DNA from: an uncultured bacterium
GTDB lineage: Bacteria; Planctomycetota; UBA1135; GCA-002686595
NCBI GenBank assembly: GCA_943787795.1
Contig: CALSNU010000007.1
Span: 64,001 to 128,000 of the forward strand
Length of the DNA: 64,000 nt
Reading direction: 5' to 3'
In this document: positions 1 through 64,000 of the stretch, in pieces
Layout of the letters: each line of letters starts with the position of its first letter
Numbering within the stretch: the first letter of the stretch is position 1
Made by a program: the position numbers and the translations under genes
The notes under the pieces: generated by a model
What the model saw: the letters and a program-made list of their open reading frames with translations, nothing else
Told to the model about the DNA's origin: nothing
Databases searched by the model: none

Positions 1-66
1 ACCGCCGCCAGTGGGACGCAACTCAGCAATCTCCGCCTGCCGCCAGCTTCAACCCCTCTCGGAACT

Positions 67-900
67 TTGGGACTTCGAGTCAACACCAACATCGCATCGA
101 TGACCGCTCAGCGAAATCTGAGCGTCTCCTCGAGCCGCCTTCAAGGCAACTTCTCCCGGCTCGCTTCCGGTCTTCGAATTGCCACCGCGGCAGACGACGC
201 CGCCGGACTGGCCATCTCCGAGCGCATGCGCTCGCAAATCAAGTCCTACGCCGTGGCAGGCCGCAACGCGATGGACGGAGTGTCCCTCGCTCAGACCGCA
301 GAAGGCGCCCTTGGTGAGGTGAGCGGCATCCTGACCCGGATGCGCGAGCTCACCATGCAGAGCGCCAACGGGACGCTCAGCGCTAGCGATCGAGCGACCC
401 TTGACAACGAATTCGACCAGCTGAAGGACGAGGTCAACCGGATCTCGAACACCACGCAGTTCAACGGGATCAACCTCCTCGATGGGTCGGCCTCGACAGG
501 CATCCCGATCCAGGTGGGCATCGGCAACAGCCTCACCAACGACGTCATCAGCGTCACCCTTGATTCGACCTCGACATCCCAGCTGTCCATCGCGGCGGCT
601 GACCTCAACTCGATCACTGGCGCCCAATCGGCCCTTGCGAGCATCGACACCGCCATCGGCGCGGTCAACGACGCTCGAGGGATCCTCGGGGCACAACAGA
701 ACAGGATGGAGAGTTCGCTGCGCAGCATTCAGGTGCAGCGCGAGAACCTCTCTGCATCCGAGAGCCGCATCCGCGACGTCGACGTCGCCATGGAGACCGC
801 GGACCTCACCCGTAACTCGATCATGCAGCAGGCTGCCACCTCGATCCTCCAGCAGGCCAACGTCCAGCCGCAGATCGCGCTCTCTCTCCTCCAGGGCTGA
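67..900 (+). CDS. fliC: Flagellin 1 (short type, TTG start)
   Basis: Flagellin N-terminus (LASGLRIATAADDAAGLAIS) and C-terminus (SASESRIRDVDVAMETADLT); 277 aa. Confidence 0.97.
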   Translation: MGLRVNTNIASMTAQRNLSVSSSRLQGNFSRLASGLRIATAADDAAGLAISERMRSQIKSYAVAGRNAMDGVSLAQTAEGALGEVSGILTRMRELTMQSANGTLSASDRATLDNEFDQLKDEVNRISNTTQFNGINLLDGSASTGIPIQVGIGNSLTNDVISVTLDSTSTSQLSIAAADLNSITGAQSALASIDTAIGAVNDARGILGAQQNRMESSLRSIQVQRENLSASESRIRDVDVAMETADLTRNSIMQQAATSILQQANVQPQIALSLLQG

Positions 901-958
901 TCAGCCCCGCCAGAGTCACAACGAAAAAGAAGCGGCCTTCGGGCTCGATTCGCTGAGT

Positions 959-989
959 GGGGGGGAGATCTCCCAAGGGTCTCCCCCCC
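959..989 (+). terminator. GC-rich hairpin after flagellin 1 (terminator or mRNA-stabilising stem)
   Basis: GGGGGGGAGATC...GGTCTCCCCCCC inverted repeat; no clear U-tract. Confidence 0.45.
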
Positions 990-1184
990 TATTCCTCTCG
1001 CCGTCGAACCGCGCCGCGCCTGGCACCCACGTCAGGTTCGCTCTCTGAAACCAAACCTACGCCCTCCGCAGTCGCTGCCCAGCAGCTGGCTGCAGGCGCG
1101 CCCTCGAGACCCACGTGTCTGAGGCGCCGCCCAGGGCGACACCGCACAACGACTGGCGCCTTCAGCGCGCGCCCGGTTGGAGTC

Positions 1185-1205
1185 CCGAGCTCGTGAACGG
1201 CTCGG
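1185..1205 (+). promoter_or_regulatory. Candidate cis-regulatory RNA hairpin upstream of flagellin 2
   Basis: CCGAGC-T-CG-TGAA-CG-GCTCGG; same architecture at 2275-2295 with compensatory stem changes. Confidence 0.55.
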
Positions 1206-1271
1206 CTCGCTCTGGCTGGTCCCGCCGCTGAAGCAACCTGGCACCGGTCGTCTCTTGTCAGTTCACAACCT

Positions 1272-1303
1272 CCAAGCAACCAAGCAACCAAGCAACCAAG
1301 CAA
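1272..1303 (+). repeat. 8-bp tandem repeat (CCAAGCAA)x4 just upstream of the flagellin 2 start
   Basis: Four exact copies ending 6 nt before ATG 1310. Confidence 0.95.
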
Positions 1304-1309
1304 TACACC

Positions 1310-2134
1310 ATGGGACTTCGCGTCAACACCAACGTTGCGTCAATGAACGCGCAGCGGAACCTGTTCAACTCCAGCCAGCAACTCGGCGGCAACTTCGCCA
1401 GGCTCTCCTCCGGCCTGCGCATCTCGAGCGCGGCGGACGACGCCGCCGGCCTCGGCATCTCCGAGCGCATGCGGGCTGACATCCGGTCCTACTCGGTGGC
1501 GAGGCGTAACGCCCAGGACGGCATCTCGCTCGTCCAGACCGCCGAAGGCGCCCTCAATGAGGTCAGCAACATCCTTGGCCGGATGCGTGAGCTGTCCATG
1601 CAGTCAGCAAACGGCACGCTCAGCGCCACCGACCGCTCGACTCTCGACGGCGAGTTCCAGCAGCTCGTGGGCGAGGTCGACCGGATCTCCGAGACCACGC
1701 AATTCAACGGCGTCGATCTGCTCGACGGCACCGCGACCTCGATCTCGATCCAGGTCGGGATCAACAACACCGCGGACGACACGATCTCGTTGAGCCCCGC
1801 CGATGTCTCAACGAGCACGCTCAGCCTGACCGCCAGTTCGATCAGCACCCTGGGCAGCGCCACGACGATGCTCACGACGCTCGACAACGCCATCGACTCG
1901 GTGAACAACGCCCGAGGTGTCCTCGGCGCGCAGCAGAACCGCCTGGACAGCACGCTCCGTTCGCTCTCGAACGTCCGCGAGAACACCAGCGCAGCAGAGA
2001 GCCGAATCCGCGACGTGGATGTCGCCATGGAAACGGCTGATCTGACCCGCAACTCCATCCTGCAGCAGGCGTCCACGTCGATCTTGCAGCAGGCCAACTC
2101 CCAGCCGCAGCTCGCGCTGTCGCTCCTGGGATGA
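1310..2134 (+). CDS. fliC: Flagellin 2
   Basis: Flagellin N- and C-terminal motifs (LSSGLRISSAADDAAG; AAESRIRDVD); 274 aa. Confidence 0.97.
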   Translation: MGLRVNTNVASMNAQRNLFNSSQQLGGNFARLSSGLRISSAADDAAGLGISERMRADIRSYSVARRNAQDGISLVQTAEGALNEVSNILGRMRELSMQSANGTLSATDRSTLDGEFQQLVGEVDRISETTQFNGVDLLDGTATSISIQVGINNTADDTISLSPADVSTSTLSLTASSISTLGSATTMLTTLDNAIDSVNNARGVLGAQQNRLDSTLRSLSNVRENTSAAESRIRDVDVAMETADLTRNSILQQASTSILQQANSQPQLALSLLG

Positions 2135-2157
2135 TCTGAACCACTCGCTTCGGTCAG

Positions 2158-2184
2158 CTCCCCCGGCGTGCAATTCCGGGGGAG
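2158..2184 (+). terminator. Hairpin after flagellin 2
   Basis: CTCCCCCGG-N9-CCGGGGGAG perfect 9-bp inverted repeat; no U-tract. Confidence 0.45.
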
Positions 2185-2274
2185 TGGACCTGCGGCTCGA
2201 GAGAGCGCGTAGTTCCCGACAGAACGTGAGTGCCCGCCAAGACTGAACGCGCCCAAACCTGGAGCTCGTTGGAA

Positions 2275-2295
2275 CTCTGTTCGTGAACGGCAGGG
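2275..2295 (+). promoter_or_regulatory. Candidate cis-regulatory RNA hairpin upstream of flagellin 3
   Basis: CTCTGT-T-CG-TGAA-CG-GCAGGG; paralogous to 1185-1205. Confidence 0.55.
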
Positions 2296-2389
2296 ACTCC
2301 AGCGGTGGAAGGGAGGGCCTAGGTAGCGATCAGTCAAGGCAAGGAATCGTTCGCACCTCGACTCCATATCCGACAACTGAGAAAATCGA

Positions 2390-3211
2390 ATGGGACTTCG
2401 CGTCAACACCAACGTTGCGTCAATGAACGCGCAACGCAACCTCTTTAACAGCAGCGCCCAACTGGGCGGTAACTTCGCTCGCCTCTCCTCGGGCCTGCGT
2501 ATCTCCAGCGCGTCTGACGACGCCGCCGGCCTCGGTATCTCCGAGCGCATGCGGGCCGACATTCGCTCCTACGGCGTCGCTTCTCGCAACGCCCAGGACG
2601 GTGTCTCCATGGTTCAGACGGCCGAAGGCTCTCTGAACGAAGTGAGTGACATCCTCGGCCGTATGAGGGAGCTGTCCATGCAGGCCTCCAACGGCACTCT
2701 GAGCGCCGATGACCGGAGCACGCTTGACGGCGAGTTCCAGCAGCTCGTGGAGGAGGTCGACCGGATCTCCGCCACGACGCAGTTCAACGGCGTCCAGCTC
2801 CTCGACGGCTCCAACACCTCGATCTCGATCCAGGTCGGCATCGACGGTACCGCCAACGACACCATCTCGGTGACCGGCGCGGACACGACCGCCTCGACGC
2901 TCGGCGTCAACGGCGGGATCACCACCCAGGCCGCCAGCACCGCGATGCTCGCCTCGATCGACACCGCGATCAACAGCGTCAACTCTTCGCGCGGTACCCT
3001 CGGCGCCCAGCAGAACCGCCTCGACAGCACCCTCCGCTCTCTCGCCAGCGTGCGCGAGAACACGAGCGCTGCTGAGAGCCGGATCCGCGACGTGGACGTC
3101 GCCTTCGAGACCGCGGACCTGACCCGCAACTCGATCCTGCAGCAGGCCGCCACGTCGGTCCTCGCCCAGGCGAACGCTCAGCCTCAGCTGGCGCTCTCCC
3201 TTCTCGGCTGA
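2390..3211 (+). CDS. fliC: Flagellin 3
   Basis: Flagellin N- and C-terminal motifs; 273 aa. Confidence 0.97.
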   Translation: MGLRVNTNVASMNAQRNLFNSSAQLGGNFARLSSGLRISSASDDAAGLGISERMRADIRSYGVASRNAQDGVSMVQTAEGSLNEVSDILGRMRELSMQASNGTLSADDRSTLDGEFQQLVEEVDRISATTQFNGVQLLDGSNTSISIQVGIDGTANDTISVTGADTTASTLGVNGGITTQAASTAMLASIDTAINSVNSSRGTLGAQQNRLDSTLRSLASVRENTSAAESRIRDVDVAFETADLTRNSILQQAATSVLAQANAQPQLALSLLG

Positions 3212-3226
3212 TCCGAGACCCCAAAC

Positions 3227-3264
3227 TCCGCCGTGACGCTCCCCTCGGGGCGCGCCACGGCGGA
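3227..3264 (+). terminator. Hairpin after flagellin 3
   Basis: TCCGCCGTG...CACGGCGGA outer stem with an inner CCCC/GGGG stem; no U-tract. Confidence 0.45.
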
Positions 3265-3450
3265 CCGTGCGCCCCCGGCTTTGCTTGGATGTCGGGGGCG
3301 CCTCTCGTTCTTGCCGTCTCCGAGCTCTCCTGGGTCGTCCGCCGGGGTGGAAATCTTTTCTCGATGGTTCGGCCGCTGGACGAGCCGATCACCCTGTCTC
3401 TGAGCGAGAACCGAAGCCGTCCAACGGCGAGGGCTTGCAGAGATCTCCGC

Positions 3451-3477
3451 TCAAGTCGGTGGCGCCGCTGCCGACAA
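3451..3477 (+). promoter_or_regulatory. Sigma28 (FliA) promoter of fliD
   Basis: TCAAG-N14-GCCGACAA, close to the TCAAG/TAAAG-N14-GCCGATAA consensus, 35 nt before the fliD ATG. Confidence 0.7.
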
Positions 3478-3512
3478 CCCATCCGGGCGCGCTTGCCGCG
3501 CCCATAATCGTC

Positions 3513-5033
3513 ATGGTCAGCACCTCAGGAATCAGCTTCTCCGGCCTCGGGAGCGGTTTGGACACAAGCGCGATCGTGAGCCAGCTCATGGCCGTGGAGC
3601 GGATCCCGATCAATTCGCTGCAGGGGCGCAAGGGCACCGAGGAGCGCCGGCTTGATCTCGTCGGTCAGCTCGGGGACCTGGTGAAGACGCTCAAGGAGAA
3701 GGCGGAAGACCTCTCTTCTCCGGCTGAATTCTACGCTTACGCCGCCTCCATCTCGGACGAGTCCGTGGCGGCCGTGACGGCCGGTTCGACCGCCGAGCCC
3801 GGGTCCCACTCGCTGGACGTCCAGCGGCTCGCGGGGACCGACCGATGGGCCTTTGATGCGGTGAGCGCCCGCGACGTTGACCTGACCGACACGGCGGGTC
3901 AGCAGCTCGTCTTCAGCGTGGGGACCACCAACTACTCGCTCACTGTGGATCCCGAGGCTTCGACGCTGGATGAGATTGCCTCTCAGATCAACCAGATGGC
4001 GCCGGACGACGTCAGCGCGTCGGTGGTGAACACCGGGACGGAGTCCAACCCGAGCTTCCAGCTCGTCCTCACCTCAGAGAAGTCGGGGGAAGAGGGGCGG
4101 ATTACCGAACTCTTCTCGAACATCTCGGGAGCCTCCGAGTCGCTGGCGGTGACGTGGGCTCCGCCGGACCTCAATGGCGAAGCGCAGAGCGCCAACAACG
4201 TGACCGTGGGTAATGACGCGCTCGCCACGATCAACGGGCTCGAGGTTCGACGGTCGGATAACACCTTCAGCGGTGTGATCGAGGGCGTGACCCTGGACCT
4301 CAGGTCGACGACCCCCGATGGGCCAGTCTCGATCTCAATTGACCCCGACCGGGAGGCGGTGCGGGGCAAGATCGACAGCTTCGTGACGGCCTACAACGCC
4401 GCCATGGAGTTCATGAACAACCAGAGCCGCTTCACCCCGGCAGAGGGTGACGACGGCGGAGGTGAGACCGGCGGCCTCCTCTTCGGAGACTCGCTGCTCA
4501 GTAACGTCAGGCGCAGCCTCCAGCGCTCGCTCTTCGACGTGGACGTCAACACCGTGGCGAACGACACAGAGGGCTACAGCACGCTCTCGTTGGTCGGTAT
4601 CGACCAGGCGCAGGACGGCACGCTGTCGGTGGATTCAGCTGTCTTCGATGAGAAGTTCACGGGCAACCTCGAGGCTCTGATGGACCTGTTCGCGGACACC
4701 GATGGCTTCGACAACGGCGGTGCAGCGGTCAATACGCCGGAGTACTACATGGACACCACGGCGGATACCGGCCTGATGAACAGGCTCGTTCGGGAGGTCG
4801 ACCAGATGTTTGGCGACCTCGCGGCGGCGGATGGCGTCGAGGTGCAGGGCATCTTCGACCTCCGCGAGGACGCGATCAGGCAGTCCATCGAACGGTATGA
4901 AGACCGGATCGAGCGCCGCGAGGATCGCCTCGGGAAGTACGAAGAGACGCTCATTCTCCGCTTCGCGCGACTCGAGGAGCTCCTGGGCGGCCTGAACGCC
5001 CAGGGGACGGCCCTCAACAGCATGCTCGGCTGA
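3513..5033 (+). CDS. fliD: Flagellar filament cap protein FliD
   Basis: ISFSGLGSGLDTSAIVSQLM N-terminus and FARLEELLGGLNAQ C-terminus; start moved to ATG 3513. Confidence 0.95.
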   Translation: MVSTSGISFSGLGSGLDTSAIVSQLMAVERIPINSLQGRKGTEERRLDLVGQLGDLVKTLKEKAEDLSSPAEFYAYAASISDESVAAVTAGSTAEPGSHSLDVQRLAGTDRWAFDAVSARDVDLTDTAGQQLVFSVGTTNYSLTVDPEASTLDEIASQINQMAPDDVSASVVNTGTESNPSFQLVLTSEKSGEEGRITELFSNISGASESLAVTWAPPDLNGEAQSANNVTVGNDALATINGLEVRRSDNTFSGVIEGVTLDLRSTTPDGPVSISIDPDREAVRGKIDSFVTAYNAAMEFMNNQSRFTPAEGDDGGGETGGLLFGDSLLSNVRRSLQRSLFDVDVNTVANDTEGYSTLSLVGIDQAQDGTLSVDSAVFDEKFTGNLEALMDLFADTDGFDNGGAAVNTPEYYMDTTADTGLMNRLVREVDQMFGDLAAADGVEVQGIFDLREDAIRQSIERYEDRIERREDRLGKYEETLILRFARLEELLGGLNAQGTALNSMLG

Positions 5034-5091
5034 GCAACCAAGAACACAACTCTCCGTCGCGCAGCGACACATCCTGCTTATCTCCTATCGC

Positions 5092-5484
5092 ATGGCTCCC
5101 AAGTTGACCGCCGCCGAGGCTTACCTGAGCTCCTCCGTCGAGAACGCTCCGCCGATCAAGATCGTCCGCCTCCTCTACCAGGGCGCGATTCGATTCCTCG
5201 GCCAAGCTGCTCTCGAGGACAGCAAGGATCCCCGGTCGAACTTCATCAAGCTGCTCTCGGACGCAGACGCCATCGTGGCCGAGCTCCGGCTGGCTCTCGA
5301 TGACAGCGCGGCGAGCTCGGAGGTGGTCTCTAACCTCGAGCGCCTCTATCTCTTCTGCGAGGCTGAGATTCAGCGGGCCATGCTGGACCGCTCCTCGGAA
5401 CCGCTCCGCGGAGCGAAGTCCGTCCTCGAGACCCTGCTCGAAGCATGGTCAAAGGTCGAGGTCGAGGCCGCGCGGGCCGCGTGA
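5092..5484 (+). CDS. fliS: Flagellin export chaperone FliS
   Basis: Position after fliD; LLYQGAI, NLERLYLF, LLEAW motifs. Confidence 0.92.
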   Translation: MAPKLTAAEAYLSSSVENAPPIKIVRLLYQGAIRFLGQAALEDSKDPRSNFIKLLSDADAIVAELRLALDDSAASSEVVSNLERLYLFCEAEIQRAMLDRSSEPLRGAKSVLETLLEAWSKVEVEAARAA

Positions 5485-5858
5485 CTTCCGCGGATGGAGC
5501 CTTCGGGCGCCTCGCCGAGGCGCGCCGAGCTATGGAGGACGGGCTGGCGCTCCTGGATGGTGCCTCCGCCGAGGACGCGGATGTTCCCGTCGCCTTGGGG
5601 CGGCTGGCCGCGACGCTTGCGTCCGTCGGTGACTTCGCCGCCATGCGAGACAGCGTCCCCGCGGACGGTCGTGAGCGCTTCGATGATCAGCTCGAAGACT
5701 TGCTCCGACTGAACGCCGTCCTGACGGCAGCGGTCAAGCAGGACCGAGACGCCTTGCTGCAGCGCCTCAAGGTCACTCGAGAGTCGCGCCGCGACCTCGC
5801 GCGGCAGGTGAGCGGCGCGCCTGACGGCGCGGGCAACCGCTGCGATGTGTCGGGCTAA
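5481..5858 (+). CDS. Small helical flagellar protein, FliT/FlgN-like chaperone candidate
   Basis: GTGA overlap with the fliS stop; helical composition; occupies the usual fliT position. Confidence 0.5.
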   Translation: MTSADGAFGRLAEARRAMEDGLALLDGASAEDADVPVALGRLAATLASVGDFAAMRDSVPADGRERFDDQLEDLLRLNAVLTAAVKQDRDALLQRLKVTRESRRDLARQVSGAPDGAGNRCDVSG

Positions 5859-5927
5859 GCGACAGCAACCGTCGTGAAATCCAACACCGTGCGCCGCTGA
5901 GGACGCACGAGGGCCCCTCGAACGGGG

Positions 5928-5943
5928 TTGGCACGGCCCTTGC
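5928..5943 (+). promoter_or_regulatory. Sigma54 -24/-12 promoter of the fliO-fliA operon
   Basis: TTGGCACGGCCCTTGC matches TGGCAC-N5-TTGC exactly, 36 nt before the fliO ATG. Confidence 0.85.
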
Positions 5944-5979
5944 GATAGAGCGTGTCCCGGCGAATCCGTCCGGGGCCTC

Positions 5980-6531
5980 ATGACGCTCCATCCAGCTCTT
6001 CAACTCCAAAGCGGCGCAGCCCTCACGGCGCCCCTCGCGCCCTCCGTAGGGCCTGATCTCGGCTGGCTCTTCGCCATGGTCGCGGTCTTCGTGGTCACGA
6101 TCGCTGGCCTCGCCCTTCTCTTCCGCAAGGTGGTGGGTGGTTCCCTCAAGGCTCGAGCGAGCAAGCGGGATATGCACGTCCTCGACGTGCTCCCGCTGGG
6201 GAACAAGCGGCAGCTCGCTGTGGTGCGCTGCTACGACCGGACCTTCGCGCTCGGGCTCGGGGAGCGGAGCGTCGACCTGGTCGCAGAGCTCGACTCGCAG
6301 GCCATCGACCATGACCAAACCCAGCAAGCTGCGGGGATTGAAGCGCCCTTCATGAATCGCCTGGAGGAGGCCAAGTCCAGGCTCCTCGGGATTCAGGAGC
6401 TCGCGCCGCAGCCCGCTACGGACCGGACCGGGGGCGCCGATCCTCGGCGCTCGTCGTCCGCGAGCGCTCCGCAGGTTGCCCCGACCGAGGTCGCCCCGTC
6501 CGGCGGCGCGACCAGGGAGTTCATCGCATGA
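5980..6531 (+). CDS. fliO: Flagellar biosynthesis protein FliO
   Basis: Single TM helix followed by VLDVLPLGNKRQLAVV; directly upstream of fliP. Confidence 0.85.
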   Translation: MTLHPALQLQSGAALTAPLAPSVGPDLGWLFAMVAVFVVTIAGLALLFRKVVGGSLKARASKRDMHVLDVLPLGNKRQLAVVRCYDRTFALGLGERSVDLVAELDSQAIDHDQTQQAAGIEAPFMNRLEEAKSRLLGIQELAPQPATDRTGGADPRRSSSASAPQVAPTEVAPSGGATREFIA

Positions 6532-7454
6532 AGTGGGCGGCCTCGCTCCTGACGGTGGTCCTGGCCATGGGGGCCGGCGCTCTGCCGGCGCTCTCGGCGT
6601 CCCCTGCGGTCTCGATCGCTCCGGCCACGGCCCAGGCGGACCTCGAGGACCAGAGCAGCGTCGGACCGACGGAGCTGGCGCCCAATGAGTCTGCCGAGAT
6701 CGCTGGCGCGGTCCAGGAGGAGGTCCCGACGGTCAGCCAGGAGGAGGGTCGGCTCTCCTCTGCGGTGGAGATCGCCCTCCTCCTCACGGTCCTCAGCCTC
6801 CTGCCGGCGATCCTGATCACGCTCACGAGCTTCACCCGCATCGTGATCGTCCTCTCATTTGTCCGGCGAGCCCTCTCACTCAACGAGCTCCCGCCCAACC
6901 CCGTCATCATCGGCCTGGCGCTCTTCCTCACGATGTTCGTGATGGCACCGGTAGGCTCGGACCTCTACGGGAACGCCTGGAAGCCGTACGAGAAGGGAGA
7001 GATCCAGATCGAAGAGTGCGCGGACCGGGCCTGGGGCAGCCTCAGCGGCTTCCTGGTCGCCAACACCCGACAGAAGGAGCTCGCGCTCTTCGCCGAGATC
7101 GCCGGGAACGACGAGGCGGTGACGTTTGCCTTCTCTGGCACCCTGGACGCAGATGAGGCGCAGGACCTCGCCGCGCCCCAGATGAAAGCCGAGGACCTGC
7201 CCATCACGGTGGTGATCCCAGCCTTCATCCTCAGCGAGTTGAAGACGGCGTTCCAGATGGGCTTCCTGCTCTTCCTGCCGTTCCTCGTGATCGACCTCGT
7301 GGTGGCGAGCGTGCTGCTCTCCATGGGCATGTTCATGCTCCCTCCGGTCATGATCTCGACGCCGATCAAGGTGCTCCTGTTCGTCCTCGTGGACGGTTGG
7401 CGCCTGGTCACCGCCTCAATCGTCACCTCCTTTGCCACCGTCGCTGGCGGCTGA
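6528..7454 (+). CDS. fliP: Flagellar export gate FliP
   Basis: TSFTRIVIVLS, PAFILSELKTAFQMGF, KVLLFVLVDGW. Confidence 0.97.
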   Translation: MKWAASLLTVVLAMGAGALPALSASPAVSIAPATAQADLEDQSSVGPTELAPNESAEIAGAVQEEVPTVSQEEGRLSSAVEIALLLTVLSLLPAILITLTSFTRIVIVLSFVRRALSLNELPPNPVIIGLALFLTMFVMAPVGSDLYGNAWKPYEKGEIQIEECADRAWGSLSGFLVANTRQKELALFAEIAGNDEAVTFAFSGTLDADEAQDLAAPQMKAEDLPITVVIPAFILSELKTAFQMGFLLFLPFLVIDLVVASVLLSMGMFMLPPVMISTPIKVLLFVLVDGWRLVTASIVTSFATVAGG

Positions 7455-7457
7455 TCG

Positions 7458-7733
7458 ATGGCGCTCGATACCTACATCGTTGACCTCGCTCGCGAGCTGA
7501 TCTTCGTCGTGCTGGTCGTCTCCGGCCCGATCATGGGCGTCGGCCTCGTCGTCGGCGTGGCGGTCAGCCTCTTCCAGGCGCTCACGTCGGTCCAGGAGCA
7601 GACGCTCTCCATGGTGCCGAAGATGCTCGCGGTGATGGGGGCCACGCTCCTCATCCTGGCGCCCGCCCTGCAGTACCTCGGGAGCTACACCGCCGGTGTC
7701 CTCGAAAGGCTCACGGACTTCGGACTTCAGTGA
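7458..7733 (+). CDS. fliQ: Flagellar export gate FliQ
   Basis: FQALTSVQEQTLSMVPK. Confidence 0.96.
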   Translation: MALDTYIVDLARELIFVVLVVSGPIMGVGLVVGVAVSLFQALTSVQEQTLSMVPKMLAVMGATLLILAPALQYLGSYTAGVLERLTDFGLQ

Positions 7734-8548
7734 TGCTCCCGATCGCGACACAGCTTGGGCCCAACGGCCTCGTCGAAGCGCTCTTCATGCCGGGCATGCT
7801 TGAGAGCATCGGCCTGTTCATGACGCGTACCGGCGCGCTGCTGCTGCTGACCCCGCTCATCGGGTCTGGCGCCTCGTTCCAGGGCTACAAGATCGCCCTC
7901 GTCGTCTCGGTGAGCGCGGCCATGTTCCTGGCTCAGGGGCTCCCGCCCGTCATCGTCACCTCACCTGTGGAGCTCGCCCTCCACATCGGACGCGAGATGA
8001 CGCTCGGCTTCGCCTTGGCCTTCGTCCTCCACCTCGTCCTGATGGCGATGCGGGTGGGCTCCGAGCTGATCGGGAACGAGATGGCCTTCAACATGGCGAA
8101 CTCTGTCGACCCGAGCACCGGTGAGTCGATGCCGGTCCTCTCGAGGATGAACGAGTCGCTGTTCTTCCTGGCGCTGCTCTCCGTTGATGGTCACCACTGG
8201 GTCATCCGGGCCCTCGCTGAGTCCTTCGACCGGGCGCCGATCGGCTCTCTGTCGGTGGGCCCGGATCTCCCGCACATGATCGCGACGTTCTTCTCGCAGA
8301 TGTTCTCTGCGGGGATCGCCTTCGCTGCGCCCATCCTGGCGCTGCTCATGATGGTGTCCCTGACCATCGGGCTCATCGCCCGAGCGGTCCCGCAGGTCAA
8401 CATCATGGACCTCGGCTTCAGCCTCCGCGTCGGCGGCGGCTTGATGGCCATCGGACTCCTCAGCCCGACTCTCGCACCGGCGATGCACTCGCTGCTCGAG
8501 CACTTCATGACGGGCCTCGAGGCTGGACTCGACGCGATGGAGGTCTGA
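7733..8548 (+). CDS. fliR: Flagellar export gate FliR
   Basis: DGHHWVIRALAESF, IARAVPQVNI; start at ATG 7733 or GTG 7730. Confidence 0.95.
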   Translation: MLPIATQLGPNGLVEALFMPGMLESIGLFMTRTGALLLLTPLIGSGASFQGYKIALVVSVSAAMFLAQGLPPVIVTSPVELALHIGREMTLGFALAFVLHLVLMAMRVGSELIGNEMAFNMANSVDPSTGESMPVLSRMNESLFFLALLSVDGHHWVIRALAESFDRAPIGSLSVGPDLPHMIATFFSQMFSAGIAFAAPILALLMMVSLTIGLIARAVPQVNIMDLGFSLRVGGGLMAIGLLSPTLAPAMHSLLEHFMTGLEAGLDAMEV

Positions 8549-8549
8549 G

Positions 8550-9629
8550 ATGGCGGACGAGGACAAGGACTCGAAGACAGAGGAGGCGACGCCTCGCAAG
8601 CTCGAGGAGGCGCGCGCCGATGGGCAGGTGGCCATGTCGACCGAGTTCGTGGCGGGCATCATGCTGGCCGCCACGGCGATCTCGATCATGACCATGGGGT
8701 CTGGCCTGACTGAGGCGGCGGGGGGCTTGATCGTGGACGGCTCGCAGGAGGCCTCGCGGCTCGCGATGCAGGAGCTCGTCGTGGGCGACTTCACCGGGCT
8801 GCTCCGTCGAGCGGGCAACTCGGTCTTCGGCCCGCTGACGCTCCTGGTGGGCCCTGTCCTCCTGGTCGGTCTGCTGGTGGGCTACGGGCAGATTGGCCTC
8901 CAGCTCTCGCCGAAGGCCGTCTCCGTCAAGGTCGAGAAGCTCAACCCGATCAGCGGCTTCCAGAAGGTCCTCGGGCCCCGCGGCTTCATGCGCACCGGCC
9001 TGGGGGTCCTGAAGATCTCCTGCATTGCAGCGGCGGTGGCGACGGTCTGCTGGATGGAGATCCCGGCGGTGTCCTCGGTCGCGGGGACAGATGTTCAGAC
9101 CTGCCTGGTCGCCATCGGGCGGCTCCTGCTCCGCACGACAGCGGCGGGGCTGCTGGTCATCATCGCGATCTCGCTCATCGACCTCATCTACCAGCGCCTC
9201 CAGTTCGCCAAGGACCAACGGATGTCGAAGAAGGAGATCCGTGACGAGCACAAGAACGCCGAGGGTGACCCGCACGTTCGCGCACGCATTCGTCAGATCC
9301 AGCGCGAGATGGCCATGAGCCGGATGATGGACGATGTCCCTGACGCCACGGTCGTGATCACCAACCCGACCCATTACGCGGTCGCGCTCCGTTACGTGGA
9401 TGGCACCGACGCCGCACCGACGGTGCTGGCGAAGGGCCTCGACGAGGTCGCGCTTCGGATCCGCGCCATCGCGGCGGAGAACGACGTCCTCGTCGTGGAG
9501 GAGCCGCCGCTCGCGCGGGCTCTGCATCGCTCCTGCGATGTAGGGGACGCGGTCCCGGAGGACCTCTTCGAGGCCGTCGCCAAGGTCCTCGCCTACGTCT
9601 ACCGGGCTCAGGGAGCAGCCGCCGCCTGA
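8550..9629 (+). CDS. flhB: Flagellar export switch FlhB
   Basis: KTEEATPRKL, EGDPHVRARIR, NPTH autocleavage motif. Confidence 0.97.
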   Translation: MADEDKDSKTEEATPRKLEEARADGQVAMSTEFVAGIMLAATAISIMTMGSGLTEAAGGLIVDGSQEASRLAMQELVVGDFTGLLRRAGNSVFGPLTLLVGPVLLVGLLVGYGQIGLQLSPKAVSVKVEKLNPISGFQKVLGPRGFMRTGLGVLKISCIAAAVATVCWMEIPAVSSVAGTDVQTCLVAIGRLLLRTTAAGLLVIIAISLIDLIYQRLQFAKDQRMSKKEIRDEHKNAEGDPHVRARIRQIQREMAMSRMMDDVPDATVVITNPTHYAVALRYVDGTDAAPTVLAKGLDEVALRIRAIAAENDVLVVEEPPLARALHRSCDVGDAVPEDLFEAVAKVLAYVYRAQGAAAA

Positions 9630-9640
9630 TCTGAACCGCC

Positions 9641-11749
9641 ATGGCTAGCACGATCAACAACGCGAGCGGAGGCTCCGACCGCCTTAAGCGGATGACCGAC
9701 TGGATGCTCGGCTTCGGAGTCCTCGGGCTCCTGCTGACGCTCGTCGCCCCTCTGCCTCCGGTGGCCCTCGACCTGCTGCTGGCGCTCAACCTGTCCTCGG
9801 CGATCCTGATCCTGATGGCGACGATGCACGTGCAGGAGTCCACAGAGCTCTCCACGTTCCCGACCATCCTGCTCTTCGCCACGCTCTTTCGGCTGGGCCT
9901 CAACGTCGCTAGTACGCGACTGATCCTCTCCGGGGGCGAGGCGGGGAACGTCATCAAGTCGTTCGGTGAGTATGTCACCGGTGACAACCTCGGCGTGGGT
10001 CTCGTGGTCTTCCTCGTGCTCATCGTGATCCAGTTCGTGGTCATCACGAAGGGCTCCGGCCGGGTCAGCGAGGTGGCCGCACGCTTCGTCCTGGACGCGA
10101 TGCCGGGCAAGCAGATGGCGATCGACGCCGACCTCAACGGCGGCCTGATCGACTCGGATGAGGCGCGCTCTCGGCGAGAGAAGGTCTCGCGCGAGGCGGA
10201 GTTCTACGGGGCCATGGACGGTGCCTCGAAGTTCGTCCGAGGTGATGCGATCGCGGGCCTCGTGATCACGGCGCTGAACCTGGTGGGCGGGATCGTGATC
10301 GGAGCTTCCGGCGGCGCATCCTTCGGAGAGGCCGTGGACCGCTATTCGATGCTGACCATCGGTGACGGCCTCGTGAGCCAGATCCCCGCGCTGCTGATCT
10401 CCACGGCGGCAGGCGTGTTGGTCACCAAGGACTCCAGCGACGTGGGCCTCGGCCCGAACCTCGCGCGCCAGCTCGGCCAACGACCCAAGGCGACGCTCAT
10501 CGCGGCGGCGACGATCTTCGCGATCGGGTTGCTCCCCGGGATGCCCTCGCTGCCCTTCTTCGTCCTCGCCACCGCGCTGCTGCTCATGTGGCGCGGCGGA
10601 CTCGCCACGGCCAAGGCCGAGGAAGAGGTTCAGGAGCAGGAGGAGCGGGAGCGCGAGGATCAGGCGGCCCAGGAGACCGCGGACGCAGACGACGGCGTCG
10701 CGGACCTGCTGAAGGTCGATCGGGCGAGCCTCGAGATCGGCTACCAGCTGATCCCGCTCGTTCAGGACGCCTCGGGTGCGGGGATCCTGGACCACATCGC
10801 TCAGCTCAGGCGCCGCTTCGCGCTGAAGGACGGCGTCGTCCTGCCGCCGGTGCGCATCCGCGACAACATCAAGCTCGGGCCCAAGGCCTATCGCGTCCTC
10901 CTGGGCGGCCAGGAGGTCGCGGCGGGGGAGATCGAACCCTCGAAGCACCTGGCGATGGACCCCGGGACGGCCACGTCAAAGATCACCGGCAAGGCGACGG
11001 TGGACCCGGCCTTCGGGCTCCCGGCGGTCTGGATCGAGGACTCGCGCCGCGATGAGGCCGAGATCCTCGGCTACACGGTCATTGACCCGACGAGCGTCCT
11101 CGTGACTCACCTCGCGGAGATCCTGCGGAGCTCGCTCGATGAGCTCCTCACCCGTGACGACGTCAAGGAGCTGATCGAGAACGCGAAGGCCGTGGCGCCT
11201 GCCGTGGTCGAGGAGCTCATGCCCGAGCGCCTCACCGTGGGGGAGGTCCAGCAGGTCCTCCGGAACCTCCTGATGGAGGGCATCCCTGTCCGGAACATGC
11301 CCGCGATCCTGGAGACGCTGGCGGACAACGCTGCCCGGACGCGGGATGTCGAGACCCTGACGGAGCTCGCCCGGCAACGTCTCGGGAGGGCGCTCTGCGA
11401 GCAGTTCGGGGATGAGGCCGGTGTGATCCACGCCGTCACGCTCGACCCCGCGATCGAGGCGCGCCTGGCGGCGGCGGTCGGGCGGAACAACGACCCGGAC
11501 GCCGAGGCCGTGGGGCCCGCCTTCCTGACCGAGCTCGTCGAGCTCATCGGGCATGCGATCGCGGAGGGAACGGCCTCAGGCGATGACGTGGTGCTGTTGG
11601 TTCGCTCCAACGTCCGCCGCTTCCTCTCCGAGCTCGTCCGAGCCTCGCTCCCCAAGGTCTCTGTCCTCTCATTCAACGAGGTCGTCACCGCCAAGGCGGT
11701 CGAGACGGTCTCTGTCGTCCGCACGCCCAACCGCAGCGCCGCTGCCTGA
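9641..11749 (+). CDS. flhA: Flagellar export protein FlhA
   Basis: EVAARFVLDAMPGKQMAIDADL, FYGAMDGASKFVRGD. Confidence 0.98.
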   Translation: MASTINNASGGSDRLKRMTDWMLGFGVLGLLLTLVAPLPPVALDLLLALNLSSAILILMATMHVQESTELSTFPTILLFATLFRLGLNVASTRLILSGGEAGNVIKSFGEYVTGDNLGVGLVVFLVLIVIQFVVITKGSGRVSEVAARFVLDAMPGKQMAIDADLNGGLIDSDEARSRREKVSREAEFYGAMDGASKFVRGDAIAGLVITALNLVGGIVIGASGGASFGEAVDRYSMLTIGDGLVSQIPALLISTAAGVLVTKDSSDVGLGPNLARQLGQRPKATLIAAATIFAIGLLPGMPSLPFFVLATALLLMWRGGLATAKAEEEVQEQEEREREDQAAQETADADDGVADLLKVDRASLEIGYQLIPLVQDASGAGILDHIAQLRRRFALKDGVVLPPVRIRDNIKLGPKAYRVLLGGQEVAAGEIEPSKHLAMDPGTATSKITGKATVDPAFGLPAVWIEDSRRDEAEILGYTVIDPTSVLVTHLAEILRSSLDELLTRDDVKELIENAKAVAPAVVEELMPERLTVGEVQQVLRNLLMEGIPVRNMPAILETLADNAARTRDVETLTELARQRLGRALCEQFGDEAGVIHAVTLDPAIEARLAAAVGRNNDPDAEAVGPAFLTELVELIGHAIAEGTASGDDVVLLVRSNVRRFLSELVRASLPKVSVLSFNEVVTAKAVETVSVVRTPNRSAAA

Positions 11750-11776
11750 TCGAATCCCAACCCCGACGAGTCATTG

Positions 11777-12865
11777 ATGGAACCCACCAGCCAACACAGC
11801 GCGACACCGCGCCCGGAGACAGCGCCTCGCAAGGCCGGGGGCGAGCTCCGGCTCGTCAGAGGAAGGACCATGCGGGACGCCTTGCTCGCCGCCCGGCGAG
11901 ACCTCGGCGCGCGCGCGGTCGTCGTGGATCAACGCACGGAGCCCGGCGGCGTCTCCCTGGTCGTCTCGGATACGGTCCCCAGGAGCACCCAGATCCTCGG
12001 TGCCATGCGTGAGTCGGCGGCGCGGATGCTCGCACCGGGAGCGGAGCCGGTCTCGACGCCTGAGCCGCCCCCCGCGCGTCGGCGGACGCCCCTCGCGGAT
12101 GTCGAGCGGCGCCTCCGTGAGCACGGGGGCAGCCCCGAGCTCCGGGAGAGCGTCCTCGAAGGCGTGGTGGGGCTGGAGTCTGATGACTCGCACCCCCTCG
12201 ATCTCGCTGCCAAGGTGGTGAGCGAGCAATTCTCGGTGGCCTCGCTGCCCGTTGTGGCCGGTCAGACGGCGGTCGTGGCGCTCATCGGGCAGTCGGGGAC
12301 GGGAAAGACGACCACCATCGCGAAGCTCGCGGGTCGCATGGTTCGGGCCGGCCGAAGGGTCGTCCTCGCGACCCTCGACAGCGGCCGGCTCGGCGTGGAG
12401 GCGCAGATGCGTGCCTTCGGCGCCGAGCTGCGCGTCGCGACCATCTCGCTGGACGATCCGGTGCGTATCGCGGCCGAGCTGGGGCGGGTCCCTGGCCGGG
12501 TGGACGTGCTGCTGATCGACGGAAGTGGGGACGAGCGCCGGGATATCGCCGCGCTCAAGGCGTTCGAGGATCACTGCCGAGCGGCAGGCGCGAGGGCGCA
12601 GTTCTCGACGCTCCTTGTCCTGGCGGCGACCGCGTCGGAGGACGCCATTCGGTCGTCCATCGCGGCCGCGGAGGCGGTCGGTCCCGTGGGCACGGTCATC
12701 ACCAAGATTGACGAGACGGACCGCCCCCTGCCCGCCCTCGAGCAGGCCAGGGACGCCGGCCTCGGGCTCGCCTTCCTGACCAACGGACCGGACCTGGAGA
12801 AGCACTTCCACCGGGCCCGCCCGGAGCGTATTGCGGACGTGGCCCTGCTCGGGAGGATCGCATGA
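11777..12865 (+). CDS. flhF: SRP-family GTPase FlhF (divergent)
   Basis: GQSGTGKTTTIAKLA P-loop and TKIDET; lies between flhA and flhG. Confidence 0.88.
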   Translation: MEPTSQHSATPRPETAPRKAGGELRLVRGRTMRDALLAARRDLGARAVVVDQRTEPGGVSLVVSDTVPRSTQILGAMRESAARMLAPGAEPVSTPEPPPARRRTPLADVERRLREHGGSPELRESVLEGVVGLESDDSHPLDLAAKVVSEQFSVASLPVVAGQTAVVALIGQSGTGKTTTIAKLAGRMVRAGRRVVLATLDSGRLGVEAQMRAFGAELRVATISLDDPVRIAAELGRVPGRVDVLLIDGSGDERRDIAALKAFEDHCRAAGARAQFSTLLVLAATASEDAIRSSIAAAEAVGPVGTVITKIDETDRPLPALEQARDAGLGLAFLTNGPDLEKHFHRARPERIADVALLGRIA

Positions 12866-13680
12866 GCAGCGTCATCGAGACGCCGTTTGTCCTCGTGACG
12901 GGCGGCAAGGGCGGCGTGGGCAAGACCACCGTCGCTGCGAACCTGGGCGTCGAGATGGCCGGCGCGGGAAAGCGTGTGCTCATCGTTGACCTCGACCTTG
13001 GCCTCGCGAACCTCAATGTGCTTCTCGGCCTCGACGCGCCCCGCACGATCGAGGACGCGCTCTCTGGCATCGCCGAAGCGGCCGACTGTGTTGTCGAGGG
13101 CCCGGGGGGCGTTCACGTGCTGGCGGCCAGCTCCGGGACCGAGAGGATGGGGCGGCTGACAGAGGACCACCGCGAGCGGATCGTCGAGCTCATCGCGCAG
13201 GTCGCGGCCGACTACGACGTCGTGATCGGCGACAGCGCCGCTGGGATCGGACCGGACGTCATGGACTTCGCGTCCATCGCGGACCGGGTCCTCGTCGTGA
13301 CCACCCCGGAGCTCGCAGCGCTCACGGACGCCTACGGGCTGATCAAGGCCCTCGACCAGTTCGGATCCAGGACCGAGGGGGACATCCCGACCCCCGAGAT
13401 CGTGGTGAATCACGCCAGCGGCGTGGAGGAGGGGGAGGCCGTGGCGAGGAAGCTCAAGGCCATCTGCGAGCGGTTCCTGGCTCGCTCACCCCGCCAGGCG
13501 GGCTGGCTGCCGCGCTCGACGGCTGTCGCGCGTAGCGCGGACCAGCAGGAGCCCTTCGTCATGCGGCCGCGTAAGGCCCTGGAGCACCTCTGCCTGCGCC
13601 AGATCGCGTCTCGGCTCCAGCGCCTCGTCCCCACGTCGGGGGGCTCGCGTGAGGTCCTCGCAGTAGGAAAAAACTTCTAA
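12862..13680 (+). CDS. flhG: MinD-like ATPase FlhG/FleN
   Basis: GGKGGVGKT, DLDLGLAN, TPELAALTDAYGLIK. Confidence 0.93.
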   Translation: MSSVIETPFVLVTGGKGGVGKTTVAANLGVEMAGAGKRVLIVDLDLGLANLNVLLGLDAPRTIEDALSGIAEAADCVVEGPGGVHVLAASSGTERMGRLTEDHRERIVELIAQVAADYDVVIGDSAAGIGPDVMDFASIADRVLVVTTPELAALTDAYGLIKALDQFGSRTEGDIPTPEIVVNHASGVEEGEAVARKLKAICERFLARSPRQAGWLPRSTAVARSADQQEPFVMRPRKALEHLCLRQIASRLQRLVPTSGGSREVLAVGKNF

Positions 13681-13691
13681 GGGTCCTTGGG

Positions 13692-13970
13692 ATGAAGGTC
13701 GATAGCGCAGATAGCTCGAGGGATCTGGTCCACACCTGGACCGCGTCTGGCCGCGTCTTTGCGGTGACGGTTGGATCTCTCGTGGCGCTCATCTCCCTCA
13801 TGGTCAACGCCCCCATCCTCGTCGCCTCCTATCGGGGTGCCATCGCCTTTGCGGTGGTCAGGGGCCTCACGGCGCTGGGGAGCTGGCTGCTCCCGCGGGC
13901 CCTCGGGGCCGATGAGGACGGGGTGGTGGATGAGCAGGCTGAGAAAGGTCCGGAGGCCCTCGACTCATGA
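13692..13970 (+). CDS. Small hypothetical membrane protein (2 TM)
   Basis: Two hydrophobic segments and an acidic tail; in operon between flhG and fliA. Confidence 0.7.
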   Translation: MKVDSADSSRDLVHTWTASGRVFAVTVGSLVALISLMVNAPILVASYRGAIAFAVVRGLTALGSWLLPRALGADEDGVVDEQAEKGPEALDS

Positions 13971-14071
13971 GTCGGGAGGTTGACCCTACCCAGCCTGGAG
14001 CTGGGCCTCGCCAGCCGGGCGGGCGGCTCTACGGCAGCGCCGTCGGGCTCCGCCAGGGAGGTGCTCTGTGA
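13967..14071 (+). CDS. Candidate 34-aa small ORF coupled on both sides
   Basis: ATGA overlap with the upstream stop and GTGA overlap with the fliA start; GGAGG 10 nt upstream. Confidence 0.4.
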   Translation: MSREVDPTQPGAGPRQPGGRLYGSAVGLRQGGAL

Positions 14072-14835
14072 CCGACGGCATCGAGCGCATGGAGCGCGGC
14101 TCTGACGCAGACCGCGACAAGCTGATCATGGACCACGTCCCGCTGCTCAAGCACCTCGTCGGGCGGATGTTCTTCGATGTGCCGGGGGCGGTGGAGCGCG
14201 ACGACCTCTTCGGGTTTGGAATGATCGGGCTGATCGCTGCGGCGGACAGCTGGGATCGCTCGAGGGGGGTCGCCTTCTCGACCTTCGCCTACCCCAAGAT
14301 CCGAGGCGCTATTCTCGACGAGCTACGGCGCATGGACTTCCTGCCACGTGGACGGCGAGAGCGGGTCCGTCAGGTCGAGGCGGCGATCGACCGCCTCGAG
14401 CAAGAGCGCGGCCAGAAGCCGTCGCCTGAGGAGATCGCGTCCGTGTTGGGTTGGTCAGTGGACGAGGTGGACGAGGTCTTCGTTACGGCCTCAACCGCGG
14501 TCAAGACTTCCCTCGACGGCGCCTCGGACGAGGACGGGGTCAGCGCACAGCTCGGCGCCATGTTGACCGACCCGCGTTCCGATGACCCGGTGGGCTCCGC
14601 CGAGTTCGAGGAGCTGAAGGAGGCGATGGTCCAGGCGATCACTGAACTCCCGACCCAGGAGAAGACGGTGATCACCCTCTACTACGCCGAGGAGCTCCTC
14701 CTGCGAGAGATCGCGGAGGTCCTTGGTGTCACGGAGTCGCGCGTCAGCCAGATCCACTCGCGGGCGATCTATCGCCTGAATCGGGAGCTGGAAGGCGAAG
14801 GCGGAGAACACGGCTCGACGGGGGCAGCCGCCTGA
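14068..14835 (+). CDS. fliA: Flagellar sigma factor FliA (sigma28)
   Basis: IRGAILDELRRMDFLPR, EVLGVTESRVSQIHSRA. Confidence 0.96.
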   Translation: MTDGIERMERGSDADRDKLIMDHVPLLKHLVGRMFFDVPGAVERDDLFGFGMIGLIAAADSWDRSRGVAFSTFAYPKIRGAILDELRRMDFLPRGRRERVRQVEAAIDRLEQERGQKPSPEEIASVLGWSVDEVDEVFVTASTAVKTSLDGASDEDGVSAQLGAMLTDPRSDDPVGSAEFEELKEAMVQAITELPTQEKTVITLYYAEELLLREIAEVLGVTESRVSQIHSRAIYRLNRELEGEGGEHGSTGAAA

Positions 14836-14863
14836 GGCCGTCGGCCCAGGCAGGGGAATCAAC

Positions 14864-15109
14864 ATGCAGGACGGCATCACTCGAATTCACAGCGCGGCCT
14901 CTCGGACGGGCCCTCGGCGCCATCAGCAGCGTCGGTCGAGTCGCGCCTTCACCCTTCCTGACGCCGAATCGAATGACGAGTCCAACGACCCGTCTGACGA
15001 CCCGCGCCAGGTGATCCTCCAACCGAGTCCGAGTCGATCTGACGAGGACCGGATCGGCACCCGGCCGCTCGCCGAAGAGGCGGGCCAGTCCCTCGATGTG
15101 AGGGCTTGA
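14864..15109 (+). CDS. Small hypothetical protein
   Basis: Purine-rich RBS, operon spacing, C-terminal GQSLDVRA. Confidence 0.6.
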   Translation: MQDGITRIHSAASRTGPRRHQQRRSSRAFTLPDAESNDESNDPSDDPRQVILQPSPSRSDEDRIGTRPLAEEAGQSLDVRA

Positions 15110-15112
15110 ACC

Positions 15113-15337
15113 ATGTCCAGAGTCATTCTCAAGAGCCAGCAGGTCCAGAGCCACGACAGCGCCGAGAACCGCCACGCGGCGGCGATCGCGCGGGGCGCTC
15201 AGCCCGAGGTCCGCGTGCTCGAGGTCGACGGAGTCGTCCGCGGGCTCGAGGTCCGTTGCTCCTGCGGGGAGCTTGTGACCGTCGAACTCCAGGTGCCCCC
15301 GGCAACGGAGCACGGGCTCGGGGGGGGAGGCGCATGA
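15113..15337 (+). CDS. Small hypothetical protein with CSCG motif
   Basis: 74 aa, LEVRCSCGE; 3-nt gap to the upstream gene and ATGA overlap with the downstream gene. Confidence 0.7.
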   Translation: MSRVILKSQQVQSHDSAENRHAAAIARGAQPEVRVLEVDGVVRGLEVRCSCGELVTVELQVPPATEHGLGGGGA

Positions 15338-15876
15338 GACCTCAGCTCTTCCAACGACCGTCAGGCCGCTGGTGGACCGCGCTCGCGGTCGCGCTCGCGG
15401 TGCTGGTCGTCGCACGGACCAACACGGTGGATGCGCCAGCGGATGCCATGGCCATCGGCCCGGGCGGGCCAGAGTCGAGCAGCCGGCCGGCCGCGCCCCG
15501 TGCCCCCGTCGCAGGGTTCACGCTTCCGGGCGCGCCTGACGCGGGTGACAGCACGCGCTACCTCTGGACCCTCGAGTCCGAGATCCGGGCTCTCGAGTCC
15601 GAGCTCGCCGTCGAGCGAGCCCGGGCAGAGTTGCTCCAGGAGAGCTACGGCGCGCTCGAGGAGAAGTTCCTGCTCCTGACCGCCGCCTTGCCCCTCCTCG
15701 TGGCCGATTCCGAGCGCAGCGGGCGCCCCGACGAAAGCCCCGACGAGAACCCCGACGAAAGCCCCGACGAGAACCCCGACGAGGGCTCCGACGAGGGCCC
15801 CACCGACCCGACCAACCCCTCTGTCTCCACCGGCCCCTCGCGGTCCGGTCTTTACTTCGAGAGGAATCCCCGATGA
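15334..15876 (+). CDS. Hypothetical membrane-anchored coiled-coil protein with PDEx repeats
   Basis: Start moved to ATG 15334; N-terminal hydrophobic helix, coiled coil, acidic repeat tail. Confidence 0.65.
   Translation: MRPQLFQRPSGRWWTALAVALAVLVVARTNTVDAPADAMAIGPGGPESSSRPAAPRAPVAGFTLPGAPDAGDSTRYLWTLESEIRALESELAVERARAELLQESYGALEEKFLLLTAALPLLVADSERSGRPDESPDENPDESPDENPDEGSDEGPTDPTNPSVSTGPSRSGLYFERNPR
15727..15798 (+). repeat. Intragenic 12-bp tandem repeat encoding PDES/PDEN/PDEG/SDEG
   Basis: CCCGACGAAAGC and CCCGACGAGAAC alternating, about 6 units. Confidence 0.9.
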
Positions 15877-16535
15877 GCCTCCAGATCAAGATCGCTGCTG
15901 CTGCAGCTCTCCTCGCCCTCTCGTCCTGCCGGACGGGGTGGACCCTCGATTCGATCCGCTACGGTTACCCCGACGAGAAGGTGGAGTCGCGTGTGGAGGG
16001 TCCTTCCCAAGACCAGCGGAACGACGCTCAGTCGGGGTTTGGCCCCTCGGTCAACCCCAAGTCGGACTTCCCGCTGGCCAGCTGGGAGGACGGCTCGCCT
16101 GTCGGGCAGAACCCCGCCGGCGTCGTGACGCAGACCAGTGGCCCGATCAACCCGGGGCTCGACGCAGGGCCATTCGGGAGCGCGTCTCGCTCGACGCTGC
16201 TCGACCTGTACCAGGAATCGGTGCAGCAGGTCGAGCGTCTCCAGCAGCAGAACGACGACCTCGAGGCGTTCCTGGGGCGGACCGAGGAGTCCTTGCTCGT
16301 CGCGACGCAGGAGCTGAAGGACGTCAAGCTGATGGTGGAGGAGCTGTCCACGGTCAAGACGCAGGTGGAGCAGGAGAACTTCGACCTCGCCGCTCGACTG
16401 GCGACCGCGCAGATCGCGCGCCTCGAAGCCGAGCGCTCACTCCTCGAGGCGACGATCGAGTGGCGGGCGATGAATGCCCGTAACAACGATCCGTCGCCCA
16501 ACTCGAAGGACCTCCAGGCCAATCAGGTGCGCTGA
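15873..16535 (+). CDS. Hypothetical lipoprotein with coiled coil
   Basis: Signal peptide with LALSS-C lipobox; heptad-rich C-terminal half. Confidence 0.7.
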   Translation: MSLQIKIAAAAALLALSSCRTGWTLDSIRYGYPDEKVESRVEGPSQDQRNDAQSGFGPSVNPKSDFPLASWEDGSPVGQNPAGVVTQTSGPINPGLDAGPFGSASRSTLLDLYQESVQQVERLQQQNDDLEAFLGRTEESLLVATQELKDVKLMVEELSTVKTQVEQENFDLAARLATAQIARLEAERSLLEATIEWRAMNARNNDPSPNSKDLQANQVR

Positions 16536-17170
16536 TGTTGACCCACGTTCTCCGCCTGCGGCCTCTCGCGCTCCTGAGCCTCCTGGTCATGGCAACTATC
16601 GGTTGTCAGACGACGATTGAGGTCCCGACCATGGGATCCGCCCAGATCGTCTCTGACTTCGAGAGCTACACGATCCGACGGGTGGGGTTCCTTCCGTTCC
16701 GCCCCCTCCATTCCGCTCAGCTCGGTGCGGCGGACGTGGCGTCTATCGAGACGTCCTTTCACGCAGAGTTCTCTTCGGGAACGTCGTACGACATCGTCGC
16801 CCTCTCCGCGGATGACCTCTCGGAGATCCTCCCGCTGGAGCCCTTCCGCAGGGGGACGTACGCCCCTGAGGCGATCCTGGCGATCCGCGACCGCTATCGT
16901 CTGGACGCGCTCCTCGTCGGGTCGGTGACCGCTCGACAGGTCACACCGCCCCTGGTCTTCGGAGCGCAGATCGACCTGATCTCCTGCGAGACTGGCCAGA
17001 CCCTCTGGTCTGCCGACCTCTTGCTCGACTCGTCCATCGCGGAGACCCGGGAGGCCCTCGGTGTCTGGGCAGAAGAGAAGCTCGGGGAGGAGCACGCGGC
17101 GAGGATGGCGATGATCTCACCCCGCAAGTTCGCACACTTCGCGGCCTACCAGATGGCGCGGCTCCTCTGA
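16535..17170 (+). CDS. Hypothetical lipoprotein, CsgG/TolB-N-like fold suspected
   Basis: Lipobox-like TIG-C; RRVGFLPF, DALLVGSVT, LISCETGQTLWS pattern. Confidence 0.6.
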   Translation: MLTHVLRLRPLALLSLLVMATIGCQTTIEVPTMGSAQIVSDFESYTIRRVGFLPFRPLHSAQLGAADVASIETSFHAEFSSGTSYDIVALSADDLSEILPLEPFRRGTYAPEAILAIRDRYRLDALLVGSVTARQVTPPLVFGAQIDLISCETGQTLWSADLLLDSSIAETREALGVWAEEKLGEEHAARMAMISPRKFAHFAAYQMARLL

Positions 17171-17225
17171 GCTGATCGGGACGGGGCCGGCCTGAGCTGG
17201 GCAGGTTCGCCCAGGCCGGTGCGCC

Positions 17226-18398
17226 CTAGCCCGCGCTCTGGTTTCCGAGGCGCGCCTCGACGAGTTCGACCCAGAAGCTCGCTCCCACAGGCAAGGCCTC
17301 ATCATTGAAGTCGTAGCGCGGGTGGTGAAGATCGAACTCGCCGCCGGTACCGAGCCATACGTACGAGCCAGGGACCTCCTCGAGCATGAAGGCGAAGTCT
17401 TCACCTCCCATGCTGGGCTCAGGTGAGCGGTCGACGGCCTCCTCGCCAAAGAGGGAGGCGGCCACCTCGCCGGCGAACTGGGTCTGGGTCGGGTGGTTGA
17501 CCGTGGGGGGGTATCCACGCGAGTAGGTGACCTTGGCCGTGGCCCCCAGGGCCGCTGCCACGCCCGTGGCGATACGCTCGACGCCGGCCTCGAGCATGTC
17601 ACGCGTCTCCGGCCGGAACGATCGGCAGGTCCCGGTGAGGGTGGCGAGTCGCGGGATCACGTTGGAGGCAGAGCCGGCCTCGACCTTCGTGATCGAGACC
17701 ACGGCGGCGTCGGCGGGGTTGGTGGAGCGGGAGACCAGGGACTGCAGGGAGCTGATGACCTGGCTCGCGACGTACACCGGGTCGACCCCGCGGTGGGGCA
17801 TGGCGGCGTGGGCGCCGACGCCCTCGATCTCGATCTTGATGAGGTCGCTGGCGGCCATCATCGGGCCGGAGCCCACCGCCATCTGGCCGAAGCCAAGCTG
17901 CGGCCAGTTGTGCATGCCGTAGACCTCGTCGCAGGGAAAGCGCTCGAAGAGCCCGTCTTCCATCATGGCGCGGGCCCCGGCCAGGCCCTCCTCTGCCGGC
18001 TGGAAGATGAAGTGGACGGTCCCGGCGAAGTGGCGCGTGCTCGCGAGGTGCTTCGCGGCGCCGAGGAGCATCGTCGTATGCCCGTCATGACCGCAGCCGT
18101 GGAAGACCCCAGGGGTCGTGGAGCGGTGATCGGCGCCCGACTCCTCCTCCATGGGGAGCGCGTCCATGTCTGCGCGCAGTCCGAGCGCAGGTCCGTCGCC
18201 CAGCGCTCCTCTCAGGACGCCGACCACGCCCGTCTTGCCGAGCCCACGGTGGACCTCGAGGCCCCAGGACTCGAGGCGGTCTGCGACCGCCCGGGAGGTG
18301 CGAGTCTCCGCGTATCCGAGCTCGGGGTGCTGATGGAGGTCGTGGCGCCAGGCGGTCATCTCAGCCGCCATCTCTTGAAGTTCGGTTCGGGGTCCCAT
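17226..18398 (-). CDS. M20D amidohydrolase (hippurate hydrolase family)
   Basis: HQHPELG, LRADMDALP, HGCGHDGH, FQPAEEG, GGEDFA; start moved to 18398. Confidence 0.93.
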   Translation of the reverse strand: MGPRTELQEMAAEMTAWRHDLHQHPELGYAETRTSRAVADRLESWGLEVHRGLGKTGVVGVLRGALGDGPALGLRADMDALPMEEESGADHRSTTPGVFHGCGHDGHTTMLLGAAKHLASTRHFAGTVHFIFQPAEEGLAGARAMMEDGLFERFPCDEVYGMHNWPQLGFGQMAVGSGPMMAASDLIKIEIEGVGAHAAMPHRGVDPVYVASQVISSLQSLVSRSTNPADAAVVSITKVEAGSASNVIPRLATLTGTCRSFRPETRDMLEAGVERIATGVAAALGATAKVTYSRGYPPTVNHPTQTQFAGEVAASLFGEEAVDRSPEPSMGGEDFAFMLEEVPGSYVWLGTGGEFDLHHPRYDFNDEALPVGASFWVELVEARLGNQSAG

Positions 18399-18481
18399 GG
18401 GGTTCGGAGGGGCTTCTTGGCTCGGTGAGGCAGGGTGATGAGGGCAGCCGGACGGGGCGGCGCCGGAGGTCGAGAGGGTCG

Positions 18482-20482
18482 TCAGGGTCGCCGGACGACG
18501 AGCAGGGCGGTGGCCCCGAGGGCCGGATCGGGGCGCCCATCGAGGGAGGCCTCGATGGCGGCACGGGTCCTCGGTACCTCGCCGGTGAAGACCTCCTCTC
18601 CGTTCCAACGCACGGTGATGGCCTTGTCGAGGTCGATGAGCCGGTCATGAAGGAACAGGGTGAGCCGGGTCACGTCCGTGGAGCTGATCTCGATCAGCTG
18701 TTCCTCGACGGCCGCCTCGACCCGCGCCCTCGGGCTGCGATCGGCTTCCTCGGCGCCGAGCCAGTAGAGGCGGTCGTGGGCGACGTCGTCCTGGAGCCAG
18801 GTCACGCGGTCGGGCCAGGCGCGGCGGGTCCGGCTCGCCATCCACGGGAGGGCGACCCGGTCCTCACGCTGCATCCAGTGGCCCATCTCCGGGAAGATGG
18901 TCACCTCATGGTCATAGCCACCGGGGTCAGACTCCCGCAGCGCTGCGAGGGTGTCCTTCCAGCGCGCGGCGATCTTGTTGCGGTCGTAGGCCCCATCCTT
19001 GCCGCCCATGAAGAGCGCGAAGGGGAGGTTGCGGAGACCGTCTGGCTTCGTTTCGTTCGGGTGCCCCGCCATCATCGCGGCCGCGGCGAAGCGGTCGGCC
19101 ATGCGCGGCGCGAGCTGATAGACCCCGTCGCCGCCGGCCGAGTAACCCATCAGGTACACCCGGTCCGGATTGACCCCGCGCAGCGTCACGTAGGCGGTGA
19201 TCAGCCGGTCGAAGAGCGGATCGATATGCCCCTGGTGCCAGAGGTTCCAGGTGTCAGAGGGGGCGCGGGGTGCCACGTAGATCCCCTCGGCGGGCTCGTA
19301 GAGCTTGATCTGGTTCTCCCACTGCCCGTCGTTGACCTCGGCGGGAGCCCCGCCGCCGCCGTGCATCGAGATCCAGAGGCTGTGCCCGCGCTCCGGTGCA
19401 CTGCCGAAGACGCGCTCCTTGACACGCAGGGTCTGCCCGGCGGCCTTATAGGCCTTGGCCTCGGCCTCCCCGGAGAGGGCTTCGCTCAGGGCCTGCTTGC
19501 GCTCCTTCCAGATCTCCATCAGGAGGCGTTGAGAGGCCTCCTCGCCGAGCGGCTCCAGGCTCCCTGCCAGCTCATCGAGCGCGTCGGCGACCTTCTCGTC
19601 GTCTCCGACGTAGCGGGAGGTCACCTCGACGGCGGCCACGCTGGCGTCGCGAGGAGCCCAGGCGAGGGGGAAGGGGGTCCCGGAGGCGGCCCAGCTAGAG
19701 GCCCAGACGCCGTGCTTCACGTCTCCGGCGGTGGCCTGTGCGGCGTCCGCCACGAACCAGCCCCGGTTGAGCCCCTTGGCGTCGAACTCGTCCGCGCCGG
19801 TGAACTGCCAGCGCCCATCCACCCAGACCTCGGGCCAGGTGTGGTTGCCCCGGTCGTCATGCCAGAGGAAGACGCCCGCAGCGCGGGCAGGGATGCCGAC
19901 CGAACGGCAGGCCTCCACCAGGAGGATCGTGAGCCCCGTGCAGGTCGCGCGACCCTGCTCGATGGACTCCGTTGCGCAGGCGTTGGGGCGCTTGCGGCCC
20001 GTGTTGTAGTGGACCTTGATCTTGTCGTAGAGCTGGCGGTTGATGGCCTGCACTGCTTCCGAGGCGGTCTTGCTCTCGGCGACGATCGGGGCCGTCAGCT
20101 CGAGGAGCATGGGCCGCCAGCTCTCACGCTTCTCGTCGAGGATGGCGTAGGGCAAGACGTCGTTCAGGAACAGCTCGTTGGGGACGTCCTTGGCCCATGG
20201 GAAGCGAGCGCGGGCCTCGAACGCGAGGCGGAGGTTCTCGGCGAGGAGGTCGGCGGGCAGGGTCGCGTCACGTTCGGGACGGTGCCGGCGAAGGAAGCGC
20301 GCCGCTTCGAGCCCCGGCTCGCCATACTTGGTCTCTGCGAAGGCCTCGAGGGCCCCCCAGCCATCTTCCTGTTGCGCTCCTTGGGGCGCTGGAGCCCCTT
20401 TGAGGAGGAGATCGTGGGCAGGCTGGACTGCAGGCGCGCTCGCTGAGATCAGCGGCGCCACTTGGAGGAGGGCGAGGAGCAT
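18482..20482 (-). CDS. Secreted transglutaminase-like domain plus alpha/beta-hydrolase fusion
   Basis: TCTGLTILLVEACRSVGIPAR...NHTWPEVW and RVYLMGYSAGG nucleophile elbow, MGHW. Confidence 0.8.
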   Translation of the reverse strand: MLLALLQVAPLISASAPAVQPAHDLLLKGAPAPQGAQQEDGWGALEAFAETKYGEPGLEAARFLRRHRPERDATLPADLLAENLRLAFEARARFPWAKDVPNELFLNDVLPYAILDEKRESWRPMLLELTAPIVAESKTASEAVQAINRQLYDKIKVHYNTGRKRPNACATESIEQGRATCTGLTILLVEACRSVGIPARAAGVFLWHDDRGNHTWPEVWVDGRWQFTGADEFDAKGLNRGWFVADAAQATAGDVKHGVWASSWAASGTPFPLAWAPRDASVAAVEVTSRYVGDDEKVADALDELAGSLEPLGEEASQRLLMEIWKERKQALSEALSGEAEAKAYKAAGQTLRVKERVFGSAPERGHSLWISMHGGGGAPAEVNDGQWENQIKLYEPAEGIYVAPRAPSDTWNLWHQGHIDPLFDRLITAYVTLRGVNPDRVYLMGYSAGGDGVYQLAPRMADRFAAAAMMAGHPNETKPDGLRNLPFALFMGGKDGAYDRNKIAARWKDTLAALRESDPGGYDHEVTIFPEMGHWMQREDRVALPWMASRTRRAWPDRVTWLQDDVAHDRLYWLGAEEADRSPRARVEAAVEEQLIEISSTDVTRLTLFLHDRLIDLDKAITVRWNGEEVFTGEVPRTRAAIEASLDGRPDPALGATALLVVRRP

Positions 20483-20700
20483 GGCCGGAGCCTATCAGCC
20501 TCGCCGGGATCTGCGGGTCAGCGGGGTAGACCCTGCTCCCGGCGGCGAGCCTCAAGGGTCCAGTCAGACCTATCGCTGGGGTCACCCAGGCCCGGCATCA
20601 GGGTCGCCCAGGCCCCGCCGTCCGCCGGCGCTCTCCGTAACGAAGTCTGCCGCAGCGCTCCCCGTGGGCTCGCTGCGGTTGGTGTGGGACTCGTCCTCGT

Positions 20701-21033
20701 TCAGACGGAGTCGCTCAGAAGGCGTTCCGCCGCGCGGGCCAGACGATCGCGATCGAAGAGAGTGCCGTCCTCGACGGCAGCTCGAAGCTGGGCGATCCGC
20801 TCGCTGCGGCCGCTGCTTGCTTCCTCGACGAAGTTCTTCGCACCTTCGGACAGTTCGATGGAGTCCAGGCTCTTGCCCAGCTGCTCGGTCTGTTCCTGGC
20901 GGTCTTCTACGCTCTTTCTGACTCGGTCAACGGTCTCTTGGAGCTCCGCGTTCCGCGACTCCGTTACCTGCCGGATGTCGGCATAACGGTTCGCGGGCGG
21001 GAGATCGCCTTGGTTGTTGTTCCTGAGTTCCAT
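20701..21033 (-). CDS. flgM: Anti-sigma28 factor FlgM
   Basis: DSIELSEGA...RSERIAQLRAAVEDGT...AAERLL; AGGAGG RBS; upstream sigma28 promoter. Confidence 0.8.
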   Translation of the reverse strand: MELRNNNQGDLPPANRYADIRQVTESRNAELQETVDRVRKSVEDRQEQTEQLGKSLDSIELSEGAKNFVEEASSGRSERIAQLRAAVEDGTLFDRDRLARAAERLLSDSV

Positions 21034-21140
21034 GGTGTCCCCTCCTGGGAGGGCGCTCGCGGGGCGAGCAGTGAACCGACCAGACGGTCGGACTGATGAG
21101 CGGGCTTCTTTGTGGCACGAAGAAGATTCCGCCAGGGGGT

Positions 21141-21167
21141 TGATCGGAATCTGACGGCATAGCTTGA
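21141..21167 (-). promoter_or_regulatory. Sigma28 promoter of flgM
   Basis: Minus strand TCAAG-N14-TCCGATCA; same -35 and spacing as the fliD promoter. Confidence 0.7.
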
Positions 21168-21421
21168 GAACCAAATGGCGGAAAGCCCATGGACCCGTTC
21201 GGCCCCCCCCAGCAGACCCCAGCGGGGCGCCTGGGGTGTCTCATCAGCGGAGCGGCGTCGAACGCCCCAGGTGCCTCATTTCGAGCCACCGGCCCGGCCT
21301 GCCGAGAGCCCTGATTCCGGATCAGGGACAGGTCCTCCGATCGTCCCCGGTGGGCTTCAATCCGGGCGGGTTCCAGGTCGATCTTCTCGGTGAAGGCCGC
21401 CCAGGGCAGCCGTATTCAGAC

Positions 21422-21988
21422 ATGCAGAATAGCCAGGAGCAGCGCTTCTTCGGGCGCGCCGATGCCACCAGCCTGCTGGACATCGTGTCCGAGGAGTTCG
21501 CCGACACGATTGGGCTCGTGATGCCCTTCTCCCTCGAGGAGCCGCTCGTGTTGGACTCCGTCCAGCCCGGCCTCCCTGGCGCTGAAGAGGAGATCCGAGT
21601 GGCCTTCCGCCTCGGCTTCAAGACCCCGGCGGGGGCTCGGGCAGGCTTCATCCAGGTCCCTCTCGAGTACGCGTTGATCCTCTCTGGTGGGCTGCAGACC
21701 CTGCCAGCGGACGAGATCCGAGCGATGAGCGCGAGGAAGGCCCCGAACGAAGAGGACAAGGCCGCGATCCATGAGTGCGGAAAGATCCTGGGCTGCGCCA
21801 TCGATAGCCGGTTCAAGGCTCAAATCGGCCCGGAGTACGAGGTCATCTTTGCTGGATGTCAGGGGATCGGCCCGGGTGGGCTGCCCAGCCTCCCGGGTTA
21901 CGCGGGAGGGGCCTTCACCGCTCGTTGGCAGCAAGCAGGCTTCCCGGGCTTCGACCACTTTGAGTTGTTGATCGCGATCCCCTGCTGA
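21422..21988 (+). CDS. CheC/CheX-like protein with degenerate motif
   Basis: EDKAAIHECGKILGCA resembles the CheC D-x3-E-x2-N helix; divergent from flgM; start moved to 21422. Confidence 0.5.
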   Translation: MQNSQEQRFFGRADATSLLDIVSEEFADTIGLVMPFSLEEPLVLDSVQPGLPGAEEEIRVAFRLGFKTPAGARAGFIQVPLEYALILSGGLQTLPADEIRAMSARKAPNEEDKAAIHECGKILGCAIDSRFKAQIGPEYEVIFAGCQGIGPGGLPSLPGYAGGAFTARWQQAGFPGFDHFELLIAIPC

Positions 21989-22089
21989 GGGCCAGGTGCC
22001 TCGACCAGGGGCACCTCTATTGAGGGAGGTCGGGAGCGAGGCCGCCCTTCGGGTTGTGCGGTCGCCAGGCGCGACACACACTGGCGTGT

Positions 22090-24564
22090 ATGGCTCTCCG
22101 CTCTCATCTGGCCGCTGCCGGCCTCCTGCTGACCTTCCTGTCAGCCGCTGCCTACGCCTCAACCTCCCCGCGACCGCAGGACGCCGGGGACGGCAGGTCT
22201 TCCGAGGCGGACTACGTGATCCGCGCTCGCGTTGACGATGCCGAGCCGACAGATCTCGACGACGGGGTCCAGAAGCAGCTCAGCGGCACCATGAGCCTCA
22301 CCTGGCGCAATGGATCGGGTGAAGCGGTCAGCGACCTGTGGTTCCACCTCTACCTCAACGCCTACGCCAACAACCGAAGCCTCCACATGACCGAGGCCCA
22401 GGGGCGCCTCAAGGGGACCAAGGTCGACCGCGGCTTCGGCTGGCAGGAGATTCGATCCCTCAAGGTGGGCGATGTGGACCTCACGGACGCCCTGACGTTT
22501 CGCGTCCCCGATTCGCGGGCGCCGCTGGATCGGACGCTGTTCAGCGTCGACCTGCCCGAGCCCGTTCCGGCGGGTGGTGAGGTGACCGTGGAGATCGAGT
22601 GGGAGTCTCGTCTGCCGCGCGTCCGCCGCAGGACGGGGACCAAGGGCGACTTCATCTTCCTAAGCCACTGGTTCCCCAAGCTCGCCGTGTACGAGGGCGG
22701 CCGCGGCTGGAGAGCCCACCCGTTCTACATGAACACCGAGTTCTACGCGGACTACGGGACCTATGACGTGACCCTCGACCTGCCCGAGGAGTACACGGGC
22801 AAGATCGCGGCCTCCGGCAAGCGAGTCTCGGCTGAGGCGCTCCCCGACGGCAGGTATGCCGAGCGCTACATCGCCCCGGCGCCCGAGGACCAGACCTACG
22901 TGGACCCCGTGGCGGCCCGCGGATCCGGGCTCGCGCCCCGCGTCCACGGCTTCGCCTGGACCGCGGACCCCGACTACACCGTCTTCGAGCGGCCCTTCGT
23001 GTGGAACGAGTGGGCCAGCCGCCACGAGGCGGAGGTGGGCGAGGTGGCGAGCGCGCTTGGGCTCGAGCCCGCGGACCTCGTCGGGCGAGAGGTCCTGGTG
23101 AGGGTCATGGTCCACCCCGAGCACGCCTCACAGGCCGAGCGGCACTGGCGGGCGACCTGCGCCACGCTCTTCTATTACGGCCTCTGGTACGGGGCCTATC
23201 CCTACTCGGAGCTGACGGCCGTGGACCCGGCCTGGGGCGCCCGGGCGGCGGGAGGGATGGAGTATCCGACCATCTTCACCTGCGGCTCTCGGATGCTCAC
23301 CCGGCCGCGCATGTACACCCCGGAGTCGGTGACGGTGCACGAGGCCGGCCACCAGTTCTGGTACGGGCTGGTCGGTAACAACGAGCCCGAAGCCGCCTGG
23401 TTGGACGAGGGCTTCAACTCCTTCAGCGACAGCGAGACGCTCTTCCGCGAGTACGGCGCGCGGCGCGCCGCGTCGACCTACAGCGGCCTCCCCATGTGGG
23501 GGATCGCCCCCTCGGCGGCCCCGGGTTCCCGCTCCCTCGAGGGGACGGTCTCGCTCCAGAGCGTCGGGTTCCCTAACCCGATTCGGTTCGGCCTTGACCA
23601 GCTGGACGTGAGCGTCTCGAAGGACCTTCAGTGGCTCGTCCCCGGCGAGATCCAGGCGCGCCCCCTGACGGCCTCGCCCTTTGTGAAGTTCTGGCGTGAC
23701 CAGCCTCAGCTCACCTTTGTGGAGCAGGAGACGGACCCGCGCTGGGGCGACCGGTCGGGCTACCTCCGGGACCCGGAGTCGGACCCCATCGAGCGCAACG
23801 TCTGGGACTACGTCGACCGCGCCAGCTACAGCACCAACAGCTACCCGCACACGGCGGTGGCGCTGCGCTCGCTCCAGGCGCTGGTGGGCCGGGAGGCCTT
23901 CCTGCGCGGTATGCGCAAGTTCGCCCAGGACTGGCGCTACCGGCATCCCTACCCGGAGGACTTCTATCTCGCCTTCCAGGAGGGCGCAGACGCGGACATC
24001 CAGTGGTACTTCGAGGACGTCTTCCGCTCCACCAAGACCGTGGACTGGAGCTGCCAGGTGGCTCAGACGCGGGACCCCAAGTCCGCGGGGTGGTTTCGGT
24101 GTGACGATGGGTCCTGGACCTCGGATTGCTCGCCGGAGGCCCTGGCGAGCGCCGCCGAGGCTGCGGCGGACTCCGAGGAAGGCGAAGGCGAAGGCGACGC
24201 AGGCGCAGAGGAGCCCGAGAAGGCCAAGCGGCCCTGGGTACCGGACATCGTCCTCAGGCGGCGCGGCGACCTCGTGCTGCCCGTGAAGGTGCAGGTCACC
24301 TATGAGGACGGCGGCAAGGTCGACTTCGAGTGGACCCGTGAGATGCAGGGCGAGAAGAACTGGTGGCGACTGCCCATGGCGGCCGACGCGCGCAAGGTCA
24401 CCTCGGTGGTGATCGACCCTGAGCGGCTCTGGTTTCTTGATCGCAACATGACGGACAACCAGTGGTTCGCTGAGCGTGACAAGCTCGCGCCCTCAAGGTG
24501 GGGCGAGCGCGCGGCCGCGCGCGCGGCCAACGTCCTTCAGTGGTTCATGGCGGTGGGGGGCTGA
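22090..24564 (+). CDS. Secreted M1-family metalloaminopeptidase
   Basis: GGMEYP, HEAGH, WLDEG; signal peptide. Confidence 0.92.
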   Translation: MALRSHLAAAGLLLTFLSAAAYASTSPRPQDAGDGRSSEADYVIRARVDDAEPTDLDDGVQKQLSGTMSLTWRNGSGEAVSDLWFHLYLNAYANNRSLHMTEAQGRLKGTKVDRGFGWQEIRSLKVGDVDLTDALTFRVPDSRAPLDRTLFSVDLPEPVPAGGEVTVEIEWESRLPRVRRRTGTKGDFIFLSHWFPKLAVYEGGRGWRAHPFYMNTEFYADYGTYDVTLDLPEEYTGKIAASGKRVSAEALPDGRYAERYIAPAPEDQTYVDPVAARGSGLAPRVHGFAWTADPDYTVFERPFVWNEWASRHEAEVGEVASALGLEPADLVGREVLVRVMVHPEHASQAERHWRATCATLFYYGLWYGAYPYSELTAVDPAWGARAAGGMEYPTIFTCGSRMLTRPRMYTPESVTVHEAGHQFWYGLVGNNEPEAAWLDEGFNSFSDSETLFREYGARRAASTYSGLPMWGIAPSAAPGSRSLEGTVSLQSVGFPNPIRFGLDQLDVSVSKDLQWLVPGEIQARPLTASPFVKFWRDQPQLTFVEQETDPRWGDRSGYLRDPESDPIERNVWDYVDRASYSTNSYPHTAVALRSLQALVGREAFLRGMRKFAQDWRYRHPYPEDFYLAFQEGADADIQWYFEDVFRSTKTVDWSCQVAQTRDPKSAGWFRCDDGSWTSDCSPEALASAAEAAADSEEGEGEGDAGAEEPEKAKRPWVPDIVLRRRGDLVLPVKVQVTYEDGGKVDFEWTREMQGEKNWWRLPMAADARKVTSVVIDPERLWFLDRNMTDNQWFAERDKLAPSRWGERAAARAANVLQWFMAVGG

Positions 24565-24568
24565 TCTG

Positions 24569-25663
24569 ATGCCGAACTTCGACGAGAACATCGACCACGA
24601 CAACCACAGCCGCCCGGACTGGCGGTTGTTCCTGCGCGGCTTCCGAGCCGCGTTCTTCCGGACCAAGCTGTGGATCTGCACCTGGCTCTTCCTCCTGCTG
24701 CTGAGCCTCGTCCCGGCCTTCCAGACCGCGGCGTTCTTCAAGGGCGCTGTCGGGAGCCGCTACCCCTCCGCTGAGCTGGCGCGCGACCTGCACTCGAGCA
24801 TGGGCGCGCCGTCTACGGGGCTCGGCGCTGTCTTCCGCCAGGATCACGCGGACGGGCTGGCGCAGCTCAACAGCAGCGTGGCCAGCGGCGGCGCGGTGCT
24901 GGCGCTGATCGCGCTCCTGTTCGGAGTCTTCGCCGCCGGGGGCTGGCTCCAGGTCACCTTCGAGCAGCCCGAACGCCAGACCCTGCGTCGGTTCGGGTTC
25001 GGCGGCGCGCGTTACTTCGGCCGCATGCTGCGCGTCGCGCTGATGACCCTGGCAGCCCTCGCCCTCGTCCATTGGTTGCTCTACGGCGACCCCTGGAAGC
25101 GGCTCGTGCTGGGCTGGATCATGGACGTCCCCGCGAGCGACTGGGGCAAGCTCGAGACCCTGGAGTCCGAGCAGACCGTCGTGCAGCTCCGTTGGCTCCA
25201 GGACGGCCTCGCCGCCATCGGGTTCATGAAGGTCATGGCCTGGGTGATCTACACCCGCACCCGACTGGTGCTCCGGGACAGCCGCTCCGTCCTCGTCGCG
25301 GCGTGTGCGACGTGGTGGACGATGGTCAAGCATCCCGTTCAGACCATGCGGCCGCTGGCGCTTCTCCTCCTCCTGGAGGCGATCTTCGTCGTCGCGGTGC
25401 TGGGGTGGTGGCACGGGAGGCTCGAGGCCGGCTTCGAGGCCGATCCGACCTTCTGGCGTCTCGCGGCCATCGGCGGCGTGGCCCAGCTCGCCATCATCTG
25501 GCGTCAGATCACGCGCGGTGCCTACTACCACTGCGCGGGTCGCGTCAGCCAGGCGCTCATCGCGCCCAATGATGCCCACCCTGACCCCTGGTCCGGGACC
25601 ATCGGTGGGCCTGGCGGGCCGCAGTACCCGGTCAACGACGACGGGTACCACGTCTCCGTGTAG
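24569..25663 (+). CDS. Hypothetical multi-pass membrane protein
   Basis: About 6 hydrophobic segments; 4 nt after the peptidase stop. Confidence 0.75.
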   Translation: MPNFDENIDHDNHSRPDWRLFLRGFRAAFFRTKLWICTWLFLLLLSLVPAFQTAAFFKGAVGSRYPSAELARDLHSSMGAPSTGLGAVFRQDHADGLAQLNSSVASGGAVLALIALLFGVFAAGGWLQVTFEQPERQTLRRFGFGGARYFGRMLRVALMTLAALALVHWLLYGDPWKRLVLGWIMDVPASDWGKLETLESEQTVVQLRWLQDGLAAIGFMKVMAWVIYTRTRLVLRDSRSVLVAACATWWTMVKHPVQTMRPLALLLLLEAIFVVAVLGWWHGRLEAGFEADPTFWRLAAIGGVAQLAIIWRQITRGAYYHCAGRVSQALIAPNDAHPDPWSGTIGGPGGPQYPVNDDGYHVSV

Positions 25664-25699
25664 GGCGCTGGACCTTCGGGGCGGCCGGGCGGCTCCTGT

Positions 25700-27136
25700 T
25701 CAGGAGCCGTCCCGGGTGCCCTCCAAGGCGGGCTCGAAGGCGGGCTCAGGCTGCGAGGGCACCGGCGCGTGGACCGCCGCTCGCCAGCGGATGAGGTCGG
25801 CGTGCATGGCGGCGGTCCGTTCAGGGTCGTCCTCGGCGAGGTCCGTGCGCTCCAGCGGATCGGTCTCGAGGTCGTAGAGCTCGAGTCGTGGCGACGTCGC
25901 GGAGCCCGGATGGAAGAACTCGACGAGCTTCCAACGCCCGGCTCTGAGGACGCCGCCGGGCGTGGTGCGGAAGTGCTCGAAGCGGTCGCTCTTGCCCTGC
26001 AAGTAGCAGGGAAAGTGCCAGAAGAGCGGCCGCGGGGCGGGGGCGATTCGGTCCGCGAAGAGCCCCGTGAGATCGATACCGTCGAGCGCTGCGTCACCCC
26101 TCGGCTCGGCACCTGCCAGGGCGAGCAGGGTCGGGAGCAGGTCGACGTGATGGACGGGAGAGTGCTCGACTCCGGGTTCGACACGGCCGGGCCAGCGAAC
26201 GATCCAGGGGACGCGGACGCCGCCTTCGTCGAGGGTGCCCTTGTACCCACGGAGGATGTCGCGGTTCGTCACAGGCATGTGTCCGCCGTTGTCGGAGGTG
26301 AAGATCACGACCGTGTCCTGCGCGAGGTCCGCTTCCTCGAGGGCGGCGAGGAGGCGGCCTACCTCGTGGTCAAGGGCCTCCACCATGGCCGCGTACTTGG
26401 CGCTCTTCACGCCGGCGGCGCGCCGCTCGGCGACCCGCTCAGGTGGCGCCTGCAGCGGGGTGTGCACCGAGTAGTAGGCGAGGTGCATCAGGAACGGCGG
26501 CTCCATTCGCCCGACGAGTTGGATCGCCTCGTCGGTGAGCCTCGTGGTCAGGTATTCCCCCTCGGGCCCGTCCTCGAGGTCGGCGTTCTTGTAGGGCGAG
26601 AAGTAGCTCTTGGGGTGTCCGGCCTTGTTCCCCGCGACGTTGAAGTCGTAGCCCTGGGAGGTCGGATCGGGTCCGAGGTGCCACTTGCCGAGGTGCGCGG
26701 TTGAGTATCCGACGGGCCCCAGGTGTTCGGCGAGGGTGACCTCCGCGTCGGCCAGCGTCACGGTGTTCTGTACGGGGATGAGCTCTCGCTGCGGGGGCTT
26801 ACCGCGGGCCGCTGTTCCCACGGTGTAGACGCCGTGGCGCGGCGTGGTACGCCCGGTCTGCAGGCAGGCCCGGCTCGGGGCGCAGTTGGGGGCGGCGGCG
26901 TAACCGTTGGTCAGGACGAGGCCCTCGGACGCGAGGCGGGCGATGTTGGGCGTCCTGTGTTGCTCGCGGCCGCCGATACCTGGGAGCGCAGCGCCGAGGT
27001 CGCCGTATCCAAGGTCATCTACGAGGACGATCAGGAAGTTGGGCCTTGGCGCCTCTGGCTCTGACGCCGTGATGGGGGCGGACTGGGGAGCGGGCTGGGG
27101 GGCGAACGCAAGGCTGAGCAGGAGGGTGGAGAGCAT
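25700..27136 (-). CDS. Formylglycine-dependent sulfatase (Cys type)
   Basis: PNFLIVLVDDLG, CAPSR, GKWHLG, FTSDNG. Confidence 0.95.
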   Translation of the reverse strand: MLSTLLLSLAFAPQPAPQSAPITASEPEAPRPNFLIVLVDDLGYGDLGAALPGIGGREQHRTPNIARLASEGLVLTNGYAAAPNCAPSRACLQTGRTTPRHGVYTVGTAARGKPPQRELIPVQNTVTLADAEVTLAEHLGPVGYSTAHLGKWHLGPDPTSQGYDFNVAGNKAGHPKSYFSPYKNADLEDGPEGEYLTTRLTDEAIQLVGRMEPPFLMHLAYYSVHTPLQAPPERVAERRAAGVKSAKYAAMVEALDHEVGRLLAALEEADLAQDTVVIFTSDNGGHMPVTNRDILRGYKGTLDEGGVRVPWIVRWPGRVEPGVEHSPVHHVDLLPTLLALAGAEPRGDAALDGIDLTGLFADRIAPAPRPLFWHFPCYLQGKSDRFEHFRTTPGGVLRAGRWKLVEFFHPGSATSPRLELYDLETDPLERTDLAEDDPERTAAMHADLIRWRAAVHAPVPSQPEPAFEPALEGTRDGS

Positions 27137-27176
27137 CTCTCGCCCATCCTAGGGGGCCGGCTGCGATGCCGCTGGC

Positions 27177-27920
27177 TCAGCCGAGGGTTCGCGTGACGTA
27201 CTCCGCGAGGGCCCCCCTGACCTCATCGCTCGCCCACAGGGCGCGCACCTCCGCGCACGCGGCGGGGTCGAGGCCGGGCCCGCGCAGGACCTCGCGGGCT
27301 CTCTGCTTGGTGTAGGCGAAGCTCGAGGGGGGGATCGCAGCGAGGCGACGTGCGGTTTCGATGGCTCGGTCTTCGAGCTCCTCGGGCTCGACCACCTCGT
27401 CGATGAAGCCGAGCTCGAGCGCGTCCTCCATGCTGTGAACGGCGGCGTCGAGGAGCGCTCGCTGGAGGTTCTTGGGTCCGACCGAGAAGCGCACCAGCTC
27501 GACCGCGAGGGGCGGGAACGGGACGCCGACGGCGAGCTCAGGGACGCCCACGCGTCCCTTGCCGCGCGCGCCGAGGCGTCGGTCACCACAGCACGCGACC
27601 AGGCACCCGCCCGCGATGGCGTGACCGTTGCACGCGGTGACCAGGGGGCGGTCAGAGAACAAGAGCCGGGAGATGGCCCGGTCCAGGGCCGGCAGAAAGG
27701 CGTCGATGTACTCGGCCCCGCCGTCGACGAGCCGCTTGAGGTCGACCCCAGCGGAGAAGATGCTCCCGGTTCCGGTCAGGACACAGGCCCGTGCCTCGCT
27801 GGCCTCGAACTCGTCCATGGCGGAACAGAGCTCATCCAGGAGCTCGAGGTCGAGGGCGCTCGCCTTTCCGTGCGCGAGGCGGAGGAGGAGCACATCACCG
27901 TGGTCTTGGCGTTCGATCAT
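27177..27920 (-). CDS. Enoyl-CoA hydratase/isomerase family protein
   Basis: FSAGVDL, NGHAIAGG, GVPELAVG; start moved to 27920. Confidence 0.92.
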   Translation of the reverse strand: MIERQDHGDVLLLRLAHGKASALDLELLDELCSAMDEFEASEARACVLTGTGSIFSAGVDLKRLVDGGAEYIDAFLPALDRAISRLLFSDRPLVTACNGHAIAGGCLVACCGDRRLGARGKGRVGVPELAVGVPFPPLAVELVRFSVGPKNLQRALLDAAVHSMEDALELGFIDEVVEPEELEDRAIETARRLAAIPPSSFAYTKQRAREVLRGPGLDPAACAEVRALWASDEVRGALAEYVTRTLG

Positions 27921-28280
27921 GCCCCAGAGCCTAGCCAGCGGGAGTCGAGGCGCAGAGGGCTTGCCGCCAGAGGTCCCGTATCCGGGTTTCTCCGCAGTTC
28001 TGTGGGGAAATGGATGGAGTTCTGGGGGATCCCCGCCGAAGGTCCCCACAGAGGGCTCTGACCCTCGCGCCGCATTCGCCGCCCCAAGGGGCGCGCCCAC
28101 GCGGTTCATGTCATCGGGCCGCGCAGCAAAAGCGGTCCCGGCGCTTGACAGGATTTCCGGTCCGGACCCACGCGGTCTCGACTCGTATCGCGCCGCTTCA
28201 AACCACCGCTTTCTCCCGCGCTGTCGTTGGGATCAGCACACGCGCCGCCAACCAAGGCGGGCGCGTTCCCACGTATTTTC

Positions 28281-29855
28281 ATGACGAAGGACTCCACCAG
28301 TCCGCGCCGTCGACGTCGTTCACGTCGCGGCGGCCGCCCCTCGACCACCCAGACCTCCTCTGAAGAGCAACGCTCGCCCCAGGAACCGCGTTCGGAGGCT
28401 CCCGCCAGGGAAGACACCGAGCGGGAGGTCTCCTTCCAGCCCGCTGAGGGCTCCACCGAGCGGGCCTCCGGCGCGCACAAGCGCGACGAGTTCAAGACGT
28501 TTGGACTCGACGCCCAGGTCCTGCGCGGGATCCAGGAGCTCGGCTTCACCGAGGCTCGACCGATCCAGCGCAAGGCCATCCCCGCCGTCCTCGAGGGCCG
28601 GGACGTCCTGGGCCTCGCGCAGACGGGGACGGGCAAGACCGCGGCCTTCGCGCTGCCCATTCTCGAGCACCTGCGCGGCGGCGGCGGTCAACGACGCGGC
28701 CCGCGGGCGCTCGTGATCGCGCCGACCCGCGAGCTGGCTCTCCAGATCCATGAGGAGTTCTCCAGCCTCGGGAAGTTCACCCGCGTGCGCTCGACGACCG
28801 TTTTCGGCGGCGTCCCGCAGAACGCGCAGGTGCGCGCCCTGAAGTCTCGGCCCGAGGTGGTGGTCGCGTGCCCCGGCCGGCTGCTTGACCTCGCCGGCCA
28901 GCGCGTGATCGACCTGCGCGACGTTGAGGTCCTCGTCCTTGACGAGGCCGACCACATGTTCGACATGGGCTTCCTGCCGAACGTCCGACAGATCCTCCGG
29001 CTGCTCCCCGAGCGCCGCCAGAACCTGCTCTTCTCGGCCACGATGCCGAAGGAGATCCGCCACCTGGCCGACGAGGTCTTGAACCGACCGACGGTCATCG
29101 AGCTGGCGCACAGCCGCCCCGCGGACACCATCGAACACGCGCTCTACGAGTGCGCGCAGCCGCGCCGCCTGGACCTCCTCGAGGAGATCCTCGGTGGTCC
29201 GGACTTCCGCTCCGCCATCGTCTTCCTGCGGACGAAGCATCGGGCGCGCAAGATCGCCAAGCAGCTCGACGCCCACGGACACCGGGCGATCGCCCTGCAG
29301 GGCAACATGTCCCAGAACCAGCGCGTGCGCGCCATGGAGGGCTTTCGCCGCGGGGACTACGACGTGCTGGTGGCGACCGACATCGCGGCCCGCGGGATCG
29401 ACGTCGCGGACGTGAGTCACGTGGTCAACTTCGATGTGCCGAACACTCCCGAGGCGTACACCCACCGCATCGGCCGCACCGGGCGCTCCAAGAAACAGGG
29501 CAAGGCCTTCACCTTCTTCGCCCGCGAAGACGGGGACCAGGTGCGTGCGATCGAGCGGCACCTCGGAGCCAAGATCCCGCGCAAGGCGCTCGAGGGCTTT
29601 GACCCCGGCGATGTGAACGCCATGCCCAAGCCCGCGGCGACCCGCGGTCGTGGTGGTGGCGGTGGCGGCGGCGGCCGAGGCGGCCGCGGTCCTCGTGGCG
29701 GCGGCGGCGGGGCGAAGCGCCGTGGGGGCGGTGGCGGACGCGGCTCCTCAGCGCCCAAGGCCTTCCCCAGGCCCGCAGCGCGCTCCTCCTCAGGAGGCGG
29801 CAGCGCGTCGCCTGGTCGCAAGAGCGGCGGCGGCGGTTTTGGCCGCGGCCTCTGA
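28281..29855 (+). CDS. DEAD-box RNA helicase, RhlE-like, with Gly/Arg-rich tail
   Basis: AQTGTGKT, PTRELA, DEAD, SAT, HRIGRTGR. Confidence 0.95.
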   Translation: MTKDSTSPRRRRRSRRGGRPSTTQTSSEEQRSPQEPRSEAPAREDTEREVSFQPAEGSTERASGAHKRDEFKTFGLDAQVLRGIQELGFTEARPIQRKAIPAVLEGRDVLGLAQTGTGKTAAFALPILEHLRGGGGQRRGPRALVIAPTRELALQIHEEFSSLGKFTRVRSTTVFGGVPQNAQVRALKSRPEVVVACPGRLLDLAGQRVIDLRDVEVLVLDEADHMFDMGFLPNVRQILRLLPERRQNLLFSATMPKEIRHLADEVLNRPTVIELAHSRPADTIEHALYECAQPRRLDLLEEILGGPDFRSAIVFLRTKHRARKIAKQLDAHGHRAIALQGNMSQNQRVRAMEGFRRGDYDVLVATDIAARGIDVADVSHVVNFDVPNTPEAYTHRIGRTGRSKKQGKAFTFFAREDGDQVRAIERHLGAKIPRKALEGFDPGDVNAMPKPAATRGRGGGGGGGGRGGRGPRGGGGGAKRRGGGGGRGSSAPKAFPRPAARSSSGGGSASPGRKSGGGGFGRGL

Positions 29856-29959
29856 GCCAGACTTCTGAGCCAGACTTCTGAGTCAGACTTCTGAGTCAGA
29901 CTTCTGAGTTCGGCCCCCGAGTTCGGCCCCCGAGATCGGCCCCCGAGATTGGCCCTGAG
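29851..29959. repeat. 13-bp period minisatellite with progressively changing unit
   Basis: GAGCCAGACTTCT x2, GAGTCAGACTTCT x2, GAGTTCGGCCCCC x2, GAGATCGGCCCCC, GAGATTGGCCCT. Confidence 0.92.
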
Positions 29960-29981
29960 GTGCAGCGCCTGCCGCTGGCCC

Positions 29982-30680
29982 TCAGAGCCGGATCTCGAGC
30001 CGCTCGCCCAGTTCGAAGCTCGTCGGCGTCACGACGGTCGAGTAGGCGAGCAGCTCGACGCCCGCCTCGGCGACCTCGCGTAACCGCTTCGAGTAGACGG
30101 GGTCGATGTCGTCGGCCGGAGAGAAGGCCGTCACGTCCGCCCTGGAGACGCAGTACAGCATCACGCCCCGGTCCCCCGCGGCGACGACGTCTGCCAGCTC
30201 GTTGAGGTGCTTCAGCCCGCGGCTGGTCACCGCGTCGGGGAAGCGCGCGAGCTCTCCTTCCGCGAGGGTCGTGTTCTTCACCTCGACGTAGGCGCGGCCA
30301 AGTTCTGGGTCCTCAAGGAGCAGGTCGATACGGCTGTTCTTGCCGTACTTCACCTCGCGCTTTGCGGTCGCGTAGCCGAGGAGCGGCTCGATCTTGCCGG
30401 CCTCCACGGCCTCGAACGCGAGGGCGTTGGGGAGGCCGGTGTCGACGTTGACCCAGGTGCCGCCGACCTCGATGGTCTGGAACGTGTGGCGCAGCTTCCG
30501 CTTCGGATCCTCGCTATCTCGCAACGCGACGCGAGCCCCCGCCTCGAGGCAGCCCTTCATGGACCCGGTGTTGGGGCAGTGGGCCGTCAGGAGAGAGCCG
30601 TCCTCCAGCTCCACGTCCGTGAGGAAGCGCTTGTAGCGCTTGATGAAGGTCCCGACGACGACCGGCTGCTGGATCTGCAT
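29982..30680 (-). CDS. sfsA: Sugar fermentation stimulation protein SfsA
   Basis: AHCPNTGSM, YVEVKNTT, FPDAVTSRGLKHL. Confidence 0.95.
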   Translation of the reverse strand: MQIQQPVVVGTFIKRYKRFLTDVELEDGSLLTAHCPNTGSMKGCLEAGARVALRDSEDPKRKLRHTFQTIEVGGTWVNVDTGLPNALAFEAVEAGKIEPLLGYATAKREVKYGKNSRIDLLLEDPELGRAYVEVKNTTLAEGELARFPDAVTSRGLKHLNELADVVAAGDRGVMLYCVSRADVTAFSPADDIDPVYSKRLREVAEAGVELLAYSTVVTPTSFELGERLEIRL

Positions 30681-30848
30681 GCCCAGGACTCTAGGCCCAG
30701 GCGTCCCGTCTCGCGCCGCCCTCGGCAGGGTTTAGCCGCTGGGGTGCCGAGGGGACCGTCTCAGTGCGGACTGGACGTGGCCCGATTCCAAAATTGCCCG
30801 GCTTGACCCCTCTCCACCGGGCCGCATCAGGCCTAGACTTCCTGGCCG

Positions 30849-31826
30849 ATGATGAGACTCATTCTCAGCCAAGATCCGCCGCGGCGCGCCCAAGGGGCAT
30901 GGTCTCGGGCCCTGCTCGCCCTCGGCATGGCCCTGCCGTTTGTGGCCTGCAGCGAGGTCTCGGGCGTCTCCGACGCGCCGCTGGTGGTCGTGACCACGGG
31001 TCAAATCCATGACGCCGCCGAGGCGCTCATGGAAGGCGTCACGGTCGAGCTGAAGCTGCTCTGCGGTCCTGGGGTCGATCCCCACAGCTACGGCGCGAGC
31101 ACCCGCGACGTGCTGGCCATGGACCAGGCCGCCCTCATCGTCTTCAACGGCTTCCACCTCGAGGCCCAGCTGTCCGAGCTCCTGGAGCGTGAGGCCATCG
31201 CGGCGAAGAGCTGGTCGATGGCCAGCGCATTCCCCGCAGGGCGCTGTCTGGGCTGGAGCGAGGAGGGCGTGGAGACGGACAGCTTCGATCCGCACATCTG
31301 GAACGATCTTGAGGGATGGTCCAGCTGCGTCGAGGCGCTCTCGTCCGAGCTCGTTGCGCTATTCCCGGGTAGCGCATCGCAGATCGAGGCCAACGCGGCG
31401 GCCTACTCCCGCGAGCTCCTCGAGGTCGACGCGTGGGCGAGCCAGCGGCTCGAGCAGATCCCGGAGGCACGTCGCATTCTCGTGAGCGGCCACGACGCGT
31501 TCAGCTACTTCGCCCGGAACTACGGCCTCGAGACCCTGGCCATTCTTGGCGTTGGGAACGACCCCGAGGCGGACCTCCGGACCATGCGGTCCGTCGCCGA
31601 TCGCGTGGTCGAGATGAGGGTTCCCGTGTTGTTCCTCGAGTCCATCACCAACCCGCGGCTCACCCAGGCGCTCCTCGAGGCGTGCGAGGCACGGGGCTGG
31701 GAAGTGCGGATTGCAGACGAGCCTCTCTACTCGGACGACCTCGGCGTGGAGGCCCCGGCCGACACCTTCCTCGGGGCCTTCCGTGCGAACGTTGAGGTCA
31801 TCTCCACAGCGCTGGGGACGCCATGA
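30849..31826 (+). CDS. Mn/Zn/Fe ABC transporter substrate-binding lipoprotein (TroA-like)
   Basis: FVA-C lipobox, VDPHSY, DPHIW, HDAFSYF, LYSD. Confidence 0.93.
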   Translation: MMRLILSQDPPRRAQGAWSRALLALGMALPFVACSEVSGVSDAPLVVVTTGQIHDAAEALMEGVTVELKLLCGPGVDPHSYGASTRDVLAMDQAALIVFNGFHLEAQLSELLEREAIAAKSWSMASAFPAGRCLGWSEEGVETDSFDPHIWNDLEGWSSCVEALSSELVALFPGSASQIEANAAAYSRELLEVDAWASQRLEQIPEARRILVSGHDAFSYFARNYGLETLAILGVGNDPEADLRTMRSVADRVVEMRVPVLFLESITNPRLTQALLEACEARGWEVRIADEPLYSDDLGVEAPADTFLGAFRANVEVISTALGTP

Positions 31827-32599
31827 TCCAGCGCGGCGGCCTCGAGATCCCCACTGACCAGCCTGCCCTCGACGTGGAGGGACTGACGGTCACGTACGGA
31901 CAGGAGCCTGCGCTCTGGAACGCCGACCTCCGCCTGAGCCGAGGGTCGCTCGCCGCCATCGTGGGTCCGAACGGCGCGGGCAAGAGCACGCTGCTGAAGG
32001 CGGCGCTGGGGGTCGTTCCACGCGTCTCTGGGCGCGTGCGGGTGCTGGGCGAAGACCCGGCACGCAGGCGCCGCCTGGTGGCGTATGTTCCGCAGCGGAC
32101 GAGCGTCGACTGGGACTTCCCGACCTCGGTCCTCGACGTCGTCTTGATGGGCACCTACGGCCAGCTCGGCTGGTTCCGGCGCCCGGGCCGCAAGGAGCGC
32201 GCTCTGGCCCTGCAAGCCCTCGAGCAGATGGAGATGGCGGATCTGGCGGGCCGGCAGATCGCCGAGCTGTCAGGCGGCCAGCAGCAGCGGGTCTTCCTCG
32301 CACGCGCGCTGGTGCAGGACGCCGAGGTCTACTTCATGGACGAGCCCTTCGCCGGCGTGGACGCGGTGACAGAGCAGAGCATCGCCTCGCTCATGGGGCT
32401 CCTCGCCCATCAGGGCAAGACCATCCTCTCCGTGCACCATGACCTCGCGACGGTGCCGCGCTACTTCGAACATGCGGTGCTGCTGAATCGGGTCGTCCAG
32501 GCGGTCGGGACGGTCAAGGAGGTCTTCCACCGCAGCAATCTGGATCGCCTGTACGGGGGGCGCGTCCCCGCGAACGTCCCCGAGTTCGCGTCGTCATGA
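31823..32599 (+). CDS. Metal ABC transporter ATPase (TroB-like)
   Basis: GPNGAGKST, LSGGQQQR, MDEPF. Confidence 0.95.
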   Translation: MIQRGGLEIPTDQPALDVEGLTVTYGQEPALWNADLRLSRGSLAAIVGPNGAGKSTLLKAALGVVPRVSGRVRVLGEDPARRRRLVAYVPQRTSVDWDFPTSVLDVVLMGTYGQLGWFRRPGRKERALALQALEQMEMADLAGRQIAELSGGQQQRVFLARALVQDAEVYFMDEPFAGVDAVTEQSIASLMGLLAHQGKTILSVHHDLATVPRYFEHAVLLNRVVQAVGTVKEVFHRSNLDRLYGGRVPANVPEFASS

Positions 32600-33528
32600 G
32601 CGCTCCGTGGGTCGACCTCGACCCGACCCTGGTCGTCGTGGCGGCGGGGACCACGACGGTGGGGGCGGTGAGCGGGGCCCTGGGTTGCTTCGCTTACCTC
32701 CGGCGACAGGGGCTGGTTGGGGACGTGGTCTCGCACTCGGCGCTGCTCGGCGTCGTCGTCGCCTTCGTGCTCTCCCACGCGATCACGGGGAGCGCTTCGC
32801 GGTCCCTCATGGTCCTTGTTCCAGGGGCGCTCATCGCGGGCACCGCGGCGCTGATGCTGGCGCGCTCCGTGTCGACCCGTACCCGGCTCAACGAAGACGC
32901 GAGCCTGGGGGTGATGCTCTCGATCTTCTTCGGCGGGGGGCTCTTCCTGCTCCGCTGGGTGCAGCGGCAGAGCCCGCCCATCCCGGGGCATACGGGGCTC
33001 GAGGACTACCTCTTCGGGATGGCCGCCGCCATGACCCGGGCAGACCTGTGGATGATCTTCGCCCTCGGAGGCTGCGCCGTCGTGGTGCTGTTCCTCGCCT
33101 GGAAGGAGCTCAAGGTGTTCACGTTTGACCCTGACTTCTCCAGGAGCCTGGGCCTACCCTCGCGCGTGCTCGACACGCTGATGATGGCGCTGCTCGTGGC
33201 AGGCGTCGTGATCGGGATCCAGACGGTGGGGGTGATCCTGATGATCGCCCTCCTCGTGACGCCCGCGGCGGCGGCCCGTCAGTGGACCTCACGCCTGTCG
33301 ACCATGGCGCTGCTGGCGGCGGTGTTCGGCGCGGCCTCAGGAGCCGGCGGCGCGCTGTTGAGCGCCTCGGAGGCGGGTCTCCCCACAGGGCCGGTGGTGG
33401 TCCTCCTCGCAACAGCCATCTTCGCGCTGTCTCTCCTGCTGGCGCCGCAGCGCGGGGTAATCGCGCGCGCGCGCGCGCGCCGAGCCCTGCGTGACGTGCC
33501 GCCTCCGGCGGCGGGAGGGGCCTCGTGA
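32596..33528 (+). CDS. Metal ABC transporter permease (TroC-like)
   Basis: GDVVSHSALLG, KELKVFTFD, TPAAAARQW. Confidence 0.93.
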   Translation: MSAPWVDLDPTLVVVAAGTTTVGAVSGALGCFAYLRRQGLVGDVVSHSALLGVVVAFVLSHAITGSASRSLMVLVPGALIAGTAALMLARSVSTRTRLNEDASLGVMLSIFFGGGLFLLRWVQRQSPPIPGHTGLEDYLFGMAAAMTRADLWMIFALGGCAVVVLFLAWKELKVFTFDPDFSRSLGLPSRVLDTLMMALLVAGVVIGIQTVGVILMIALLVTPAAAARQWTSRLSTMALLAAVFGAASGAGGALLSASEAGLPTGPVVVLLATAIFALSLLLAPQRGVIARARARRALRDVPPPAAGGAS

Positions 33529-34589
33529 TCGAGTTCTGGACCCTGGCGATCGCGGCGGTGACCGCGCTGGCCTGCGCCCTCTCCGGGACCTTCCTCGTGC
33601 TCAAGCGCGAGGCGCTGGTCTCCGAGGGCCTGGCTCACGCGGTCCTCCCGGGGATCGTGATCGCCTATGCGCTGATCGGGGATCGGACCTCTCCGTTGCT
33701 GCTCGTTGGCGCCGCGGCCATGGGCCTCTTGATGATCCTCGCCGTCCAGGCCATTCGTCGGACGGGGGTGGTGGACTCCACGGCGTCGCTCGGCGTTGTG
33801 TTCCCCGCGCTCTTCAGCGTGGGCGTCCTCTTGACCAGCATGGATCTCGCGGGAACCTACTTCCACGCCGACTGCATCATCGAGGGGAACCTCGCCCTCG
33901 CGCCCCTCGATCGCCTCGAGCTCGGAGGCCGCGACCTGGGTCCGCGGGCTTTCTGGTCCGTCTCTGCCGCGCTGCTCCTCGTCGCCGGATTCGTGTTGCT
34001 CCTCTTCAAGGAGCTCAAGCTCTTGACCTTCGATCCTGAGCTGGCGGCCAGCCTCGGCTTCCGACCGAGTCGGATCCACGTGGCGTGGCTCGCGGTGGTG
34101 TCTTTCACCGTGGTCGCGTCCTTCGAGGCAGCCGGTTCGATCCTCGTTGTGGCCCTGATGATCGCGCCACCTGCAGCCGCGGTCCTGTGGGTGGACGACG
34201 TGCGGCATGTCCTCGGCCTGGCCGGTGTGTTCGCGCTGGTGAGCGCCGCCGTGGGACACGAGTTGGGGATGGCCTTGGATGTCGCCCCGGCGGGCCCGAT
34301 GGCCACCTCGGCGGGCGTCTTGTTCCTCGCGTCGCTGGCCCTCGCGCCGAGGGGCATCGTCATGAGGGGGCGCGCGCGTCGGAGCGTCCTGGCCCGTCTG
34401 GAGGTGGACCTGGTCGCGGCGCGGCTCCGATCGGGGTCGCCCAGGGACTCCGAGTCCGTGCGGGGTGAGCTGGGCTGGCCTCGCCGCCGCTTCGAGGCCG
34501 TCGTCGCCCGGGCGGTGTCCGGGGCCGCGCTCATCCATGATCCCGCGGCGGGGACCCTCCACCTCGCGGCGAGACCGGCGGGGAGTTGA
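33525..34589 (+). CDS. Metal ABC transporter permease (TroD-like) with C-terminal extension
   Basis: AHAVLPGIV, KELKLLTFD, AAGSILVVALMIAP. Confidence 0.92.
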   Translation: MIEFWTLAIAAVTALACALSGTFLVLKREALVSEGLAHAVLPGIVIAYALIGDRTSPLLLVGAAAMGLLMILAVQAIRRTGVVDSTASLGVVFPALFSVGVLLTSMDLAGTYFHADCIIEGNLALAPLDRLELGGRDLGPRAFWSVSAALLLVAGFVLLLFKELKLLTFDPELAASLGFRPSRIHVAWLAVVSFTVVASFEAAGSILVVALMIAPPAAAVLWVDDVRHVLGLAGVFALVSAAVGHELGMALDVAPAGPMATSAGVLFLASLALAPRGIVMRGRARRSVLARLEVDLVAARLRSGSPRDSESVRGELGWPRRRFEAVVARAVSGAALIHDPAAGTLHLAARPAGS

Positions 34590-34650
34590 CCGCTGAAAGG
34601 ACCGTTCGGCGGTGGTCCAGGAGCAGGGCGCTCCCTATCCTCTGCGCCTC

Positions 34651-35761
34651 ATGTCACCCACCCCCGCCGACTACCGCGACCGTACGAAGGAGCTCCGCGG
34701 CAGACTCAGTCTGCTGACGGAGAGTCTTTGACTACCCCATCAAGCTGAAACGATTCGAGGAGATCGAGGAGCTGCAGGTCAGCCCCGACTTCTGGAATGA
34801 CCAGGACCAGAGCCAGAAGCTGGTCCGGGAGCTGAAGGGGCTCCGGCACGTGGTGGAGCCCGTCAGGAGCCTGGAGAGCGGCTTCGAAGAGGTCGAGCTC
34901 CTGCTGGAGATGGCCGAGGAAGGGGGTGAGCTCGAGGAGGTCTCCAGCGAGCTGGACGCCACCCTTGAGGGAGCGAAGGACACGCTCGACGACCTCGAGT
35001 TCAAGGTCATGCTCGGCGGGCCGAGCGATCAGATGGGGGCGTTCCTCCAGATCAGCGCTGGCGCCGGCGGGGTCGACGCCTGTGACTGGGCCTCGATGCT
35101 CATGCGCATGTACGTACGCTGGGCGGAGCGCCGCGAGTTCGACCTCACCCAGGTCGAGCTGAGCGAGGAGGACCAGGGCGGCATCCGCGGCGTGACGCTG
35201 CACATCGAGGGGCCCTACGCCTTCGGCTACCTGAAGGCCGAGACCGGCGTGCACCGGCTGGTTCGCATCAGCCCCTTCGACGCCCAGGCTCGTCGCCAGA
35301 CGGCCTTCGCCTCGGTGGACGTCACCCCTGCGACCGATGATTCGATCGAGATCGACATCAACGAGTCGGACGTCAAGGTGGACACCATGCGCGCGGGCGG
35401 CGCCGGTGGTCAGCACGTCAACAAGACCGAGTCGGCGGTCCGCCTGACGCACCTGCCGACCGGGATCGTCGTCCGCTGCCAGAACGAGCGCAGCCAGCAC
35501 AAGAACCGCGCCACGGCGTGGAGCATGCTGAAGGCCAAGATCCTCGCCATGGAGGAGGCCAAGCGCGACGCCGAGATGAGCAAGCTCTACGGCGAGAAGG
35601 GTGAGATCGCCTGGGGCAGCCAGATTCGCTCCTACGTGCTGAACCCGTACCAGATGGTCAAGGACCACCGGACCAACGTGGAGGAGGGCAACGTCCAGAA
35701 GGTGCTCGACGGTGAACTCGACCCCTTCATGGAAGCCTACCTCAAGCTGAAGAAGGGCTAG
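34651..35761 (+). CDS. prfB: Peptide chain release factor 2 with programmed +1 frameshift
   Basis: ATG 34651 reads 26 codons to CTT-TGA-C (34726-34732); the +1 frame continues to SPF and GGQ motifs. Confidence 0.97.
34719..34732 (+). promoter_or_regulatory. RF2 autoregulatory frameshift cassette
   Basis: GGAGAG internal SD-like element followed by T-CTT-TGA-C. Confidence 0.93.
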
Positions 35762-35830
35762 GGGCAACGAGGCGGCCGGAATCGGCGGCGGTGGGGTGGC
35801 AAGCCCCGCCGTGCGGACTAGGCTCCCCGC

Positions 35831-36223
35831 ATGAGCGCCTCCAGCCACCCCCACTTTGACGACCGCGGAACCCTGACCTGGTACACGACCATGGCGGAGG
35901 CGAAGGCCGCCGCCGCCGCGGAGGGGAAGAAGATCTTCATCGAGTTCGGGCGCGAACTCTGAAGCCAGTGCCGCAGCCTCGTGGAGGCTGTCATTCCCCG
36001 CCCTGACGTGGCGCCCATGCTCCAGGCCTGCTTCGTGGCCGTGGCCTCGGACTGCGATGAGCCGGAGGACGAGGTCATCGCCCTCGCCCAGAAGGTTGAG
36101 GACGCGATGATGCTGCCCTTCGTTCTCTTCGCCGATGCGGACGGGAACTACCTCGACGGGTACTCGGGGGTCGTGACGCCTCCGTACCTCATCAAGAAGC
36201 TCACCGAGTTCTCCGGCTCGTGA
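35831..36223 (+). CDS. Thioredoxin-fold selenoprotein candidate (UxxC), 130 aa
   Basis: [54 protein letters not shown]...; in-frame TGA 35960-35962 sits at the first Cys of a CxxC. Confidence 0.85.
35963..35995 (+). promoter_or_regulatory. Bacterial SECIS-like hairpin
   Basis: CAGCCTC-GTG-GAGGCTG stem-loop (35974-35990) begins 11 nt after the UGA; G-containing apical loop; lower stem AGTG/CATT. Confidence 0.7.
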
Positions 36224-38433
36224 TGCTCGTCGCCCTCTGCGTCAGCGCGGCCCTCTCCATCCCGACCATGACCGGCGCCACGCCGCAGGATGACGAGCCC
36301 GCGCACGGCGTCAGGGCACCGCTACCCTCTCCAGAGGAGATCGCGGCGCTCCCGGCGGACGGCGGCGATGAGTTCAATCGGCTGGTCTTCTCTGGCAGCC
36401 CCTACCTCCTCCAGCACGCGCGCAACCCCGTGGACTGGCACGAGTGGGGCCCGGCGGCGTTCGAGCTCGCGGCCGAGCGCGGCGTGCCGGTGTTCCTCTC
36501 GATCGGCTACTCCACGTGCCACTGGTGCCACGTGATGGAGCACGAGAGCTTCGAGGACGCAGAGGTCGCGAGGCTCATGAACGAGGCGTTCGTGTGCGTC
36601 AAGCTCGACCGCGAGGAGCGGCCGGATATCGACCAGCTCTACATGTCGGTGACCCAGGCGCTCACGGGGAGCGGCGGCTGGCCGATGACCGTGGTCATGA
36701 CCCCGGACAAGCGCCCCTTCTTTGCGGGGACCTACTTCCCGAAGCAGTCCATCGGCCAGCGCTTCGGGATGCTCGAGCTCGTCCCCGCGCTCTCGACAGC
36801 GTGGAGCGAACGTCGTGAGGAGGTGCTGCAATCGGCGAAAGCGATCACCGAGGACCTCGCGGCGCGGGTGGCGGGTGCTCCAGGGGGCGACCTGACGGCG
36901 GAGCACCTCGCCGAGGGAGAGGCGGAGCTCTCCCGGCGCTTCGACAGCGCCCGGGGCGGCTTCGGCGCCGCCCGCAAGTTCCCCGTGCCTCACGAACAGA
37001 CCTTCCTCCTTCGGCGCCACGGCGCCACCGGCTCGGCTCGCGCCCTGGAGATGGTCGAGCGGACCCTGGGTGCCTGGCGCCTTGGCGGCGTGTTCGATCA
37101 GGTGGGCTTGGGGATCCACCGCTACTCCACGGACCCGAACTGGCTCGTCCCGCACTTCGAGAAGATGCTCTACGACCAGGCGCTCTGCAGCCTCGCCTAC
37201 GTGGACGCCTGGCTCGTGACTGGTGACGCCACGTATGAGCGCGCGGCCCGCGAGATCCTGGCGTACGTGAGCCGGGACATGACCTCGCCGGAGGGCGGCT
37301 TCTACTCGGCGGAGGATGCGGACAGCGAGGGGGAGGAGGGGCTCTTCTACCTCTGGACCGAGGCCGAGCTCGGCGAGGTGCTCGACGCCGAGGAGGCAGC
37401 GTTCGTACGGGAGCGCTTCCGGACCAGCGACGAGGGGAACTACCGGGACGAGGCGACCGGGGAGCGGACGGGCCGCAACGTGCTCCATCTCAATGCGCCC
37501 CTCTCCGACGCCGAGCGAGCGCGCTGGGACGTCATGAGGGCGCGGCTCTTCGAGGCCCGCGAGGGGCGGATCCACCCGCTCAAGGACGACAAGGTCCTCA
37601 CGGACTGGAACGGTCTGATGATCTCGGCCTTCGCGCGAGCTGGCCGCGCATTTGGCGACGAGGCCCTGGTGGCCACCGCTCGGCGGGCGGCGGACTTCGT
37701 GCTCTCGGAGCTGCGCACCGATTCAGGGCGGCTCCTGAAGCGCTGGCGTGGCGGGGAGGCGGGGCTCCACGGGATGCTCGAAGACCACGCGTTCCTGGCC
37801 CAGGGGCTCCTGGACCTCTTCGAGGCCTCCCACGAGGTCGCTTATCTCGTAGCCGCTCGTGAGATTGTCGACACCGCTGTCCTGCACTTCCATGACGACG
37901 AGGCTGGCGGGTTCTTCCTGAGTCCCGATGACGGTGAGGCGCTGCTGGTTCGCTCCAAGACCATCTATGACGGCGCGCGCCCCTCCGGCAACTCGGTCAT
38001 GGCCTGCACCCTCCAGCGGCTCTCACGGATGACCGGGGAGACGGGCTACGAGGAACTTGCCGCCGGCACCATTCGGGCCTTCAGTGCTCAGGTCGAGCAG
38101 AGCCCCAGCTACTCGACGCAGCTCCTGGCGGCCGTGGACTTTCAGACCTCCACGACCCGCGAGATCGTGGTCGTGGGTCCGCCGCAGGCGCCGGAGACAC
38201 GGGCCATGCTGGCCCTGCTCGCCCGCCGCTATGCGCCCAACGACGTGGTGTTGCTCCGTCCGCCCGGTGAGGAGGGTGCGTCGTTGGCCGCCGCCTGCCC
38301 CTTCACCGAGCCCCTCGTGCCGGTGGACAGCAAGGCCACAGCGTACGTGTGCACCAACTTCGCCTGCGCTGCGCCGGTGACGACGCTCGAGGCCCTGGCT
38401 GGACTCCTCGAGGATGGCGCCGCGGATCGCTGA
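36223..38433 (+). CDS. YyaL/SPATA20-type thioredoxin-domain protein
   Basis: [44 protein letters not shown] overlap with the upstream gene. Confidence 0.95.
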
Positions 38434-38459
38434 GGGATCCGAGCACCTCACCAACGAGC

Positions 38460-38498
38460 GCGCCCCCCGCGCAGGCTGGTCGGCCTGCGCGGGGGCGC
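38460..38498. terminator. Long GC hairpin between convergent genes
   Basis: GCGCCCCCCGCGCAGGC...GCCTGCGCGGGGGCGC. Confidence 0.55.
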
Positions 38499-38538
38499 AT
38501 TGGTTGGCTTCAGGCTCCGGGTCACCCGGAGGCTCCCA

Positions 38539-39750
38539 TCAGAGGAGCGGCACGGCGACGGCGCCGGTGAAGTTTGAGACGGCGCTGCCGCCGACGGAGT
38601 CGCGGTGCCAGGCCTGGAAGTTCCAGGTCTCGCCCGGCATGGCGGAGACGGAACCGGTCGGCGTCGGAAGGGCCCCCAGGTCGATCTCGAGGCTGAACGT
38701 GCCAGTGGACCCAGAGGACTGGATCTGGCCGGGGCCAACGTAGCGACCGATCGAGCCGCCGAGGCAGAGGTCACCCTGGCTGCCACCCGGGTTCGCCGTG
38801 AAGCCCTGCGTGTCGGAGACGAGGAAGAACCCGAAGGCGTTCTGCGGGAGCGAGGACGCGCGCAGCGTCATGTCGTGGTCGCCGATGAAGCGGCTTCCGT
38901 CGGCCTCGATCGCGCCGCCGACGCCGGTCGAGTTGATCGCACCGTTGCAGTAGACCGCGCCCGGATCGAGGGAGCGCGGGAGCCACGCCGCGGCGCTCGT
39001 GGATGTGGCGCCAGAGGCGTTGATGCCGTGCGGAGCGTCGTACGTCCCGGTGCCCAGGTTGAAGACCTGCGGCGGGAACGTCGGGTCGTCGTCGATGAGG
39101 TAGACCTTGTTGTTGCCGACCGTGCACCCGTCGACGTCGGCCGAGCCAGAGATGTAGGCGGAGCCGGGGACCGGGGTGGCCGTCCCGGCATCGATGTCGA
39201 TGGCTACGATCTCAAGGGCGATATCTTCAGGGGCGTAGAACAGGCCGTCTGCACGGTTGAAGCCCAGGCCGCTGATGGAGGCTGAGATGCCGTTCGTGCT
39301 GTAGGAGATGACCTGGGTCGCCACGAGCGTGTTGGGATCGAGCTCATAGAGACCGCGGGCCGTCGAGGGAGCGCCGAACGGCGGGAAGGCGAGCGCGAGG
39401 ATCAACCGGTCGTTGATGCTGTCGTAGCCCATGCCGTCCCAGCGGTAGAGGCCGCCGGTGTCGGTCACGATCGGGCCGACGTCGACGGGCCCATTGGGGC
39501 TCCCGTACTCCCACGTGGAGAGGCGACCGGGGGTGCCGCCGACCAGCCACATGAACTGCTCGGCGTCATTGGCTGCAGCACCAAAGACCTCGAACAGGTC
39601 GAACTGGAGCAGGGGGGAGACCGTGCCGGTCTCGACTTCTTCGAGGTAGGACTCTCCGAAGGAGAAGCCACCGTAGAGCTGAGCAGAGGCCGGGGCGCAG
39701 AGGGCGAAGGCCAGCAGGGAGGAGCCGGCGACAGTGATGGTGGAGTTCAT
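38539..39750 (-). CDS. Secreted beta-rich (propeller-like) protein with shared C-terminal domain
   Basis: Signal peptide ending ASA-Q; C-terminal PGGSQGDLCLGG and GETWNFQAWHRD; start moved to 39750. Confidence 0.8.
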   Translation of the reverse strand: MNSTITVAGSSLLAFALCAPASAQLYGGFSFGESYLEEVETGTVSPLLQFDLFEVFGAAANDAEQFMWLVGGTPGRLSTWEYGSPNGPVDVGPIVTDTGGLYRWDGMGYDSINDRLILALAFPPFGAPSTARGLYELDPNTLVATQVISYSTNGISASISGLGFNRADGLFYAPEDIALEIVAIDIDAGTATPVPGSAYISGSADVDGCTVGNNKVYLIDDDPTFPPQVFNLGTGTYDAPHGINASGATSTSAAAWLPRSLDPGAVYCNGAINSTGVGGAIEADGSRFIGDHDMTLRASSLPQNAFGFFLVSDTQGFTANPGGSQGDLCLGGSIGRYVGPGQIQSSGSTGTFSLEIDLGALPTPTGSVSAMPGETWNFQAWHRDSVGGSAVSNFTGAVAVPLL

Positions 39751-39836
39751 ATGGAGGAGGGAGCGGGGGCTCGGGCGTGTCGGGACTCTTGGCCCGAGCT
39801 GGGGATGTAGCCGAATACGGATTCGCAATAATCAGG

Positions 39837-39853
39837 TGGTGAGCGTATCACCA
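39837..39853. promoter_or_regulatory. Palindromic operator candidate
   Basis: TGGTGA-GCGTA-TCACCA in an AT-richer divergent intergenic region. Confidence 0.4.
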
Positions 39854-39923
39854 ATTTCGAACTCTGGAGAAGTTTCTGGAAACCTTGACCTCGCACCTGG
39901 CCGGTCTGGGGGATGATCTTGAC

Positions 39924-41159
39924 ATGTCCAGGCGGCAGACTCAGCGGTCCGTGTCGAGCCGCACCGACCCCATCCCCTCGAATTCGGGGTTCGAATCCGA
40001 GGCGTCCACAGCCATCCATGCCCTCCGGCGGCATCTGGATGGGGTCATGAGCCTGTTGCCAGGTCCCATCACGCGCGCCTCCGAGCTCCAGCACGCGCTG
40101 GAAGTGGACAAGGCGCTGGCATGGCGAGTGTTCAACGCGGTGGAGTGCCCCGACGCCTTCACCGCAGCTCGCTACCTTCCGCGCTCCGCGGGCATCCGCT
40201 CATTCCTGGTGGCCGCTCGCAGGAAGGGAGTCGAGTCCAGCGCGCTCGAACGAGTCAACGCTGCGGTGGAGGCTCTTGATCGCGTCGTGAAGTCGCACGC
40301 GGGGGACCGCAAGCGCTTCGACATGCTCCTCGCGGCGCACTCGGTGGAGGGAAGGCAAGAGGCGGACCTCGCGCATCGCCGGATCGCCTTTGAGGGGAAC
40401 TCCTACGTCTGGGGCGCCTCGGCCGATGTGCAGCTCCGGAGCGCCTTCCTCGCGCCCTCAGCCGACAGGGGATTCGCAGACATGGCCAATCTCCGCGGCC
40501 TCCTCGGGCTCGAGTTCCTCCGCCCCGCGATGTCATGGCCGGTGGGTATCACTTGGCCGAGGCAGGACGACCTACGCACGACCAGGGAGGCGTCGATCGA
40601 GCCGCTCTTCGACCTGGATGACGCGCCTGATGATGCCGCTTCGCTCTTCTTCAGCGATCCCGGGCTCCGCGTGGAGTCGCGCGTGAGCGAGGGGGGAGGC
40701 CGGCAGTACATGGTCTCGACCGAGCGAGTCGGTGCCACCGGCGCGATCTCATGCGTCACCGGCGACGTGGTCCGGCCGGTTGGCCCGCTGACGGCGGAGG
40801 AGGGCAGCCGCAATGCCGGCGCCATGGCGACCATCTCCTGTCCGGTCCGGCTCCTCATCCTCGATGTCCTGGTCCACCGGAGCCTCTTCCCAGGGGTCGT
40901 CCCGGATGTCGTGATCCGGAGCGACTTCTCGCCCGGCTACGAAGGCCAGAGCCACCCGATGCCCCTCACCGAGGCCCCGGTCTTCATGGGGCCGGCGACC
41001 GGCCCGATTCGGACCTCCGAGGTGCCCCGGTATGACGAGATGCGGAGCTTCGTCTTCGAGAATGTGGGCTGGAGCGCGTCGGAATTCGACGTCTTCCGGC
41101 TCAGGGTCGAGTACCCGATCCTCTCGACCGCCTTGGCGCTCAGCTTCAAGCTGGCCTAG
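39924..41159 (+). CDS. Hypothetical protein, possible HTH regulator
   Basis: Long ORF with genome-typical codons; RASELQHALEVDKALAWRV looks HTH-like; start uncertain (39885-39924). Confidence 0.6.
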   Translation: MSRRQTQRSVSSRTDPIPSNSGFESEASTAIHALRRHLDGVMSLLPGPITRASELQHALEVDKALAWRVFNAVECPDAFTAARYLPRSAGIRSFLVAARRKGVESSALERVNAAVEALDRVVKSHAGDRKRFDMLLAAHSVEGRQEADLAHRRIAFEGNSYVWGASADVQLRSAFLAPSADRGFADMANLRGLLGLEFLRPAMSWPVGITWPRQDDLRTTREASIEPLFDLDDAPDDAASLFFSDPGLRVESRVSEGGGRQYMVSTERVGATGAISCVTGDVVRPVGPLTAEEGSRNAGAMATISCPVRLLILDVLVHRSLFPGVVPDVVIRSDFSPGYEGQSHPMPLTEAPVFMGPATGPIRTSEVPRYDEMRSFVFENVGWSASEFDVFRLRVEYPILSTALALSFKLA

Positions 41160-41177
41160 CCGACGCCTGGCTGGGCT

Positions 41178-41534
41178 TCAGCGGTTCATCCACCAGCCCA
41201 TGGCGACCGCGCTCGCGAGGAGCAGCATGGGCTGCCCGACGCGAAAGACCGCCTTCTGGGTCTTGTGCCTGAGGGACTGCATGGCGAGCACCCCCGCCAG
41301 CCCCCCGCCAAGGAGCGAGAGGAGGTGGAGCGTCCACTCGGGCACCCGGAAGCCCTCGCGCCGAGCCTGTCGCTTGTCGACCCACCAGACCGGATAGGTC
41401 ACCAGGTTGATCCCGATCCACCAGCCGATCAGCAGGGCCCCGCCGACGTACTTGTGAAAGACCCACCCGATGGCGGTCGCGATGAGGAGCGCGGGCAAGA
41501 GGGTGTAGCGGACAGGGTGGGCTCGCAGGCTCAT
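41178..41534 (-). CDS. DUF1294-family membrane protein
   Basis: DKRQARREGFRVPEWTLHLLSLLGG...RHKTQK. Confidence 0.88.
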   Translation of the reverse strand: MSLRAHPVRYTLLPALLIATAIGWVFHKYVGGALLIGWWIGINLVTYPVWWVDKRQARREGFRVPEWTLHLLSLLGGGLAGVLAMQSLRHKTQKAVFRVGQPMLLLASAVAMGWWMNR

Positions 41535-42124
41535 GATGCTTCGACCCAGTTTTGTTCGCCGATGAAGCGTCGCCACGCAGCGGGCTTCTCGGCGCCCGTC
41601 ACCTCGAAGATGGGTGACCAGGCGGGGGGCTTGGGTTCCTGGAGGAGGATCATGCCGACCTCGGAGGCCAGCTTGTTGCCCTTCCGGCGATTGCATCGAA
41701 GGCAGGCGAGGACACAGTTGGCCCAGGAGGTCTCGCCGCCCTTGGAGCGCGGGATGACGTGGTCCACCGACAGCTGCGCCTGGCCCGGCTGCTTCCCGCA
41801 GTACTGGCATCTGGAGAGGTCTCGGCGGATCAGGTTCTTGCGAGTGAACGGCAGGGATTGCCTGGGGATGCCGCTGAAGGAGTTCAGGACGATCACCTCC
41901 GGGACTCGGAGCTCGAGCCGCACGGTCGAGATGGACAGCTCCCCCTCGGGAACCTCCAGCCCAGACCAGCTCTGGAAGTCATGGACCTCAAAGGTGTCTG
42001 GCTGGACGACCATGGCGGCCTCGGAGTAGAGGAGCCGCAGAGCGTTCCTCACGGGGGTGGACGCGATGGCCAGCCAGGCGCGATTCAGCACCAGCGTGTC
42101 TCGGCAAAGCGCTGAGTCCGTCAT
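41531..42124 (-). CDS. HNH endonuclease
   Basis: TLVLN, CQYCG, VDHVIPRSKGG, WANCVLACLRCNRRKG. Confidence 0.92.
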   Translation of the reverse strand: MTDSALCRDTLVLNRAWLAIASTPVRNALRLLYSEAAMVVQPDTFEVHDFQSWSGLEVPEGELSISTVRLELRVPEVIVLNSFSGIPRQSLPFTRKNLIRRDLSRCQYCGKQPGQAQLSVDHVIPRSKGGETSWANCVLACLRCNRRKGNKLASEVGMILLQEPKPPAWSPIFEVTGAEKPAAWRRFIGEQNWVEAS

Positions 42125-42345
42125 GGCTTGCGGCGGACCTCGGCGCGCCCTGAGCCAAGGCTCGGTGTCCACTGTTCCTCCTGAGCTCCGCCCATGCCTC
42201 CAGGATAGGTCGAAGGGGCCGGTGATTCATGGTCGGAGACCAGGCTGTCGCAGGCAGCCCCGCACGTCGTCTGAAGCGGGCGGGCAGGCCGATCGAGCGC
42301 TCCCACGTAGTGGATGCTGCCCAGGGTCCTTAGATTGGGAGGCAG

Positions 42346-43017
42346 ATGGCCTCAGACGAGCATGGATCACCGGGGGGCGCCCCGCCCCCCTTCGAAGCCG
42401 AGGGCCCGGAGTCCGAGTGGAAGGAGCGGCTCCCGCGCCCTGAGCGCATCGCGCGGACCATGTCGGCCTTCGCCAACGGCGTCGGCGGCAAGATCTGGGT
42501 CGGGGTGCGGGACGATGGCGCCGTGATCGGTGTCGCTGACGCCGCCGAGACCGCGGGAGAGCTGCGCCGGATCGCGAGTGACCTCGTCGCGCCCTCCCCG
42601 GCGCTCCGGGTGAAGACGGTCCGCTTCGCCCGGGTCGCGCTGGTGGTCGCCGAGGTGGGCGCCTCCGAGGTCCGCCCGGTGTTGGCGCCGGGCAGGGACG
42701 GCAGGCTCGCGCCATTCGTCCGCGACGGATCGTCCACGCGCCCCGCGCCGCGCGCGATCCAGCGGGTCTGGTCGAGAGGTGCATCTCGGGTCTCGCTCGA
42801 CGCGCGCGAACGCCGGCTCCTGCGCGAGATCCGTCTCCGTGCGCAGGACGGAACCTCGGGGCCGGACCTCAAGGAGCTCGCCCGGGCATCGCGGGTGGGG
42901 CAGCGCGCGGCGCGTCGGGCGCTCGTCCAGCTCCAGGCTTCAGGTCTCGTGGCGGAGCGAACCGCGGGGCACTTCGGGCTCACGCCCGAGGGGCACTCGC
43001 GAGCCCGACGTCGTTGA
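42346..43017 (+). CDS. Schlafen AlbA_2-domain protein with C-terminal HTH-like region
   Basis: EGPESEWKE, SAFANGVGGKIWVGVRDDG. Confidence 0.85.
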   Translation: MASDEHGSPGGAPPPFEAEGPESEWKERLPRPERIARTMSAFANGVGGKIWVGVRDDGAVIGVADAAETAGELRRIASDLVAPSPALRVKTVRFARVALVVAEVGASEVRPVLAPGRDGRLAPFVRDGSSTRPAPRAIQRVWSRGASRVSLDARERRLLREIRLRAQDGTSGPDLKELARASRVGQRAARRALVQLQASGLVAERTAGHFGLTPEGHSRARRR

Positions 43018-43155
43018 TTGGACTCGACCTACGGCCGATGCCGTCAGCGCGAGGATCAGGGCGCGCCGAATCGTTGGGCCGCGTTACGATGGTCCCTCGC
43101 TTCGTCTCGCTTGAACTCCATCACTGACCGCGGCCCGGGTGGGCCCGGAACCCCC

Positions 43156-44739
43156 ATGTCACGACCGATTCACCGCGCACTGATCTCCGTCTCCGACAAG
43201 AGCGGCCTCGAGAACTTCGCCCGCCAGCTCGCGGACTACGGGGTGGAGCTGCTCTCCACCGGGGGCACCTACCGGGCGCTCGAGGAGGCGGGAATCACCG
43301 TCACGGAGGTGAGCGAGCACACGGGCTTCCCGGAGATGATGGACGGTCGGGTCAAGACCCTTCACCCCACGATCCACGGGGGCCTGCTGTCCGTGAGGGA
43401 CAACGTCGCGCACGTGGCGGCAATGGACGAGCACAAGATCGCGCCGATCGATCTGCTCGTGGTCAACCTCTACCCCTTCGAGGCGACCATCGCGCGCGAG
43501 GGCGCGACCCGGGACGAGTGCGTGGAGCAGATCGACATCGGCGGCCCCGCGATGGTGCGCTCCGCCGCGAAGAACCACCGCTTCGTCGCCGTCGTCACGG
43601 AGCCGGAGCTCTACGGGCGCGTGCTGGATGAGCTCGCCACCAACGAGGGGGGGATGAGCGACGGCTTCCGGCGCGAGCTCGCCCAGCGGGCCTTCTCTCG
43701 TACCGCGGCCTATGACACGGCCATCTCCACTTGGATGTTCCAGCAGGACCACGAGGAGGCCTCGGAGGAGGCCTTCGCGAGCACCTTCGCCCTCGCGGGC
43801 TCGAAGCAGATGGAGCTTCGCTATGGCGAGAACCCCCACCAGAAGGCGGCGTTCTATCGCACCGAGCCCCGCCCCGAGCCTTGCGCGGCCCACGCTGAGG
43901 TCCTGAACGGGAAGGCGCTCTCCTACAACAACCTCGTGGACCTCGACGCGGCTCACGCGCTCGCGGCGGAGTTCGACGGGCCCTTTGTCAGCGTCATCAA
44001 GCACACCAACCCCTGCGGGGCGGCCGAGGGAGCGTCGATCTCGGAGGCGCTCGAGCGCGCCTGGTCAGGCGACCCCATCAGCGCCTTCGGCTCGGTGCTC
44101 GCGTTCACCCGCCCCCTGGACCTGGCCTGCGCCACATTCCTGGTCGAGGGCAATCGCTTCGTCGAGGCGATCATCGCACCGGACTTTGATGACGACGCCT
44201 TCGAGCTGCTGACCCGCAAGCCGAAGTGGGGCAAGAGCGTGAGGCTCCTGGCCTGCGGCGCCTTCGGCCCCTCGTCCCGAGCGGGCGACCAGTACGAGGT
44301 GAAGAAGCTCGCGGGTGGCTTCCTGGTTCAAGACCGTGACCTGTCGATCGAGACCGAGTTTCAGGCGGCCGGTGAGGCTTCGGCGTCAGCGGACCAGCTC
44401 TCCGAGCTCGCGTTCGCGAACAAGATCTCCAAGCACGTCAAGTCCAACGCGATCGTGCTGACGAGTGACCGCACGGTCGTCGGCGTCGGAGCTGGCCAGA
44501 TGAGCCGCGTGGATTCCGTGAGGATCGCCGCCCACAAGGCGGGCGACCGGGCGTCGGGGTCGGTCCTCGCCAGTGATGCGTTCTTCCCGTTCCCCGATGG
44601 GGTCGAGGCGGCCATTGACGTCGGCGTCGCGGCGATCGTTCAGCCCGGCGGTTCTGTCCGGGACGCCGAGGTCGTGAAGGCGGCTGACGCCAAGGGGGTG
44701 CCCATGCTCTTCTCGGGCGCCCGTCACTTCCGCCATTGA
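43156..44739 (+). CDS. purH: Bifunctional AICAR transformylase/IMP cyclohydrolase
   Basis: RALISVSDK, RVKTLHP, YGENPHQ, SDAFFPF, RHFRH; start moved to 43156. Confidence 0.98.
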   Translation: MSRPIHRALISVSDKSGLENFARQLADYGVELLSTGGTYRALEEAGITVTEVSEHTGFPEMMDGRVKTLHPTIHGGLLSVRDNVAHVAAMDEHKIAPIDLLVVNLYPFEATIAREGATRDECVEQIDIGGPAMVRSAAKNHRFVAVVTEPELYGRVLDELATNEGGMSDGFRRELAQRAFSRTAAYDTAISTWMFQQDHEEASEEAFASTFALAGSKQMELRYGENPHQKAAFYRTEPRPEPCAAHAEVLNGKALSYNNLVDLDAAHALAAEFDGPFVSVIKHTNPCGAAEGASISEALERAWSGDPISAFGSVLAFTRPLDLACATFLVEGNRFVEAIIAPDFDDDAFELLTRKPKWGKSVRLLACGAFGPSSRAGDQYEVKKLAGGFLVQDRDLSIETEFQAAGEASASADQLSELAFANKISKHVKSNAIVLTSDRTVVGVGAGQMSRVDSVRIAAHKAGDRASGSVLASDAFFPFPDGVEAAIDVGVAAIVQPGGSVRDAEVVKAADAKGVPMLFSGARHFRH

Positions 44740-44825
44740 GCCTGCGGGGGCTCGTCGGGCCCGGGGGCGTCCTCTCGCAGGGTTCCGCGCTCAAGGGGCT
44801 TCCCCGCTCTCGGACCCTCTTGCCC

Positions 44826-45683
44826 TCAGGGGGCCTCGTCCGTCGTAGCCCTCTCGTCTAGGAGCGCTCCGTACCCCTCCCGGAAGGATGGATAGCGGAA
44901 CTCGAAGCCGGTCGAGGCGAGCCGTCCGCAGCTCACGCGCCGGTCACCGCTGCCCTGGCGGACGGGTGGGGCCGCCGAGGTCAGGAGCTGGGTGTTGAGC
45001 CGAGACGCGAGCCACTTGAGCACGTCGGAGCGCCGGGCCGGGTGGGGGTCGACGACGTTCAGGACGGGGGGTTGAATCGATCCGGTGGCGAGGTGGACGA
45101 TCGCCCGCGCGGCATCGTCCCGGTGGATCCGGTTCGTCCAGTGCTCGATGGTCGCGGCGGGGAATGGGCGCCCCGAGCGAAGCGCGTCGAGGAGGAAGGT
45201 CCGCCCGGGGCCGTAGATCCCGCCGAGGCGAAGGCTGGTCCCGGTGAACTCGCTCGCGCGGAGCACGTCCTCCGCCTCCAGCATCGCGCGCCCGGTAAAC
45301 GTCGTGGGCTGGACCTCGGTGGTCTCGTCCACCCAGTCGCCCTCCGCGTCCCCGTAGACACCGGTGGAGGACACGAAGAGGGCGCGGGCTCCGCTCGAGC
45401 CACTCTTCTTGACCGCGCGCAACACGTTCGCGAGGCCGATCGGGTACGCATCCTGATAGGCGCCCTCCTCCCTGGCTCCTGCTGAGACGCAGTAGATGAC
45501 CGCGTCGACCGCGGGCGGCAGGATCAGGGACGCAGGGTCGGTGACGTCGCCCTGCAGGAGGGCGACGTCAGGGGGCGCCGGAGCGGCGCTCCGCCGGACT
45601 CCGAACACCTCGTGGCCCCCGTCTGCGGCGAGGGATGCGACCTTCGCGCCGAGGTCGCCGAGGCCGGCGATCAGGATCCGCAT
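44826..45683 (-). CDS. Atypical SDR / NAD-dependent epimerase family (YeeZ-like)
   Basis: ILIAGLGDLG, SSTGVYG, LRLGGIYGPGR, NRIHRDD. Confidence 0.88.
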   Translation of the reverse strand: MRILIAGLGDLGAKVASLAADGGHEVFGVRRSAAPAPPDVALLQGDVTDPASLILPPAVDAVIYCVSAGAREEGAYQDAYPIGLANVLRAVKKSGSSGARALFVSSTGVYGDAEGDWVDETTEVQPTTFTGRAMLEAEDVLRASEFTGTSLRLGGIYGPGRTFLLDALRSGRPFPAATIEHWTNRIHRDDAARAIVHLATGSIQPPVLNVVDPHPARRSDVLKWLASRLNTQLLTSAAPPVRQGSGDRRVSCGRLASTGFEFRYPSFREGYGALLDERATTDEAP

Positions 45684-45710
45684 TGGACGATCAGAGCCAC
45701 GCCCTTGGGA

Positions 45711-47657
45711 TCAGCGGCGCCGCCTCCGACGGAAGCCGCCGCGCCGACCGCCACCGCGCCGCGGACCTCCGGCGCCGGTCGGCCCGCGGTCACGGCGGAT
45801 CATGGTGGTGGGGTTACGCTCGTCGCGTTGCCCGGCGTTCTTCTCGAACTCCATCGCGACGCCCTCGTGTACGTCGAACGTGGTGGCGTTCGGGTGGATG
45901 GAGATGGCGCCGACATCCGAACCCTGGACGTTGCCTCGCCGGCAGACCTGGGCGAGCACCTTGGACGGGTTGGCGCCCTTGAGCGAGCCCCAGTTGATGA
46001 AGAAGCGCACCATGCCGGGGGCGGAGACGCTCCCTTGGTCGTACCGATCACCGCGTGGTTGGCTGTCGTAGCGCTCGTTTCCGTGACCTGAACCGCCGCC
46101 GACGTCCCGCGCCTTGGCGCGACGCTTCTCACCGAGCCGGGCGAGAAGCGCGGCCACCAGCCGGGGACCCTCGTACTCCTCGAGGAGCGAGTTCGCGTGC
46201 TCCAGCAACACCGCCTTGGGCTCCTTCTGGAGCGCCTTGTCGAGCTCGGCTCCGAGCTTGGCCCTGAAGCGCTCTTGCAGGACCGCTTCGACCTCGGCTG
46301 CGGGGGGGAGCGGGCGCCACTCGAGCTCGACGCGAGCGTCCGCGAGGAGGTAGCTGAGCTTGCGCCGACGGTTCGGCGGCGCGAGCAGGATGCTTCGACC
46401 CGTCTGACCGGCCCGGCCGGTCCGCCCACTCCTGTGAGTGTAGACCTCGGGGTCGATGGGGGGCGAGGTGTGGATGACTGTCGTGACGTCGGGCACGTCC
46501 AGTCCTCGCGCGGCCACGTCGGTGGCGACGAGGATCGTGGCGCGACCGTTCCTGAAGGCCGCCAGCGTGTGGTTGCGTTGGCTCTGCGCCAGCTCGCCGC
46601 TCAAGGGGAGGGCGGAGAAGCCGTCCTCGGAGAGCATGGTCGCGACCTGCGCCGCGTCAGAGCGTCGCTCGACGAACACGAGTACGCGCTCCTCGCCGGC
46701 GAGCAGCAGGAGGTTGACCAGCGCGGTGTAGCGGTCCGAGCGCTGGACGAGGTGTCCGATGTGCTCGATGTTCGCGTTGGCCTCCCCAAGAGCGGTGCCT
46801 TCGACGGACACGGGGTCCCGCTGGTAGCGCTCGGCGAGCCGCTCGATCCCCGGAGGGAACGTGGCGGAGACCATGTGGGTGCGACGCTCGCCGGGCGTCG
46901 CGTCGAGGATGGTCTCTAGGTCCTCGCGGAACCCCATGTCGAGCATCTGGTCCGCCTCGTCGAGCACGAGCTCGCGAGCGTTACCGAGGTCGAGGTTCTC
47001 GTTCGTCAGGTGATCGACGAGGCGCCCAGGGGTCCCGATCAGCACCCGCGGTTCATTGCGCAAGGTGTTCTTGTCCTGGAAGATCGGCGTGCCCCCGGTG
47101 ACGGAGGCGACGATCGTGTCCTCGAGGTCAGCGAAGAGCCAGCGGAGCTCGGTCGAGACCTGCTGCGCGAGCTCTCGGGTCGGCACCACGACCAGCACAT
47201 CCGGGCCACGGTCGCCGCGGGGCTCCACGAGGACGCGAGCGACGACGAGTCCGAGGGCGACGGTCTTGCCGGAGCCGGTCTGGGAGGAGATGCGAAGGTC
47301 GCTGGCACCGGAGTCGGCCGCGAGGACGGCGGACTGGACCTCGGAGAGCTCCGTGAAGCCGCGTCGCTGAAGGGCCGGCTGGAGCGCGGCGGGGACCTTC
47401 TCGAAGGGGCTCGGTTGGGCGTCCTCGACGGCGGCATCCGCCGCGTTCTCTTCATGGGCGTCCTCTCCATGTGCGTGCGAGCCGTGGGAGTCAGCGCCTG
47501 CGTCGTGGGCACCCGCCAGGTCCCCTGCTCCGGGGGCGGCGTGCTCGAGTGACCCCTCTCCAGGCCCCTCTGGGCGTTCTTCGGGCGTGCTCGGCTGACG
47601 CTGCTCGGACGAAAGGTGCTCTTCGGCGCCTTCCGGCGCCGTCATTTCAGGGTCCAT
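45711..47657 (-). CDS. DEAD-box RNA helicase, DeaD/CsdA-like, with DbpA-type RNA-binding domain
   Basis: SQTGSGKT, DEAD, SAT, HRSGRTGR, C-terminal RFFINWG...VGAISI; start moved to 47657. Confidence 0.92.
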   Translation of the reverse strand: MDPEMTAPEGAEEHLSSEQRQPSTPEERPEGPGEGSLEHAAPGAGDLAGAHDAGADSHGSHAHGEDAHEENAADAAVEDAQPSPFEKVPAALQPALQRRGFTELSEVQSAVLAADSGASDLRISSQTGSGKTVALGLVVARVLVEPRGDRGPDVLVVVPTRELAQQVSTELRWLFADLEDTIVASVTGGTPIFQDKNTLRNEPRVLIGTPGRLVDHLTNENLDLGNARELVLDEADQMLDMGFREDLETILDATPGERRTHMVSATFPPGIERLAERYQRDPVSVEGTALGEANANIEHIGHLVQRSDRYTALVNLLLLAGEERVLVFVERRSDAAQVATMLSEDGFSALPLSGELAQSQRNHTLAAFRNGRATILVATDVAARGLDVPDVTTVIHTSPPIDPEVYTHRSGRTGRAGQTGRSILLAPPNRRRKLSYLLADARVELEWRPLPPAAEVEAVLQERFRAKLGAELDKALQKEPKAVLLEHANSLLEEYEGPRLVAALLARLGEKRRAKARDVGGGSGHGNERYDSQPRGDRYDQGSVSAPGMVRFFINWGSLKGANPSKVLAQVCRRGNVQGSDVGAISIHPNATTFDVHEGVAMEFEKNAGQRDERNPTTMIRRDRGPTGAGGPRRGGGRRGGFRRRRRR

Positions 47658-48010
47658 GATGTGGTCCACGTGGGGCTTCTTGCCCCGTAACGGATTGCGG
47701 CGTCTTCGCCGCTCTGAAGGACCTGTCGATGGCCCCGATGATGATGATCGCGCTTCTTTGCTCCGGACTTTCAACGCCGGGCCGTTTCTCGCGCTTGCTC
47801 TGACACGAGCGTAGCCCCGTGTCCGAGGCGAATGTGGAGGACGGGGCGAGAAGGTCGGGATTCCCTGGACGGAACGACCGATTCGCCTCAGATCGAGCGC
47901 CAGGGGGATGCTCGCCGGCGCCGACTTGAGGAGCAGCCAGGGTTGCGGGGTCAGGGCGCAGCTCGGCCCAGTTGGCACGCTCGGAGCGGGTGATCGGATA
48001 GAACGAGGGA

Positions 48011-48952
48011 ATGAAGAAGCCCTTCCATGGCCTCGTTGCAGCGCCGCACACGCCCTTCGTCGATGAGAACGGTCAGGGCGGTGCCGTGCACCTTGGGGCC
48101 GTCCCGGCGCAGGCGGAGCACCTGGCCCGGGATGGGGTCAGCGCGGTCTTCGTGGCCGGCGCGACGGGTGAAGGCGCTTCACTCGGTCTGGATGAGAAGC
48201 GAGACCTGTTCGAGGCCTGGGCCGAGGCTGGGCCGGCGGCAGGCCTCCGCGTCATCGCCCAGGTCGGCGGAGAGAGCCTGCGCGACGCTTCGCGCCTGGC
48301 CGAGTTCGCCGCTGGCCTTCAGGGCGTGGAGGCGCTGGGTGCGATCTCGCCCTGCTTCTACCGGCCGGCATCCGCGGAGCTCGTGGCGCGCTCCATCGGC
48401 GAGATCGCCGCGGCGGCTGGCGACCGCGCGCTGTACTACTACGACATCCCGGCGCTCACGGGCCTCCCCTTCAGCGGCCGGGAGCTCGCGCGGGCGTTTG
48501 GCGAGCACGCCCCCGGGCTGCGTGGGATCAAGTGCAGCCGGTACGAGGGCTGGCATGTGCAGGACTATCTGAGCGCGCACGGCGGCGCATACGACGTGCT
48601 CTGCGGGACGGATGAGGCCCTGCTCTCTGCCCTGAGCCTCGGGGTGGAGGGTGCGGTCGGCAGCACCTACAACTTCGCCGCGCCGCTGTTTCATCGGATC
48701 ATGGCGGCGCACGCGGCCGGCGAGATGCAGCGTGCCCGCGAGTTACAACGGGTCTCGATTGACCTCGTCCAGACCCTCGCGTCCTTCGGCTACATGGCCG
48801 CCGCGCGCCGCACGATGGCGCGGCTCGGCGTCCCGCTCGGGCCCCCGCGGCTCCCGATCGCTGGTCTCAATTCAGAGGGCAGCTCGCGGCTCGACGCGGC
48901 GCTCGACGCGCTCGATCTTGAAGGGACCGTCCGCGCTGGGGTGGACCGTTGA
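48011..48952 (+). CDS. nanA: N-acetylneuraminate lyase-like (DHDPS family)
   Basis: AGATGEG, YYYDIPALTG, GIK, GAVGSTYNF; adjacent to Kelch-SSS gene. Confidence 0.75.
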   Translation: MKKPFHGLVAAPHTPFVDENGQGGAVHLGAVPAQAEHLARDGVSAVFVAGATGEGASLGLDEKRDLFEAWAEAGPAAGLRVIAQVGGESLRDASRLAEFAAGLQGVEALGAISPCFYRPASAELVARSIGEIAAAAGDRALYYYDIPALTGLPFSGRELARAFGEHAPGLRGIKCSRYEGWHVQDYLSAHGGAYDVLCGTDEALLSALSLGVEGAVGSTYNFAAPLFHRIMAAHAAGEMQRARELQRVSIDLVQTLASFGYMAAARRTMARLGVPLGPPRLPIAGLNSEGSSRLDAALDALDLEGTVRAGVDR

Positions 48953-51528
48953 TCGCGGCCCTGCTGCTCTCCCTGTGTAGCGTCGCGGCTCCCCAAGGGG
49001 CCACGCCGCCCGCCCCGATCCTCTGGGAGTCCCTCCCCCCGGTCCCCGATCCGGTCGGCCTTGGAGGCCCGTTCGTCGCGGCGCTGCAGGGTGCGGACGG
49101 GGAGCAGCGGCTGCTGGTGGCTGGGGGCGCGAACTTCCCGGAGGCGCCGCCTTGGGAGGGCGGAGCCAAGGTCTGGTACGCAGGCACCTGGGTCTTCGAC
49201 GGAGAGGGCTGGGCCTCCGGGCCGCCCCTGCCCGGACCGCGTGCCTATGGCGCCGTCGTGCACCTCGACGGGCGCGCCCTGCTGATCGGCGGCGGGGACT
49301 CGAGCCAGGCCACGTCCGAGGTGCTCATCGCCGAGATGGATGGGAGCGGCGCGGTGCGGTTCGCCGCGGGTCCCGCCCTGCCAGCGCCGTCCCAGTTCCT
49401 GGCGGCGGGCCTCGTGGACGGTCGCGTGATCGCGCTCGGCGCCCAGCGAACCGGAGATCCATCCGACCTCGTACGGGCCACCTGGATCCTCGACCCGGAG
49501 GACATGGCGTCGGGTTGGACCGAGTCCGCGCCGTTCCCCGGACGCGCTGGCCTCAAGTTCGTGGCTGCGCCCCAGCGCAACGCCGAAGGTAAGGAGGCGC
49601 TCTTCGTCTACTCGGGTGAGGTGCCGGGCCAGGGGCCGGAGAGCCTCCCGGACGGGCGCCGCTTCCTGCCGGTCTCTAACGAACTCTGGAGCTTCGAGCC
49701 GGGTCGTGAGACCTGGACTCAGCACCGCTCTCCCTCCTCCCCGAGGAGCGGAGCGCATGGCCAGGCGGTTGGCCGATCAGCGGGCTTGGCCTGGCCCACG
49801 GGCCAGTCGCACATCCTCTTCTTCTCAGGCGTGGCCGCCGTGCCGCTCGACCTCCCACAGGCGACGCGCTCTGAGTTCACGGCCGACGTGGACGCCTACC
49901 ACACGCTCACCGATACCTGGACCTGGGAAGGGTCCATGCCGCGGGGAGTGGTCACCACGGGGATCGCGCCCTGGGACGGAGGCTTCGCCATCGCCAGCGG
50001 CGAGGTCCGGCCTGGCGTTCGTACGGCCGAGGTCCAGTGGGGGCGCGTGGACCGCGAGCCGGCGCGGCTGGCCACCCTCGACTACGCGGTGATGGCCCTC
50101 TATCTGCTCGGCATCCTGCTGCTCGGAGTCTTCTTCGCGCGACGCGAGCGCACGGCGGAGGACTTCTTCCTGGCGGGCCGGCGGATCCCCTGGTGGGCGG
50201 CAGGGCTCTCCATCTACGCCACGCAGCTCTCAGCGATCACCTACGTCGCGGTGCCGGCCAAGGCGTACATGGACGACTGGGTGTTCGCGCTGACGTCCAT
50301 CACGATCCTCATCATGGCGCCGATCGTGATCGTCTTCTACCTGCCCTTCTTCCGGCGGCTGGAGATCTCCACCGCGTATGAGTACCTCGAGCGTCGCTTC
50401 GGGCTCTCCATTCGCCTCTTCGGCAGCGCCTCCTTCATGGCCTTCCAGGTGGCGCGGATGGCGATCGTGGTGTTCCTGCCGTCGCTGGCCCTCTCCACGG
50501 TGACTGGCGTCGACGTCTACACCTGCATCGCGACGATCGGCGTGATGGCGACCGTGTACACGGTGCTCGGCGGCATGGAGGCCGTGGTCTGGACCGATGT
50601 GCTCCAGGTCTTCGTGTTGATCGGGGGCCTGTTCGTGGCGCTTGCGCTGGCGGTCGACGGGGCAGGAGGGCTTGAGCCTGCGCTCGAGATCGCGCGCTCC
50701 GGGGAGAAGCTGCGCTGGTTCGCGCCCGGGGCCTCGTGGACGGACACGGCCAGCTGGTCGGTGCTGCTCGGAGCCATGTTCCTTCAATTCGGCCCGTACA
50801 CCACCGATCAGGCGGTGGTGCAGCGCTATCTGTCCACGAAGGACGAGCGGAGCGCCGCGCGCGGCATCCTCCTCAATGGGCTCGTGGCCATGCCCTTCAC
50901 CCTGTGCTTCTACGCCCTGGGGTCCGCGCTCTTCGCCTACTTCAGCGCGCGGCCCGAAGCGCTTGATCTCGGGATGAAGAATGACGAGGTGTTCCCGCTC
51001 TTCGTGGCGCTGGAGCTGCCTGCAGGGCTCGCTGGCCTGGTGCTCGCGGGGATCTTCGCGGCGTCCATGTCGAGCCTGGACTCCTCCATGCACTCGATCG
51101 CCACGTCCTGGACGAATGACTGGCATAGGCGGCTTGGGATCGGCTCCGCCTCGGACCTCCAGACCGGACGCCGGGTGACGCTCTTGATGGGGGTGGTCGG
51201 GACCGGCACGGCTGCGCTCTTCGCGGCGTCGGACCTGCGCTCCCTCTTCGATACCTTTCAGAGCGTCCTCGGCCTGCTGATCAGCCCGCTGGCGGGGCTG
51301 TTCTTCCTGGGAATCTTCACGACCCGGACCTCCTCCCGGGGGGCGGCTCTCGGGGCGCTGCTCTCGATCGCGGTCCTGGCCTACGTGCAGAACGCGACCC
51401 CGCTCAACTTCATGCTCTACGGCGCCGTGGGGAGCACCACGTGCGTGGTGGTCGGATACCTCGCGAGCTTCGTGATGCGCGACGAACGCGACCTTGCGGG
51501 GCTCACCTGGTGGACGCGACCGAGCTAG
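48949..51528 (+). CDS. Kelch-repeat (NanM-like) domain fused to sodium:solute symporter (SiaT-like)
   Basis: VAGGANFP and SGEVRPGVRT Kelch motifs, then FFLAGRRIPWWAAGLSIYATQLSAIT, DQAVVQRYL; TTG start overlaps the nanA stop. Confidence 0.88.
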   Translation: MIAALLLSLCSVAAPQGATPPAPILWESLPPVPDPVGLGGPFVAALQGADGEQRLLVAGGANFPEAPPWEGGAKVWYAGTWVFDGEGWASGPPLPGPRAYGAVVHLDGRALLIGGGDSSQATSEVLIAEMDGSGAVRFAAGPALPAPSQFLAAGLVDGRVIALGAQRTGDPSDLVRATWILDPEDMASGWTESAPFPGRAGLKFVAAPQRNAEGKEALFVYSGEVPGQGPESLPDGRRFLPVSNELWSFEPGRETWTQHRSPSSPRSGAHGQAVGRSAGLAWPTGQSHILFFSGVAAVPLDLPQATRSEFTADVDAYHTLTDTWTWEGSMPRGVVTTGIAPWDGGFAIASGEVRPGVRTAEVQWGRVDREPARLATLDYAVMALYLLGILLLGVFFARRERTAEDFFLAGRRIPWWAAGLSIYATQLSAITYVAVPAKAYMDDWVFALTSITILIMAPIVIVFYLPFFRRLEISTAYEYLERRFGLSIRLFGSASFMAFQVARMAIVVFLPSLALSTVTGVDVYTCIATIGVMATVYTVLGGMEAVVWTDVLQVFVLIGGLFVALALAVDGAGGLEPALEIARSGEKLRWFAPGASWTDTASWSVLLGAMFLQFGPYTTDQAVVQRYLSTKDERSAARGILLNGLVAMPFTLCFYALGSALFAYFSARPEALDLGMKNDEVFPLFVALELPAGLAGLVLAGIFAASMSSLDSSMHSIATSWTNDWHRRLGIGSASDLQTGRRVTLLMGVVGTGTAALFAASDLRSLFDTFQSVLGLLISPLAGLFFLGIFTTRTSSRGAALGALLSIAVLAYVQNATPLNFMLYGAVGSTTCVVVGYLASFVMRDERDLAGLTWWTRPS

Positions 51529-54176
51529 CGGAACTCCACCGCCAGGGAGCCTGAGAGGTTGGAGGTGGCGGCGCCGCCGATCGAGGCGCGGTACCAGGCC
51601 TGAAAGCGCCAGGTCTCACCGGCCAGGACGCTGTGTGAGGAGAGCGGGCCGGGGATCGCCTCGAGGTCGACCCCGAGGGTCACCAGCCCGTCGGGGCCAG
51701 CGCTCTGGGCCTCCCCTGGCCCGTCGAAGCGGCCGATGCCGCCGCCGAGGCATAGCGTGCCCTGGCTCCCGCCGGGGGCCACCACGAAGCCGGGGGTCTC
51801 GCTGGTGAGGAAGAGCGTCAGCGACCCTGGAGGCAGGTGCGCAGCTCGGAGCTGCAGGGCGTTCGCGGAGCGCCACGGCGACCCCACCGCTTCGAGGCGT
51901 ACGGGCGGCGTGCCAGCACCGACGCACTCTGCCGTCCCAAGGAAGCCCCGCCCGGTGCCGCGGAGAAGGGTCACGGAGTCGGCCCGTTCGGAGGTGAGGA
52001 TGACGTCTGCATCACCGTCCGAGTCCACGTCGGCGACGAGGAATGAGGACACCCCCTCGGAGCGCTCGACGACCATCGGGGGCGCGCCAAAGGGCGCGGT
52101 GTACACCTTGAGCGCGAGGGGCTCGACGGAGGCATCGCGCGGCGTCGTGACGAGGTCGAGGTCTCCGTCGAGGTCGATATCGACCGCCTCGATGGAGGAC
52201 CATCCCTGGACCGCGCTGCCCACGTAGTCGGCACCTCCAAATTGACCTGGGGAGAGCTGCGGGATCCACTCGAGGAGGGGGAAGACGAAGCCAGCGCCCC
52301 CGACCACAAGGTCAAGGTCGCCGTCGCCATCCGCATCCATCGTGGCCACGTTGCGAGGCTGAAAGTTGATCGTGGGGATGGCGATCCGCGCGCTGAAGGT
52401 GCCAGAGCCCTGACCGGGGAACCACCCGACGGAGCCGCCGAAACCCGGGCCGGCGAGGATCAGATCCCTGTTTCCGTCCCCGTCCATGTCGCGGATCGTG
52501 AGGTCGGCCACCGCCGGCTGATCGCTGATGAGGATGCGCGGGGTGGGGTCGAGGAGCCCTGGGGTGCCGCGAAACCAGAGCACGTCGCCCTGGCCAGTAA
52601 TGGAGAGGACGAGGTCCAGTCGTCCGTCTCCGTCCACGTCGGTCGGCGTGATGGTGCCGCCGGTCGCCGCCGAGAAGGACCGGAGCCTTGACGGCGGGGA
52701 GAACTGCCCCGAATCGAAGGTGTGCAAGTCGACCCAGCCTCCGCTGAAGGACGCGAGGACGAGGTCTTGATCCCCGTCGCCGTCGAGGTCAGCGGCGACC
52801 ATCTCCTCCAGGTCGGGCGGGGTCTTGAAGCCCGCCTGGGGGATCGCGAAGTCGCCAGCGCCCAGGTTCTCGAGGGTCATGACCCGGCCCGCTCCGGTGG
52901 CCGCGACAAGCAGGTCGAGGTCGCCGTCAAGGTCGATGTCCGCTGCCGCGACAGCGCGCGCTCCATCCGCGCGCCGCGTGATCTCACGGAACGGGCCGAA
53001 CGCTCCGGAGCCAAGCGCGGGGCTCCAGCCGACCTGCTCCGTGGAGCACGCCACGACGCGGTCGGGCAGGCCGTCGCGGTCGAGGTCGACGAGCTGTTGA
53101 TCCAGCACGCTCCAGCCCGGCTCCGCGGCGAAGGGGCGGGGCTGGACGTCGAACCCCGAGGTGAGGTTCTCTAACCAGTGGGGCGCGCCCATGGTGGCGG
53201 GGAACAGGAGGTCCAGGTCACCGTCGCCGTCCACGTCGCCGGTCGAGAGCGGGGAGGGCTCGATCCTGGGTTCGGTCGCGAGCGTGACCGGAGGCATGAA
53301 CGCACCGCTGCTCGCCCCTCGGTAGAAGAGGACCTCCTGCCCGAAGTCGAGGCTGGACGACGTGCCGCTCGCGACCAGGTCCAGTCGACCGTCCCCGTCG
53401 AGATCAAGGGCCTCGACGGAGCACAGCTGGCTCAACTGATCGACGATCAGCGGACCCTGCGCGAAGGTCGCGCCCTGGTTTCGGAACCAGACGATGCGGC
53501 GGAGGTCACGGTCGAGGACGAGGAGGTCGAGGTCGCCGTCGCTGTCGAGGTCTGCCAGTTGTTGCGAACCCGTGACGATCCCGGCGGCTCCCTGGCTTCC
53601 AGGGGTGAAGCGCGTGGGCCAGCCGAGGCCGCCGCCACCGATGCCTCGGAGGATGAAGTGTCCACGGTGGGCCGGGTGGATGGCATCGAATGCGATCAGG
53701 ACGTCCTCGAGACCGTCCTGGTCGAGGTCGCCCACATCGAGGTCCAGGGCCTCACCCGAGAAGCCGGCGACGCGTCGAGCGGCGCGGTATCGGTCACCAT
53801 CTCGCTCATGGACGTACAGCTGAGAGGGGGACCTCGTCAGCGCGAGGACATCGAGGTCGCCGTCGCCGTCGAGGTCGGAGAGGTCCCAGTAGGTGGAGGG
53901 AGACGGAGATTGCAGGAGCAGCGCCAGCTCGCCGGCGACCCCGGGGGCCTGTTCGATCCAGAAGAGGCGGTGGCCGCCAGCGTCGGTCACCAGGAGGTCG
54001 AGGTCCCCGTCGCCATCCACGTCCGCCGACGGGAGCAGCCTCGGGCCGTTCACGGTCGAGGTGAGCTCGACGGGCGCCGCGAGCTGTGCATTCGCGCCAC
54101 CGGAGGTTGCGAGGACCGCCCAGAGGGCCGCTGCGAGCGCAGGGGCGCACGCGAGGGAGGGGCACCGAGGTCCCAT
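51525..54176 (-). CDS. Secreted FG-GAP/VCBS repeat protein with shared C-terminal domain
   Basis: Many DxDGDGDLD repeats; signal peptide ending ANA-Q; C-terminal PGGSQGTLCLGG and GETWRFQAWYR. Confidence 0.9.
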   Translation of the reverse strand: MGPRCPSLACAPALAAALWAVLATSGGANAQLAAPVELTSTVNGPRLLPSADVDGDGDLDLLVTDAGGHRLFWIEQAPGVAGELALLLQSPSPSTYWDLSDLDGDGDLDVLALTRSPSQLYVHERDGDRYRAARRVAGFSGEALDLDVGDLDQDGLEDVLIAFDAIHPAHRGHFILRGIGGGGLGWPTRFTPGSQGAAGIVTGSQQLADLDSDGDLDLLVLDRDLRRIVWFRNQGATFAQGPLIVDQLSQLCSVEALDLDGDGRLDLVASGTSSSLDFGQEVLFYRGASSGAFMPPVTLATEPRIEPSPLSTGDVDGDGDLDLLFPATMGAPHWLENLTSGFDVQPRPFAAEPGWSVLDQQLVDLDRDGLPDRVVACSTEQVGWSPALGSGAFGPFREITRRADGARAVAAADIDLDGDLDLLVAATGAGRVMTLENLGAGDFAIPQAGFKTPPDLEEMVAADLDGDGDQDLVLASFSGGWVDLHTFDSGQFSPPSRLRSFSAATGGTITPTDVDGDGRLDLVLSITGQGDVLWFRGTPGLLDPTPRILISDQPAVADLTIRDMDGDGNRDLILAGPGFGGSVGWFPGQGSGTFSARIAIPTINFQPRNVATMDADGDGDLDLVVGGAGFVFPLLEWIPQLSPGQFGGADYVGSAVQGWSSIEAVDIDLDGDLDLVTTPRDASVEPLALKVYTAPFGAPPMVVERSEGVSSFLVADVDSDGDADVILTSERADSVTLLRGTGRGFLGTAECVGAGTPPVRLEAVGSPWRSANALQLRAAHLPPGSLTLFLTSETPGFVVAPGGSQGTLCLGGGIGRFDGPGEAQSAGPDGLVTLGVDLEAIPGPLSSHSVLAGETWRFQAWYRASIGGAATSNLSGSLAVEFR

Positions 54177-54329
54177 GACCTCACCTTTGGTGAACCCCGG
54201 CAGGCTCGCCAGTCCCTTGGACGGGAAACTCTCGCGGCGCCCGGAGAGCGAGCCCTGGGGTCACTGGGGCACCGTCGACGGGCCGCTCGTCAGCGGGCTA
54301 GCGTCCCCCCGGCTGAAAGCGACGCTGGC

Positions 54330-54434
54330 CCAGCTGAGGGTCTTGATGACTCAGCTGAGGGTCTCGATAACTCAGCCGAGGGTCTCGATAACTCAGTCGA
54401 GGGTCTTGATCACTCAGTCGAGGGTGATGATGGC
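54330..54434 (-). repeat. 21-bp tandem repeat x5 duplicating the protease 3' end including its stop codon
   Basis: Minus strand in frame reads AIITLD* VIKTLD* VIETLG* VIETLS* VIKTLSW. Confidence 0.93.
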
Positions 54435-55568
54435 GCTCCCCGCGCCCTCGATGATGGAGGCGACTCCGCTACCGTCGATCCAGTCGTAGATCGCGCCGAG
54501 CGGCGTCACCAGACCCATGTGGGGGATGACGGTCGGCCGGATGGACCCGTGCGTGTAGATCTTGGAGAAGATGCCCAGCAACTCGTGGGAGGTGAGCCCG
54601 TAGATGCCGCCGCCGGAGTTGCCGATGTAGGTGGGCGCGGAGATCATCCAGAAGCGGGCATCAGCGACCTCGTGATGAAGGTCGGTGAGGTGCCCCTGGG
54701 TCGGAATGGGGTCGTTTCCAAGCGGGCAGCCGACGGCGACCACGTCCTCGAAGACCTCCGTGGAGGCCAGCCGATCGCGCGTGGGCAGCATGGCTCCAAC
54801 GTCAAAGCGCTCGCATGAGTCGAGGATCAGGAGGGCAGAATCCAGCTCGACGCTGTGAGACAGGACCGTCGCCGTGAACTCGCTCTTGGCGCCGTCGAGA
54901 TCTCGGACGATGACGGGGATCGGGCAGTCCGCGTCCTGGGAGTCCGCGCGGATGTCGCGGATCACGTGCCACGACGTGAGCATCAGCGTCCTGTAGGCCT
55001 CGGGGTTGGCCTCGGAGGGTCGGGACTGGAGCAGCACGCCGCTGCCAACGGTCGAAGCCCCTCGAAGCTGGACGGTGGGTCCCACCGTTGCCGACCAGAG
55101 TCCGCTGGAGTCCACCTGATCCTGCTCGCCGTCAGCAAGCTGCGAGCGGACGTCGCCGAGCTCGGCCCGTGTCTCATCGACCAGCGTCGTCGTGGCGTCC
55201 AGCGCTCGAACAAAGCCAGCCCACCGAGAGTTCATCCCCTGCTCAAGGTCATCGATCCGCCGGACTTTGAAGGCGATCTGTGAGACCTCGTCCAGAGCGT
55301 CGCGCTGGGACTCCAGCGTCCGTCGAGCGTCGGCGAGGCGAGCCTCGAGGGAGTGCAACCGAGACTGAAGGGCGGTGACCTGACCCTCTCCGGGCAGTCC
55401 ATCGAGGCGTGACGAAAGCTGGTGGAGCTCCCGGTCCTGGCGGGCGGGGACCTGCTGGGTGAACTCTTCCAGTGAGACGAGGCGTCGCTCCAGGTTGGAC
55501 TGACGGGTGACGCCCATGACCAACAGAGGGGAGGCGGCGGTGATACCGATGAGCAGGGTGCGGTACAT
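54414..55568 (-). CDS. Membrane-anchored coiled-coil trypsin-like serine protease
   Basis: LTSWHVI, LDSALL, GNSGGG triad; no PDZ domain; start moved to 55568. Confidence 0.88.
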   Translation of the reverse strand: MYRTLLIGITAASPLLVMGVTRQSNLERRLVSLEEFTQQVPARQDRELHQLSSRLDGLPGEGQVTALQSRLHSLEARLADARRTLESQRDALDEVSQIAFKVRRIDDLEQGMNSRWAGFVRALDATTTLVDETRAELGDVRSQLADGEQDQVDSSGLWSATVGPTVQLRGASTVGSGVLLQSRPSEANPEAYRTLMLTSWHVIRDIRADSQDADCPIPVIVRDLDGAKSEFTATVLSHSVELDSALLILDSCERFDVGAMLPTRDRLASTEVFEDVVAVGCPLGNDPIPTQGHLTDLHHEVADARFWMISAPTYIGNSGGGIYGLTSHELLGIFSKIYTHGSIRPTVIPHMGLVTPLGAIYDWIDGSGVASIIEGAGSAIITLD

Positions 55569-55619
55569 CGAGGAGGGGACTGGGGACTGGGGCGGGCTGC
55601 AACCCCTGACGAGAAGGGG

Positions 55620-56050
55620 CAAGGGGGTCGCCACTTGTTTGCGACTTCCTTTTCTCTCGTCATTACGGCCTCTGTGGAACGAGCCTTTCTCCTGTGGATC
55701 TCTTGTGGAGACACCGGACTTGGCCGTGCCAAGTCGAGCAGGCCTCTCACGCCTCCCTCGTCGTGTGCCGGGGAGTTCTCCACACCGCGTGGAGCGTTGT
55801 GGAATGGGCGTAACTCACTTATTTGATGTTGTTTATGTGCCCTTCTCCGAGCTTCTCCCCGAACTCTACCCACCTTTCCACTAGCTCGCTGCGATGGCCT
55901 AGGACTCTCCTTGCCCTCGGTGTATCGATGTTGGGGATATTACTAGGTTCTGCGTCGACGTCAGCCCGACGCCAATGGGAAGGAGCTGGGCAGAGATCGC
56001 AGCGGATCCACAGCGATAGCGGTCGGGTCGGAGCCCAGCGCGACCTAGGA
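55620..56050. other. Candidate chromosomal replication origin (oriC)
   Basis: Six TCCACA/TGTGGA DnaA-box cores plus degenerate copies around an AT-rich tract (55811-55838) in a 540-bp intergenic gap. Confidence 0.55.
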
Positions 56051-56109
56051 TGGCTCGCCAAAAGCCCCGTCAAATCTCCGCCAGAGTCCGCAACCGGTCC
56101 CGCCCCACC

Positions 56110-57390
56110 ATGCCCATCTACTCCATCCCCGAGATCATCGAAGACCTGCAGAAGGGGCGCATGATCATCCTCGTCGATGACCCTGACCGCGAGAACGAGG
56201 GCGACCTCGCCATGCTCGCTGACAAGATCACGCCGGAGGCCGTGAACTTCATGGCCAAGGAAGGGCGAGGTCTGATCTGCACGCCGATGTCGGGAGAGGT
56301 CTGCGACCGGCTGGACCTGCCGATGCAGGCGGCGCACAACACCAATGCCCACGGGACGGCCTTCACGATCTCGATCGAGGCGACGACCGGGGTCTCGACG
56401 GGGATCAGCGCAGCCGACCGCGCCAGAACGATCGAGGTCGCAGCGGCTCCGACGTCCCAGGCCTCAGACCTTGCGCGGCCGGGGCACATCTTCCCCCTCC
56501 GGGCACGGGAAGGCGGGGTGCTCGTGCGCGGCGGTCAGACCGAGGGGATCGTGGATCTCGCCCAGCTGGCGGGCGGCTCCCCGGTCGGCGTCATCTGCGA
56601 GATCATGAACGACGACGGGACCATGTCGAGGATGCCCGAGCTCGAGGTCTTCGCTGCCCAGCACGACCTCAAGATCTGCACCATCGCGGACCTGATCGAG
56701 TATCGACGCAAGAACGAGCAGCTCGTGGAGCCCGTGGTCGAACGGCCGGTTCCCCTCCAGACGGACTACGGTCTGTTCCACACGCACCTCTTCCGCTCGA
56801 AGATCGACGGAAAGGAGCACGTGGCGCTCTCGCACGGTCTGGTCACCGGGGACGAGGCTGAAGGAGCCTCTGAGCCCGTTGATGGGGAGGTCTTCGTCCG
56901 GGTCCACTCGGAGTGCCTGACGGGGGATGTGTTCGGCTCCCAGCGGTGTGACTGCGGGATGCAGCTCGACCAGGCCATGAAGATGCTGGCCTCCAAGGAT
57001 CGCGGCGTGCTGGTCTACCTGCGCCAGGAGGGCCGCGGGATCGGCCTCGCGAACAAGCTCAAGGCGTACCACCTTCAGGACGGTGGCATGGACACCGTCG
57101 AGGCCAACGAGGCCCTCGGCCTGCCTGTGGACCTGCGCGAGTACGGGATCGGCGCTCAGATCCTGTTCCACCTCGGCGTTCGGAAGATGAGGCTCCTCAC
57201 CAACAATCCCAAGAAGATCCATGGGCTTGCGGGCTACGGCCTGGAATTGGCCGGCCAGGAGCCCCTTGAGGTTGAGCCTAACCCTAATAACCTTAAGTAC
57301 TTGAGGACCAAGAAGGAGCGCATGGGGCACACCCTCAGGGCGCCCCTCCAGGCCCCCGCGGCCGCCGAATCTGCGCCCGACCGGGAATAG
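56110..57390 (+). CDS. ribBA: Bifunctional DHBP synthase/GTP cyclohydrolase II
   Basis: [42 protein letters not shown]; start moved to 56110. Confidence 0.97.
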
Positions 57391-57433
57391 CGTGTCCATC
57401 GAGGCGTCCACGCTTCCGAAGATGGGAGCGCTG

Positions 57434-58054
57434 ATGCACAAACCGAGCCTCGAGAGACAGGACGACAGCTTGCTCGTTCAGGGGACCCTGGACGGGGACG
57501 CCCGTTGTTTTGAGGTGCTCGTGGAGCGGTACCAGCGGCGGTTGTTCGGGCTGGTCCGCCACTACACTCGCAGCGCGGTGGAGGTCGAGGACATCGTCCA
57601 GGACACCTTCCTGAAGGCGTTCAGCCGCCTGGAGACGTTCCAGCAATCCTCCGCCTTCTACACCTGGCTGTACAGGATCGCGGTCAACACGGTCCTGGAC
57701 TTCATGAAGCGCCAGGGGCGAAGCCCGATCAGGGCCGTGGAAGACCCGGAGGCCGTCAGCAGCTCCGTCGACGAGACCACCGAGCGCAAGTCGATCCGCC
57801 CGGATGCCCGCCTCGAGCAGGCCGAGATCTCGGAGATCACTCGGAGCGTCATGGATGACCTCCCGGAGATCTTCCGGACGGTCCTGGTCATGCGAGAGCT
57901 CGAACAAATGCGCTACCAGGACATCGCCGATGTGCTGCAGGTGTCCATCGGGACCGTCGAGTCCCGTCTGTTCCGCGCGAGGGCCCGCTTCAAGAAGCGC
58001 CTCCTTCAGCTCCATCCGGAGTTCGCGGCCAGCCAGTCCAATCCTCCTGAGTAG
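57434..58054 (+). CDS. ECF sigma factor (RpoE/SigW-like)
   Basis: EDIVQDTFLKAF, FYTWLYRIAVN, IGTVESRLFRAR; start may be 57392, 57422 or 57434. Confidence 0.93.
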   Translation: MHKPSLERQDDSLLVQGTLDGDARCFEVLVERYQRRLFGLVRHYTRSAVEVEDIVQDTFLKAFSRLETFQQSSAFYTWLYRIAVNTVLDFMKRQGRSPIRAVEDPEAVSSSVDETTERKSIRPDARLEQAEISEITRSVMDDLPEIFRTVLVMRELEQMRYQDIADVLQVSIGTVESRLFRARARFKKRLLQLHPEFAASQSNPPE

Positions 58055-58065
58055 GAGACCGAGGT

Positions 58066-58611
58066 ATGAGTTCCACATCACCGATTCAGTGCGAGGTCGT
58101 TCTTGCGCTTGTTCCGACCTTCGTTGACGACGAGGTCACTGACGGCGTTGGTAGCACCGTACGACGCCACTTGATGGACTGCCCGGCCTGCCGTAAGGCG
58201 GTCCAGGAGGAGCAGACCCTCCGGCAGTGGTTCGTTGCGAGTCCAGAGGTCGAGGTGCCCGATGGCTTCGCAGCCCGCGTCGCCCGCAGGGCCTTGGCTG
58301 GCGATGTCGGCCTCATTCCTGCGGTCGCCCCGCGGTCCTCCAGCGAGCGTGAACTTCACGCTGAGGCTCCCGATGGGGCTCCCGATGGGGGACCCGCGGG
58401 GCGGGTCCTGGCCTTCTCGCGCGCCCTGGTCGCGGTGGCCGCCGCTGGCCTTGTGGTGACCACCCTCCTCCTCTCGGGTGGCGACCGACCCGAGGTCTCG
58501 GGGCTCGACGCGGGCAACGATCTTCAGGAGGCGCTCATGGAGCTCGATGAGGAGAATCAAAGGCTCGAGCTGGAGCTTGACGCCGCATCGACGCCCGCAG
58601 GTGGGCGCTGA
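58066..58611 (+). CDS. Zinc-finger (zf-HC2) anti-sigma factor with TM helix
   Basis: HLMDCPAC motif, one TM segment, directly after the ECF sigma gene. Confidence 0.88.
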   Translation: MSSTSPIQCEVVLALVPTFVDDEVTDGVGSTVRRHLMDCPACRKAVQEEQTLRQWFVASPEVEVPDGFAARVARRALAGDVGLIPAVAPRSSSERELHAEAPDGAPDGGPAGRVLAFSRALVAVAAAGLVVTTLLLSGGDRPEVSGLDAGNDLQEALMELDEENQRLELELDAASTPAGGR

Positions 58612-58620
58612 TCTTCAGCC

Positions 58621-58986
58621 GTGAAGGACATCCGCGCCTGGTCACTCGCTCTGGCCGTCTCCTGGTTCCTCCTGGGCCTTGGGGCTGGGCTAGCGGTTTC
58701 CCGACAGACTCCGAGCCCGAGCCCTCTGGCCGGATACGCTGATGCGCTCTCAGAGGAGTTCGAACTCTCAGGACGCCGCCGCCGCGTCCTGAATCAACTG
58801 CTCGACGAATACGACAGCCGCCAGCGGGAGATCCGCGACCGGCATCAGGTCGCCACGCTCGACGCGATGGAACCCGAGTTTCGGGCCCTCTGCGCCGAGT
58901 TCGACGACAAGATCCGAAACCGAATACTCCCCCCCGCCGCCCGCGCCCGCTACGACGCCCTCGCCCGTCCGCTGGCGGCTCGCTGA
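58621..58986 (+). CDS. Small membrane-anchored helical periplasmic protein (Spy/CpxP-like candidate)
   Basis: N-terminal TM; LSEEFELS and IRNRILPP patterns; third gene of the ECF locus. Confidence 0.55.
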   Translation: MKDIRAWSLALAVSWFLLGLGAGLAVSRQTPSPSPLAGYADALSEEFELSGRRRRVLNQLLDEYDSRQREIRDRHQVATLDAMEPEFRALCAEFDDKIRNRILPPAARARYDALARPLAAR

Positions 58987-59011
58987 CCGCACGCCCCACC
59001 AAATCAACTGA

Positions 59012-60778
59012 ATGGCACGCTCTTGCGGAATCCGAATCGGTCCCCGAAGGTTCGAACTCGTCGTCCTGGACGGGAGTCCTAAGCGTCACAAGATCTCCGC
59101 GTACTACGCGGGTGAGTTCACCGCGGAGGAGACCACGGCATACCTGGCTGGGGACGTCTCCAAGGTGGCTGAAGTGCTGAAGGACGCGGCCGCTTCCCAC
59201 CGCGTTCCCAAGGAGAACGTGTCGTTGGTCCTCCCGGCGGATCACGCCGCGTACCGCCGGATCACCCTCCCCTTCGCTGACCGCGGGAAGATCGACCAGG
59301 TCATCAAGTTCGAGGTCGAGAACGAGCTGCCGCAGTTCGACATCGATGACGTCGTCGTGGACTACCACGTGATGTCGGAGAACGACCAGGGGGCAGAGCT
59401 CCTCGTCTCCGCCGTCCCCAAGGACTGCGTCAGCCGCGCGATCCAGGCGATGGAGAAGGCGGGCCTCGAGCCGCTCGAGGCCGAGCTTGAGAGCTCGGCC
59501 ATGGTCAACTCCGCGCTGGCCGCCGATATCAGCCACATTGACGATGCCCAGCTCTTGGTCCACGTGGGCGAGCACTCGACGTGCGTCGCTGTCGTGGCCG
59601 GCGCCGAGCTGCGTGAGATGCGCGTGATCCACATCGGCGCCATGTCCCACCTCGGCGCGGAGCTGTCCGCGGCCTCCGCCGCGGCAGAGGAGTCGGGCAG
59701 CGATGCCGATGAGGGGGCCGCGGCGGATCAAGCAGCGGCCGAGGAGACGGCGGTGGACGCCCTCGATCCCATCGAAATGAACCGGCGGATCGACCAGGCG
59801 ATCAGGCGCATTCGTCGCGAGATTGGACGCACGATCTCGGCCGCCCGGACGGCGCAGCCGATCGACGCCATCTACGCCTGTGGCATGGAACTCCCGGGGC
59901 TCATCGGGAGCACCGTGCTCGACGTCCCGGTCTATGTCCTCGATTGCTTCGAGGAGGATTCCGGGCAGCCGTCCGAGGGCTCCGGTCAGCTCGTGGCAGC
60001 CTACGGCGGCGCCTTCCGGCAGCTGGGCGGTGGTGTGATGGCGCCCTCTCTTCGGAGGGAGGAGCTGAGCTACTCCGGCGCCTGGGAGCGCCTCGAGTTC
60101 CCCATCGCGTTCGCCGCGCTGATGCTCACCACGTTCCTCGGGATGGTGAACATCGTCCAGATCCGGAAGATCGACGCCCTCAACTACACGGGCATCCTCC
60201 AGTACCTCCGGAACGTCAACGCCTTCATCGTCGGCAGCGAGGCCTCGCGCGGCCCGGCCATCCTGAACCCAGTCCCCAAGGATCTCGTCGTGAGGGCGAG
60301 GGCCTACGAGGGCAACGTGGAGTTCGGGGGCGATGTCCAGGAGCCCCTGGACGAGCTCGAGACGATCGAGCGGATGATCAACAAGAAGGTGCTCGACCTC
60401 AAACGCGAGGTCGGGGACATCCAGGAGGTTCCGCTGCCTCCGTCGGCGTTCACGGCCATGACCTGTGTCCTCGGCGTGTTGAACGGCAATGACGACTGGC
60501 GCCCTTCACTCCGCGCGCTCAAGGCGGACTACGTGAAGAAGAACAAGGACCTGCCCGAGCACACGAAGATCCGCCTGAGCGCGTCGTTCTTCGCCGATAG
60601 CGTTGCGGAGGCCAGCGATGACATCACGGCCTTCGATTCGGCGCTCCGAGAGCAGCCCTGGTGCCTTGAGGTCGAGCCGGCAACGCTGACCCCGACGGAG
60701 GGGGACCTTGGACTCAACTTCCGAGCGAAGGTTATCCTGGTGGATCCTTCGAAGCTCTTCTCATCCCGCGCCGACTGA
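59012..60778 (+). CDS. PilM/GspL-like actin-fold protein with TM and PilN-like periplasmic region
   Basis: RITLPF...IKFEVENELPQFDIDDVVVDY...LLVSAVPK, LVHVGEHST; TM near residue 370. Confidence 0.75.
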   Translation: MARSCGIRIGPRRFELVVLDGSPKRHKISAYYAGEFTAEETTAYLAGDVSKVAEVLKDAAASHRVPKENVSLVLPADHAAYRRITLPFADRGKIDQVIKFEVENELPQFDIDDVVVDYHVMSENDQGAELLVSAVPKDCVSRAIQAMEKAGLEPLEAELESSAMVNSALAADISHIDDAQLLVHVGEHSTCVAVVAGAELREMRVIHIGAMSHLGAELSAASAAAEESGSDADEGAAADQAAAEETAVDALDPIEMNRRIDQAIRRIRREIGRTISAARTAQPIDAIYACGMELPGLIGSTVLDVPVYVLDCFEEDSGQPSEGSGQLVAAYGGAFRQLGGGVMAPSLRREELSYSGAWERLEFPIAFAALMLTTFLGMVNIVQIRKIDALNYTGILQYLRNVNAFIVGSEASRGPAILNPVPKDLVVRARAYEGNVEFGGDVQEPLDELETIERMINKKVLDLKREVGDIQEVPLPPSAFTAMTCVLGVLNGNDDWRPSLRALKADYVKKNKDLPEHTKIRLSASFFADSVAEASDDITAFDSALREQPWCLEVEPATLTPTEGDLGLNFRAKVILVDPSKLFSSRAD

Positions 60779-60806
60779 CGTCCCCCAGGAGAACAGGTAA
60801 CAACCC

Positions 60807-61343
60807 ATGATTCGCATCATGATCGGCCTGCTGCTCGCAGGCTCAGCGTTCCTCGGCTGGCAAGCCACACAGCAGCGTGAGACCATCGCTCGGTATGAGG
60901 CTGCCGTGGCAGAAGGAGGAGCCGCGGAGAAGCTCGCCCAACGGATCCTGCGGAGCGCCTTCAGCTACACCCAGTACAAGGAACGCAGCGCCAAGGAAGG
61001 CGTCAAGGGCGATGGAGCTGACCAGGTCAACTCCTACATCTTCGCCATCGCGGCCAACCCCAAGGTGCTGTGGGGCAACCCGAAGATTGAGAAGCCCAGG
61101 GACTCGAGCCCGCTCCCGGGCTACACAGACCTCACCTACAAGATCACGCCGGCGGAGAAGGACGCCTGGTTCGACCGAGCGAGGATCGCCAACTTCTTCT
61201 ATCTGCTCGAGTCGAGGAGCCGGAAGCTCCGGATCACGAGCATCGACCTGCGGACCGCCGATAAGAAGGTCAAGCCACACGAGGTGCCCGAGGACCGGTG
61301 GGCGGTGGACCTCTCGGTGACCATGCGCGAGCGGTCCAAGTAG
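60807..61343 (+). CDS. Hypothetical membrane-anchored protein (GspM/PilO-like candidate)
   Basis: N-terminal TM; IANFFYLLESRSRKLRITSIDL; follows the PilM/GspL-like gene. Confidence 0.5.
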   Translation: MIRIMIGLLLAGSAFLGWQATQQRETIARYEAAVAEGGAAEKLAQRILRSAFSYTQYKERSAKEGVKGDGADQVNSYIFAIAANPKVLWGNPKIEKPRDSSPLPGYTDLTYKITPAEKDAWFDRARIANFFYLLESRSRKLRITSIDLRTADKKVKPHEVPEDRWAVDLSVTMRERSK

Positions 61344-61354
61344 GACGAGGACCC

Positions 61355-62890
61355 GTGGCGCTCAGCACTGCCTCGACCCTCGGTGGGTCCGGCCGCTCTC
61401 GTGCCCCTCGGCGCCACGCCGGCAGATCGAGATCTGTGGCGGCAGGTCATTCGAGCTGGCCCTCCAAGCTCGCCGTGGCTTGCTGGCTGGTGACGTCTGG
61501 ATGCGGCGGCTCCGCGCCGCAGGGTGTGGCCTCCGGCGGCACGGACTCGGAGGAGGGTCTGGAGAGGATCGCTCTCGCGGGTGGAGAGGTTCCGGAAGGG
61601 CTCCTCCGCGAGCGACCTAACCTCCTCGTGATCACCATCGACACGCTCCGCGCAGACCACCTCGGTGCGTACGGCTACATGCGGCCGACGAGCCCGCAGC
61701 TGGACGAACTGGCCGCGGAGTCGGTGCTCTTCGAGCGCGCCTTGGCCCCCGTGGCCACGACGCTTCCCAGCCACACGACGATGTTCACCGGGGTCTCTCC
61801 CCACGAGCACGGGGTGCTCGCCAACATCGCCGACGGCAAGACCTACAGGCGGCGCCCCGACCTGCAGACCCTCGCGGAGCTCTTCTCGGAGAGCGGCTAT
61901 CGCACGGACGCCGTTGTGGCGGCGTTCCCCCTCCGTCCGGAGTTCGGGCTCGACGCCGGGTTCGATGGCTACTCAGCGCCGGAGGCGAAGGCCCTTGTGG
62001 CGAAGGAGGTCACGACCGCCGCGTTGGAGGTCATGGAGCGCCAGGTGAGTCTGTCGGAGCCGGGCATGCTCTGGGTGCACTTCTTCGACCCTCACGGGCC
62101 GTACACGCCCCCGCTCAGGGTCGCGCGGGGCTTCATGATGGATGATCCCACCCGTGCGTACCTGAGGGAGCGGCGATTCGCAGAGCGCGCGCAGCGCCCC
62201 ACGGGGCAGTGGAACGAGCTAGAGAAGGGCATCGACGGCTATGACGGTGAGGTCGCGTTCGTGGACCGCCAGGTCAAGCGCTTGCTCAGCAAGGGGACGG
62301 AGCTGGGCTGGGTGAGCGACGACTGTGTGATTGCGGTGCTAGGCGACCACGGAGAGGGTCTCAATCAGCACGGCGCGCCGGGCCACGGCCAGCTCTGGGA
62401 TGAGCAGCTCCACGTGCCCTGGATGATCCGGGCCCCGGGGGTCGCGCCGCGGCGGCTTCCCGAGCCAGTGACCCTCGCTGACTTTGCTCCGACGCTGCTG
62501 CACCTCTTCGACCTGCCGGGGAAGGAGGCGCTCCTCGAGCAGGTCACCGGAGTGGATCGGTTCGCGCCGATGGTGGGGCACGCGGATCTGCGGATCCTCG
62601 CGCAGACGTCACCGCGGCAGTCGGTCGTGGATGGCATCGGCTACGCGATCCGCGCCGGCAGGTGGAAGCTACACCGAGGCGAGGATGGCGAGGTGCACCT
62701 CTTTGACCTCGACTCCGATCCGTTCGAGCTGGAGGACGTCTCCCACCGCCGCCCGGAGGTCGTGGACCGCCTCTCCAATGACCTCGAGGCCGAACTTCAG
62801 CGGCAGATCTTGGGGGTGCGGACCGAGGCCGCGAGCGAGACCACGGCCGCCGAGCTGCGAGCGCTGGGCTACGGCGGCGACGACCGTTGA
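61355..62890 (+). CDS. Sulfatase-family protein with TLPSH motif
   Basis: PNLLVITIDTLRADHL, TLPSH, WVHFFDPH, GDHGE, LRALGY; start uncertain (GTG 61355). Confidence 0.85.
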   Translation: MALSTASTLGGSGRSRAPRRHAGRSRSVAAGHSSWPSKLAVACWLVTSGCGGSAPQGVASGGTDSEEGLERIALAGGEVPEGLLRERPNLLVITIDTLRADHLGAYGYMRPTSPQLDELAAESVLFERALAPVATTLPSHTTMFTGVSPHEHGVLANIADGKTYRRRPDLQTLAELFSESGYRTDAVVAAFPLRPEFGLDAGFDGYSAPEAKALVAKEVTTAALEVMERQVSLSEPGMLWVHFFDPHGPYTPPLRVARGFMMDDPTRAYLRERRFAERAQRPTGQWNELEKGIDGYDGEVAFVDRQVKRLLSKGTELGWVSDDCVIAVLGDHGEGLNQHGAPGHGQLWDEQLHVPWMIRAPGVAPRRLPEPVTLADFAPTLLHLFDLPGKEALLEQVTGVDRFAPMVGHADLRILAQTSPRQSVVDGIGYAIRAGRWKLHRGEDGEVHLFDLDSDPFELEDVSHRRPEVVDRLSNDLEAELQRQILGVRTEAASETTAAELRALGYGGDDR

Positions 62891-62894
62891 CCGT

Positions 62895-63911
62895 TCAGGC
62901 AACAGCTGCGCCGATGAGTCGGTAGAGCAAGCGAGCGCCGATGATGGCGTCCCAGGAGGACCCGCCCGGGTCACCTCTGGGCCCGGGGCTCACCTCATTC
63001 AGGTCGAGGCCGACCACCCGCCGGTCGCTGGCCGCGAGCTCTTCCAGCCAGATCATGGCCTCGTCCCACCCGAGCCCGCCCGGGACTGGGGTCCCTGTGT
63101 TCGGGCAGAGCGCGGGGTCGAGGCCGTCCACGTCGAAGCTCACGAAGACGTGTTCCGGCAGGGAGGCGACGGCCTCCCGGGCCAGGGCCCGGGTGCCACT
63201 GCCGTGTCGGGCGGCGGCAAGCTCGTGACCGAAGTGCGTCCTGACGCGTGGGTCGCCCTGAATGACGTCGTGTTCCTGCTCGCACAGATCCCTGACGCCC
63301 ACCTGGAGCAGGCGGGAGATCCCGGCAGGACCGTGCAGGGCGTTGTGCATCACGGATGCGTGGGACCACTGGAAGCCTTCGTAGGAGGGGCGCAGGTCAG
63401 CGTGGGCGTCGAACTGGAGGACGGCCATGCCGGGGAAGCGGACACCGCAGGCCTCCATTGCGCCCAGCGGCGTCGAGTGATCCCCGCCCAGGATGACCGG
63501 GAGCCCACCGTGCTCCAAGCAGCGCTCGGTGAAGGCGCGGACCTCGCCGCGGACAGCGTCGCACAGGAAATCCACCCGAGCGACCGCCGGAGCGTCGCTC
63601 GCCGTCGCGCCGCCTCGCTCGATGATCGGTGCCGCGAGCTCACGGGCCTCCAGGTTCCAGTCAGTGACCCGCGCGGCCAGGGGAGCCATCCAGATCCCGC
63701 GCTCGTAGGGCTTGTCGAAGTGAAGGTCAAAGAGATCGACCTGACGGCTGGCGGCGAGGATGGCCTCGGGGGCGTGGCAGGTGCCCGCGCGGTAGGAGGT
63801 GGTCGCCTCGAAGGGCACGCCGAGCACGTGGACGTGCGCCTCCGCCGATCTGTGGGGCAGGCCGAAGAGGCCGCTATCGGCAGGCGAGGCGGCGTTGGCG
63901 TCGAAGTCCAT
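62895..63911 (-). CDS. speB: Agmatinase/arginase family ureohydrolase
   Basis: GGDHS, DAHAD, DVDGLDP, TGTPVPGG. Confidence 0.85.
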   Translation of the reverse strand: MDFDANAASPADSGLFGLPHRSAEAHVHVLGVPFEATTSYRAGTCHAPEAILAASRQVDLFDLHFDKPYERGIWMAPLAARVTDWNLEARELAAPIIERGGATASDAPAVARVDFLCDAVRGEVRAFTERCLEHGGLPVILGGDHSTPLGAMEACGVRFPGMAVLQFDAHADLRPSYEGFQWSHASVMHNALHGPAGISRLLQVGVRDLCEQEHDVIQGDPRVRTHFGHELAAARHGSGTRALAREAVASLPEHVFVSFDVDGLDPALCPNTGTPVPGGLGWDEAMIWLEELAASDRRVVGLDLNEVSPGPRGDPGGSSWDAIIGARLLYRLIGAAVA

Positions 63912-64000
63912 GGCACGATTCTGACGGATTTGGCGGAGAAACGCCCGTGCGGGGGCTTCCTGAGGGCGGAGCCTCCCGAAGAGATCAGTGGGGCGGTGTG

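Follow-up and report, generated by a model that had tools for sequence, protein, structure and literature searches.

A very probable SECIS-dependent selenoprotein with a thioredoxin fold in an uncultured planctomycete

Introduction

Does a TGA codon that interrupts an otherwise open reading frame mark the end of a gene or the position of a selenocysteine (Sec)? The question arises at one locus of the window analysed here, a stretch of 64,000 nucleotides from an uncultured bacterium of the Planctomycetota, where the list of open reading frames holds only an 80-residue tail whose GTG start codon at 35981 is also the loop of an RNA hairpin. A first-pass annotation of the same DNA had proposed that the frame opens farther upstream, at ATG 35831, and encodes a 130-residue U-x-x-C selenoprotein that standard annotation cuts short. 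This proposal is now strongly supported by the machinery of the host, by the TGA and Cys codons at homologous loci and by the hairpin, and the databases indeed carry the 80-residue tail. From comparisons at the sequence level, we infer that the gene is very probably a genuine SelB- and SECIS-dependent selenoprotein gene.

Results

The gene and its in-frame TGA

Translation confirmed both the opening of the frame at ATG 35831 and the restriction of the list to the tail. The frame runs to a terminal TGA at 36221-36223, giving 130 residues when the only earlier TGA, at 35960-35962, is read as Sec in a U44-S-Q-C47 motif (Table 1). The stop had been said to fall on the attacking cysteine of a CxxC, and column 44 is indeed Cys in 118 of the 120 listed protein homologues, the other two being 80-residue tails; protein collections cannot display TGA forms. 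Genome-wide, TGA terminates 1939 of 2326 long open reading frames and is thus the main, ordinary stop, which makes codon 44 a case of recoding and rules out reassignment of the genetic code. The codon is also spanned by contigs from two DNA runs that are not marked as possible sources (X5 and X11), with no difference listed there, so that both agree with TGA rather than with TGC or TGT.

Table 1. Coordinates of the features at the locus (positions in the window)
Feature	Position	Strand	Basis
Very probable selenoprotein gene, 130 residues, thioredoxin fold (Thioredoxin_7/DUF255-like), without signal peptide	35831..36223	+	PF13899 43.6 bits (cut-off 27); pLDDT 93.5
N-terminal HPHFDD motif, residues 6-11, family signature	35846..35863	+	H6, P7, F9 and D11 invariant (111-row alignment)
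In-frame UGA, predicted Sec44, attacking position of U-S-Q-C	35960..35962	+	Cys column of homologues; TGA in 52/86 distinct loci
Cys47, presumed resolving residue	35969..35971	+	Invariant in alignments
Hairpin of the bacterial SECIS, spanning +11..+29 from the UGA, with G of the loop at +19	35973..35991	+	Fold; orthologue conservation; fits the consensus model given in section 5 of PMC13188914
Leu95-Pro96 at the thioredoxin cis-proline loop	36113..36118	+	Invariant; secondary structure; precedes strand 97-101
YyaL/DUF255 protein (CHWC), start overlapping the selenoprotein gene stop, signal-like leader; partnership only putative	36220..38433	+	
prfB (release factor 2), upstream neighbour, CTT-TGA +1 frameshift site at 34726-34731	34651..35761	+	

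Fold and family

The protein passed the Pfam cut-off of 27 bits for both Thioredoxin_7 (PF13899) and DUF255 (PF03190, 30.3 bits) and marginally missed the same cut-off for Thioredoxin_2 (PF13098, 26 bits). Its AlphaFold model matches thioredoxin, DsbD-gamma and DUF255 domains and, together with the PF13899 score, places it in Thioredoxin_7. The closest solved folds are DUF255/Thioredox_DsbH and DsbD-gamma structures (PDB 3ira, 7tkv, 2lst and 1uc7; TM 0.61-0.71), which share 16-25% identity with it but have CxxC and are mostly domains of larger proteins. Invariant residues include W17, G40, R41 and D76 in addition to those in Table 1, and from the fold the Leu95-Pro96 bond is predicted to be cis. 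Judged by eye, the 130-residue sequence has no signal-like leader.

Among the best 150 profile matches from 1.84 billion representatives, 91 carry an HPxFxD-type motif, and many of the matches are proteins of 250-550 residues with N-terminal hydrophobic leaders. A search of the Atlas returned only Thioredoxin_7/DUF255 clusters. The cluster of 80-residue tails has 17 members, and among the 15 listed the five that are named are all called 'hypothetical protein'. An exported branch of the same family was also observed, with about 300 residues, a signal-like leader, a TGA and a hairpin in the same register; exported forms with TGA and the same stem are L103, L106, L111, L145-L147, L150, L151, L156, L158 and L160. 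An additional cysteine at position 75 was considered as a correlate of Sec and rejected, since outside the genus it occurs in 10/34 TGA and 15/34 Cys rows and does not track codon 44.

Genomic neighbourhood

The first-pass annotation saw a possible redox module in the gene and its downstream YyaL/SPATA20-type neighbour, and the overlap of stop and start suggests translational coupling. A dedicated redox partnership with YyaL would also accord with their adjacency in 18 of the 76 loci of a GTDB contig scan (14 TGA, 4 Cys), across several genera, and with the distant likeness of the two thioredoxin domains (26% over 69 residues). However, the fetched flanks of the other 58 loci, some of them short, held no match (at least 500 downstream bases were available in 69/76), and purH is adjacent in 17/76 (9 TGA, 8 Cys). 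With this query, YyaL was not found in genomes G007, G016 and G021, the first two being same-genus genomes about 90% complete that keep the TGA gene, and in G011 it is unlinked, more than 60 kb from the TGA gene. Moreover, all 15 adjacent YyaL proteins inspected by eye have a hydrophobic, signal-peptide-like N-terminal leader whereas the small protein has none, suggesting different compartments. The proposed module thus reduces to local synteny: an obligatory module is unlikely, and we regard a dedicated partnership, as well as YyaL being the substrate, as improbable.

The gene for the UGA-reading release factor, prfB, lies upstream of the UGA-recoded gene within the fetched 4 kb in 26/76 loci and is adjacent in 11. 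The CTT-TGA site within prfB is the usual +1 frameshift motif. The placement of prfB probably reflects housekeeping synteny, and a regulatory link to the recoded gene is possible. A promoter and terminator scan of 34600-38700 found nothing. Contigs of two RNA runs from one study (X15 and X16) flank 35940-36016 without covering it, breaking within 35881-36030 where DNA contigs pass through; contigs cannot reveal transcription or strand.

Selenocysteine machinery

The first-pass annotation had named selA, selB, selC and selD as a check, and all are present: in the host genome selA, selB and selD score above their cut-offs, a tRNA-Sec was found with 69 bits, and SelD itself has an in-frame TGA. 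Among 38 relatives, 36 have selA and 37 have selB. In G003, a TGA-form genome that is 78% complete, a tRNA-Sec was found but not selA and selB. The Sec trait appears to be very common in Planctomycetota, with selA in 221 of 301 sampled genomes, so the presence of the machinery discriminates little and is a necessary but weak test. All five Cys-form genomes in a 30-locus set of relatives possess selA and selB, and selA occurs in 29/29 further family-bearing genomes. Against this background, and with Cys-form hosts keeping selA and selB, host machinery is uninformative about the choice between Sec and Cys.

The hairpin downstream of the UGA

As described in the first-pass annotation, a perfect stem of seven Watson-Crick pairs (35974-35980 with 35984-35990) around a GTG loop follows 11 nt past the TGA; an additional G-U pair (35973/35991) closes it. 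Folding energy alone fails as evidence for this hairpin, the fold being unremarkable for GC-rich DNA, with z scores against shuffles of -0.55 (61 nt), +0.09 (101 nt) and -2.14 (local 33 nt; 4/200 shuffles). Judged by comparison, both with orthologues and with the TGA background of the genome, the hairpin is beyond chance: a 7/7 stem in the same register occurs at only 210 of 107,846 genomic TGA trinucleotides, and the loop contains GT at 14 of these.

The criteria in the legend to Fig. 2A of PMC13188914 describe a bacterial SECIS with a loop of 3-9 nt lying 16-37 nt from the UGA, a G in loop positions 1-2, a stem of 4-16 bp and an energy of -7.5 kcal/mol or lower. Scored by purpose-written scripts rather than bSECISearch, the window hairpin has a loop of 3 nt with G first, 18 nt after the UGA, and 8 bp at -12.0 kcal/mol. 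Energies of -7.5 kcal/mol or lower occur in 51/52 TGA loci versus 5/34 Cys loci of the comparison below.

Codon 44 and the stem among orthologues

Codon 44 is TGA in 17/17 same-genus relatives, which share 76-97% identity and in which the frame continues uninterrupted before and after it. The 76 loci of the GTDB contig scan are mostly titled Planctomycetota, with a few Acidobacteriota and one Clostridia. Pooling gave 106 loci, of which 86 were distinct, and codon 44 among these is TGA in 52, TGC in 30 and TGT in 4, with no other codon, so homologues with either TGA or Cys at the site, for which a search had been suggested, are plentiful. Saltatorellus ferox Poly30 has a TGA form at 80% identity and Engelhardtia mirabilis Pla133 has TGC. 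TGA forms also lie outside the main lineage, at L099 and L102 (titled Pyrinomonadaceae) and L105 (titled Limnoglobus), and they include Acidobacteriota records.

All seven pairs of the stem (+11..17 with +23..29) can form in 48/52 TGA versus 2/34 Cys loci, a contrast that a Fisher p value overstates because the rows are kin and the register was taken from the window's own hairpin. The TGA is therefore neither private to this genome nor accompanied by an unconserved hairpin, which the first-pass annotation had named as grounds for doubt. The stem is imperfect in four TGA loci; outside the genus, by subtraction, it is intact in 30/34 TGA loci. Compensatory changes in the stems of TGA loci are abundant: pair 13-27 is A-T in 25, G-C in 16, T-A in 10 and mismatched in 1; pair 14-26 is C-G in 28, G-C in 23 and T-G in 1; and pair 15-25 is C-G in 45, T-A in 4, G-C in 2 and T-G in 1. 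Through this pairing, codon 49 and codon 53 change together, in the combinations AGC/GCT (21 loci), TCC/GGA (10), GCC/GGC (7), ACC/GGT (4), GCT/AGC (4), GCG/CGC (2) and others (4). G19 and T20 are present in 52/52 TGA loci and also in 34/34 and 33/34 Cys rows, respectively, because both encode Val51.

When 19-nt windows were slid along the gene, only one of 30 separated Sec from Cys forms, and it was the stem (-10.8 versus -4.2 kcal/mol). Across 18 genus rows, degenerate codons are invariant at 5/6 stem positions versus 2/50 elsewhere, and the frozen codons include Ala GCT, which accounts for 8% of Ala codons genome-wide. An even sample of the phylum contained the family in 32/301 genomes, with a complete stem in 13/15 TGA and 0/14 Cys loci (29 parsed of 30 loci, with some overlap with the earlier set). 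The hairpin is under selection only in the TGA forms.

A UGA read as Cys, or Trp, under stimulation by the hairpin but without Sec insertion would fit the frequent Cys orthologues, which occur even in selA-bearing genomes. We consider this reading very improbable: the hairpin sits where the bacterial SECIS model places it and has the G expected in the loop, the genome encodes SelB and tRNA-Sec, and its members of known selenoprotein families have an in-frame TGA with comparable hairpins. That the TGA is a nonsense mutation or sequencing error, with the 80-residue tail or nothing being made, has a negligible probability, since, although the tail is called as a gene in databases and the stability of the hairpin by itself is ordinary, the same TGA recurs in the 52 loci, which according to record titles span two phyla and several families, and is never TAA or TAG, both halves of the protein are conserved, independent contigs confirm the codon, and the tail would lack the active site.

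Exchange between Sec and Cys

With Sec insertion as the preferred reading, the Cys forms appear to be functional orthologues of the Sec forms. On a quick tree of 85 rows, Sec and Cys interchange 18 times, seven of these changes being forced by strong branches, and 17 changes remained when residues 44-54 were masked. The trees came from 'quick' searches of about 134 columns, with L109 omitted for its N run and the longer forms trimmed to 175 residues, and 34 of 82 inner branches were open, so that neither the direction of change nor the ancestral state is fixed. In eight independent pairs the stem followed the codon in 5.2 on average, opposed it in none and showed no difference in 2.8 (median p 0.06, underpowered). 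Among the Cys loci, L068 and L073 alone have the whole stem, and both adjoin TGA rows on the tree. Their hairpins resemble the 'remnant SECIS' that the legend to Fig. 4 of PMC1794560 describes for Sec-to-Cys conversions, which suggests recent loss of Sec.

Relation to catalogued selenoproteins

A 2026 review (PMC13188914) lists 119 selenoprotein families, many of them U-x-x-C thioredoxin folds; in its available text there is no stand-alone Thioredoxin_7/DUF255 entry, no row of the family list matches by name or motif, and 'DUF255', 'YyaL' and 'Planctomyc' do not occur. HPHFDD is likewise absent from the text of the four supplements of PMC12013277, where long cells are cut. Our literature searches returned no paper on an HPHFDD family, and a motif search gave HPHFDD in none of the matches listed.

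The nearest catalogued family is the 'thiol:disulfide interchange protein' (Pfam PF13098, with the motif UxxC and the representative WP_011366075.1; Table 1 of PMC13188914 and Table S1 of PMC12013277). Compared by eye, it belongs to the same helix-prefixed thioredoxin subclass, and both proteins have Sec first in UxxC within a thioredoxin fold. WP_011366075.1, however, is longer, with a C-terminal extension and without the HPHFDD arm, whereas the window protein is a single domain of 130 residues that falls below the PF13098 cut-off; the residues before and including Sec are FFNPGU versus FGRELU, and the cis-proline loops are WTPT versus MLPF. These differences in motifs and architecture make the window protein a variant within the known UxxC kind.

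No NCBIfam model reached its cut-off. The best match was the catalogued Trx7/PDZ selenoprotein NF041199, which shares a Thioredoxin_7 N-terminal domain, at 24.5 of the 300 bits required (27.7 and 26.8 in two relatives), covering profile positions 2-58 of 390; the window protein has no PDZ domain, and the Trx7/PDZ motif is given as CxxU in the corresponding entry of PMC13188914. The VPGUxxT thioredoxin-like models NF041382 and NF041383 scored 19 versus 275 and 12.2 versus 350 bits, and the motif here is GRELUSQC. BSepDB, according to the available part of PMC13326102, examined the Poly30 genome by tblastn (E 0.01) with known families, so the gene may already be filed there under a generic name. 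The window gene is a well-supported addition to the known class of UxxC thioredoxin-fold selenoproteins and probably represents an uncatalogued family, as judged from the NCBIfam models, the 119-family list and the comparison by eye with the nearest family.

Discussion

We propose that the hairpin 11 nt downstream of the UGA would recruit SelB with Sec-tRNA, and that Sec would be inserted at codon 44 to give a 130-residue cytoplasmic thiol-disulfide oxidoreductase with a U-S-Q-C centre. By analogy with thioredoxin chemistry, the selenolate of Sec44 would attack a substrate disulfide and Cys47 would resolve the intermediate to form a selenenylsulfide; a cytoplasmic reductant, for which the one TrxB of the genome is a candidate, could then regenerate the enzyme. 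Such catalysis by Sec44 and Cys47 is likely from the fold and the motif. The model for this chemistry is Sec-thioredoxin (PF00085), an experimentally verified UxxC class in which the same motif sits within a small thioredoxin fold that stands alone; the window protein differs from it in having no PF00085 match (E up to 1) and no WCGPC-type context. As to its role, the commonest neighbours, prfB and purH, make it most likely that the protein works as a housekeeping or general reductase alongside the one canonical thioredoxin of the genome, and general disulfide reduction is our best guess, held with modest confidence.

On balance, we favour the view that the locus belongs to an uncatalogued 'HPHFDD...GRxxUxxC' family with small cytoplasmic and exported branches (the latter of about 300 residues or more), both including Sec forms, in which Sec and Cys might have been swapped many times within Sec-competent hosts and the RNA stem of the Sec forms might dictate residues 49 and 53. 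The residue pairs found there in Sec forms are S/A, S/G, A/G, T/G, A/S and A/R; if this view is correct, they would be a clean example of a protein sequence shaped by the structure of its mRNA, and the cultured Saltatorellus ferox and Engelhardtia mirabilis would constitute a natural Sec/Cys pair. The switches in Sec-competent hosts, during which the SECIS would be acquired or eroded, might offer a useful case in which to ask why bacteria use Sec in preference to Cys. Reading the TGA as Sec also corrects a systematic annotation error, by which near-identical genes have been deposited as 80-residue hypothetical proteins minus the active site. Since selenoproteins with UxxC in a thioredoxin fold rank among the most common types known, a specialist may find the result solid rather than surprising.

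The host genome (G000) looks rich in selenoproteins, with about 20 candidate UGA genes. Eleven genes with an in-frame TGA, hand-picked from 119 scan candidates, resemble known kinds, namely FdhA, SelD, SelW-like, ArsC-like, AhpD/CMD, GrdB/PrdB-like, HMA, DsbD, two TlpA/redoxin-like and a second Thioredoxin_7; they lie at C4:645494(-), C5:186287(+), C1:589883(+), C4:534942(+), C4:327374(-), C8:38656(+), C2:109390(-), C2:479457(-), C1:189924(+), C1:576892(+) and C6:70103(+). Five candidate read-through frames of exported type with hairpins, L114 (C4:265626 and 265386, -), L125 (C5:49310 and 48764, -), L123 (C2:428135, -), L126 (C2:247580, +) and L124 (C6:581711, +), had no NCBIfam match and either no Pfam match or a weak one to DsbD_N (L124), and could possibly represent further uncatalogued selenoprotein families; L114 and L125 have two in-frame TGAs each. 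Finally, FG-GAP repeat and FG-GAP/ASPIC-UnbV proteins have a hairpin downstream of an in-frame TGA at L117 (C2:620327, -) and L129 (C8:5572, -), similar contexts occur at C3:277088 and C1:1248719, and the pattern TGA-S-x-(Y/F)-W-R recurs in three places.
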